Positions 1 through 43,764 of a DNA stretch of 43,764 nucleotides are shown piece after piece. The notes under the pieces are model-generated. The model was given only the letters and a program-made list of their open reading frames with translations. It did not search any database and had not been told where the DNA came from. The position numbers were made by a program, and so were the translations under genes. This DNA comes from Candidatus Eiseniibacteriota bacterium. GTDB taxonomy: Bacteria > Eisenbacteria > RBG-16-71-46 > DASYSL01. The stretch lies in NCBI GenBank assembly GCA_031431875.1, contig JANPEF010000007.1, positions 1-43,764 on the forward strand, written 5' to 3'. The number at the start of each line of letters is the position of its first letter. Position 1 is the first letter of the stretch.

Positions 1-3
1 GGA

Positions 4-336
4 ATGTCCTGGAACATGCTTGAACCACGCATGTCGTTTCCCATGGGAACAAAGGTCGCGCTTGCCGCCGCCGTTGCCGCGGCAGCAAGCTGTCGCGTCG
101 GGGGGAACAGTCCACCGCTCCTCACCATCGGTGTTGTGGGAATGGCGGTGCCAGCGGGAGCGCTTCTAGCCATGCTCGTGGACATGTTCAAGGATCCAAC
201 GGGCCAGAACCTGTGGCCGCTTGCAGTGGTCGCGCTTGCTGTGACGGCGCTGATTGCAGCATCTCTGGGCGCGTTGTGCGGAAGCTTGCTCCTGCTGCTG
301 TGGCGTATGGTCTCAGGGGGCAGGAACGCCACGTGA
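4..336 (+). CDS. hypothetical membrane protein (may be 5'-truncated by the window edge)
   Basis: Hydrophobic segments around 'DMFKDPTGQNLWPLAVV'; lower GC than the core genes. Confidence 0.5.
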   Translation: MSWNMLEPRMSFPMGTKVALAAAVAAAASCRVGGNSPPLLTIGVVGMAVPAGALLAMLVDMFKDPTGQNLWPLAVVALAVTALIAASLGALCGSLLLLLWRMVSGGRNAT

Positions 337-444
337 CCGGATGCTCCAACAGACGGGCCATGGCCCTGGGGGCTTGGCCCCGCCGCTGATCGCCCGCACT
401 CGTTGGCAACCCGCTCGTCGAGTCCAACCGAAGGGGGGTCCACC

Positions 445-570
445 AGGACCACTTCGCTCGACCAACGACTGGTCGGTGCTGACGGCATCGCGAGACTCGT
501 GGACGATGTCATTGCCGCCCACCTGAACAGTCCCCTCGTCAGGACGCGGTTCGGGAACATCAATGACGAG
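445..570 (+). pseudogene. remnant of a group I truncated hemoglobin (trHbN-like)
   Basis: Reads (R)TTSLDQRLVGADGIARLVDDVIAAHLNSPLVRTRF, a degenerate form of the trHb N-terminus SLYxRLGGxxGIxxxVD. G-rich RBS at 430-438 is followed by AGG instead of ATG. Similarity ends before the heme-ligating helices. Confidence 0.6.
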
Positions 571-634
571 GGAACGGTCGACCTCCTGCCGGGCGACCTG
601 TGTGTCCTGTTCACCGGTGGCACAGGAGAGCCCG

Positions 635-1414
635 ATGCAGCATGCAGAGGAACGGACGATGATGGACCGCGCCTCGGTCCCCGGCCGACGCCTCGGTCTT
701 CTTCTATGGATGGCCGGCATGCTCGGGGTGATCGTCATCACGGTCACGGTGCTGCCGCAAATGTTGAAGCCGGTGTCCCTTCCCGCGCCCCTGCCGGTGC
801 TCCTTCTCGCAAGTCTCGCGCAGAGCGCCTTTCTACTCGCACTCGCCGTCTGGGCCGGGGTTGCGCTCGCGCCTGCAGTCGGCCTCCGCGCGCCCGCGTT
901 CGAGGCTGCCGTGACCGGTCGCCCGATTGCGCCCGCGCTCCGGCCGCAGCTTCTGCCCGGTCTCATGGCGGGCGTGCTCGGCGGGATGCTGCTGTTCGCC
1001 GTCGGCAGTTCTGCACCCGCCGCCCTGGTGGAGGTGCAGGAGCGCTTCGCCCTCCCACTCGTCGCTCGCGTGCTCTACGGCGGCATCACCGAGGAACTGC
1101 TCCTGCGCTGGGGGGTCATGACCGCGCTCGTGTGGCTGGCGTGGTGGTTTCTGCAACATCGGCGGGGCGCCGTGCAGGCGGCTTTCGTCTGGCTCGCGAT
1201 TGCGATCAGCGCGCTCCTGTTCGGCGCCGGCCACCTGCCTGCGGCGGTGGCGCTGCTCGGTCCCCTGGATGCAGAGCTCGTGACGTTCGTGATCGGCGCG
1301 AACACGGTGTTCGGCGTGCTCTTCGGGTACCTGTACTGGCGATACGGCCTGGAGTCCGCCATGATCGCCCATGCTCTGGCCCATGTGGTGAGTGTCCTGG
1401 CAAGCCTGGCGTGA
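635..1414 (+). CDS. CPBP (CAAX protease/Abi) family intramembrane metalloprotease
   Basis: GGITEELLLRWG, LFGAGHLP and AMIAHALAH motifs; multiple TM helices; AGGAG RBS at 624-628. Confidence 0.9.
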   Translation: MQHAEERTMMDRASVPGRRLGLLLWMAGMLGVIVITVTVLPQMLKPVSLPAPLPVLLLASLAQSAFLLALAVWAGVALAPAVGLRAPAFEAAVTGRPIAPALRPQLLPGLMAGVLGGMLLFAVGSSAPAALVEVQERFALPLVARVLYGGITEELLLRWGVMTALVWLAWWFLQHRRGAVQAAFVWLAIAISALLFGAGHLPAAVALLGPLDAELVTFVIGANTVFGVLFGYLYWRYGLESAMIAHALAHVVSVLASLA

Positions 1415-1452
1415 AGGGGGAAACGATCACGTCACCCCGAACCCCCGGAGCC

Positions 1453-2368
1453 ATGCCGATGCGCACCCTGGCCATTCTCCTCCTTGCAGGTGCCTTCGCC
1501 AGCACGTCGTCGGCACAACCGGGAATGGACGCACCAATTCCCGGGTTCGGCGTCGCCGCTGTCGACGAGGAAGTGCCGGTCACCCCGGATACGCCATTCT
1601 GGATCGCCTCGGTGACGAAGACATTCGTCGGCCTCACTCTCCTGATCCTCGAGGGGCGCGGAGTCGTCGACCTCGATGCCCGGCTCGACGCCGTTCCTGA
1701 CTTCCCTGATTTCTGCAAATGGCTGACCTCGTCACCCCTCGTCCTCGGGCGCGAACTCGACTGCGGGGGTCCGATCACCGTTCGTACCGTGCTCACGCAC
1801 ACGTCGAACCGCGACCCCGGCTACTTCTTCTCCTACAACCCGATCCTGTTCTCGCGGCTCTCGCGCGACCTCGAGTGGACCGTCAACGACTCCACCGGGA
1901 TCGAGGGCGGGATGAACGAGCTCGCCCGGCAGATCGAAGCGCGGATTCTCGCGCCCGCGGGGATGACGCGGTCGGTGGCGAGCCAATGGGACCGGACGAA
2001 GATGGGTGTCGTGTACGACATGGCCCGGGGTTGCGGGGTCGAGGAGGACCCGTGGGTTCTGCGTCCGCAGCCGAAGTGAGCCACGGCGGGTGGCGCCGCC
2101 GCCGGATCGACGCGGCCATCCGCTTCCCTACGCCTACGGCTGGTCGGTTCAGGAGTACCGCGGTGAGCACCATCTCTGGCACTCGGGATGGGACGAGGCT
2201 GCGGGGACGTCGTCGCTCCTGCTCCTGGTGCCTGCGCGGCATCTCGGTTTCGTGGTCCTCACGAACGGAGAGGGTTTGCACTGGGAGAATGCGCTGACGG
2301 AAGCAGCGGTCGAGCGCTCGCCCTTCGCGCGGGCGTTCCTCGATCGATTCGTGTTCACGAGTCCATAG
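1453..2368 (+). pseudogene. serine hydrolase (class C beta-lactamase-like), disrupted
   Basis: Signal peptide and FWIASVTKTF (SxxK). TGA at 2077-2079, then a frame change to YAYGW...LWHSGW...GFVVLTN. Conserved blocks appear deleted. Confidence 0.8.
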
Positions 2369-2386
2369 CAGGGGGGAGCAAGCAGG

Positions 2387-3085
2387 ATGCGCAATCTGGA
2401 CAAAGCAGGGGGTGTCGCGGCACTTGTCGAGGCGTTTGCCTACATCGTCGGGTTTTCGGTCATGGCCACGCTGCTCAACCCTGCCAATGCGGCGGACTGG
2501 AGTCCGGCCCAGAAGCTCTCGTTCGTCCTGGAGCGGAAGGCGATCTTCCAGATGTGGACCCTGCTCATTTACGTCGTCTTCGGCGTGGCCCTGGTGGTCC
2601 TGGCCGTGGCGCTCCACGAGCGGCTGAGAGCCAGGGCCGCCGACCTGATGCAGATCGCGACCGCATTCGGGCTCATCTGGGCGGGACTGGTGATTGCAAG
2701 CGGCATGGTCGCGAGCATTGGACTGAACGCCGTGGCGGCACTCCACGCGACGGATGTTGCGCAAGCGGGCGCCCTGTGGAAGGCCGTGAGCACGATTCAG
2801 GACGGCCTGGGTGGCGGAGTCGAGATCGTCGGGGGTCTGTGGGTGCTCCTGATCAGCATCGCTTCGCTTCGATCCATGGCGCTGCCACGGGTGCTGGGTT
2901 TTCTTGGCCTCATCGTCGGCGTCTCCGACGTTCTCACGATCGTCCCTTCACTCGGTGAACTGGGTGCGATCTTCGGGCTCGGTCAAATTCCGTGGTTCGT
3001 ATGGATCGGCGTCATCCTGCTTCGTCCCGTCGACGACCCGGCGGACAGGACGTGGGCGCTGCCGAACATCGCCGCGGTGAAGTAA
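2387..3085 (+). CDS. DUF4386-like membrane protein
   Basis: About 6 TM helices; ATAFGLIWAGLVIASGM and GLGGGVEIVGGLWVLL; GGGGGAG RBS. Confidence 0.75.
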   Translation: MRNLDKAGGVAALVEAFAYIVGFSVMATLLNPANAADWSPAQKLSFVLERKAIFQMWTLLIYVVFGVALVVLAVALHERLRARAADLMQIATAFGLIWAGLVIASGMVASIGLNAVAALHATDVAQAGALWKAVSTIQDGLGGGVEIVGGLWVLLISIASLRSMALPRVLGFLGLIVGVSDVLTIVPSLGELGAIFGLGQIPWFVWIGVILLRPVDDPADRTWALPNIAAVK

Positions 3086-3215
3086 GCGATTCGAGCGACC
3101 GCCGGGGGACGGAAGTCTGGATGCGTTCGCTTGATTCGGCGATGGAGCTCCTGCGGCCGGCGGCGTCCCTTCGCCGCTGTCGAGTCCACGGCGTTGCCGA
3201 GTCAGGCGAAGGCAT

Positions 3216-3578
3216 CTAGTCGCGCTCCATCCGCTTGAGGAACGCGCGCATTTCCTTGCCGGCCTGCAGGTCGTTCGTGCGCTCGGCCACCGCGGTGCCG
3301 CGTCGATAGACGTCGGCCGCCTCGATGCTGCGACCGACCGCCTCGAGCGCGTTCCCCAGCTGGCGGTAGGCGGCGGCGTAGTCGGCGTCGGCGGCGATCG
3401 CGGCGGCAAACGACGCAGCCGCTTCGTCGGCGTGGCCCGCGGACGCGAGCTCGCGGCCCAGCAGGAACAGCGTCGTCGCGTCGTCGGGCGACTCGGCGGC
3501 GAGCGCGCGGAGCAGCGCGATGCGGGCGTCTGGTTCGGAGCGGTCGGTGGGAGCGACGTCATCGGGTGGATCGGTCAT
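3216..3578 (-). CDS. small tetratricopeptide repeat protein
   Basis: PDDATTLFLLGREL...DYAAAYRQLGNALEAVG...DLQAGKEMRAFL TPR pattern; GGGAG RBS 6 nt upstream of the ATG. Confidence 0.85.
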   Translation of the reverse strand: MTDPPDDVAPTDRSEPDARIALLRALAAESPDDATTLFLLGRELASAGHADEAAASFAAAIAADADYAAAYRQLGNALEAVGRSIEAADVYRRGTAVAERTNDLQAGKEMRAFLKRMERD

Positions 3579-3584
3579 GGCAGG

Positions 3585-3618
3585 CTCCCGGAGTCCTCGA
3601 TCGGGTGGACTCCGGGAG
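3585..3618 (-). promoter_or_regulatory. 12-bp perfect hairpin sequestering the RBS of the TPR gene
   Basis: CTCCCGGAGTCC (3585-3596) and GGACTCCGGGAG (3607-3618) form an inverted repeat; the SD GGGAG lies in the 3' arm on the minus strand. Confidence 0.55.
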
Positions 3619-3629
3619 TGTCGTGCAGG

Positions 3630-3823
3630 GTCGCCCCGTAGGGCAACGGCGTTGCGGGAGTCGAGGGCGCATCCCGGGGGGTCCCCACCCTGCAGTCCGA
3701 TGTGCCCGAAGGTGATCCGACCTGAGAGCGGTTGAGAAAGGCGTAGAGGCCGCTCTTCGTTCGAGTCACCAAACACCGGGAGGGTGTTGGACGGGACCCC
3801 CATCGGGATCCGCCCTCGACGAG
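3630..3823 (-). ncRNA. candidate structured ncRNA or leader: 161-nt rod (3660-3820) plus a cUACGg hairpin
   Basis: Seven stacked helices closing with GUCGAGGGCG/CGCCCUCGAC; 18-nt CU-rich apical loop; begins at the predicted sigma54 +1; no credible ORF. Confidence 0.65.
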
Positions 3824-3833
3824 GATTCCACTT

Positions 3834-3974
3834 TGCAAGCGCCGGGCCAGCTTGCCCGGAGGGCAGGGGTGGAAACAGAAGCACTTGAGCCGCAAGGGCT
3901 TGCGCTCGCACCATCCGGCGCCATCGGCGACGGAGTGCGCGTCTGTTTCCTGGGAACACTTCCGGATCGGGACA
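3834..3974 (-). promoter_or_regulatory. sigma54 promoter with IHF-like site and upstream activator-like sites
   Basis: TGGCCCG-GCGC-TTGCA (3849-3834); paired CAA-N4-TT motifs at 3879-3902; TGT-N9-ACA at 3944-3958; GATCGGGACA at 3965-3974. Confidence 0.7.
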
Positions 3975-4012
3975 GCGGCGATACACCGACCGCGCGGCCG
4001 GGGTCAAAAAAG

Positions 4013-5284
4013 TCAGGACGATGTGCGCCGAACGCCCCCGCGCCACACCAGGATGACCCCGGCGAGCGCGACCAGCGCCGCGACGACGAGCGCGTCGCGC
4101 ATCCCGGCACCGGCCGCCGGGGCTGCGCCCAGTCCGGCGGCGACGTACGCCGCCTCGCGCCGCTCGAAGATCGTCGCCGCGAGCCCGACCCCGCACAGCA
4201 TGCCGCAGTTGCGCAGCGTGGCGATCGCACCGCCGGCGATTCCGAGCTTCGCGCTCGGCGCCGCGCCCATCGCGGCACTCGCGTTGGGCGACTGGAACAG
4301 GCCCTGCCCCAGCCCGACGACGAACAATCCGGCGACCAGCGCGGCCACGCCCGTCGGCGCTCCCGGCCCGCCCACCATCCAGGCCAGGAGGAGCAGGCCG
4401 AGCGTCACCAGCGACAGTCCGATCACCGACAGGCGGCGCGTGCCCACGCGATCCGACAGGGCGCCCGCGAGCGGTGAGATTGCCAGCAGCAGCAGCGGCA
4501 CGACCACGAGCACGCGCCCCACGGCCGAGGGTCCGAGGTCGAGTACGCGCTCGAGGTAGAACGGCGTCAGGAACACCGCGGCGAACAGCGCGACGAACGA
4601 GAGGAACAGCGCGAGCGCCGCCGTGCCAAAGACCGGGTCGCCGAACAGCGCGCGATCGAACAGCGGCGCCCGCGCGACCTCGCGCCGGTCGGCCCCGCGC
4701 GCATCGCGCGGCACCAGTCGCAGGCCGAGGAAGATCGCCAGCGCGCCGATCGGCAGGTTGACGAAGAAGATCCAGCGCCAGCCCCACGCCTCGAGCAGGA
4801 ACCCGCCGACCGGCGGCCCGACCGTGAGCCCGAGGCCGACGACTGCACCGATCATCCCCAGCGCCCGGCCGCGCATCGCCGGCGGAAACGTGGCGGTGAC
4901 GATCGCGGTCGTGTTCGCCGAGACCATGCTGGCGCCCAGCGCCTGCAACACGCGCGCGGCGATCAGCGTGCCGGCCGAGGGGGCGAAGCCGCACGCCGCC
5001 GAGCCGACGATGAACAGCCCGAGGCCGCCGAGAAACAGGCGCCGGCGCCCGACCCGGTCGCCGAGCCGGCCGAACGGCAGCAGCAGCACCGTCAGCGTGA
5101 GCAGGTAGGCGAGCGACACCCAGCCGATCGTCGTCACCGAGACGCCGAACGTGTGCTGCAAGGTGGGGAGCGCCACGTTGACGATGCTCGAGTCGAGCGT
5201 CGACATGAACGTGCCCAGGGCGACCGCGGCGAAGACCGGCCAGGGAGCGACCGGGGCGGCGGGGGCGGCGGGGAGAGAGGTCAT
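4013..5284 (-). CDS. MFS drug:H+ antiporter (DHA2/EmrB-QacA-like)
   Basis: LDSSIVNVALP (motif D1), GRLGDRVGRRR (motif A), WRWIFFVNLPIG (motif H). Confidence 0.9.
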   Translation of the reverse strand: MTSLPAAPAAPVAPWPVFAAVALGTFMSTLDSSIVNVALPTLQHTFGVSVTTIGWVSLAYLLTLTVLLLPFGRLGDRVGRRRLFLGGLGLFIVGSAACGFAPSAGTLIAARVLQALGASMVSANTTAIVTATFPPAMRGRALGMIGAVVGLGLTVGPPVGGFLLEAWGWRWIFFVNLPIGALAIFLGLRLVPRDARGADRREVARAPLFDRALFGDPVFGTAALALFLSFVALFAAVFLTPFYLERVLDLGPSAVGRVLVVVPLLLLAISPLAGALSDRVGTRRLSVIGLSLVTLGLLLLAWMVGGPGAPTGVAALVAGLFVVGLGQGLFQSPNASAAMGAAPSAKLGIAGGAIATLRNCGMLCGVGLAATIFERREAAYVAAGLGAAPAAGAGMRDALVVAALVALAGVILVWRGGVRRTSS

Positions 5285-5426
5285 CGTGTCCCCCAAAATG
5301 GCTTCGCGGAGCCCCCGGTGCAAGCCCTTGCGGATCAGGTATCATTGGAGGCGTTCCGATCCCGGGTCTTGCGACCGTCGCGTGCCCGACCACCGCGCGC
5401 TCCGCGCGCCCAGCCTGAGGCGACCG

Positions 5427-6788
5427 ATGTCTCCCATCCCCCGACCCCTGCGGGCCGTCGCCGCGCCTGCGCTGGCGCTGGCCGCGGCCGTCCTGCTGTT
5501 CGCCGGCGGCTGCTCGAGCGACGACGACCCGCCGACCGGACCGCCGCCGATCTACTCCTCGATCACCATCAGCGGCCCCGACACCGTCCTGATCGACGAT
5601 TCCGCCGTGTTCACCGCCGTCGTGCTCGATACGGCCGGCCAGGTCGTGATCTCGCCTCAGCTCACCTGGAGCACGAACCTGCCCGCGCTGGCCACCGTCA
5701 ACAACGCGGGCGTCGCGCGCGGCGTCAGCGAGGGCGACGTCGAGATCCGCGCCACGGGCGGCGGCACGCTGTCGAACGCCGGCAATCTCGCCGTGATCCA
5801 GGGCTACGGCTGGGTGGACCAGTCCGATGCATTGGCCTCGCTCGTCGACCTGCGCGGCGTCCACTTCGTGAGCAACCGCCAGGGCTGGATCGTCGGCGCG
5901 CTGGGCTCGATCTTCGTCACGACCGATGCCGGCAAGACGTGGACGACCCAGGCCTCGCTGTCGACCGGCTACACGTTGAACGCCGTGGCGTTTGCCAATG
6001 CCACCATCGGCACGATCGTCGGCTCGGCCGGGCGGATCCTGCGCACCACGAACGGCGGCGTGAGCTGGTCGGCGCTGCTCGGGGTGGATACCGATGGTGG
6101 CAAGAGCCTCAACGACGTCTACTTCCAGGATGCGGATCGTGGCTGGATCGTCGGCAACGGTGGCCTGATCCTGCGCACGAGCAACGGCGGCGCGTCGTGG
6201 ACGCGCGTCCTGCCGGGCGTGACGTCGGCGAACCTCGAGGGCGTCTCGTTCCCGGACGCGACCGGCGCCGTCGCGCCGCCCCCGGACGATCCCTACGGCC
6301 GCGGCTGGATCGTCGGCGACGGGGGGACGATCCTCTCCTCCGACGACTTCGGGCAGTCGTGGCGTATCGTCACGCCGTTCGCGACCAGTGACAACCTGCT
6401 CGGGGTGGTGCGCCTCGGGACGGCTCAGTCGATCGCCGTAGGCGCCAATAATCGCGTTCTGTTCAGCTACGCGAGCGGCGACAGCGCCCTGTGGAGCCTG
6501 GCGAGCGCCCCGACACCGTTCACCAACTTCACCGCGGTTGCCTGGTCGGGGTCGAACATCGCATGGTTTCCAGGCTACGCGTGGGCCGCGGGCAGGCGCT
6601 CCGACGGCTCGCTGCCGGTCGTGCTCTTCAGCACCGACGCCGGCGTGTCCTGGACCGAGCAGCTCCTGCCCAACGATGCGCCGCTCATCGGCAACGGCAT
6701 CGAGGACGTGTTCTTCCGCGACGACCTGCGCGGCTGGGCCGTCGGGTCGTCGGGGCTCGTGCTCCACACCGCAACGGGAGGGTACTGA
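5427..6788 (+). CDS. lipoprotein with Ig-like (Big_2) domain and YCF48/BNR beta-propeller
   Basis: Lipobox FAGG-C; repeated GWIVG..G.I..T.DGG.SW Asp-box motifs. Confidence 0.88.
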   Translation: MSPIPRPLRAVAAPALALAAAVLLFAGGCSSDDDPPTGPPPIYSSITISGPDTVLIDDSAVFTAVVLDTAGQVVISPQLTWSTNLPALATVNNAGVARGVSEGDVEIRATGGGTLSNAGNLAVIQGYGWVDQSDALASLVDLRGVHFVSNRQGWIVGALGSIFVTTDAGKTWTTQASLSTGYTLNAVAFANATIGTIVGSAGRILRTTNGGVSWSALLGVDTDGGKSLNDVYFQDADRGWIVGNGGLILRTSNGGASWTRVLPGVTSANLEGVSFPDATGAVAPPPDDPYGRGWIVGDGGTILSSDDFGQSWRIVTPFATSDNLLGVVRLGTAQSIAVGANNRVLFSYASGDSALWSLASAPTPFTNFTAVAWSGSNIAWFPGYAWAAGRRSDGSLPVVLFSTDAGVSWTEQLLPNDAPLIGNGIEDVFFRDDLRGWAVGSSGLVLHTATGGY

Positions 6789-7366
6789 TGATCCTCGGCA
6801 AGAAGGTCCGCTTGCGCGCGTTCCGCGAGGACGACCTGAAGAGCGCCATCACGTGGATCAACAACCCGGTCGTCACGCGTTACCTGACGGACATGCGCCC
6901 GAGGTCGATCGTCGAGGAACGCGCCTGGCTCGACCGCGCGATGCGCAACGACGATCCGACCGCGGTCATGTTGGTGATCGAGACCAGCGACGGCGAGTAC
7001 GCCGGCAGTGTCGGGCTCATGCACATCGACGGGCGCAACCGCCACGCCGAGGCGGGCATCGTGATCGCGCGGCCCGAGGACTGGGGCCGCGGGCTCGGCA
7101 CCGAGGCGATGCAGCTCATCCTGCGGCATGCCTTCGAGGAGCTGAATCTGCACCGCATCCTGCTGCGCGTGTTCACCTTCAACGAGCGGGCGATCAAGTC
7201 GTACGTGAAGCTCGGATTCGTCGAGGAGGGCCGCCTGCGGGAGAACATGTTCCGTCACGGCGCCTGGCACGACACCGTGCTGATGGGCATCCTGGCCGAC
7301 GAGTACTTCGCCCGGCACGGGCGCACCGATGACGGCGACGTGGTCGACACCGCCCCGTCGCGCTAG
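6788..7366 (+). CDS. GNAT N-acetyltransferase, RimJ/RimL/SpeG-like
   Basis: WGRGLGTEAM, LNLHRILLRVFTFNERAIKSYVKLGFVEEG; TGATG coupling to the upstream gene. Confidence 0.9.
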   Translation: MILGKKVRLRAFREDDLKSAITWINNPVVTRYLTDMRPRSIVEERAWLDRAMRNDDPTAVMLVIETSDGEYAGSVGLMHIDGRNRHAEAGIVIARPEDWGRGLGTEAMQLILRHAFEELNLHRILLRVFTFNERAIKSYVKLGFVEEGRLRENMFRHGAWHDTVLMGILADEYFARHGRTDDGDVVDTAPSR

Positions 7367-7379
7367 GAGGGATCGCACC

Positions 7380-8021
7380 GTGCGCCGCATCGTGCTCGAT
7401 GGCTACAACGTGATCCTGCGCAGCCCCGCCTTCGCTCCCGACGAGCGGCGGGACCTCGAGGCCGCGCGCAGCAAGCTCGAGAACCTGCTGTCGTGGGCCG
7501 TGGGCTCGTTCGGTGACGTTCGCTTCGTCATCGTCTACGACGGCGCCGACCTGCCGGGTCAGGCGCGACGCCGCACCGCCGGCGTCCGCGACGCGGCCGG
7601 TGCCGCCCGCGTCGAGGTGCGCTTCTCGACGCCGCCACAGAAGGCGGACGACCTGATCAAGACCCTGGTCGACGAGTGGAGTGACGACGACGACACGATC
7701 ACGGTGGTCACCTCGGACTTGGAGATCGCCTCGCACGTGCGCGCGGCCGGCGCGACCGTCGTGTTCAGCGACCTCTTCGCCGCCAGCCTGTTCCCCGAGC
7801 GGGCCGAAACGCAGCTGCGCGACCAGATGAAGCAGGTGCGCAGCGGGAAGGCGGGGCCCGGCGGCAAGAGGCGGAAGGCGCGCGGCGGACCGCCGGCCTC
7901 ACCGACCGCCGACGGCTCGGACGCCGAGACCAAGCCCGGTCCCGGCCGCGTCTCGGACAAGGAAGCCGACGAGTGGCTGCGCCTGTTCGAGGAGCAGCGG
8001 AAGAACGAGGAGATGCACTAG
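7380..8021 (+). CDS. NYN domain (YacP/Rae1-like) ribonuclease
   Basis: IVLDGYNVI, IVYDG, ADDLI and VVTSD motifs; AGGAGG RBS before GTG. Confidence 0.85.
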   Translation: MRRIVLDGYNVILRSPAFAPDERRDLEAARSKLENLLSWAVGSFGDVRFVIVYDGADLPGQARRRTAGVRDAAGAARVEVRFSTPPQKADDLIKTLVDEWSDDDDTITVVTSDLEIASHVRAAGATVVFSDLFAASLFPERAETQLRDQMKQVRSGKAGPGGKRRKARGGPPASPTADGSDAETKPGPGRVSDKEADEWLRLFEEQRKNEEMH

Positions 8022-8434
8022 GGCGCCTGGCGCCGCGGCCGGCGTCGGACGCTCCGTGAATTCGCCTCGAGCCACCGCGCGAAGGACTCGGCATCGAGCT
8101 TGCGGGTCGACAGGGCGAGGATCGCCGCGACGGCGTCCGCTTCCCCGGCCTCGAGCCGTCGTCCGTTCAGTTCGAGAAAGAGACCCGCCAGCGTCAGCGC
8201 GACGCGCTTGTTTCCATCGACAAACGGATGACTGCGCGTGATCGCGTGGACGTAGGACGCGGCCAGCGCGAACGCGTCGGGGGCGGCGTACGCATGAAGC
8301 TGGCGCGGGGCGGCCAGCGCCGCAGCGAGGCGACCCTCGTCGACGCCGACGCCTTCCCCTCCGTGCTCGGCGATGAGCCGTTCGTGGATCGCGCGGACGA
8401 CGGACGCCGGAATCCAGCGTGGCTCACGCTTCAC
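8018..8434 (-). CDS. doc: death-on-curing (Doc/Fic) family toxin
   Basis: HPFVDGNKR Fic motif; IHERLIAEHGG; start overlaps the antitoxin stop. Confidence 0.9.
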   Translation of the reverse strand: MKREPRWIPASVVRAIHERLIAEHGGEGVGVDEGRLAAALAAPRQLHAYAAPDAFALAASYVHAITRSHPFVDGNKRVALTLAGLFLELNGRRLEAGEADAVAAILALSTRKLDAESFARWLEANSRSVRRRPRRQAP

Positions 8435-8655
8435 TTCGCCAGTTCACGCAGCGCATTGCGGTACCGGGCCATGAATCCCTCGGCCAGGTCGATCGCCTCG
8501 GCGAACTCCGGATCGTACGGGGAAAGCCGAAACCCGCCCGGAGTCTCGGTGAGGTAGATTTCGTCCCCGTCGCTCACGCGCATCGCCTTCACCGTCTCGG
8601 CGGGGAGCGTGACGCCGAGCGAGTTGCCAACCTTGCGGATCCTGAGCTTGACCAT
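8431..8655 (-). CDS. AbrB/MazE/SpoVT family antitoxin
   Basis: KVGNSLGVTLP...YRNALRELAK; AAGGAGG RBS. Confidence 0.9.
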   Translation of the reverse strand: MVKLRIRKVGNSLGVTLPAETVKAMRVSDGDEIYLTETPGGFRLSPYDPEFAEAIDLAEGFMARYRNALRELAK

Positions 8656-8677
8656 GGCGCCTCCTTGTGTAGACACC

Positions 8678-8707
8678 GATGTTATAACATCATGGAGAAG
8701 CCGTCAA
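8678..8707 (-). promoter_or_regulatory. sigma70 promoter with palindromic TA operator
   Basis: TTGACG-17-TAACAT; the perfect 14-bp palindrome GATGTTATAACATC (8678-8691) covers the -10. Confidence 0.75.
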
Positions 8708-8736
8708 GCGGGGGATGCTCGGTGCGCCGAGCGAGT

Positions 8737-9342
8737 TCAGCGCGCCGCCTTCCGCGCGTGCGTCGACTTCTTCACTGCGCGACGAATCGGCGACAGTCCC
8801 AGCAGCGGATTCACTGGCGCAGGCGGCATCTCGAAGTAGGCCGCCTTCCGGCGCTTCTCCGCCGCCGCGGTCATGGGCTTCGCCGGCGCATGCTCCTTCG
8901 TGTACCAGGCCAGGTAGCGCGCGTGGTGCTTCGGGCGCTTCTCGGCGATCCAGGCCACCAGGTCGTCCCCGTTGGTGAAGCGCGCCACCACGTCCGACAG
9001 CTCGCCGCGCCGCTCGCAGTTGCGGGCGTCGTACTTCTTGCACAGCACCGGGTGCGTGCCGTGGACGGTGCAGCTGCCGACGGGCGAGAGCTTCTCGCAC
9101 ACCGTCTCGAACTGTACGTACCAGTGGTTGCCCTTCTCGACGTACATCCAGATGCTCTTGTGATAGAGCAGCCACACGTACTGGTCGTACTGCCACGGCG
9201 TATCAGGAGCGTCGACCTCGACGGCGACGTATGTGCAGCAGCGCACGCAGCCGGCGCAGAGCATCATGTTCTGGGCGGGCGTGAGCGGGCCGTCCTCGGG
9301 AATCGTCACGGCGGTCAATGGGATCTTCAGGTCGTTGGCCAT
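8737..9342 (-). CDS. YkgJ-like cysteine cluster (CxxCxxCC) protein
   Basis: CAGCVRCC, C..L...GSCTVH..HPVLCKKY..NC. Confidence 0.85.
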   Translation of the reverse strand: MANDLKIPLTAVTIPEDGPLTPAQNMMLCAGCVRCCTYVAVEVDAPDTPWQYDQYVWLLYHKSIWMYVEKGNHWYVQFETVCEKLSPVGSCTVHGTHPVLCKKYDARNCERRGELSDVVARFTNGDDLVAWIAEKRPKHHARYLAWYTKEHAPAKPMTAAAEKRRKAAYFEMPPAPVNPLLGLSPIRRAVKKSTHARKAAR

Positions 9343-9375
9343 GGCCACAGTCTCCACACCACCGCGCAGGCGACA

Positions 9376-9408
9376 AGCGAAAACCCCCGGCGAGCGATCG
9401 CCGGGGGC
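9376..9408 (-). terminator. intrinsic terminator
   Basis: CCCCCGGCGA/TCGCCGGGGG stem followed by TTTTCGCTT on the minus strand, downstream of the lipoprotein gene. Confidence 0.65.
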
Positions 9409-9446
9409 CTCGGATGCAGCGGATGCAGCGGGAACGCCGCGGACGG

Positions 9447-10475
9447 TCAGTTCGCCGCGGTCGCGCCGTCGGTCCGCTCGGGTGCCACCACCACGTAGGG
9501 CAGGCCCCACGCCTTCGAGTCGTACGGTGCGACGTCGTCGAACAGCGTGCCGTTCGACAGCGCGTTGACCGCCAGGTGCTTGAGCCCGCCGGCGAGCGGT
9601 GTCAGGAAGCGGCCCTGGCAGCTCCCGTCCTCCATGCGACGCAGGGGCATGCGGCCCCAGCGCGAGTACAGGATCACCCGGTCGGTCGGATCGGCGGTCG
9701 TGGCCGTCACGTGCACCGGCGTCGCCGGCGGCAGGCGCAGCAGCTCGGAGCGGTTCTTGAGCTCGAGCGGGTCGGTGACCGTCACGTCGATCTCGCCGGC
9801 CTGGATGCGCACCGACAGGATCTGGCGCGAGCCCTCGTCCGAGGTGATCTCGGCCCCGGAGGCGGCGCGCAGCCGCCAGCGCGACCAGCCGTCGCGGTGG
9901 CCGTCCTCGGCGTCTTCGCGCTCGTCATCGCTGTCGTCGTCACCTTCGTCGCCAGCCACGCAGCGCTTGCGCACGAACACGGCCTTCCGCACCGACGTGT
10001 CGGCGAGGCGCTTCCTGATCCACTCGCCGCGGACGACTTCGCCTTCGACCGTGTCGGGCCGGGTGATCACGTTGAACGTGCCGAGCAGGCGATCGATGAT
10101 CCTCACGTGCGCGACTCGGGTGAGCGAGTCGGGTTCGGTGATCTCGACCACGTAGCGCCGCTCGTGGCTACGGATGAGGCGGAACCAGAATCCGGGGTCG
10201 ATCGGCGCGTCGAGCGTCGGCTGGCCGCCGAACTGGAGCGCAAACGACGGGTCGGCCATCTCAGTCTTGGCCGCGTCGCCGTCGGCGTAGGTGTCGAACT
10301 CGAACTCCTCGGCCGGAAGCGCCGAGGCTTCCGCCTGGACGCCCGCACTCGAGGCGTAGAGCGCTGCGGGGTTCGCGCCGTCGCCGTTGTCGGCCACGGG
10401 GTTGCTGGAGTTGGAGCACCCGGCCGCGACCGTGAGGACGAGGAGCAGGGCTGGGAGCGCACGCAGGGACGTCAT
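9447..10475 (-). CDS. hypothetical lipoprotein
   Basis: Lipobox VAAG-C; GAGAGG RBS; GC3-biased codon usage. Confidence 0.8.
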   Translation of the reverse strand: MTSLRALPALLLVLTVAAGCSNSSNPVADNGDGANPAALYASSAGVQAEASALPAEEFEFDTYADGDAAKTEMADPSFALQFGGQPTLDAPIDPGFWFRLIRSHERRYVVEITEPDSLTRVAHVRIIDRLLGTFNVITRPDTVEGEVVRGEWIRKRLADTSVRKAVFVRKRCVAGDEGDDDSDDEREDAEDGHRDGWSRWRLRAASGAEITSDEGSRQILSVRIQAGEIDVTVTDPLELKNRSELLRLPPATPVHVTATTADPTDRVILYSRWGRMPLRRMEDGSCQGRFLTPLAGGLKHLAVNALSNGTLFDDVAPYDSKAWGLPYVVVAPERTDGATAAN

Positions 10476-10555
10476 GGCGACCTCTCGATCAAGGGCAAGG
10501 GCTTCGGATGAACGCCCGGGACGCGGGCGGCACGGCGACTTCGCCCAACAAGAGT

Positions 10556-10571
10556 AGCAGCGCCTGTGCCA
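10556..10571 (-). promoter_or_regulatory. sigma54 promoter
   Basis: TGGCACA-GGCG-CTGCT; TGT-N10-ACA near-palindrome upstream at 10736-10751. Confidence 0.6.
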
Positions 10572-10842
10572 TTGGGGGGCCGCCAGTCGCAGTTGCCGGC
10601 GCGGTCGCCGCCAAGTTGCGTCGGCACCGTGCGTTGGCCGGGGGGGTCGGCGGGGCGGCCCGGGGCCTCGGGGCACGGGATGACGGCCTCGCGAACCGGC
10701 GCAGCGTCCGTCCACGGACGCCCGCACGATTCGGCTGTTCCGATCGGGACACCCGGCGGGCGGGGATCCGGATGTACGACGGGGCCCCGGACCAGGTCCG
10801 GGACCCCGCGTTGGAGCGGATGAGTCGGGTCGGGCGTCGAGT

Positions 10843-11640
10843 CTAGAGACCCTTCACGTTCACCGAGTTGTCGAGGCTGACCGTCAGCGTCTGGCCGGCC
10901 TTCACCACCGGGTCGGGGCCGCGCGTCAGGAGCGCCGCCGCCGTTCCGGCCGCCGCACCCGCCGCGGCGCCCTTGGCCGCATCGCCGCCGCTGCCGCCGA
11001 TGATCTTGCCGAGAATCGCGCCGGCTGCAGCACCGCCGACGACCTTCGTGGCGTCGCCCTTCGTGCCCGAGGCGCCCTCGATCGGCGCGCCGACGGTGTC
11101 GATCGCGTACGAACTTCCGTTCGCCTCGATCGAATCGTAGGCGAGCACCATCCTGCCCTTGCCCGATGCCTTGCCGGGGCGTACCGCCTCCACGACATGG
11201 CCGTTGACCGTCGAGCCGGCCGGGAAGATGACCTTGCCGTCGACCACGACATCCTCGGCCAGCGTGCCCGAGAACGTGTCGCCGGCGACCTTGTCCTTCG
11301 TGCTGACCGCGGTCGGGAACGACACCTTGATCGCCGTTCCGGCCGCGACCGTGATGCCCGGGTCGACCTTGGCGGGCGCGGGCTTCGGCGCCGGCTTGGG
11401 GGCCGGGGGCCTGGGCCTGGGCTTCGGCGTCACCGCCGGCGGAGGCATCTCGATCGGCGTCTCGACGATGATGAGCGTCGTGTCGGGGCTCGGTGCGGTC
11501 GCATCCGGCAGGTCGCCCATCGACAGCGTGGAATCGGTCGACGTCCCGCCGGGCATCTCTTCCTTGGGCGCGCAGCCCGTAGCCACCAGCGTGGTGGCCA
11601 CGAGGCCGAGCACGAACAGGTGGGTCCACTGTCGCTTCAT
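10843..11640 (-). CDS. lipoprotein with Pro-rich linker, TrbI/VirB10-like beta domain and glycine zipper
   Basis: Lipobox ATG-C; AGDTFSGTL...IFPAGSTVNGHV; VGGAAAGAILGKIIGG; AAGGAGG RBS. Confidence 0.8.
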   Translation of the reverse strand: MKRQWTHLFVLGLVATTLVATGCAPKEEMPGGTSTDSTLSMGDLPDATAPSPDTTLIIVETPIEMPPPAVTPKPRPRPPAPKPAPKPAPAKVDPGITVAAGTAIKVSFPTAVSTKDKVAGDTFSGTLAEDVVVDGKVIFPAGSTVNGHVVEAVRPGKASGKGRMVLAYDSIEANGSSYAIDTVGAPIEGASGTKGDATKVVGGAAAGAILGKIIGGSGGDAAKGAAAGAAAGTAAALLTRGPDPVVKAGQTLTVSLDNSVNVKGL

Positions 11641-11712
11641 GCGTTCCTCCTTGGGTTGTTGCTGCGGTCGCACCGCATCGTGCGGCCGAAAGTCTCCTGG
11701 GCCGACGAGGGC

Positions 11713-11741
11713 AGTATAGGGGCGACCCCGCGGGGCGTCAT
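11713..11741 (-). promoter_or_regulatory. sigma70-type promoter
   Basis: ATGACG-17-TATACT upstream of 11640. Confidence 0.55.
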
Positions 11742-11862
11742 CTGCCGGGTTCGGCCGCGCCCACGATCCGTGTATGGCAACGCCCGCCGGGGGGAACTCC
11801 GGCGGGCGTCCGGACCGCCCGCTCCGCAGCGGGCCGCCCGTTCGATTGTGGAACGCGCGGGG

Positions 11863-12468
11863 TCAGTCGCCTTTGCGGTTCCGGCTGGTCTTCTCGCTCT
11901 TCTCGCTCTTCTCGTTTTTCGTGCTCCGTTGGCTCTTCGCGCTCTTCGCGCGCTTCGTTTCCCGGACCTCGAGCCCGTTGCGGCCGAAGCGCACGTCGTC
12001 GTCGAGGACCACGGCCCGCTGGTTCTTGAGCTGTCCCGGGGGCCCGCCGTGCGGGTGCACGGGATGGACCGGGTGGTGACGATAGCGATCGGGCACGACC
12101 GTGATCGAGCGCGGCACGTGCCGCAGCTCGACGCCCACGAACGGGCCGCGATAGCCCGAGGCGCGGAACCAGTACCCGCTGTCGTTGATGTACCAGTAGC
12201 GGCCATAGCGATACAGGTCGTAACCGCGATGCTCGACGTAGTAGACCCGGCTCCTCGGCACGAGGACGACTTCGGGTTCGTCGTCGAAGACGACCACGGG
12301 CGCCGGACGGTTTCCGAGACGAATGTTGATGTCCGCGGAGACCTCGGCGCGCAGCGGGGTCGGGTCGACGAGCAGGACGGTCGCGAGCACGACCGCCGTC
12401 GCCACGGCGACAGACGCGGCGCGGGCAGGAAGGCGCGACGAAGGGTGGAGCGGCACGGTGCGGAGCAT
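11863..12468 (-). CDS. secreted hypothetical protein (Tyr/Trp-rich module, PPGQ motif, Lys-rich tail)
   Basis: Signal-peptide-like N-terminus; AAGGAGG RBS; YDLYRYGRYWY...WFRASGYRGPF. Confidence 0.8.
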   Translation of the reverse strand: MLRTVPLHPSSRLPARAASVAVATAVVLATVLLVDPTPLRAEVSADINIRLGNRPAPVVVFDDEPEVVLVPRSRVYYVEHRGYDLYRYGRYWYINDSGYWFRASGYRGPFVGVELRHVPRSITVVPDRYRHHPVHPVHPHGGPPGQLKNQRAVVLDDDVRFGRNGLEVRETKRAKSAKSQRSTKNEKSEKSEKTSRNRKGD

Positions 12469-12562
12469 GGGGTCCTCCTTCGGCCATGACGTCCGCCCCG
12501 GTTCACGAGCGCATCCGTGGGGATGCATCGCCGGGGCGATCGCCGGTGACGCCAGGAAAGAG

Positions 12563-12630
12563 TGCAATGCCCGTGCCACGGGGGCAGCCATTGCAGCCTG
12601 CAACGAACAGACGCAGTAACAAGGAGTTAC
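12563..12630 (-). promoter_or_regulatory. sigma54 promoter with IHF-like site
   Basis: Consensus TGGCACG-GGCA-TTGCA (12578-12563); TAACAA-GGAG-TTA at 12617-12629. Confidence 0.8.
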
Positions 12631-12754
12631 GGGGGCACGCCCGGCGGGGAGCCGGACAGGGACGAGCCGGGCGTGTCGGAAGTGCACGTCCCGGCGGTCG
12701 GGGTGCGGCCGGTCGGCCGCACTGTCCGGGGCCCGAGTCGGGGTCCCCGGGGAC

Positions 12755-13777
12755 TCAACCGGCGGGGCCCGGGCCGGCCGCGACGCCGGCCATCCCCTCG
12801 AGAATGGCGATCCGTTTCTGCAGCGGGGGATGGGTGCCGAACAGCTCGGCGACCTCGCCGTCGCGCTCGTTGACCTTCAGCCCGCGCGGATCGGTGATGC
12901 ACAGGTGCGCCGAGCCCTGGCTGATCAGCCGCGTCGGCTGGTGCGCGGCGCCGATCTTCTTGAGCGCCGCCGCGAGGCCGAGCGGGTTGCGCGTCAGTTC
13001 CGCGCTCGACGCATCGGCCAGGTACTCGCGCGAACGGGACACCGCGAGCGCCAGCAGGCGCGCGACGAACGGGGCGAGCACCGCGACCAGGATCCAGACC
13101 ACGAACAGCAGCGCCATGCCCCCGCCGCCGCCGTCACCGGAGCGGCGCGAATCGCTGCGGCTGCGGCCCACGCTTCCGCCCGAGTGATACATGCCGCGCC
13201 GCGCGACGTCCGACAGCAGCGCCGCCGCGCCGAGCAGCGCGGTGACCAGCGTCATCGCGCGGATGTCGAGGTTGCGCACGTGCGACATCTCGTGGCCGAT
13301 CACGCCCTGCAGCTCCTCGCGATCGAGCGACTCGAGCAGGCCGCGGGTGACCGCGATCGAGGCGTGCGCGGGATCGCGCCCCACCGCGAAGGCGTTCGGG
13401 TCGGAGTCGGGAACGACGTACGTGGCCGGCTTCGGCAGGCCCGCCGCGATCGCCATCTCCTCGACCACGTTGACGAACTGGCGCTCCAGCGGATCCTGGA
13501 GGTCGGCCGGCTGCGCCTGCGTCGAGGCGAGGACCTGTGCGGCGCCGCCGAACCAGCTGTTCGCCGCGTGGAAGAGGCCGAACAGCAGCGCGACGGGCGT
13601 CGCCAGCGGAAACTCGATCGCGCCGTCCCCGGCCGGACTCCAGCCGAGGAGGAACACGTCGATCCCCAGGCCGAGGAACAGGACGAGCGCGAAGAAGCCC
13701 ACGAGCAGCAGGACCGAGTTGCGACGATTCTCGGCCTGCAACTCGTAGAACGTGGCGCGCTGCGGCGCGTCGGACAC
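12755..13777 (-). CDS. htpX: M48 family zinc metalloprotease HtpX
   Basis: PNAFAVG, GHEMSHV, SRSREYLAD and THPP motifs; follows lemA. Confidence 0.9.
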   Translation of the reverse strand: MSDAPQRATFYELQAENRRNSVLLLVGFFALVLFLGLGIDVFLLGWSPAGDGAIEFPLATPVALLFGLFHAANSWFGGAAQVLASTQAQPADLQDPLERQFVNVVEEMAIAAGLPKPATYVVPDSDPNAFAVGRDPAHASIAVTRGLLESLDREELQGVIGHEMSHVRNLDIRAMTLVTALLGAAALLSDVARRGMYHSGGSVGRSRSDSRRSGDGGGGGMALLFVVWILVAVLAPFVARLLALAVSRSREYLADASSAELTRNPLGLAAALKKIGAAHQPTRLISQGSAHLCITDPRGLKVNERDGEVAELFGTHPPLQKRIAILEGMAGVAAGPGPAG

Positions 13778-14343
13778 TACGAGAGGGAGAGGTCGACGGT
13801 CGGCACGGCCTTGTCCGCCTCGGGCACGGCGAGGAACTCGGACGGCTGGAAACCGAACAACTGCGCGACCAGGGTGCCGGGGAACATCTGCTGCGCCGAG
13901 TTGAACTTCATCACCACGTCGTTGTAGAACTGGCGCGCGAAGCCGACCTTGTTCTCCGTCGCGGTCACCTCTTCCTGCAACTGCAGCGCATTCTGGTTGG
14001 ACTTGAGCTCCGGATAGTTCTCCATCACCGCGAGCAGTCGCCCGAGGCCCTGCGATAGTTCGGCCTCGGCGTCGCCGCGCTCCTTCATCGACGTGGCGCC
14101 GAGCGCGCGCGCGCGCGCGTTCATCACCTTCTCGAGCGTGTCCTGCTCGAACTTCATGACGCCCTTCACCGTGTTGACCAGGTTGGGGATCAGGTCGGCG
14201 CGCCGCTTGAGCTGGACGTCGATCTGCGCCCAGGCGTTCTGCACCTGGTTCTTGAGCTGGACCAGGCCGTTGAACTGGCCGACCAGCCAGAGGGCGATCA
14301 CGACCGCGACACCGACGAGAAACAGCAGGGCCATGAAGATCAT
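13777..14343 (-). CDS. lemA: LemA family protein
   Basis: NAWAQIDVQLKRRADLIPNLV; ENYPELKSN; ARQFYND. Confidence 0.95.
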   Translation of the reverse strand: MIFMALLFLVGVAVVIALWLVGQFNGLVQLKNQVQNAWAQIDVQLKRRADLIPNLVNTVKGVMKFEQDTLEKVMNARARALGATSMKERGDAEAELSQGLGRLLAVMENYPELKSNQNALQLQEEVTATENKVGFARQFYNDVVMKFNSAQQMFPGTLVAQLFGFQPSEFLAVPEADKAVPTVDLSLS

Positions 14344-14618
14344 CGATTTCCTCCGGGCGGGACCTCGAACGGCAGGAGGCGGGCGGCGGATGCCGCCGGC
14401 GTGTGCCGTCGATGCACTACGTGGCGCCGCCCGGCCGGTTGCACCCGCCCCGGCGGCAGGGTGGCGAGACGGAGCCTAGTCCGTGCGGCGCGCCTGCGCT
14501 AGAGTCCCGGCGGGCCCGGCTCGGTTCCGCCGCCGCCCACCCGGCGCGCAGGCGCCGCCACCCCCGGCGGCGCTGGAGGCGCGCCCTGCCGTCCCCGCCC
14601 GGGGGCAGGAGGAAGCAG

Positions 14619-14849
14619 ATGCAGATCAGGATCAACTACTGCACGGAATGAAACTATCTTCCGAGGGCCTCCAGTTTGGCGGCCGATCTGAAGCAGAAGT
14701 TCGGGGTCGATTCGATCCTCAAGCCGGGGCATGGTGGCGTCTTCGACGTCTTCGCCGACGGTGCCCTGGTCTACTCGAAGAAGGAAACGAAGCGGTTTCC
14801 CAACCCCGGTGAAGTCGATGCCCTGATCGAGGCGATGGGCGCGAAGTAG
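14619..14849 (+). CDS. SelW/SelT/SelH (Rdx) family selenoprotein, Sec at UGA 14649-14651
   Basis: AGGAGG RBS; MQIRINYCTE-U-NYLPRASSLAADLKQKFG...GGVFDV..DG.LVYSKK..RFP is the Rdx CxxU pattern and continues in frame past the TGA. Confidence 0.92.
14666..14684 (+). promoter_or_regulatory. putative bacterial SECIS hairpin
   Basis: GGCC-U-CCA-[GUU]-UGG-C-GGCC starting 14 nt after the UGA, with G in the apical loop. Confidence 0.6.
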
Positions 14850-14957
14850 CGGCGGCGGGCCGGCGCGGATCGCACGTTCGCGTCGGCTCCCGTGGCGCCG
14901 CATCCCGATCCGCCAACTCGTCGTGCCGAGCGCGGCGCACGACTCCGAGGACCCCAC

Positions 14958-15149
14958 GTGGCCGAGCAGAAGTTCAACGAGCTGGGCGACCCGATCTGTC
15001 CGCAGTGCGGCTCCGAGGACACGGCTCCGATCCACCAGGAGCCGATGTGGGCGAGCAATGACGAGCCCGATCCCGAGGTGAAGGATCCGCCGTGGTATCG
15101 CTGCCTGGCCTGTCGCCACAAGTGGCGGACGGACACCATGGGGCGGTAG
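14958..15149 (+). CDS. small zinc-ribbon protein
   Basis: CPQCGS...YRCLACRHKW; GAGGA RBS before GTG. Confidence 0.7.
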   Translation: MAEQKFNELGDPICPQCGSEDTAPIHQEPMWASNDEPDPEVKDPPWYRCLACRHKWRTDTMGR

Positions 15150-15203
15150 GCTGTTTGAGCATTGACCGTCTTGCCGAGGCTGTGGCAATCAGGGGGATCA
15201 CGA

Positions 15204-15890
15204 ATGGCCAGGGCGCGAGTGGCTGACTTCGACCCACGGGAGATCTCGAGGTATTCCCTGACTGAAGGGGCGCTCTATGCCGGCGTGCCTCGGTCGACCG
15301 TTCGCAATTGGACGGCAAAGGGGCCGGATCGCCGGCCCGTGCTTCACACCCCGGCGCCTGATGGATCGCAGACGCTTTGCTTCTACAACCTCATCGAGAC
15401 ATACATTCTGTCCACGCTTCGTCGCGAGTACGGACTCTCACTTCAGAGCATCCGGAAGGCGGTACGCTTCATCGAGCGCGCCTATCCTGGTCGCCATCCG
15501 CTAGCCACGGAGCAGTTCGTGACCGACGGCGTCAGTCTATTCGTGCAGGAGGCCGACGGTGGGGCTCTCGTGAACGCAAGCAGACTGGGGCAGGTCGAGG
15601 TAGGAGAGGTCGTTCAGCGGTATCTGCGCCGGATTCATCACGACGAGCATGGAATGGCCCGACGCTTCTATCCGACAGGGCTCGACCGAAGCAGAGCGGC
15701 CGGCACGGCCATCGTGATCGATCCCCAGATCGGCTTCGGCAGGCCCGTGATTCAGAGTCGCTCGATTCCGGTGGACGTAATCCTCGACCGATTCGACGCC
15801 GGCGATAGCCTTGTCGAGCTCGCGAGGGACTTCAGGTGCCCCCCAGAGTCCATTGAAGCGGCGATCCGGGCATTCCACAGAGCCGCCTGA
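15204..15890 (+). CDS. DUF433-containing antitoxin (VapB45-like)
   Basis: N-terminal HTH (YSLTEGALYAGVPRSTVRNW); HPLA; IVIDPQIGFGRPVI..SIPVDVILDRFDAGDSLVELARDF. Confidence 0.9.
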   Translation: MARARVADFDPREISRYSLTEGALYAGVPRSTVRNWTAKGPDRRPVLHTPAPDGSQTLCFYNLIETYILSTLRREYGLSLQSIRKAVRFIERAYPGRHPLATEQFVTDGVSLFVQEADGGALVNASRLGQVEVGEVVQRYLRRIHHDEHGMARRFYPTGLDRSRAAGTAIVIDPQIGFGRPVIQSRSIPVDVILDRFDAGDSLVELARDFRCPPESIEAAIRAFHRAA

Positions 15891-16285
15891 ACCCATCACG
15901 ATTTTCGTCGATCGATCGCTCGGTCGGATCGGCGGCGGTTGACGTATTGGTGGAAGCTGGCCTCGACGTAGTCAGGCACGACTCAGTGTTTGATCCTACG
16001 ACGCCTGATGTCGAGTGGCTCGCTGAAGTTGGCAAGCGCGGCTGGCCTGTGCTCACGCGAGACTCCAGGATTCGACGGCGCCCAGACGAGCGCAAGGCGT
16101 ATCTCGATGCCAGGGTGCCCGTGTTTGTCCTCAGCTCAGGAAATCTACCGGGAGCGCAAGAGGCGGAAGCCGTTCGGAATGCCGTTCCAGGCATTCGCAG
16201 GGTCATTGCGAAGGGGAAGCCGCCCTTGATCGCCGGTATTGATCGCTTCGGGAGGGTAAGCTTGATCGAGCACTCGAACGAATGA
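15853..16285 (+). pseudogene. PIN-like toxin (VapC45-like), frameshifted
   Basis: TTG 15853 gives ...PPEPITIFVDRSLGRI, then TGA at 15940; the sequence continues in the +1 frame as AAVDVLVEAG...PDVEWL...WPVLTRDSRIR; one extra G near 15931. Confidence 0.8.
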
Positions 16286-16286
16286 G

Positions 16287-17327
16287 CTAGCGAGGTTGGA
16301 CAGGTGACTCCTCGAGCGTGAGGCTTGGTCGCCGTCCGGCGTCGAGCGTCGCGCGCGTGCCGAGCGGAAGCGTGAGCGACGGCCGCGCGGTGTGCCCGTA
16401 GGGAAAACGCCAGGCGACCGGCACGCCGAGGTCGCCCAGACGATCGCGCAACACGTCTTCGAGCGTCCAGTCCGCGTCCTTCTCCGGGTGACACGCCGGG
16501 AAGTCCCCCAGCACGATGCCCCGCACGCCGTCGAACACGCCCGCGCGCCGCAGTTGCGTGAGCATGCGGTCGATGCGGAACGGCGGCTCGATCACGTCCT
16601 CGAGCAGCAGGATCGCGCCGCGTGCGTCGAGTTCCTCGGGACAGCCGATCGACGAGACGATCAGCGACAGGCAGCCGCCGGCCAGCCGCCCGCGCGCGAG
16701 TCCCGGCACGATCGTGCGCGCCGCGAGCGGGGCGAAGCGCATCCCGCGCGCGCTGTCGCCGAACAGCACCGCGTGGAAACTCGCGGCGTCGTAACCGCCG
16801 CTCCTCGAGACGCCGGGTCCGGCCGGCCGGCCGTCGCGCACCGCGCGATCGCCGGCGGCGAGCAGGCGCTGCGCGCTCGCCAGCGTCGCGCCGCCCGTGC
16901 GCGCACCGTCGGCCAGCTCCCACGCGGCCATCGGCCCGTGGAACGAGACGAGGCCGGCGCGGGCGCAGGCGAGGTGGATCGTCGTGTTGTCGGAGAAGCC
17001 GCAGAAGATCTTCGGGTGCTTGCGCAGGAACTTCGGGGTCAGCGCGTCGACGATGCGCGCCGTGCCGTAACCGCCGCGCGCCGCGAAGATCGCCTTCACT
17101 TCGGGATTGGCCCACAGTGCGACGAGGTCCACCTCGCGCCGGTCGTCGTCGCCGGCCAGGTAGCGCGTGCGCGCGAGCACGCCTGCGCCCAGGCGGACGC
17201 GCAGTCCGTGGCGCTCGAGCGTGCGCACGCCGCGCACCAGGCGCGCGTGGGGCACCGGGCCGGCCGGCGCGACGACGGCGACGAGATCGCCGCGCCGAAG
17301 GGCCCGCGGCCGGAGCAGCGTGGGCAC
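16287..17327 (-). CDS. LD-carboxypeptidase (peptidase S66)
   Basis: ARGGYG, GFSDNT (catalytic Ser), LLEDV and YGH; GTG start overlaps the upstream TAG. Confidence 0.92.
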   Translation of the reverse strand: MPTLLRPRALRRGDLVAVVAPAGPVPHARLVRGVRTLERHGLRVRLGAGVLARTRYLAGDDDRREVDLVALWANPEVKAIFAARGGYGTARIVDALTPKFLRKHPKIFCGFSDNTTIHLACARAGLVSFHGPMAAWELADGARTGGATLASAQRLLAAGDRAVRDGRPAGPGVSRSGGYDAASFHAVLFGDSARGMRFAPLAARTIVPGLARGRLAGGCLSLIVSSIGCPEELDARGAILLLEDVIEPPFRIDRMLTQLRRAGVFDGVRGIVLGDFPACHPEKDADWTLEDVLRDRLGDLGVPVAWRFPYGHTARPSLTLPLGTRATLDAGRRPSLTLEESPVQPR

Positions 17328-18349
17328 TAGCGGGCCTGTTCCTCGGCGACGTCGCCCGGGAGCGCCTGGGTCAGCTCGAAGCCGCCGTTCCCGCCGACCG
17401 CGTGCCAGTACCACGACGTCCACAGTCGCCGCGTCGTGTCGTAGCGGCTCACGCCCTGGTTCGTCGTCGCCCACACCATGCGGCCGTCCCCGGCGAGGTC
17501 GTAGATCAGGTCGCCCGAGATGCGCGAGTTGTCGGGCGAGAACTGGCGCCACTCGCGCTTCTTTGGCCGGTAGAGCACGACGCCGCGCAGGCCCTCGAGC
17601 CGCGTCGGGCCGAAGCGGCCGGTGCCAATCCACAACGCATCGTCGAGGACGAGCAGCCGCGTCACCGAAGCATCGACCATGAACTTGTGCCGATGGACGC
17701 GGAACGTGTGGCTCGTGCGATCGTAGCTGACCACCCCGCCGAGCTGGCCGTCGCCGCCAGTGAAGCCGCCGGCAAGCCCGAACCACAGGGCGTCGTCGGT
17801 GACGATGGTGGGCCCGGGAACGTTGTGCAGCCGGCCGGTGGAGAGCAACTGCAGGAGGCGATCCTCGGGGAACTCGCTCGGCAAACCGAGGCGCACCTCG
17901 CGGCCCCAGCGCTCGACCTCGGCCTCGGTGACCGCGGGCCAGCCGCGGTCCTCGCCGTTCTCGAGGAGCGCGTAGCCCGAGTCGCGCTTGGCCAGCGCGA
18001 AGCCCTCGCCAAGCTCGATCGTGGTGCGACCGGCAAATTGGTCGAACAGGCCGCCCGCGAACACGAGCACCTGGTCGAGTCGGCCGGACGGTGGCGCGGC
18101 GATCGGGCCGATCGCCGGGCGGGTCCACGTCCCGGTGCGGGGATCGAACGAGAGGCTCATCGCCCGGCCCGACGAGTCCGCACCGGTGTGGGCGTTCACC
18201 GTGGCACCGGCGACGCCGTCCACGTTCTCCAGATCGAGTCCGAGGAGGGCAGGCACGGCCGGTCCCTCGCCGTCGGCGGCCGAAACGGCGCCCGGCTGGG
18301 CGAGCAGGAGGGCGAGGACGGAAACGGTGGATGCGAGGGAGCGGATCAT
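17327..18349 (-). CDS. secreted protein with beta-propeller-like repeats
   Basis: Signal peptide; LWFG, LWIGT and VWATTNQGVSRYD repeats. Confidence 0.75.
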   Translation of the reverse strand: MIRSLASTVSVLALLLAQPGAVSAADGEGPAVPALLGLDLENVDGVAGATVNAHTGADSSGRAMSLSFDPRTGTWTRPAIGPIAAPPSGRLDQVLVFAGGLFDQFAGRTTIELGEGFALAKRDSGYALLENGEDRGWPAVTEAEVERWGREVRLGLPSEFPEDRLLQLLSTGRLHNVPGPTIVTDDALWFGLAGGFTGGDGQLGGVVSYDRTSHTFRVHRHKFMVDASVTRLLVLDDALWIGTGRFGPTRLEGLRGVVLYRPKKREWRQFSPDNSRISGDLIYDLAGDGRMVWATTNQGVSRYDTTRRLWTSWYWHAVGGNGGFELTQALPGDVAEEQAR

Positions 18350-18520
18350 CGGTCTCAGGGGTGCCTCCGGACGCCGGTCGGAAGGGAGCTTGAACGGGAG
18401 CCTAGCACAGCACCTGCACGAACGAAGCCGTGCCGCCGCCCCGGAGCCTGCGCTAGACTTGAGGGGTAGCGATCGCGGTCCCCGGTTCTGGCCCCCCGTT
18501 GGAAAAGCATCCGAGGCGTC

Positions 18521-19981
18521 ATGCTCACGGCCAGTCACCTGTACCAGTACACCTCGTGCCCGCGCTGGTCGTGGAACGAGCTGCACGGGGACCCGAAGCG
18601 CAAGCGCGGTCCCTCCGCCTTCCTCAAGAAGCTTCTCGCCGACGGCATCCAGCACGAGGAGTCGATCTACGCCGCACTCCAGCCAGCCCGGGTGCCCTAC
18701 GTCAGCGACCGGGCGGTGGGCGAGGCCGAGACCGCGCGCCTCCTGGCCGCGGGGGCCCCGCTCATCGCCCAGGCCGTCCTGCGCGCGGCGGACGGTCGGG
18801 TCGGGATCGTCGACCTGCTCGAACGCCTGCCGGGTCGCTCCGCGCTGGGCGACTTCACGTACGAGCCGGTCGAGATCAAGACCGCGCGCGCGATCAAGCC
18901 GGTCTACAAGCTGCAGCTCGCGTTCTACGCGGACCTGCTCGCCGGCAAGCTCGGCGCCTGGCCGATCTCCGCGCACGTGATCCTCAATGACGGTTCACGC
19001 ACCTCGTTCGACCTCGCCGAGGTGCGCGACCAGTACGACGAGCTGCTCGCCGGGCTGCGTTCCGTCGCCGCGGGCGTCGAGCCGCCGGTCCATATCAGCT
19101 CGACCTGCGGCGATTGTCCGTGGGAACTCACCTGCCTGCCCCACGCCGAGACGATTCGCGACGTGTCGCTCACCTACGGGATGCAGCGCCGAACCGCACA
19201 CGACCTGCGCGGCCGTGGCATCGCCACCCTGCCCGCGCTGGTCGAGCTCGATCCGGCGGACGTCGCGCAGTGGACGGGGCTGGGCCTGTCGGCGGCACGG
19301 CTGCTGGTGACCCAGGCCCGCGCCCTCGAGGAGGGCGTCGCCCTGTGGCGTGGCCCGGCCGAGTTCGAGTCCGCGCCCGTCGACCTGTACTTCGACATCG
19401 AGGGCGATCCCGAGCACGACGTGCTCTACCTGTTCGGCGTGCTCGTGCGCGAGCGGGACGGCGCCGAGACCTACCGCGCCTTCGTCGCCGAGCGGCCCGA
19501 GGACGAGGCGCGGGCCTTTGGCGAGCTGCTCGATTTCCTCGACTCGCTGCCGGGGGCACCCGTCTACCACTATCACCACTACGAGCGCGCCGCCCTGCGC
19601 CAGCTCGGCCAGCGGTACCAGATCGACGGCGGACGCATCGCCGCGATTCTCGCGCGCCTGCGCGACCTGCATCGCGACCTGTCGATGTCGGTCGTGCTCC
19701 CGGTCTACTCGTACTCGCTGAAGGCGGTTGCCAAGTACCTGGGCCACGCCTGGCGCCACCCCGACGCCAGCGCCGCGCAGTCGATGTACTGGTACTCGTC
19801 GTGGCTCAAGACGGGGGACCGCCGACACCTCGAGGACGCCGTCGAATACAACGAGGACGACTGCCGGGCCACGCGCGTGCTCAAGGAGTGGCTCGCCGCG
19901 GGACCGGAGGCCGGGATCGTGACGGTGGCCGCGAGCGCGCCCGCCAGGGGTGCGCCGCGAGGGCCCGTCGTCGGCGCCTAG
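18521..19981 (+). CDS. TM0106 family RecB-like nuclease (PD-(D/E)xK, HhH, RNase H-like)
   Basis: GIVDLLER..YEPVEIK...QLAFY; C..CPW..C; YFDIEGDP; YSYSLKAVA; YNEDDCRAT. Confidence 0.92.
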   Translation: MLTASHLYQYTSCPRWSWNELHGDPKRKRGPSAFLKKLLADGIQHEESIYAALQPARVPYVSDRAVGEAETARLLAAGAPLIAQAVLRAADGRVGIVDLLERLPGRSALGDFTYEPVEIKTARAIKPVYKLQLAFYADLLAGKLGAWPISAHVILNDGSRTSFDLAEVRDQYDELLAGLRSVAAGVEPPVHISSTCGDCPWELTCLPHAETIRDVSLTYGMQRRTAHDLRGRGIATLPALVELDPADVAQWTGLGLSAARLLVTQARALEEGVALWRGPAEFESAPVDLYFDIEGDPEHDVLYLFGVLVRERDGAETYRAFVAERPEDEARAFGELLDFLDSLPGAPVYHYHHYERAALRQLGQRYQIDGGRIAAILARLRDLHRDLSMSVVLPVYSYSLKAVAKYLGHAWRHPDASAAQSMYWYSSWLKTGDRRHLEDAVEYNEDDCRATRVLKEWLAAGPEAGIVTVAASAPARGAPRGPVVGA

Positions 19982-20020
19982 AAAAACGAAGCCCGCCGGG
20001 ACGATGAGGTCGCGGCGGGC
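19982..20020 (-). terminator. intrinsic terminator of the 20045-20638 gene
   Basis: GCCCGCCG/CGGCGGGC stem followed by TTCGTTTTT on the minus strand. Confidence 0.65.
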
Positions 20021-20044
20021 GGTGCGGCACGGATCGAAAGTCCT

Positions 20045-20638
20045 CTACCGGTACTCGGCCTTCATCGCGCCCCAGCTCGTGGCCACGGCCACCGGCTCGC
20101 CGATCGCGTTGCCGGCCAGGCTCGCCTCGGAGTAGGTGCGGCACTCGGGCAGGCCCATCGTGTCGGAGGCCAGCGTCAGGCGGCTCGCGGCGGACTTGGG
20201 CATCGCCAGCACCAGGGCGGGCGCGCGGCCACCGCGGCCGGCTTCGACCGTCAGGTTCAGCCGGGTGCCGCTCAGGCCGCGCGTCACGCCCGTCAGCGAC
20301 AGGTGACGCGCCTCGGGCAGCTCGCCCAGCGCCAGCACCAGCACGCATTCCTTCGACCAGTCCACACCCGCGGGCATCGCTTCGGCGGCGACGGCCAGGC
20401 CCTCTTCGGCCATGCGCTCGTTCCACTTCTCCCACTGCGCGGCGCTGTGCAGGACCATGGCGACGGGGGCCACCCAGGCGCTCATCGAGTAGTTCTCGAC
20501 GGTGCGGCAGGCCGACGACTTGTTCGCACGCTCGGCGGCGCCGTTCCCGGGGGCGGCGGCGGCCAGCGAGGCCGTCAGTGCCAGGGTCAGGGCCATCGCG
20601 GTCAGGGCCGCGGTCTTGGTCTGCGTGCGAGCGTTCAT
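20045..20638 (-). CDS. secreted protein, weakly PrcB-C-like domain, C-terminal SWGAMKAEYR motif
   Basis: Signal peptide; PAGVDWSKECVLVLALGE; GGAGG RBS. Confidence 0.8.
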   Translation of the reverse strand: MNARTQTKTAALTAMALTLALTASLAAAAPGNGAAERANKSSACRTVENYSMSAWVAPVAMVLHSAAQWEKWNERMAEEGLAVAAEAMPAGVDWSKECVLVLALGELPEARHLSLTGVTRGLSGTRLNLTVEAGRGGRAPALVLAMPKSAASRLTLASDTMGLPECRTYSEASLAGNAIGEPVAVATSWGAMKAEYR

Positions 20639-20704
20639 CGGACACCTCCAGGAGCTTGCTGCCGTTCGGGTGGGGGCCTCGTGCCCCCGACGAGGCTTGC
20701 AGAT

Positions 20705-20772
20705 CGCAATGTCCGTGCCGTGTCAGTTCGGCCGAGGGCTGGACTTGTAAGTCACATAATCACAATGCTTTG
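20705..20772 (-). promoter_or_regulatory. sigma54 promoter with AT-rich IHF-like tract
   Basis: CGGCACG-GACA-TTGCG (20720-20705); AT-rich tract at 20748-20772. Confidence 0.65.
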
Positions 20773-20913
20773 GGTTGTGGTCGTTCCTGAAAAGCCAACA
20801 CCCTGCCTCCGGCTACATGGTGAGGAATTCCCCGTTGCTCGGGGCCTCGCAGCGTGGAACGGATGCCCCGTAGCCGGTTGCGCGAGGCACCGCCGGGGGC
20901 GCACACTCACCTC

Positions 20914-22857
20914 GTGAGGCCCATCCCGATACGAAATCAAATTCCTAGTGGAATACTTCTCGTCGTCGCCTTCGTTGCCGGAGGAGTGCTCCTCCCCCCG
21001 TGCCCGGCTCAGGCGCTGTCGCTTGCCGCGACGTCTGGTGAGTTCGCTCCGATGTCGCGGAGAGGCCGCGTTGCCACGACGGCCTCCGGCTTCGACGCCG
21101 ATGGCGTGTTGCGCACGCACGTCGTGCTGGTCGACGGTGCGGGGCGCGAGACCGCACGCTTTGCCGTGCCGGGCGGCGTCGTCGGCGATGCGCGCTGGGT
21201 CGTCGACGGCGTGCCCGCGTTCTTCGTCGGCGAGACGGTCGAGGTTGCGCTCGCCGATTCGCGGGCCGGGTGGACGATCGCCGCGGGGGACGCCGCGGTC
21301 GTGCGGCTCGAGCCAACGTCGGACGGGCGTTCCGGCGCGCTGCTCGGGGACGAAGTGCCGACCGTGCAATCGCTCACGCCCGACCTGGGCGGCGCGACGC
21401 CCGGGATCGGCACGCTCGTCACCGTGCGCGGGGCACACTTCGGCGCCACGCAGGGGGATTCCCGCGTCACCTTCCAGGGACTCTTCGAGCGCGTCGACGC
21501 GCCGGTCGTGTCGTGGTCGGACGACGTCGTCGAATGCCGGATCCCGCGACCGGGGCTGCTCGGCGTGCCCCAGGTGCTCACGGGGACGGTCAAGGTGTGG
21601 ACCGCCGCCGGCGGCTGGAGCGACGGCCACCAGTTCAACAACGGGCCGCGTTTCCGCGTGCTCTACCAGTGGGCGGGCGATCGCTGGCCGAACGAGCGCC
21701 TGCCCGTGCGCGTGTGGCTGAACCCCGAGGGCTTTCCCGGCGGCGCGGGCGCGGCGCGGATGGTTGCGGCATCGTTCGCCGGCTGGAACACCGCGGGCTC
21801 GTACGCCCGCCTCGAATACGCAGGCCTGACCCATGCCGAGGCCGGTCCGCACGATGCCACCGGCATGCGCTCCGGAGACGGTCGCAACACGGTGCGCTGG
21901 CGGACGGTCTGGCCGTACGACCCGGGGATTCTCGCCACCACCTGGTCGCTGATCGACACGCTCACGTACGAGCGTCGTGAGGTCGACGTCGAGATCAACG
22001 GCGCCGATCATCGCTGGACGACGGCCGACGAGGGGGACCTCGACGCCTTCGACCTGCCGTCGACCCTGACGCATGAGTTCGGGCACTGGCTCCGGCTCGG
22101 ACACACGCAGCTCGTGGCCAGCGTCATGCGTTCGGTCGTGGCACCGGGGCAAAGACGCCGTGAAGTCTCCGCTGCGGACCGCTTCGGGGCCTCGTTCATC
22201 CACCCGTCGTACGGTACGCTCACGGTCCCCGCGCCGATCGCCGGGGACGCCCCGCTCATGCTCACGGTGATCGCGCGCGATCGCAAGGGCGACCTGCAGC
22301 CCGGCCTTGCCGCCGAGCGCATCCGGGCCTACCTGATGCCACTCGACGGGACCACGATGCCGTCGCCGCTCGACTCGGCGCTCGCCGTGACGCCGCTCGA
22401 GGTCGTCTTCGGGGACCGGCCGACCGACGGCGATGGGGCCACGACGGTGCGTTTCGAACACGTGCCGCGGGGGCTGTACCGCATCGAGGTGACGGTCGAC
22501 GGCGAGCTCGTGCGACCGGTGCCGGTCGTGCGCGCCGGGGATGCGCCGATCGTCCCGGTGCCGACGCTCGCGTTTGCCGGCGTGACGCCACAGCCGCTGG
22601 CGGCAGGCATGCGGGGGATCGTGCGCTTCTCGCTGCCGCAGTCGACGCAGCTGAAGCTCGACCTGTACGATGTGCGCGGTGCGCATGTGCGCTCCGTCGC
22701 CGATGAACGATTCGCCGCCGGGACGCACGAGCTGCCGCTGTGGACGCGGGACGAGGGAGGAACGACGATGGCTCCGGGGATCTACTTCCTGCGCATGACC
22801 GCGATCGCCGGTGCGACGTTTGCACCGCAGACCCGGCGCGTCGTGGTGCTGCCGTGA
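20914..22857 (+). CDS. secreted matrixin-like (M10) metalloprotease with IPT/TIG and C-terminal FlgD-Ig domains
   Basis: HEFGHWLRLGH followed by SVM (Met-turn); IPT VTVRGAHFG..SWSD; C-terminal LYDVRGAHVRSV...WTRD..G..MAPGIYFLR; start codon uncertain. Confidence 0.85.
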   Translation: MRPIPIRNQIPSGILLVVAFVAGGVLLPPCPAQALSLAATSGEFAPMSRRGRVATTASGFDADGVLRTHVVLVDGAGRETARFAVPGGVVGDARWVVDGVPAFFVGETVEVALADSRAGWTIAAGDAAVVRLEPTSDGRSGALLGDEVPTVQSLTPDLGGATPGIGTLVTVRGAHFGATQGDSRVTFQGLFERVDAPVVSWSDDVVECRIPRPGLLGVPQVLTGTVKVWTAAGGWSDGHQFNNGPRFRVLYQWAGDRWPNERLPVRVWLNPEGFPGGAGAARMVAASFAGWNTAGSYARLEYAGLTHAEAGPHDATGMRSGDGRNTVRWRTVWPYDPGILATTWSLIDTLTYERREVDVEINGADHRWTTADEGDLDAFDLPSTLTHEFGHWLRLGHTQLVASVMRSVVAPGQRRREVSAADRFGASFIHPSYGTLTVPAPIAGDAPLMLTVIARDRKGDLQPGLAAERIRAYLMPLDGTTMPSPLDSALAVTPLEVVFGDRPTDGDGATTVRFEHVPRGLYRIEVTVDGELVRPVPVVRAGDAPIVPVPTLAFAGVTPQPLAAGMRGIVRFSLPQSTQLKLDLYDVRGAHVRSVADERFAAGTHELPLWTRDEGGTTMAPGIYFLRMTAIAGATFAPQTRRVVVLP

Positions 22858-23468
22858 GCGCGCAGGCTCCCGGCCGTCGGGCCGGGCTCGCCGCGACCGC
22901 GGCCGCCGCGCTGGCCCTGGTCGCCGCCTTCGACGCCTCGGGCGTCGGTCATCTGCCGCGCTGGGTGCCGACGGCCGACAAGGCGCACCCGCGCCTTCAG
23001 TTCGGCGACTCGCTGATCTCGATCAACAATCGCTGCGCGGTGAAGGAGAACGAGCTCTCGCCGTCGATCCGCCCGATCTACGTGAACGCAAAGCCGGTGG
23101 CCTTCTGCTGCACGACGTGCCCGGCGATCTTCATCCAGGGCCCCGAGCCCTACCTGCAGCGCATGAAGGCGTCGTTCACCGACCCGGTGCACCCGGACCG
23201 CGCCGCGAAGATCCAGGCGCCGCTGCGCTACCACGTGAACTGGGAAGTGTTCTTCTTCTCCGATCGCGCCAGCATGGAGGAGTTCCGCAAGCGACCGCTT
23301 GATTACTGCGGGATCCTGACGGATCCCGTGAATGGCGTGCGTTTCCGGCCGGGGCCGGCGTCGCCGCGCGTGGTCCACGCCGGCCGGACGTACTTCTTCA
23401 CCAGCGACTCGACGCGCACGAAGTTTCAGGCCGTGCCGATCGACTACGCTTACCGCAAGGGAGCCTGA
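22854..23468 (+). CDS. secreted YHS/TRASH-repeat protein (paralog 1)
   Basis: NNRCAV...AFCCTTC and two further DPV...YFF repeats. Confidence 0.8.
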   Translation: MSAQAPGRRAGLAATAAAALALVAAFDASGVGHLPRWVPTADKAHPRLQFGDSLISINNRCAVKENELSPSIRPIYVNAKPVAFCCTTCPAIFIQGPEPYLQRMKASFTDPVHPDRAAKIQAPLRYHVNWEVFFFSDRASMEEFRKRPLDYCGILTDPVNGVRFRPGPASPRVVHAGRTYFFTSDSTRTKFQAVPIDYAYRKGA

Positions 23469-24070
23469 TGCGCCTGGTGCTGCCGGCGTCGATTCTCGGA
23501 ATCGTCGTGCTCGCCGCGCTCGCGCCCGGCTCCAGCGATGCGTTCCGCTACCTCAAGACCGCCGACCCGGGGCATCCGCGGATCAAGTACCCGGACTCGC
23601 TCGTGTCGGTGAACGACCGGTGCATCGTGGCTGGCACGCCGTTGTCGACGATGATCCGTCCCACCTACGTCAACGGCAAGCCGATCGGCTACTGCTGCTC
23701 GGCCTGCCCGCGCGTATTCGTGCGCGATCCCGAGGCGTGGTTGAAGGACAAGGGCGTGGCGTTGCGCTGCGTCGTCGAGCCGACGAAGCCCGCCGTGCTC
23801 AAGGTGTCGCACCGCTCGCTGATCGGGAAGGACTGGTTCTTCTTCTCAAGCCCCATGGCGAAGCAGAAGTTCGACGCCAATCCCCTGTTCTACGTGACGG
23901 CGCTGAGCGATCCGGTGACGAACCTGCGCTTCAAGCCGACGGCCAAGTCGTTCAAGCTGGCGTACAAGGGGACGATGTTCTACTTCCCAGATCCCGCGAG
24001 CAAGGCGTTGTTCGCCGCCCTCCCCGACAGCTACGCCGTCGAGAAGGGCGGCAACCGTGACGGGCGCTAG
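23468..24070 (+). CDS. secreted YHS/TRASH-repeat protein (paralog 2)
   Basis: NDRCIV...GYCCSAC; collinear with the upstream paralog; TGATG coupling. Confidence 0.8.
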   Translation: MRLVLPASILGIVVLAALAPGSSDAFRYLKTADPGHPRIKYPDSLVSVNDRCIVAGTPLSTMIRPTYVNGKPIGYCCSACPRVFVRDPEAWLKDKGVALRCVVEPTKPAVLKVSHRSLIGKDWFFFSSPMAKQKFDANPLFYVTALSDPVTNLRFKPTAKSFKLAYKGTMFYFPDPASKALFAALPDSYAVEKGGNRDGR

Positions 24071-24085
24071 GCCCGCCGCGTCGCG

Positions 24086-26608
24086 CTAGAACGTCCCCTT
24101 CACTCCCGCGTACAGGTTGCGCGTCGCCGCCGGGATCCACACCGGGGTCGGCGCGTAGGCGGGCGCCGGGAAGTCGACGTAGCCCGCCGTTTCGTAACGC
24201 TCGTCGAACACGTTGTTGAGCCGCACGTCGAGCTCGACGGCGCGCCCGCCCAAAGCGCCCGGAAACGTCCATCGCCCGCCGACGTTGACCGCCGTCCACG
24301 GCTCGATCGTCCGGTCCTCCCATGTCGGGTCGTCGCGCAGCGTGGGGTTCTTGCGCTGGTTCTCGGTGTTGTCCAGGTACTGCCGGCCGGCGTGGTCCAG
24401 CGCGATGTCGAACGCACCGTTGCCGACGCTGAGCCGCGCGCGGCCGCGCGCCGCCCACCCTGGAAAGCCGGCGATCCGGTTGCCCGAGTAATCGGTCGTC
24501 GTCGTCGCGTCGTAGTACTCGAGGTACTCGTCGAAGCGGTCGTCGGCCACGTGGAAGTTGCCGCCCAACTCGAGCCGCCGCGCCGGGCGCAGCGTGAACG
24601 AGCCCTCGATCCCCGCGTGGCGCGAGCGCGCGGCGTTGCCGGTGATCGGGTTGCCGTTGTCGTCGATGCGCCCGTTGTAGACGATCTCGTCCACGAACTT
24701 CATCCAGTACAGCCCGAGCGTCGCCTCGCCCCGTGGGTTCGCGACCCGCACGCCGAGTGCCAGGTCGTCGACGTGCTCCGGGTCGATCAGCGGATCGGAC
24801 AGCCGGCCGGTCGCCGGGTCGAGCCTGGCGAACCCCGGAGGGGTGCCCGCGTTCTCGGGGTCGTACAGCTCGCGGAAGATCGGTTCGGCCTCCCCGCGCG
24901 ACCACGAGGCGTAGAGCTCGGTATCCTCGCGCGGCTTCCACGTCGCGCCCAGGCGCGGCATGAGAAACACGTAGTCCTCGTCGAAGTTGTAGCCGCTGAA
25001 TGTGTCGTCGGTGAGTTGGTACTCCTGGCGATGGAGCGCCAGGTCGCCGCGCACGATCACGCCGGGCCGCGCCTGCCACGCCGCACGCACGAAGGCCGAG
25101 GTGTTCGTCACCTTGCCGAGGTACTCGTAGTAGCCGTGGTTCGGCGTCGGATTCGGCGGCTGGGTCGCGGCCCACAGCAGCTCGCCCCAGCGCTGGCCCT
25201 CGTGGTAGCGCAGGTCCAACCCGGTCTCGAAGGACCATGCGCCGCCCGGCGCCCAGCGCGCACGCGGCACCCAGCCCACCTGGAGATTCTTCGCGTTCCG
25301 CCGGCGCACGACGTCCGTGACGATCGAGTCCGGGTAGCCGTAGTCGCGCAGGTCACGCTCCGTGCGGAACTCGTCGTAGAAGCCGGTGCCATGGAAGTAG
25401 AACAGGGCGTTCGACAGCGACAGCGTGGGCGACACCTTCCAGTCGTGCAGCAGCTCGTAGTGCGGCTCGAAGAACTCGTCGCGCTCGCCCACCCAGGTCA
25501 GCGGGTTGAAGCGGCGATCCTGGTCCTCGTCGCCGGTGACCGTGCCATCGAGGTAGGGGCGGGACACGCCCAGGTACGACAGGTGGGTGCGCTCCGGTCC
25601 GCCATACAGGTTGAGCCGCGTGACGGCGTTCGTGCCGACGTGGGCCACGCTGACGAAGTACGACCACAGGTCGGACCACGAGCTCTCGCGGTAGCCATCG
25701 GTGCGAATGCGCGACAGGCGCGTGTTGAGCGACCACTTCTCGTCGAGCAGCCCGCTGGCGGCCTGGATCGAGAAGCGCTGCGTGTCGAACGAGCCGCCGC
25801 CGGCCTCGAGCACGAGCTCGCGGTCGTTCTTGAACGGGATCGTCTCGACGTCGACCGAGCCACCGAGCGCCGTCGTGCCGTACACCGACGAGCCCACGCC
25901 GCGCTGCACCTGGATCGACTGCGCGCTGACGGCCAGGTCCGGATGGTCGATCCAGTAGACCTCGCGCGACTGCGGGTCATTGAGCGGGATGCCGTTGATG
26001 GTGACGCTGATCCGGCGCTGCCCGAATCCGCGGATCTTCAGGTACGAGTAGCCGATCCCGTTGCCCGCGTCGGAGTAGGCGTAGGTGCCCGGCACGTTCG
26101 CGCCCAGCAGCATGGGCAGGTCCTGCCCGTGGTGGTCGCGTACGATCGTCGCGCGATCGAGGTCGGTGAACGCGCCCGGCGCCTTGCCCGTGGCCGCGGT
26201 GACGCTACGGACCTCGGCCCCCTCGATCGGGATGGCGATGGCCGTGAGCGCGATGCGGGTAGCCTGCGCGTCTTCGCCCGCGGCGGCCGTCGTCGCGGAC
26301 AGTTCCACTTCCGCGGCGTCGAAGCCGACCATGTCGACGCGCACACGGCCCCGCATGGTGCCGGGCTCGGACGCGAGCGTGAAGTAGCCCTCGGCGTCGG
26401 TGACCGCGCCGCGCCTCGTACCGAGCAGGCGGACCGACGCGCCCGACAGCGGAATCCCGCCCGCCGCGTCGACGACACGGCCATGCAGGCGCGGAGCGCC
26501 GGCTTCCTGGGCGCGCGCGGTCGAGGCGGGAAAGAGCAGCAGGGTTGCGGCAAGTGCGATGGCGGCGAGCGCGCGCGCGCCGCCCCGGAAAACGGGATGG
26601 ATCAACAT
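24086..26608 (-). CDS. TonB-dependent receptor, probable thiamine transporter
   Basis: N-terminal carboxypeptidase-regulatory-like domain; plug SDAGNGIGYSYLKIRG...INGIPLND; C-terminal Phe; TPP riboswitch upstream. Confidence 0.92.
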   Translation of the reverse strand: MLIHPVFRGGARALAAIALAATLLLFPASTARAQEAGAPRLHGRVVDAAGGIPLSGASVRLLGTRRGAVTDAEGYFTLASEPGTMRGRVRVDMVGFDAAEVELSATTAAAGEDAQATRIALTAIAIPIEGAEVRSVTAATGKAPGAFTDLDRATIVRDHHGQDLPMLLGANVPGTYAYSDAGNGIGYSYLKIRGFGQRRISVTINGIPLNDPQSREVYWIDHPDLAVSAQSIQVQRGVGSSVYGTTALGGSVDVETIPFKNDRELVLEAGGGSFDTQRFSIQAASGLLDEKWSLNTRLSRIRTDGYRESSWSDLWSYFVSVAHVGTNAVTRLNLYGGPERTHLSYLGVSRPYLDGTVTGDEDQDRRFNPLTWVGERDEFFEPHYELLHDWKVSPTLSLSNALFYFHGTGFYDEFRTERDLRDYGYPDSIVTDVVRRRNAKNLQVGWVPRARWAPGGAWSFETGLDLRYHEGQRWGELLWAATQPPNPTPNHGYYEYLGKVTNTSAFVRAAWQARPGVIVRGDLALHRQEYQLTDDTFSGYNFDEDYVFLMPRLGATWKPREDTELYASWSRGEAEPIFRELYDPENAGTPPGFARLDPATGRLSDPLIDPEHVDDLALGVRVANPRGEATLGLYWMKFVDEIVYNGRIDDNGNPITGNAARSRHAGIEGSFTLRPARRLELGGNFHVADDRFDEYLEYYDATTTTDYSGNRIAGFPGWAARGRARLSVGNGAFDIALDHAGRQYLDNTENQRKNPTLRDDPTWEDRTIEPWTAVNVGGRWTFPGALGGRAVELDVRLNNVFDERYETAGYVDFPAPAYAPTPVWIPAATRNLYAGVKGTF

Positions 26609-26684
26609 GAGGTCTTCCTGCTCTCGCGCGTACGGTGCTCGGGGGGAGCCGCGCTGTCAGGTCGCGGCGAGCCGTTCGGCCACG

Positions 26685-26719
26685 GAAACGGCCATGCCCC
26701 CGAGGAACCGGGCATGGCC
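26685..26719 (-). terminator. putative riboswitch expression-platform hairpin
   Basis: GGCCATGCCC/GGGCATGGCC 10-bp stem followed by GTTTC between the aptamer and the start codon. Confidence 0.45.
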
Positions 26720-26739
26720 AGCGCGAGTTGCGACGAGGC

Positions 26740-26851
26740 CCGCCTCCCTACGCCGGTGCGAACCGGATCAGGTTCCTAGGGTATGATCTCAGGCCCTCGT
26801 TGATTGCCGGATCGCGCGGTGCGCGACACGGCCACGGGCCACCCCTGACGG
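26740..26851 (-). ncRNA. TPP (THI-box) riboswitch
   Basis: Minus strand AGGGGUG...CUGAGAUCAUACCC...GAACCUGAUCCGGUUCGCACCGGCGUAGGGAG; P1 CCGUC/GGCGG. Confidence 0.95.
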
Positions 26852-26872
26852 ATGTGCGAAACGTAGCACAGA

Positions 26873-27370
26873 CTATCGAAACCGCGCGATGTCGTCGCGC
26901 GACGCCGCCACCCCGTCGCGGAGTGCCACGACCCCGTCGCGGAGTGCGGCGAGCTCGTCCTCGACCACGACGCGCGGCGCCCGCCCGGAGAGGCGTGCGT
27001 TCCCCAGCCAGGACTTCCGTCCATCGCGCCAGATGTGAATCGAGACCAGGCTGCCCTCGCCCTCGCGGCGGATCCACCCCGCCAGTTCCAAGGCCGAGCG
27101 GACCGCCTGACCCTCGAACTCCACGATAATGTCGCCCTCGCGCAAGCCCTTCTGGTCCCCGGCGCCCCCGAGCTCGACCTCGAGGACGAGCGCGCCGCAA
27201 CGCGGACGGGCGGGCTCGTCGGGATCGGGCGGTGGTTGCTGGATGATACCGCGGCGGTCGGTCGCTGGTTCGAGGTCGGACACCGATTTGGCAGGTGGGC
27301 CACCGGAAATGACGAGGGGCCGGGAGAAGTCCCCGGCCCCGGGTTCCTTGTTCTCGATACGCGCCGTCAC
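26873..27370 (-). CDS. PDZ-domain protein with coiled-coil tail (possibly a fragment)
   Basis: GALVLEVELGGAGDQKGLREGDIIVEFEGQAV...IHIWRDG; heptad repeat ALRDGV x2. Confidence 0.55.
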   Translation of the reverse strand: MTARIENKEPGAGDFSRPLVISGGPPAKSVSDLEPATDRRGIIQQPPPDPDEPARPRCGALVLEVELGGAGDQKGLREGDIIVEFEGQAVRSALELAGWIRREGEGSLVSIHIWRDGRKSWLGNARLSGRAPRVVVEDELAALRDGVVALRDGVAASRDDIARFR

Positions 27371-27397
27371 ACGTGAAGGCGCGTTCGTCGCGGAACG

Positions 27398-27676
27398 CTA
27401 CATTCCGCCTTCAAGCATGTTCATGATCGCCTTCTTGACGGCGCGGCGCTTGACGGCCTTCTTCGCGACCTTGCGACGCACCGCCTTCTTGACGACGCGG
27501 CGCTTGACGGCCTTCTTCGCGACCTTGCGACGAACGGCCTTGCGCACGGCCTTCTTGACGATGCGACGCTTGACGGCCTTCTTCACGATGCGACGCTTGA
27601 CAGCCTTCTTCGCAACCTTGCGTCTGACGGCCTTCTTCGCAGCCTTGCGTCTGACGGCCTTCTTCCTGGTTGCCAC
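27398..27676 (-). CDS. histone H1-like basic repeat protein
   Basis: AAGGAG RBS, GTG start; KKAV(K)RR repeats; about half Lys/Arg. Confidence 0.85.
   Translation of the reverse strand: MATRKKAVRRKAAKKAVRRKVAKKAVKRRIVKKAVKRRIVKKAVRKAVRRKVAKKAVKRRVVKKAVRRKVAKKAVKRRAVKKAIMNMLEGGM
27428..27665. repeat. degenerate tandem coding repeat (~30 nt units)
   Basis: Recurring GCCTTCTT...GACGGC units. Confidence 0.8.
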
Positions 27677-27803
27677 CGTGAGTTCTCCTTGCGTGGGTTG
27701 GGGTGTGGTTCAGATGACCAAGCACCCGGTGTGACTGCCGGCATCCTAGCAAGCAGATTCCCGATTCAACAACTCAAGAAAGTTCTTGCGGGAAAAATTT
27801 CGA

Positions 27804-28553
27804 CTATGGACCCATCACCCGGCGCCACGCTTCGAGCGACTCGAGACGCAGGCTCGGATTCGTCGCGCGCTCGCGCTCGAGCGTCGACGTCGGCGCCGGA
27901 CCGTAGTCGTGACCGGGGAACAACACGGTCGTCGGTGCAAGTCTGGCCAGCCGCTGGGTGAGCGTGCGGTACATCTCGTCGGGGTCGGAGCCTGGCAGGT
28001 CGACCCGGCCGCAGCCCTGCACGAACAGCGTATCGCCCGCCACCAGAGCGGGTGATGTGACGCTGCCGGGTTTGCCTGCGAGTGTCGTCGGGTCGCTGAC
28101 GAGGAAGCACGTGCTGCCCGGCGTGTGTCCCGGCGTGTGCACGAATTCGACGCGTACCGGGCCGAGCGACAGCTCGTCACCACCGGCGTGCAGTGCAAGG
28201 TCGCGCGCCGGAACGCCGGTGACCCGCTCGATCCACGGCGCGTCGTCGGCGTGGGCGTGCACCCGGGCGTCCGGGGCGAGGGCGGCCAGGCGGGCGATCC
28301 CTTCGACCTGCAGTCCCCACAGGTCACCGCCGACGTGGTCGGGGTGATAGTGGGTGGCGAGCGCGCCGACGAGCGTGTAGCCTTCGCGCGCGACCTTCGC
28401 GACCAATCCGTCCACGTCCCACGCGGGGTCCACCAGGACGGCGGTCCGCGTCGTGTCGTCGGCGATCAGGTAGACGAAGTTGATCATCTGCGTGGCGGTC
28501 GGGTCGTCCTGCGCGAAGTCGCGTCCTGCCAGCCACTGTTCGAGTCGGAGCAT
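27804..28553 (-). CDS. MBL-fold metallo-hydrolase (glyoxalase II-like)
   Basis: THYHPDHVGG, HTPGHTPGS, GDTLFVQGCGRVD, PGHDY. Confidence 0.92.
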   Translation of the reverse strand: MLRLEQWLAGRDFAQDDPTATQMINFVYLIADDTTRTAVLVDPAWDVDGLVAKVAREGYTLVGALATHYHPDHVGGDLWGLQVEGIARLAALAPDARVHAHADDAPWIERVTGVPARDLALHAGGDELSLGPVRVEFVHTPGHTPGSTCFLVSDPTTLAGKPGSVTSPALVAGDTLFVQGCGRVDLPGSDPDEMYRTLTQRLARLAPTTVLFPGHDYGPAPTSTLERERATNPSLRLESLEAWRRVMGP

Positions 28554-28579
28554 GCCCCGACCGTAGCATGGGAGTTCCG

Positions 28580-29293
28580 ATGCCGTCGCTTCTCCGGATC
28601 GAAGATCAGGACCGTGGCGCGTGGGCGCTGCTCGACGATGCCGGTCCGGCTCCCGCGGTACCCCGTGTCCTCGTCGTGCTGGCCGGCGCGGGCTTCGATC
28701 ACGGGCGCCTGCGGGCCGAGGCGGTGCGCGCGACCGCGGTCGTCGCCGCCGATGCCGGGGCGCTGCTGTGCCGGGCTGCGAACATCGAGCCGGCGGCGGT
28801 CGTGGGCGACTTCGACTCGATCCCCAGCGCGGCCCTGGCCGCCTTCCCGCCCGAACGCCTGCACCCCTCCACCGATCCCGAATCGAACGACCTCGAGAAG
28901 TCGCTCGCCTGGGTGGCGGCGCGGTTCGGTGCCGCCGCCGAGGTCACCCTCGCCGCGGGGGGCGGCGTCGACGGCGGGCGGATCGATCACGCGCTGGCGA
29001 ACCTGGGGCCACTCCTGCGCGAGCCGCATGCCCGGATCTCGATGCTCGACGGAGAGGGCCGCCTGTTCGCACTGCGCCACGGTCGGCTCACGGCCCGCGG
29101 GCTGGCCGGAAGGCGCCTGTCGATCCTCCCGTGGTCCCTGCACGGCGTCACGGTGAGCGAATCCGGGGTGCGCTATCCGCTCGATCATGATCGGCTCGTG
29201 CTCGGCGGGCGTGGGGTCAGCAACGAGATCACCGCCGACGAAGCGACCGTGACCGTGCACGACGGGGTCGCGCTCGTGTGGGTGGAGTGTTGA
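28580..29293 (+). CDS. thiN: thiamine diphosphokinase
   Basis: AADAGA, VGDFDSI, NDLEKSL, GGRIDHALAN, GVRYPL and GVSNE motifs. Confidence 0.9.
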   Translation: MPSLLRIEDQDRGAWALLDDAGPAPAVPRVLVVLAGAGFDHGRLRAEAVRATAVVAADAGALLCRAANIEPAAVVGDFDSIPSAALAAFPPERLHPSTDPESNDLEKSLAWVAARFGAAAEVTLAAGGGVDGGRIDHALANLGPLLREPHARISMLDGEGRLFALRHGRLTARGLAGRRLSILPWSLHGVTVSESGVRYPLDHDRLVLGGRGVSNEITADEATVTVHDGVALVWVEC

Positions 29294-30066
29294 CGCTCGA
29301 GGACTGGAGCGGGCTCGCGCGCACCCCGGCGGGCATCGCGCTGACGCTCGCGATCGGACTGGTGTATCCACTGGTCGGCTGGTTCCGCTTTCGCCGTCTC
29401 GAGCGGCGTCCCGATCCGCTGCCGCGCCGCGAGAAGCTCGCGCTGTACGCCAGCATCGTGGTGTCGCAATGGTCGCTCGTCGCCGCGACCGCGCTCGTGC
29501 TCGGCGCGCACGGTCGCTCCCTCGTCGACATCGGTCAGGGGCCCGGCTTCGCGCCGCTGCGCACGGTGTTCCTGGCCGGCGGATTGCTGGCCGGGTTCGC
29601 CGTCCTGTCGTGGGTCACCACGCGCTCGCTCGCCGCGGCGGGACCGGAGGACCTGCCGCCGCACGTGCGGCGCGCGGGACGCATCCTGCCCCGGGACGCC
29701 GTGGAGGTGGCGGGGTTCGTTCCGGTCGCGATCACGGCCGGTGTCTGTGAAGAGGTGCTCTACCGTGGCTGGCTGCCGTGGGCGCTTGCCGGCTGGGCGG
29801 GCTCGGTGCTGGTGGGCTTCATCGCGGCCGCGGTGGTGTTCGGCCTGGGCCATCTCTACCAGGGGCGCAATGGGGTCGTGCTCACCGGGTTGCTCGGCCT
29901 CGCGCTCGGTGCGGCCGTGGCGTGGAGCGGCAGCCTGCTGCCGGGGCAGGCGCTGCACGTCGCCGTCGACCTGGTGAACGGCATCGCCGTTGGCGCGGCG
30001 CTGTCGCGCATGGCGCGATCGGCGGCCCGCCCGATTCCAGTTGCGCCCGCCCCGGGCCCCGGCTAG
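29290..30066 (+). CDS. CPBP family intramembrane metalloprotease
   Basis: AGVCEEVLYRG, FGLGHLYQG, ALHVAVD; TTG start overlapping the thiN stop. Confidence 0.9.
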   Translation: MTLEDWSGLARTPAGIALTLAIGLVYPLVGWFRFRRLERRPDPLPRREKLALYASIVVSQWSLVAATALVLGAHGRSLVDIGQGPGFAPLRTVFLAGGLLAGFAVLSWVTTRSLAAAGPEDLPPHVRRAGRILPRDAVEVAGFVPVAITAGVCEEVLYRGWLPWALAGWAGSVLVGFIAAAVVFGLGHLYQGRNGVVLTGLLGLALGAAVAWSGSLLPGQALHVAVDLVNGIAVGAALSRMARSAARPIPVAPAPGPG

Positions 30067-30215
30067 GCTCTTCTGCGCCGTGCTCCGCAAGGAATCCGGC
30101 CCCCCTTCGATTCGACGTCCCAGGACAATCCGCACGTGGCGACGCCTCCCTTAGGAGGCCGGTTCCGTCGTCGATCGCCCGGACGCACCCGGCTCCGTCC
30201 ACGTGGGGTCCATCG

Positions 30216-31034
30216 ATGTCGTTTCGTCGCCTGGTTCGTCCCGCGCTGTTCCTCGCGCTCCTCGTCCTGCAGACGCCCGCGGCTACGGCCGCCGGCGTGC
30301 ATGTGGCGCTCACCCCGGCGCTCAGCGAGGTTGATCCTGCCGAGGAGCTCACCCTCGAGTTCACGGTCACCGAGGCCGACGCGGCGTTCAACGGCTTCGA
30401 CGCCGTCGTCGAGTACGACCCGGCGATGCTCACGTTCCTGCCGACGGCGCCCACCTCCCTGCAGCAGGGCGCGATCATGACGGGAGCATGCGGCAACACG
30501 TTCCACCTCTTCGCGGCGAACGGCGACTCGCTGGCGTTCACCTGCGTGCTGCTCTGCTCCGGGCTGTCGCTGACGGGACCGGGTGCGGTCTACCGGCTCA
30601 AGTTCCGCGCCGGCGCGACGCTGGGCGAGACACCGGTACGCCTGCGCTCCCCGCGAGCCCGCTTCTACGATGCCGGCCTGTTCGTGTTCCCGGTGGAGAC
30701 CGCCGACGCGGTCGTGCGCATCGGCAACGTGATCGGCGTGGCGCCCACGGGCGCACCGGGCCTCTCGCTGCGCGCGCTGCCGAACCCGTCCCGCGCGGGT
30801 GCGACGACCCTGCGGCTCTTCGCCGATACACCGGGTGCGCAACAGCTGATCATCCAGGACGCGCGCGGCCGGCGGGTGCGCTCGTACGAGTGGTCCGGTG
30901 AGCCGGCGGGCGCGCGGGCGTTCACCTGGGATGGCTTGGACCAGCAGGGGCGCCGCGCCGCCGCCGGCGCCTACCAGGTCGTGTTTCGGGCAGGCGCGCG
31001 GCAGGTGAACGGCCGCGTGATCCTCGTTCATTGA
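30216..31034 (+). CDS. secreted cohesin-domain plus FlgD-Ig protein
   Basis: Signal peptide; GFDAVVEYDPAMLTF; PNPSR...IQDARGRRVR...WDGLDQQGRRAAAGAY. Confidence 0.82.
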   Translation: MSFRRLVRPALFLALLVLQTPAATAAGVHVALTPALSEVDPAEELTLEFTVTEADAAFNGFDAVVEYDPAMLTFLPTAPTSLQQGAIMTGACGNTFHLFAANGDSLAFTCVLLCSGLSLTGPGAVYRLKFRAGATLGETPVRLRSPRARFYDAGLFVFPVETADAVVRIGNVIGVAPTGAPGLSLRALPNPSRAGATTLRLFADTPGAQQLIIQDARGRRVRSYEWSGEPAGARAFTWDGLDQQGRRAAAGAYQVVFRAGARQVNGRVILVH

Positions 31035-31168
31035 TGATGCATGGATCAGCCGGACCAACCTCGGGGGCATTGGTGAACACCTCGGTGATTCGGGTGTGGG
31101 GCTGGTCGCTCCTGGGGGCGGGTCAAGGCGGTCTACCGCCAGGCTTCGCCGGGCGGTAGACTCCGGGC

Positions 31169-32266
31169 ATGAGCACGCCCACGACCGTCGACGCGCCGCT
31201 TCCGCTCTCCACCTACGAACGCCTGCCCGACGCCGAGCTCGACGCGCGCATCCGCGCCGCGAAGACCGCGCTGGGCCGGCGCCTGATCATCCTCGGACAT
31301 CACTACCAGCGCGACGAGGTCGTGCAGTACGCCGACTTCCTGGGCGACTCGTACAAACTGTCGCAGCGCGGCGCCGCCGCCGATGCCGATTACATCGTGT
31401 TCTGCGGTGTGCACTTCATGGCCGAGAGCGCCGACGTGCTGGCGAAGCCGCACCAGCGCGTGATCCTGCCCGACCTGGGCGCCGGCTGCTCGATGGCCGA
31501 CATGGCCGACATCGCCGACGTGGAGGAGGCGTGGGACGCGCTGACCCGCGATCACGGTGACACGTTCGTGCCCATCACGTACATGAACTCGACGGCGGCG
31601 ATCAAGGCGTTCGTCGGGAAGCACGGCGGGCTGGTCTGCACGTCGTCCAACGCCCGCGGCGCGTTCGAGTGGGCGTGGGCGCGCAGGGAGCGCATCTTCT
31701 TCCTGCCCGACGAGCACCTGGGCCGCAACACCGGCGCGGGTCTCGGCCTCTCGCTCGAGTCGATCGGACTATGGGATCCGCGCCTCGACCCGCGGGCCGC
31801 GCTGGCCGCGATCCCGCGCGACACCCGCCTGGTCGTGTGGCGGGGCTACTGCTCGGTGCACCAGCGCTTCACGCCGGAGCAGGCGCACTTCCTGCGCAAG
31901 GAGCTTCCGGGCCTCAAGGTCATCTGCCATCCCGAGTGCAAGTACGAGACCTGCCAGGCCGCCGACCTGGTCGGCTCGACGGACTTCATCATTCGCACGA
32001 TCGAGGCCGCGCCCGCGGGCTCGAAGTGGGCGGTGGGCACCGAGATCCACCTGGTCAATCGCCTCGCGCAGCAGCACCCCGACCGGCAGATCATCTCGAT
32101 GCAGCAGAACGTGTGCGCCTGCGCCACGATGTACCGCATCGATCCGGTGCATCTGTGCTGGGTGCTCGAGAACCTGGTCGCCGGGCACGTGGTCAACGAG
32201 ATCACGGTCGACGACGAGACGATCCGCTGGGCGCGCGTGGCGCTGGAGCGGATGCTCGAGGTATAG
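31169..32266 (+). CDS. nadA: quinolinate synthase
   Basis: ILGHHYQR, VFCGVHFMAESAD, AGCSMADMA, PDEHLG, CSVHQ, HPEC, C.CATM. Confidence 0.97.
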   Translation: MSTPTTVDAPLPLSTYERLPDAELDARIRAAKTALGRRLIILGHHYQRDEVVQYADFLGDSYKLSQRGAAADADYIVFCGVHFMAESADVLAKPHQRVILPDLGAGCSMADMADIADVEEAWDALTRDHGDTFVPITYMNSTAAIKAFVGKHGGLVCTSSNARGAFEWAWARRERIFFLPDEHLGRNTGAGLGLSLESIGLWDPRLDPRAALAAIPRDTRLVVWRGYCSVHQRFTPEQAHFLRKELPGLKVICHPECKYETCQAADLVGSTDFIIRTIEAAPAGSKWAVGTEIHLVNRLAQQHPDRQIISMQQNVCACATMYRIDPVHLCWVLENLVAGHVVNEITVDDETIRWARVALERMLEV

Positions 32267-32288
32267 CCGGAGGCAGGCCTTGCGCCGT

Positions 32289-33335
32289 CTACCCGAGCGC
32301 CCTCAGGATCTCCGCTTCCTTCGCCGCCGCCAGCCCCGCCTCGCGCGGGGCGTCCACCGGCCGTGTCGCATCCCAGTCGAGCGTCGCTTCGATCGTCTCC
32401 GCGAGCGGGCGGAAGGTGAGCCCGGCGGCGCGCGCTTTCCCGTTGTCGCACCGCATCAGGCCCGCCATGTCGGCGTCGGTCTCCGGGATCCAGAACGGCA
32501 TCTCCATCCACGGCCCGACCTCGCGCGCGAGCAACGTCGCATCGTCGACCCAGCGCAGGATCGCCGGCGGGGCGCCGCGCCGCGCGGCGACGTGCATGCA
32601 CGTGGCGAGCACGTCGCCGAACGGGATCGGGGCGGCGGGGCCGGTCGCCAGGTAGACGCCGCGGCGGTTCTCCTCGAGCGCGCGCACCATCCACTCGCCC
32701 AGGTCGCGGACGTCGATGAACTGCGTGAGGCGTTCGGGCCTCCCCGGCGCGAGCACCGCGCCCCCGCGCATCAGGCGGGCCGGCCAGTAGGTGAAGCGAT
32801 CGGTTTTGTCGTGCGGCCCCACGACGAGCCCGGGGCGCACGAGCAGTGCGCGGCCCGGCATCGCGGCCTCGGCCGCTTCCTCGCACAGCGCCTTGAGCGG
32901 TCCGTAGAACGGGCCCAGTTTCGCCGCGGGAATCGGTCCCTCGGCGGAGAGGGTGGCGACTTCCGAGAACTGCTCTGGAGAGAGTCGCCCGAGCGGCGTG
33001 GACTCGTTCGCCGCGGGTGCGGCATGGTCGGCATGCGCCGAGATGCTCGAAACGACGAGGTACGCGTCGGTCGCCGGCGCGAAGAACGCAGCGGCACTCG
33101 CGACGTCGCGCGGCAGGTAGGCGGCGGTGTCGACGACGGCGTCGAAGCGCCGGCCCCGCAAGGCGCCGAAGGCATCGCCCTGCGTGCGGTCCCCGCGCAC
33201 CTGCTCGACGTCGGGGTACGCGCCGGGGTCCTGCTTCCCGCGATTGAACAGCGTGAGTTCGTGGCCGCATGTGCGGGCCGCGTCGACGACCGCGCGGCCC
33301 AGGAACTTGGTGCCGCCGAGGACGAGCAGCTTCAT
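32289..33335 (-). CDS. NAD-dependent epimerase/dehydratase (atypical SDR)
   Basis: LVLGGTKFLG, FNRG, YGPLKALCE, RPGLVVGPHD..RFTYW. Confidence 0.9.
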   Translation of the reverse strand: MKLLVLGGTKFLGRAVVDAARTCGHELTLFNRGKQDPGAYPDVEQVRGDRTQGDAFGALRGRRFDAVVDTAAYLPRDVASAAAFFAPATDAYLVVSSISAHADHAAPAANESTPLGRLSPEQFSEVATLSAEGPIPAAKLGPFYGPLKALCEEAAEAAMPGRALLVRPGLVVGPHDKTDRFTYWPARLMRGGAVLAPGRPERLTQFIDVRDLGEWMVRALEENRRGVYLATGPAAPIPFGDVLATCMHVAARRGAPPAILRWVDDATLLAREVGPWMEMPFWIPETDADMAGLMRCDNGKARAAGLTFRPLAETIEATLDWDATRPVDAPREAGLAAAKEAEILRALG

Positions 33336-33358
33336 GGACGGATCTCCGTGGGGGACGG

Positions 33359-34003
33359 TTACGGCCAGAGTCGTGCGCCGGACCAACCGGCGCCGGCGCG
33401 CTCGAAGCGGAATCGATCGTGGAAGCGGTTCGCCTGTCCCTGCCAGAACTCGATCGCGGTGGCGTGCAGGCGATAGCCGCCCCATTGCGCCGGGCGCGGC
33501 ACCGTGTCGTCGGGCCAGCGCGCATCACTCGCCGCGAACGCTTCCTGCATCGTCACGCGATCGGCGACGGGGCGGCTCTGCTGCGAGGTCGCGGCGGCGA
33601 GGCGACTGGCGCGCGGACGCGTCGCCCAGTAGGCATCGCTCTCGGCGTCGGAGACCCTGGCGACCGTGCCCTCGATGCGGACCTGGCGCTCGAGCGGCTC
33701 CCAGAAGAAGGCGAGAGCGGCGTGCGGATTGACGGCCAGCTCCTGTCCCTTGCGGCTCGCGACGCTGGTGAAGAACGAGAACCCTCCGTCGTCCGTGACG
33801 TCTTTCAGGAGGACGAAGCGCACGGACGGAACCCCTGCGGGCGTGGCTGTGGCCAGGGCGACGGCCTCGGGCATGGCGAGCCCGGCGGCCTCGGCTGCGG
33901 CGAACCACGTGCGGAATGCGGCGACGGGATCGGGGCCGAGGTCGGCGAGCTCGAGTGGGGTGCGCGTGCGCCGAGCAGCTCGCTCCTTGTCGGAATGCCG
34001 CAT
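33359..34003 (-). CDS. pdxH: pyridoxamine 5'-phosphate oxidase
   Basis: PSVRFVLLK, SRKG, RQVRIEG, WGGY, EFWQG..NRFHDR. Confidence 0.95.
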   Translation of the reverse strand: MRHSDKERAARRTRTPLELADLGPDPVAAFRTWFAAAEAAGLAMPEAVALATATPAGVPSVRFVLLKDVTDDGGFSFFTSVASRKGQELAVNPHAALAFFWEPLERQVRIEGTVARVSDAESDAYWATRPRASRLAAATSQQSRPVADRVTMQEAFAASDARWPDDTVPRPAQWGGYRLHATAIEFWQGQANRFHDRFRFERAGAGWSGARLWP

Positions 34004-34806
34004 CAGGCGCCCAGCCGGTCGCGCAATGCGCGGGCGCGGGCGCGCGCCACCGGGACTTCGGTCCGCGCTTCGTCGCCCAACGTAAGCGCGTACGTGCCGG
34101 CAAACCCCGGGCGCAGCGCCACCGCGAAGTCGAGGTTGACGATCGCGCCACGGTGCACGCGCACGAAGCGCGTCGTATCGAGACGGCGCTCGAGCTGGTC
34201 GAGCGTGAAGTTCACGTAGTGGCGGTCCTTCGCGGTCGCGGCGAAGACCAGCTTCTCCTCGGCGCCGAACCACAGGATCTCCTCGGCGCGCAGGATGAGC
34301 TGCCGCGTGCCGACGCGCACGGTGAGACGATCGAGTGCGGGCTCCGCACCCGCGGGGCCACCGGTCGCACCGCCGGGCTCGCCGACCGCGGCCAGCAACT
34401 GCGCGAGGCGCTGCGACAGGTCTTCGGGTCGGGCGAGGTCGCGCCTGGCGCGAGCCAGGGCATCGGCGAGGCGCTCGACGCGGAACGGCTTGAGCAGATA
34501 GTCGACGGCCTCGGCCTCGAACGCGCGCACGGCGTAGTGGTCGAACGCGGTGACGAACACGACGGCCGTCCCCGGCGCGAGGCGGGGCAGGAGCGCGAAG
34601 CCGTCCTCGCCCGGCATCTGGATGTCGAGCAGGACGAGCTCCGGCGACGTCGCGGCGGCCACGCGCGCGGCCTCGTCGACGGAGCCCGCCTCGCCCACGA
34701 TCGCAGCCCCGCCGATCTCGTCGAGCAGCCGACGCGCGCGGGCGCGGGCCAGCGGCTCGTCGTCGACGATCAGGACGCGGAGGGGCGGCGGGGCGGGCGT
34801 GGTCAT
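34003..34806 (-). CDS. LytTR-family response regulator
   Basis: REC domain (VDDEP, LDIQMP, VTAFD, YLLKP) plus LytTR FVRVHRGAIVN. Confidence 0.95.
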   Translation of the reverse strand: MTTPAPPPLRVLIVDDEPLARARARRLLDEIGGAAIVGEAGSVDEAARVAAATSPELVLLDIQMPGEDGFALLPRLAPGTAVVFVTAFDHYAVRAFEAEAVDYLLKPFRVERLADALARARRDLARPEDLSQRLAQLLAAVGEPGGATGGPAGAEPALDRLTVRVGTRQLILRAEEILWFGAEEKLVFAATAKDRHYVNFTLDQLERRLDTTRFVRVHRGAIVNLDFAVALRPGFAGTYALTLGDEARTEVPVARARARALRDRLGA

Positions 34807-34886
34807 GGGGGCGATCCTACTCCGGCCCGCAAGTCGAGACAATCGAGACCCTTGTGGGTGGCCTACAGTGTAAATATAATGTAGGC

Positions 34887-35183
34887 ATGGCCGCGATCCG
34901 CATCGAATGAGACGAGCGCAAGAACACCCTCAATCTGCGCAAGCATGGGATCTCCTTCGACGAAGCGGAGTCGGTGTTTGCAGATGAAAACGCCCTCCTC
35001 CTGGCGGACCCGGAGCACTCCGAGGAGGAGGATCGGTTCATCCTGATGGGCCTGGGCCGTTCGCTTCGGGTCCTGCTCGTCTTTCACTGTTACCGGAGAA
35101 GCGACGACGTGATCCGGATCTTCTCCGCCCGCAAGGCCTCGCGCGCCGAGCGGGACCAGTATGCGCGAAGGTGGCCCCGATGA
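34887..35183 (+). pseudogene. brnT: BrnT family toxin with nonsense codon at the conserved Trp
   Basis: MAAIRIE*DERKNTLNLRKHGISFDEA...IRIFSARKA; TGA at 34908-34910 where the family has FEWD. Confidence 0.85.
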
Positions 35184-35398
35184 AACGCGAGTATGACTTC
35201 AGCAAGGCGAAGCGCAATCCCTACGCGAAGCGCCTCAAGCGTCAGGTGACGATCCGCCTCGAAGAGGGAACGATCCGTTACTTCAAGGCGTTGGCGGAGG
35301 AGGTCGGCGTGCCCTACCAGACGCTGATCAACCTCTACCTGCGGGACTGTGCGGCGACGGAGCGGAAGTTGACGCTCAACTGGAAGCCGGCGGCCTGA
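35180..35398 (+). CDS. brnA: BrnA family antitoxin
   Basis: MKREYDFSKAKRNPY...VTIRL...YFK...PYQTLINLYLRDC; ATGA overlap with the toxin stop. Confidence 0.9.
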   Translation: MKREYDFSKAKRNPYAKRLKRQVTIRLEEGTIRYFKALAEEVGVPYQTLINLYLRDCAATERKLTLNWKPAA

Positions 35399-35422
35399 TG
35401 CGGTCGGCCCGGTGGGCCGGAG

Positions 35423-37651
35423 CTACCACGACAGCCCGGCCCCGAAGACGAGCATGCGGCGGCTGAAGTACGAGTCGTCCGCGTAGCGCTGCGAGTAGTC
35501 GGCGCTGTAGTGATAGTCGAGCGTGTTGCGGATGCCGAGCACGTTCAGGCCCTCCATGTAGGCCACGCACACCGAGCTGCCCGGCAGCCCCGCGAACGCC
35601 GGCAGCGAGAACAGGTGCGTGATCCTCAGGTCGAGCCGGTGCTGCGCGGGCATCAGGCCCGAGTTGTTCTCGGCGTAGGTCGGCCGCCACAGATCGCGGT
35701 CCGGGTCGTAGGTCGCGTCCACGACCGGCGTGTACGGCCGGCCGGCGGACGCGGCGTACTTGGCGCCCAGCGACCACTGCGGTGTGACGCGGTACTGCCC
35801 GACCAGCGTGAGGGAGTGGCGCACGCCGTACACGGCGGGCACCTCGTGCGGGTCGTCGAACTCCTGGCGCTGCGAGTCCATGTAGCCGTACGACACCCAG
35901 CCCGTCAGCGCGCGGTGCGAGCCGCGCAGGAACACGTCGAGACCTTGCGCATAGCCCGTACCTTCCGCGGCGTAGAACGTCGCGGCGTCGTTGATGATCA
36001 AGTCTTCGTAGACCTTGCGGTACATCTCGACGCGAAGATTCACGTCCGTCTCCAGCCACTCATAACCGGCAATCAAGTGCGTCGCGGCTGCCGCCGCGAG
36101 TGAGGGGTTGCCGTACGCGGGATCGAGGTAGGCGGCGTCGGGCGGCTGGTGGTAGCGCCCGCCGGCGAGGCGTACCGTGTGACCGGCGCGGATGTTCCAG
36201 GCCACTGCGGCGCGCGGATCGAGCGACCACTCGCCATTGGTCGAGATGCGGTCGACGCGCGCACCGAGCGTCGCGTACACCGGTCCGGCGACGCGAAACT
36301 TGTCCTCGACGTAGGCGCCCGGCAGGTCGACGCGCGCATCGGTCGTGTAGGTGCGAGTCGGCGCACCCGCACCCAGGTCCGTGCTGTCGGCAGCGCCCGG
36401 GCCGGCGATCACCGTCGCGCGACCGCGGTACTGCAGCCCGAATGACAGCTCGTGGCGCTCCGACGCGGACCACAGGGCGTCGACCTGCGCCAGCGTGTTG
36501 TCCTCGTCGCGGATCCCGCCGAATTCCGAGAAAGCCCACTCCGAGCGATAGTGCTGCAGCGAGCCGATCACGGTCACGGCAAGCGCGTCGCCGACCAGTT
36601 GCTGCGCGCGGAGGCCGACGAAGTCGTTGCCGGCCTTCGCCGCGTACGTGTCGGTCACGTTGAGCCGCTCGGCCACGACCGCGGTGCGATCGGCCGAGCC
36701 GACGTACGTCGCCGCGACCTTGCTCGACGGCGTCGGCCGCCACAGCGCCTTCACGGCGCCGTGTTCGCTGGCGGGCATCTTCTCGAATGCGTTCGGCGAG
36801 CCGTAGATGTCGAACAGGAGCTGCGGCCGCCCCAGGCTGCCGGTCGCCAGCAGCGAGAACTTCTCGGGCACGATCGCCCAGCTCGTCGCGGCGTTCACGC
36901 CCGCCAGGTTCGCCCCGACGGAGACGGAGCGCTCGGTCAGCGGATCCTGTGTCTCGACGTCGAGTACGCCCGACAGCACCCCACCGTACTTGGCGCTGAA
37001 GCCGCCGGTGGAGAAGAACGCACTCTTCATCAGGTACGTGTCGAAGCCGGCGAACAGGCCACCCGAGGCGTTCTCGTAGTGGTAGGGGTGTCCCAGCTCC
37101 GCGCCATCGAGGCGGATCAGCGTCTCGGAGGGATCGCCGCCGCGCACGTACAGGGCGGCGCCCTCGTTCGGCGCATTGATCCCCGGCAGAGCGCGCAGCG
37201 ACTGGAACACGTCGCCCGCGCCGCCGGGAGTCATGTAGACGTCCATGCGGTTGAGCACCGCGCCCTCGCTGCCCCCCGCCTTGCCGAACGTGGAGCTGGC
37301 GACCGTCACCTCCGAGATCGGCACCGGCGCGTCGCCCAGCACCAGGCGCAGCGGCACCGCGTCGGGGCGCACGTCGAACGACAGGCGCGACTTCGCGTAG
37401 CCGATTCCCATCGCCTCGAGCACGCACGGTCCGGCCGGCAGGTCGAACGCGAACGCGCCGTCGGCCCCCGTGGAGGCGCCGCGCTTGAGCGCGGGTACGT
37501 TCACCGTGGCGAACTCGACCGGATGTCCCTTCCCGTCGACGATGATGCCGACCACGCGAACCATCGCTTGCGCGCGGGCCGGGCCGGCTCCGATCGTCGC
37601 CGAGATGAACCCGGCGAGGGCCAGGACGACGAAGAGGCGAGCGGCCGACAC
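35423..37651 (-). CDS. TonB-dependent receptor
   Basis: N-terminal regulatory-like domain; plug PGGAGDVFQSLRALPG..LYVRGG...FSTGGFSAKYG; ends in aromatic W. Confidence 0.92.
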   Translation of the reverse strand: MSAARLFVVLALAGFISATIGAGPARAQAMVRVVGIIVDGKGHPVEFATVNVPALKRGASTGADGAFAFDLPAGPCVLEAMGIGYAKSRLSFDVRPDAVPLRLVLGDAPVPISEVTVASSTFGKAGGSEGAVLNRMDVYMTPGGAGDVFQSLRALPGINAPNEGAALYVRGGDPSETLIRLDGAELGHPYHYENASGGLFAGFDTYLMKSAFFSTGGFSAKYGGVLSGVLDVETQDPLTERSVSVGANLAGVNAATSWAIVPEKFSLLATGSLGRPQLLFDIYGSPNAFEKMPASEHGAVKALWRPTPSSKVAATYVGSADRTAVVAERLNVTDTYAAKAGNDFVGLRAQQLVGDALAVTVIGSLQHYRSEWAFSEFGGIRDEDNTLAQVDALWSASERHELSFGLQYRGRATVIAGPGAADSTDLGAGAPTRTYTTDARVDLPGAYVEDKFRVAGPVYATLGARVDRISTNGEWSLDPRAAVAWNIRAGHTVRLAGGRYHQPPDAAYLDPAYGNPSLAAAAATHLIAGYEWLETDVNLRVEMYRKVYEDLIINDAATFYAAEGTGYAQGLDVFLRGSHRALTGWVSYGYMDSQRQEFDDPHEVPAVYGVRHSLTLVGQYRVTPQWSLGAKYAASAGRPYTPVVDATYDPDRDLWRPTYAENNSGLMPAQHRLDLRITHLFSLPAFAGLPGSSVCVAYMEGLNVLGIRNTLDYHYSADYSQRYADDSYFSRRMLVFGAGLSW

Positions 37652-38481
37652 TACGAGCTCGCCTTCTCCGCGAGCTGCTTCTCGGCCTGCGGGAGGAGCT
37701 GCGTGCGGACCCAGCCATTGGCCGGGTTCGCCGCCAGCGCGCGTTCGTAGTAGTCCTTCGCCGCGGCGTACTTCTTCTCCCTCATCGCGGCGCGGCCGGC
37801 CCACACGTACGCGTCGTCGCGACCCCAGTCGAACGCCTGCGGGTCGCCGGCGCGCGACGTGGCGGCGGCCGTGATCGTCGGCGCGGCCTTCTCGAACATC
37901 GTGATCGCCTCGTCGAACTTGGCTCGCGCCTTGTCGGCCCCGCCGCCCACGAACGCCGGCTTGTGCAGCGTGTTGAGCCCGTCGAGAAACGCGACGCGCC
38001 CGTTGTCCGGCGCCAGTTCGCGCGCCCTGGTCATGCCCTGCTCCATCTCCATGCCCAGCGTCATCATCGAGCCCGGGTCGAACGACAGCCACAGGCCCTG
38101 CAGCCCGGCCTTGAGCGCCGTCGCGTCGGCGTGCTTCGGCTCGGCCTTGAGCACGCGCGTGCAGCGATCGATGGCGTCCTTGCACAGCTTCTTCGCCTGC
38201 TCCTTCGTGGCCTTGTCGTCGTCCAGCATCGGGACGGCGCGCCACGCGGCCAGCGCGGTCCAGTAGTCGAAGGCGGTGACGCTCGGCTCGGCGGCGGCCA
38301 TCGCGGCGAACGTGCCGCGCGCGGCGACGATCGCTTTAGCGTCGCCCCCGTTGACGGCGGCGGTGAGCGCGGACTTCGCGGCGGCAACGGCGCTGGCTTC
38401 GGCCGCGTGTGCCGCGCGCGGGGCGGGGGCGATCAGAACGGCGGCGACCAGGGCGGCGGACAGGGCGATGCGGGAAGACAT
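37651..38481 (-). CDS. secreted TPR protein
   Basis: Signal peptide; APDNGRV...PAFVGGG..KA; YERALAANP; GGAGG RBS. Confidence 0.88.
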   Translation of the reverse strand: MSSRIALSAALVAAVLIAPAPRAAHAAEASAVAAAKSALTAAVNGGDAKAIVAARGTFAAMAAAEPSVTAFDYWTALAAWRAVPMLDDDKATKEQAKKLCKDAIDRCTRVLKAEPKHADATALKAGLQGLWLSFDPGSMMTLGMEMEQGMTRARELAPDNGRVAFLDGLNTLHKPAFVGGGADKARAKFDEAITMFEKAAPTITAAATSRAGDPQAFDWGRDDAYVWAGRAAMREKKYAAAKDYYERALAANPANGWVRTQLLPQAEKQLAEKASS

Positions 38482-38518
38482 GGCGACACCTCCAGGGTGG
38501 AACGGGTGAAACGCGGAC

Positions 38519-39637
38519 TCAGGAGCTCGACGGGGGGATCCCGTCCTTGGGCAGGGTCACGGCGACACGCAGTCCGCGACCCGGGGTGGACGTCAATGAG
38601 AGCGCATCGGGCAAGCCCGCCGCGCGCAGGCGCTCGCGCACGGAGTGCAGGCCGAAGCCGTTCCCGCCATGCGTAGCGGCAACCGCGGGATCGAGACCGG
38701 GCCCGTCGTCCTCGATCGCGAGCACGAGGCCCTCGGCTGAGCGCTTTGCCTCGATCACGATGCGCCCGCCCTCGGCGCGCGGCGCGACGGCGTGACGGAC
38801 GGCGTTCTCGACCACGGGCTGGAGCAGCAGGCTGGGCACGTGCAGCCCGTCGAGGCCGGGCTCGATGTGCTCGACGACCGTGAGCCGGTCGCCGAAGCGG
38901 GCGCGCTCGATGTCGAGGTAGGCCCGCAGGAAGTCGAGCTCCTCGGCGAGCGGCACCGTCTCCCGTTCGGAGGCGCGCAGCGCGTAGCGGAAGACCTCGG
39001 CCAGGCGCGTCGTCATCTCCTCGGCGGCGCGCGGATTCGAGGGGATCAGCGAGGCGATGGCGTTGAGCGTGTTGAACAGGAAGTGTGGCTGGAGCTGCGC
39101 CCGCAGCGCGCGCAGCTCGGCCTGCGCCAGCTCGACGCGCATCGTCTCGATCGCCTCGGCCCGTTCCTTCGACTCCCGGTAGAAGTGGATCGCGTAGGCG
39201 ACGCCGCCAAACAGGACCGAGAAGACCAGGGCGAACGCGCCGTTGATCAGCACGGAGCGGGCGGTGCCCAGCATGCCCGGCAGGATGAACAGGTGAATGA
39301 GCAGCGCGGCCGCGTACGAGCCCAGGATCGCGGTCAGCGTGTAGGACGTGATCCCGAGCGCCAGGGGGACGCGGCCATCCGCGCGCGTCCGGCGGACGGC
39401 CGGCAGGAAGAACGATTCCATCAACTCGAGCGACACGCGGATGCAGAACGCGTAGACCAGCGAGAACTTGTAGGCGACGACGAAGTTCTCCCAGCGCCCG
39501 CCGTAGAGCAGCCCGAAGAACCCGGCGAACGGGATCGCCCACAGGGGCTGCTGCCACACCGTGGCCCACAGGCGCTGCAGGAGCGAGACCGGGCGCTCCT
39601 CGCACTCGATCGTCGGCGTCGGGCCCGCGCGCCTCAC
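38519..39637 (-). CDS. LytS/YehU-type sensor histidine kinase
   Basis: AQLQPHFLFNTLNAI, LLQPVVENAVRH, EDDGPG, GFGL; about 4 N-terminal TM helices; start uncertain. Confidence 0.93.
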   Translation of the reverse strand: MRRAGPTPTIECEERPVSLLQRLWATVWQQPLWAIPFAGFFGLLYGGRWENFVVAYKFSLVYAFCIRVSLELMESFFLPAVRRTRADGRVPLALGITSYTLTAILGSYAAALLIHLFILPGMLGTARSVLINGAFALVFSVLFGGVAYAIHFYRESKERAEAIETMRVELAQAELRALRAQLQPHFLFNTLNAIASLIPSNPRAAEEMTTRLAEVFRYALRASERETVPLAEELDFLRAYLDIERARFGDRLTVVEHIEPGLDGLHVPSLLLQPVVENAVRHAVAPRAEGGRIVIEAKRSAEGLVLAIEDDGPGLDPAVAATHGGNGFGLHSVRERLRAAGLPDALSLTSTPGRGLRVAVTLPKDGIPPSSS

Positions 39638-40836
39638 GCCGCCACCTCGCGCACGCGCAGCACCATCAGCGTGATGTCGTCCTGGGGCTCGACGCCGCCG
39701 AGGTGGCGCGCCAGGTCGGCGAGGATCGCGTCGATCTGTTCGCGCGGGTTCTGTCGCACCGGCAGGGCGGCGGCGAAGTCGACGGCGCGATCGTCGCCGT
39801 ACATCTCCTGCTTCGCGTTCATGCCCTCGCTCAGGCCGTCGGTGTAGAACAGCACCCGGTCGCCGGGCTTCAGGTCGACGCTTCCGCTCGCGTAGGGAAT
39901 GGCCTCGGAGACACCGACGACCATCCCGCCCTCGTCGAGCAGGCGGCGCGATCCGTCCGCGGCCAGCAGCGCCGGCGGATTGTGGCCCGCGTTCACGTAC
40001 GAGAAGCGCATCGTCGTCTCGTCGACGTGGCCCAGGAACAGCGTCGCGAACTGGCCGGCCGGGGAGATGTCACAGACCAGCCGGTTGATGTTGGTCACGA
40101 TCTCGGCGACGCCGGTCGCGAGCGGTGCCTGCGTGCGCAAGGAGGCCTGCAGCATCGAGCCCAGCAGCGCCGCGGGCACGCCCTTGCCCGAGACGTCGGC
40201 GATGCACAGCAGGTAGCCGTGCTCGCCCACCGGGACGACGTCGTAGAAGTCGCCGCTGACCTCCTTCGACGACACGTTGAGCGCGTGGATCTCGAGGCCC
40301 GGCCGCTCGGGGAAGTTCGACATCAGGAACTGGCGCTGGATGCGCCGCGCCAGGTTCAGCTCCTCCTCGGAGCGCGCGCGGGCGATCGCGTGCTCGTAGA
40401 AGTGGAACGCGAACGAGATCCCGATGAACAGCGACGAGAAGAGCACGCCGTAGATGAGCAATGCCGTGACCGAGCGCACCGAGCCGAGGAAGCCCGGCAG
40501 GAGCGTGAAGTTGAGGACCAGCGACGCGACCAGCATGCTCAGCAGCGAGGCGCCCATGTAGCGCATCACGACGAGGATCACGCCGCGGCCGCCGGCCCTG
40601 GCGTCAAGGTGCCCGCCGCCGCTGCTGCGGTTCTCGAGGACGCCGACGAGCCAGATACCGAGCCCGATGGTGAACGAGAACACCAGGGCGATCGCGTAGA
40701 ACTGCCCGAAGTACCGGAACGACACACCCTGCACGAAGTTGAAGAACGCCGCGAAGGGCAACGCCAGGATCGGCGTGCGCCACGCGAGGTTCCACAACGA
40801 GCGCAGAGCGGACGGCGGGTTCGAGGTGCGGGCCAC
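39634..40836 (-). CDS. membrane-anchored PP2C/SpoIIE (RsbU-like) phosphatase
   Basis: VSGDFYD, IADVSGKGVPAAL, NAGHNP, YTDGLSE, QDDIT; AAAGGAG RBS. Confidence 0.93.
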   Translation of the reverse strand: MARTSNPPSALRSLWNLAWRTPILALPFAAFFNFVQGVSFRYFGQFYAIALVFSFTIGLGIWLVGVLENRSSGGGHLDARAGGRGVILVVMRYMGASLLSMLVASLVLNFTLLPGFLGSVRSVTALLIYGVLFSSLFIGISFAFHFYEHAIARARSEEELNLARRIQRQFLMSNFPERPGLEIHALNVSSKEVSGDFYDVVPVGEHGYLLCIADVSGKGVPAALLGSMLQASLRTQAPLATGVAEIVTNINRLVCDISPAGQFATLFLGHVDETTMRFSYVNAGHNPPALLAADGSRRLLDEGGMVVGVSEAIPYASGSVDLKPGDRVLFYTDGLSEGMNAKQEMYGDDRAVDFAAALPVRQNPREQIDAILADLARHLGGVEPQDDITLMVLRVREVAA

Positions 40837-40919
40837 GGACGGCTCCTTTCGACGGACGGACGGCTTCGTGCTTCAGGAAGAGAATCGGGGAGAAGGACGC
40901 GGCAGCATACGCCCGGCCG

Positions 40920-40972
40920 GACGAGCGGTCGATGGAGGCGGATGAACGGTCGCCGGGTGGCGACGAACGGTC
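40920..40972 (-). promoter_or_regulatory. three LytTR (AlgR-type) binding repeats at 21-bp period
   Basis: GACGAGCGGTC (40920), GATGAACGGTC (40941), GACGAACGGTC (40962); the reverse complement of the last contains the AlgR consensus ACCGTTCGTC. Confidence 0.8.
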
Positions 40973-41078
40973 CGTGGGGACGGGGCGACGGCGGCGTTCC
41001 CGCGCCGGTGTCGGTGGGCTATCATGAGCAACGCCGACCTCGTCGCTGCCGACACCGCCCGCCGAAGGAGAATCCATC

Positions 41079-43257
41079 ATGCGAGTCATGCTCATCCCGT
41101 CGTTGCTCTCGCTTCTTCTGGTCTCCCCGGTGGCGGCGCAGGAGATCCGCTGGCCCCGCGAACTCACCAGCGAGGGCTCCGCGCTCACGCTGTACCAGCC
41201 GCAGGTGCAGAGCTGGGAGAACTCGAAGGCGCTCGACGCGCGCGGCGTTCACGCTCGTGCCGAAGGGCAAGAAGGAGGTCGTCGGCGTCCTCTACATGAA
41301 GGCCGTCACCGACGTGGACATGGACGCGCACTCGGTGTTCATCCACGACTTCACCATCCCCGCGGTGCACTTCCCGTCCCTCGACGCGGCCGAGGCGGCC
41401 GCGATGGAGAAGCTCACCCGCAGCTTCTGGCCTCCGGGACACTCGCTGACGATGACGCTCGAGCAGGTCGTGGCCAGCACGCCGAAGCAGGAGCCCGCGA
41501 AGTCGGTGACCGTGAACAACGACCCGCCGGTGATCTTCGTCAGCCGGAAGCCGACGATCCTGCTCCAGATGGATGGAACCCCGGTCACCGCGCCGACGGG
41601 ACAGGACGGGCTGATGTACGTGGTGAACACCGGCAGCTCCGTGTTTCGGGACGAGCCGGCGAAGCTGTGGCTCCTGTTCGACGGCAAGGGCTGGCAGCAG
41701 GCGACAGCGTTGGGAGGGCCGTGGACGTTCACGAAGTCCCTGCCGAAGGCCGTCGCAGAACTGGCGAAGGGCGCGGGCTGGGCGGTGCTCAAGCCGGGAA
41801 TCCCGCCGCCGGGCAAGCCCGATGCGCAGATGCCCGACGTCTTCTACTCGGAGAAGCTGGCGGACCTCATCGCCTTCGAGGGTGAGCCCGCGTGGAAGGC
41901 GATTCCCGGCACGAAGCTCGAGTTCGGGTCGAACACGACCAGCGACGTCTTCCGCAACACGGCCGACGGCCAGATCTACTTCCTGAGCGCGGGCCGGTGG
42001 TTCCGCTCCGCGGGCTTCAACGGCCCGTGGACCTACGCCACCGCGGACCTGCCTGATGACTTCCGCAAGATCCCCGACTCGAGCCCGGCGTCGTCGATCC
42101 TCGCGTTCGTTCCCGGGACGGACCAGGCGCAGGACGCGGTGATGATCGCGCAGATCCCCACGACCATCGAGGTCGACGCCGCCGAAGCTGCGAAGAAGGT
42201 GAAGATCACGTACTCCGGTGACCCGCACTTCAAGCCCATCACCGGCACCTCGCTCTCGTACGCGGAGAACACGACCGACAAGGTCATCAAGGCTGGCAGC
42301 GAGTACTACGCCTGCGTGAGCGCGATCTGGTTCGTCGGACCGACACCGAGCGGCCCGTGGACCGCGGCGAAGACGATCCCCGCGGAGATCTACACGATCC
42401 CGGCCTCGTCGCCGGTCTACAACGTCACCTACGTGACGCAGGTCGTCACGCCGACGAACACCGTGCAGGCCACCTATACGTCGGGTTACACCGGCGTCTT
42501 CGTCGTCGGCATGGTCGCGGGCGCCATCATCGTGTCAGGAAGCGGCTACTACCATCCCCCGTACTACTACCACCCGCCGTACGGATACCCGGTGTACTAC
42601 CCCTACCCGGTGACGTACGGACCCTACGCCTACCATCCGTACCCGTATGGCGGCGTCGCCTACCACGCGTCGTACAACCCGAACACCGGCATGTACGCGC
42701 GCAGCGCCACCGCCTACGGCCCCTATGGCAGCGCGACGGTCGCACAGGGCTACAACCCGAGCACGGGGACTTACGCCCGTGGCGCTTCGGTGTCGTCGCC
42801 GTACGGTTCGCGCTCCGCGGCCCAGGCCTACAATCCGTACACCGGGACCGCGGCGAGCACGCGCCAGGGGTCGAGCCCGACCGCGCAGTGGGGGACGACG
42901 ACCGTTGCGAAGGGCGGACAGTCGGCGCAGACCGCGCACGTGACCACCGCGCAGGGCACGACCAAGGCGATGCAGACCAGCAGCGGTGACATGTACGCGT
43001 CGAAGGACGGCAACGTGTACAAGAACACGGGCAGCGGCTGGGAGCAGACGAGCAACAGCTCACCGAAGACGGGGACCACGAGTGCCCAGACGGGCGCTGC
43101 GGCCGGCACCACGAGCGCGCGTCCGACGACCAAGCCGTCGGCCGACACGCAGGCGATGAATCGCGAGGCGCAGAATCGCCAGCGCGGCAGCACCCAGGCT
43201 CAGCAATACCAGGGCCGGTCGACCGGCGCCGCGCGCGGTGGCGGCGGTCGGCGGTAG
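41079..43257 (+). CDS. large secreted repeat protein with one frameshift near 41240 (pseudogene or assembly error)
   Basis: AAGGAG RBS, signal peptide, WPRE...LYQPQVQSW; continues in another frame as AFTLVPKG...; three W..a..GPW modules; YNPxTG repeats. Confidence 0.8.
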
Positions 43258-43259
43258 CG

Positions 43260-43613
43260 TCAGCCGCGCTTGCGGGCGACGACTTCGAGCCCGGTGGGCG
43301 TGATGCAGAACCCGCCTGCCGTGCGCTCGCAGGCGTCGAAGTCCTCGCGCATGTTCCTGACCCCGTGGCTTCGACGCGGCCCGGCTCGATCGGCCGCGTG
43401 CCACGACGCCATCACTTCATCGACGAACTCCTCGAAGATCTCGCTCTGCGGCGATAGTCCCCACCCGCGGTAGTCGACCTACTCGTGCAGCGCGATGGTG
43501 CCGCCGCTTCGCCACGCGTCCACGGCCCGCCCGCGCCAGATGCGGTGCTGCATGCCGAGGCGCTCGATCCCGGCATCATGCGTGGCGAGGACGTAGTCAC
43601 GATCGTTGGGCGT
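43260..43613 (-). pseudogene. SAM-dependent methyltransferase remnant
   Basis: ACG start; DYVLATHD..IERLGMQHRIWR joined directly to GGTIALHE*VDY...ITPTGLEVVARK; in-frame TAG at 43481-43479; no GxGxG core. Confidence 0.65.
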
Positions 43614-43764
43614 GTGCGGATGCTAGCCGGCCGGGCACGGGCGGAGCGGATGACTGCGGACGTGGTGTTTTCGTCTCAGGAGCGACCTCAGGGTCGCACT
43701 GGTGTGCGGCCTCCGTGCGCATCCGCTGCATGAACCCGCGCCCGAATGCCCGCTCGGCCTCGAG

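Follow-up and report, generated by a model that had tools for sequence, protein, structure and literature searches.

What is encoded in the 434 bp that separate two minus-strand genes in a genome from an uncultured bacterial phylum, Eisenbacteria? The interval lies in our window (the whole 43,764-nucleotide stretch of DNA analyzed) between the stop of a DHA2-like MFS transporter gene (4013 to 5278), the upstream neighbor in most loci of the sequence type that we call A below, and the start of a gene for a small TPR protein of 120 amino acids (3216 to 3578; Pfam TPR families), the usual but not obligatory downstream neighbor. A preliminary description had placed there an RNA transcribed from a sigma-54 promoter. 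The evidence assembled here makes it almost certain that the region is an uncatalogued structured RNA gene on the minus strand.

An unbranched RNA rod upstream of a TPR gene

Positions 3820 to 3660 fold on the minus strand into the long rod that had been described, 161 nt and unbranched (z about -5), and all seven of its helices, the 18-nt loop, the UNCG hairpin, and the -24/-12 motif are found in the sequence where they had been placed; homologs, covariation, and an RNA-library contig on 3655 to 3805 support it in addition to the fold. The segment 3620 to 3830 reaches -109.4 kcal/mol on the minus strand (z = -4.97) and -113.2 kcal/mol on the plus strand (z = -4.57), with 0 of 200 shuffles equally stable in each case, and the element folded as DNA gives z = -6.5. 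Both strands fold better than chance, and therefore the strand is not given by energy alone. The earlier preference for the minus strand is nevertheless upheld: counted on that strand, G-U cells outnumber A-C cells (36 versus 17 in type A, 18 versus 1 in type B), and the promoter and 3' U-tails all run in the same direction.

A CCGGYG helix common to types A and B has its 5' strand at 3779 to 3773 (rod positions 42 to 47); its 3' strand, together with the 7-nt bulge UUCGGGC (3710 to 3704), occupies 3710 to 3697, and this is the motif best kept between the types. The apical loop (3749 to 3732) is 18 nt long and pyrimidine rich, with the core CGCCUUUCUC at 3743 to 3734 and CCUU(U)C in both types. 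All of the helices proposed earlier are present, but the CACCCU/AGGGUG helix and the UNCG tetraloop hairpin (3647 to 3630) belong to the window's sub-clade only, occurring in 4 of 16 full type-A rods. A third hairpin, beyond those of the preliminary description, lies at 3618 to 3585; it is the terminator-like 3' hairpin of type-A loci, and the TPR gene's GGGAG is sequestered in its 3' arm. No conserved coding frame crosses the rod, and homolog alignments contain indels that are not multiples of three. A sigma-54 promoter mimic within the rod was considered and rejected, as it is not conserved. The bulge region (3713 to 3704) can alternatively form a mini-hairpin of 2 to 4 bp with a UUCG loop (type A) or UAUCG loop (type B), which competes with the adjoining GG-CC pairs and is a possible local switch. 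Elsewhere in the window, an AbrB-like and Doc/Fic-like gene pair (8018 to 8676, minus strand), recognized from translations, is probably a toxin-antitoxin module.

Two sequence types in one family

Twenty rod loci were recovered, from 9 of the 10 genomes of family f1 and from metagenomes, and they fall into two sequence types, A and B, that are about 50% identical. The one f1 genome without a rod has a completeness of 81%, and the TPR gene is missing from it as well. BLAST against 61 related genomes gave five further type-A copies, and a pattern scan of metagenomes gave 13 matches, 11 of them real (L039 and L046 were dropped as chance). Type B, which the type-A model does not see, was found upstream of the TPR ortholog and then by BLAST, in three genomes of two other genera. 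Common to both types are the promoter, a length of 157 to 161 nt despite replaced outer stems, the CCGGYG helix at positions 42 to 47, the UCGGGC bulge on the 3' side (46 to 50 nt from the 3' end), and the CCUU(U)C apical loop. The pattern used for the metagenome scan already fixed loop and bulge, so their invariance in those 11 copies is built in; the CU-rich loop is also conserved in the six type-A and three type-B copies obtained without a loop pattern.

Model R1 run on 151 genomes of the phylum, with 19 candidates scored per genome and type B invisible to it, gave four matches, all in f1; type-B DNA compared with 206 genomes gave three f1 genomes plus one chance match in coding sequence; and a joint core model, R2, reached a best E value of 0.029 on eight further genomes. 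A promoter-anchored pattern over 206 genomes returned six true f1 loci and six non-rods, while a pattern joining activator site and promoter returned 53 matches in 102 genomes, 42 of which were folded without yielding a new rod and 4 others of which are known loci. A looser pattern, matching in 197 of 206 genomes, was uninformative, and viral contigs held three copies of one unrelated stretch and no rod. Because sensitivity is limited and the model searches covered this phylum, with the metagenome pattern scan in addition, the range is to be read as not found elsewhere in the sequences searched. Among the families searched, the rod RNA appears restricted to one Eisenbacteria family, f1.

Even there the RNA is broken or promoter-less in two of nine carrier genomes. 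In G002 (L005, C264 near 4745), the loss of about 130 nt has removed the activator site and promoter and clipped the first rod pairs; what is left carries pair-breaking changes, has z = -2.1 versus -4.1 to -6.7 in the other 13 rods, and resembles an RNA pseudogene in decay. The rod of G004 is interrupted in its 3' arm by an insertion sequence bounded by short terminal inverted repeats, and rod and TPR gene are split across two contig ends (L008, end of C84; L023, end of C25). Assembly errors aside, these losses indicate an RNA that is conserved, yet not essential in every strain.

Selection on the structure

The preliminary description had tied its RNA reading to covariation among homologs, and compensatory changes are present in both types. 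Across 15 distinct type-A rods, 92.8% of cells are paired, versus 41 to 49% in slid controls. Relatedness of the sequences inflates the type-A covariation controls, in which 22 cells changed on both sides compare with 6.7 in shuffles (0/500) and 7 pairs with two-sided change are not clearly more than in shuffles (47/500). The three type-B sequences are 98.8% paired, with four two-sided pairs. Of the 31 positions that are paired in A and B alike, 18 to 20 have both partners changed between the types when the rods are placed in register from their 5' ends; a G-run/C-run swap at positions 20 to 24 is among these, and register is the sole basis of outer-stem homology between A and B. In pairwise comparisons, the rod shows higher identity than the upstream spacer every time (11 of 11) and higher identity than TPR-gene DNA in 9 of 11, an advantage over the gene that applies within the window's type (A); against the relative G001, the rod is 97%, the TPR gene 84%, and the upstream spacer 62% identical. 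Taken from sequence comparison, these results indicate that the rod structure is under selection as RNA.

A predicted sigma-54 promoter and a candidate activator

The enhancer-dependent sigma-54 layout proposed for this promoter is borne out among homologs, which keep both the -24/-12 motif and an upstream half-site. The motif (3849 to 3834, minus strand; predicted +1 at 3823) lies 13 to 17 nt ahead of the rod in 19 of 20 loci, the exception being G002, where it is deleted; its background frequency in the genome is 3.1e-5 per nt, and the chance of finding it at that placement is about 1.6e-4 per locus. Farther upstream, the inverted TGTTCC/GGAAACA at 3958 to 3944 (minus strand) is a predicted site for a sigma-54 enhancer-binding protein. 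The TGT..ACA-type sites suggested earlier are conserved in part, namely the downstream half of 3958 to 3944 (-135 to -121) only. This half-site, G(T/A/G)(A/G)ACA, is found in all 19 homologs that have the promoter, 88 to 101 nt ahead of the -24 box, whereas shuffles average 0.65 and reach 3 at most, by a motif definition taken from the very loci scored; its positions form two classes about 10 bp, i.e., one helical turn, apart. The IHF-like sites are not established: an AT-richer block lies 20 to 60 nt upstream of the -24 box (a possible IHF site, 3904 to 3879 in the window, minus strand; AT fraction 0.44 to 0.48 versus 0.17 to 0.30 in flanking bins), but the best match to an IHF consensus averages 6.5 of 9, barely above the 6.1 of shuffles.

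The genome encodes rpoN, with 20 PF00158 matches and about 19 activators. On contig C35 of the window's genome (G000) there is an 800-amino-acid protein that joins TPR, PF00158, and HTH_8 domains. The promoter beside it bears GTAACA/GAAACA-type half-sites like those of the rod in 6 of 6 family genomes and ranks third among intergenic sigma-54 motifs scored by the rod-promoter matrix. Judging by these common motifs, the TPR-type activator is the likely inducer of the rod promoter.

The activator locus itself (C35:4367-7320, L251; homologs L252 to L256) continues with a sigma-54 promoter and a second RNA of about 300 to 335 nt, with a strong terminal stem and conserved in 6 of 6 family genomes; its G000 copy has no Rfam match. 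On contig C106 of the same genome, a sigma-54 motif at 102169 (plus strand) with an AT-rich upstream region precedes an hsp20-dnaK operon (names read from translations), which suggests sigma-54 control of heat-shock genes there; matrix ranking gave no support for a link between this promoter and that of the rod. In the window, an intergenic sigma-54 motif TGGCAC-N5-TTGC at 12578 (minus strand) stands ahead of a small exported-protein-like gene (genes 12487 to 11738), and similar promoters precede the ortholog of this gene in G004 and G007.

Transcript and 3' end

One freshwater-sediment metatranscriptome contains a 151-nt contig (depth 8.2) on 3655 to 3805, with two differences from the window, both of which are G001 alleles. 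Since it comes from one study, lacks strand and ends, and may reflect DNA carry-over, it lends weak support to expression; missing RNA-contig cover of the flanking genes (run X1) is not evidence either way, because a relative's genes may fall below the 85% threshold. Type-B rods have a U-run immediately 3' of the rod, and type-A rods have a hairpin 15 to 50 nt downstream, with a U-rich tail in most copies. In the window's genome, the U-tail of this hairpin is missing and the hairpin is not called as a terminator; together with the buried ribosome site of the TPR gene, this makes read-through possible. A hint to the role of the TPR protein may come from another family, in which a small-TPR-like domain is apparently fused behind a YgfZ/GcvT-like domain (L066, C357 of G070; name from reading).

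Comparison with known RNAs

The rod has no Rfam match, by gathering or E-value thresholds, in window positions 3500 to 4100 or at five homolog loci; a clear match to a known family was one of the outcomes that would have refuted the preliminary description. That description had seen no hallmarks of SRP, RNase P, or tmRNA, and the true copies of these are indeed elsewhere (C128, C115, and C50, respectively). Its suggestion of a 6S-like decoy, in the canonical form, fails because the rod lacks a central bubble and the genome has a separate 6S at another locus. The 6S model RF00013 does not match the rod at E ≤ 10 in 3500 to 4100 or in the genome-wide scan, nor does it match at the five homolog loci; pairing of the 5' and 3' ends closes the rod, as in 6S, and the largest two-sided internal loops range from 1x7 to 4x4 across 12 rods, versus the large central bubble of 6S. 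The separate 6S-like RNA (L002, C140:26607-26790) follows the end of a zapA-like gene (named from its peptide) and scores 31 bits against a cut-off of 46.4, so that standard annotation would miss 6S in this genus; a copy in G001 lies at C221:11021-11204, and the separate 6S RNAs of relatives score 43 to 61 bits, above the cut-off in two.

Other classes were considered and set aside. A CsrB/RsmY-type sponge is contradicted by the absence of unpaired GGA in 12 of 12 rods, though CsrA is present in 5 of 5 genomes. Bacterial Y RNA genes usually adjoin a Ro60/TROVE gene; PF05731 was found in 0 of 5 genomes, with the control positive in 2 of 14. Membership in the cuckoo/alpha-r14 group was rejected, the RNA being one rod with a CCUU(U)C loop and not two to four hairpin modules with CCUCCUCCC loops. 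The RNA does show the accessible CU-rich loop of CU-loop sRNAs, open in type A and partly open in type B, and its sequence has the features of a sigma-54-dependent sRNA gene, with a -24/-12 motif at the right distance, an upstream site, and rpoN and activators encoded in the genome. Two further structured RNAs came to light. In family f3, a conserved non-Rfam element of about 250 nt (L225 to L246, 22 copies, e.g., G018 C20 near 223040) follows a TTGAC-type promoter and contains a perfect 13-nt Shine-Dalgarno sequence, a 14-codon frame, and a terminator hairpin; nhmmer did not find it in G000, and none of the 10 f1 genomes contains the exact 13-mer. In the window, a TPP riboswitch with a long insertion in one helix lies at 26728 to 26856 (minus strand; 63.4 bits).

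GlmY and GlmZ are multi-hairpin RNAs. The available portions of PMC7073468, PMC4152352, and PMC3045617 present them, with RapZ, as sigma-54 linked, one pairing with mRNA and one serving as a protein decoy, the two modes weighed below for the rod; the rod RNA has no Rfam match, and no rapZ is among the genes called in the rpoN-hprK-ptsH operon. According to the accessible text of PMC13350326, the CU-rich single-stranded loops of Listeria LhrC RNAs pair with AG-rich ribosome-binding sites, largely without Hfq, and this CU-rich loop logic and Hfq-free model are where the likeness lies; LhrC RNAs differ in having two short stem-loops, several CU motifs, and multiple copies, whereas ours is one 160-nt rod with one loop, single copy and sigma-54 driven, without an Rfam or sequence match. 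In cuckoo/alpha-r14 RNAs, as portrayed in the part of PMC4615179 at hand, compensatory changes likewise replace the stems around a preserved pyrimidine loop motif that resembles an anti-Shine-Dalgarno sequence, but these RNAs are built from hairpin modules, and the single rod carries a second conserved motif in its bulge. With 6S (RF00013; PMC8876501, in available part) the rod RNA shares a shape closed by 5'-3' pairing and the conservation of structure and length above sequence; it is shorter than 6S, lacks the bubble, and has no model match at E 10. The Myxococcus RNA Pxr, so far as excerpts of PMC5684412 describe it, is similarly lineage restricted with a predicted sigma-54 promoter and upstream enhancer region, but it has three stem-loops and adjoins its activator gene, and the rod RNA has no adjacent activator. 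Full-text searches of mostly open-access main texts returned no description of the rod RNA; "Eisenbacteria" together with "sRNA" retrieved one paper, which in its available part concerns CsrA. Large motif catalogues, such as PMC5737381 going by its accessible part, could list the rod RNA outside Rfam.

Proposed mechanism and rival explanations

We tentatively favor, with slightly less than even confidence, a small RNA that acts in trans and whose CU-rich loop pairs, with no need of Hfq, to AG-rich ribosome-binding sites. Activation of the promoter would fall to an enhancer-binding protein, most likely the 800-amino-acid TPR-type activator on C35; transcription would start near 3823 and end, in type B, at the U-run that follows the rod and, in type A, at the 3' hairpin, read-through into the TPR gene being possible in the window's genome. 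Pairing of the 5' and 3' ends would protect the product, a nuclease-resistant rod of about 160 nt, the CCGG helix with its UCGGGC bulge would probably contact a protein, and the loop would nucleate pairing at GAAAGG-type ribosome-binding sites and thereby repress translation, the last being the weakest step.

Shine-Dalgarno pairing had been among the functions first suggested, and the loop itself fits the idea, but no target stood out. The unpaired probability of the loop is 0.93 to 0.99 in nine type-A rods and 0.41 to 0.45 in three type-B rods, where the counterpart of the core CGCCUUUCUC is GACCUUUCC. Its CCUUUCU is identical to the final seven bases of the 16S rRNA tail motif of this taxonomic order, as read from two sister-family genomes (the f1 assemblies yielded no 16S end), and Hfq was not found in 5 of 5 genomes searched. 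GAAAGG sits at -20 to -11 in 54 of 67 occurrences near predicted starts in G000, a concentration at the Shine-Dalgarno position that is partly circular because the gene caller rewards such words. Target scans covered one whole genome with our own gene calls: none of the 14 occurrences of the 10-nt loop complement lies near a predicted start, and across 2,775 predicted start regions the best loop duplex (-21.7) does not surpass those of shuffled loops (mean, -23.8). Candidate partners were rejected in turn, ptsH with a site kept in only 3 of 10 family genomes, pilN with a site that does not co-vary with the type-B loop, activator leaders with no match, and bulge complements with 3 near starts versus 2.1 expected. 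By eye, the loop co-varies with a site in the RNA next to the TPR activator as though the two paired, yet cognate pairs are not better than non-cognate ones, 12% of 1,200 background windows do equally well, and the site is buried in a stem. A long RNase III was also set aside, as it is not specific to f1.

Several features sit uneasily with loop pairing: the 5 to 6 loop bases common to both types are short for a seed, the type-B loop is about half self-paired, a length-conserved rod exceeds the needs of a pairing RNA, the longest cross-type motif is the bulge with the CCGG helix and not the loop, and expression rests on a single 151-nt contig. An RNA that binds protein as decoy, sponge, or scaffold, its bulged helix docking for example a form of RNA polymerase or another regulator and its loop secondary, is possible if somewhat doubtful, and only a little less likely than loop pairing. 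The fixed length in spite of replaced outer stems, the fixed places of helix and bulge, their standing as the longest common motif, and the empty mRNA target search all speak for it, as does the existence of rod-shaped protein-binding RNAs such as 6S and Ms1 (PMC8876501 and PMC9130861, in the parts available); it has to contend with the missing central bubble (largest two-sided internal loop ≤4 nt on the shorter side in 12 rods), a separate 6S, the lack of unpaired GGA for the CsrA that is present, the absence of Ro60/TROVE in 5 of 5 genomes, and no candidate protein partner co-distributed with the rod. Loop pairing and protein binding are not mutually exclusive. It is conceivable, though unlikely, that the rod is a signal-induced decoy of a new class that is produced at fixed length under a TPR-sensor sigma-54 activator, docks a large machine through its bulged CCGG helix, and displays a copy of the 16S 3' tail. 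Such a decoy would be a bubble-less counterpart of 6S for the sigma-54 polymerase or, alternatively, a mimic titrating factors or mRNAs that recognize the anti-Shine-Dalgarno end of the ribosome.

The regulatory leader that had also been suggested would be a structured 5' region of the TPR gene controlling translation or read-through from the sigma-54 promoter. The rod is directly upstream of that gene in 16 loci (7 of 9 carrier genomes, 9 of 11 loci from metagenomes), the GGGAG at the TPR start is hidden within the 3' hairpin, which has no U-tail in the window's genome, and CUCCCGG in the rod is able to pair with the same hairpin arm. The reading is weakened, however, by three loci in which the rod is apart from the TPR gene, including G008, where promoter, rod, and U-run face a convergent gene, and L043, where an intact promoter and rod precede another gene. 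In addition, type B lacks the 3' hairpin and has its U-run directly after the rod, TPR orthologs in four genomes of three other families have neither sigma-54 motif nor rod upstream, and both alternative pairings leave the ribosome site closed. We regard a leader as quite unlikely; separation from the TPR gene argues for a stand-alone gene, which fits best. A DNA-level or mobile element (MITE/REP-like or cruciform) or a chance GC-rich fold could account for folding on both strands and as DNA and for the insertion sequence in the G004 copy, but the rod is present once in a 98%-complete genome, without the dispersed copies of MITE/REP-like elements that the preliminary description had named as a danger, and it keeps stable synteny, a G-U over A-C asymmetry, a conserved promoter and activator site, a fold that decays after promoter loss, and an RNA-library contig, all of which makes such an origin extremely improbable. 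Some mechanism outside pairing, protein binding, a leader, and DNA-level or chance origins seems very unlikely.

Significance

The narrow range of the rod RNA, one family with some strains able to dispense with it, limits its general importance. What is new is an uncatalogued family of structured RNA from an uncultured phylum, with a promoter, an activator site, and a candidate activator, in genomes where searches found no Hfq. Long single rods of conserved length usually bind protein machines, as 6S and SRP RNAs do; the rod RNA has neither a 6S nor an SRP hallmark, yet it has a promoter of the enhancer-dependent type. Either reading, loop pairing or protein binding, would amount to testable signal-controlled riboregulation in this family, through an unusually large anti-Shine-Dalgarno scaffold or through a new protein decoy.
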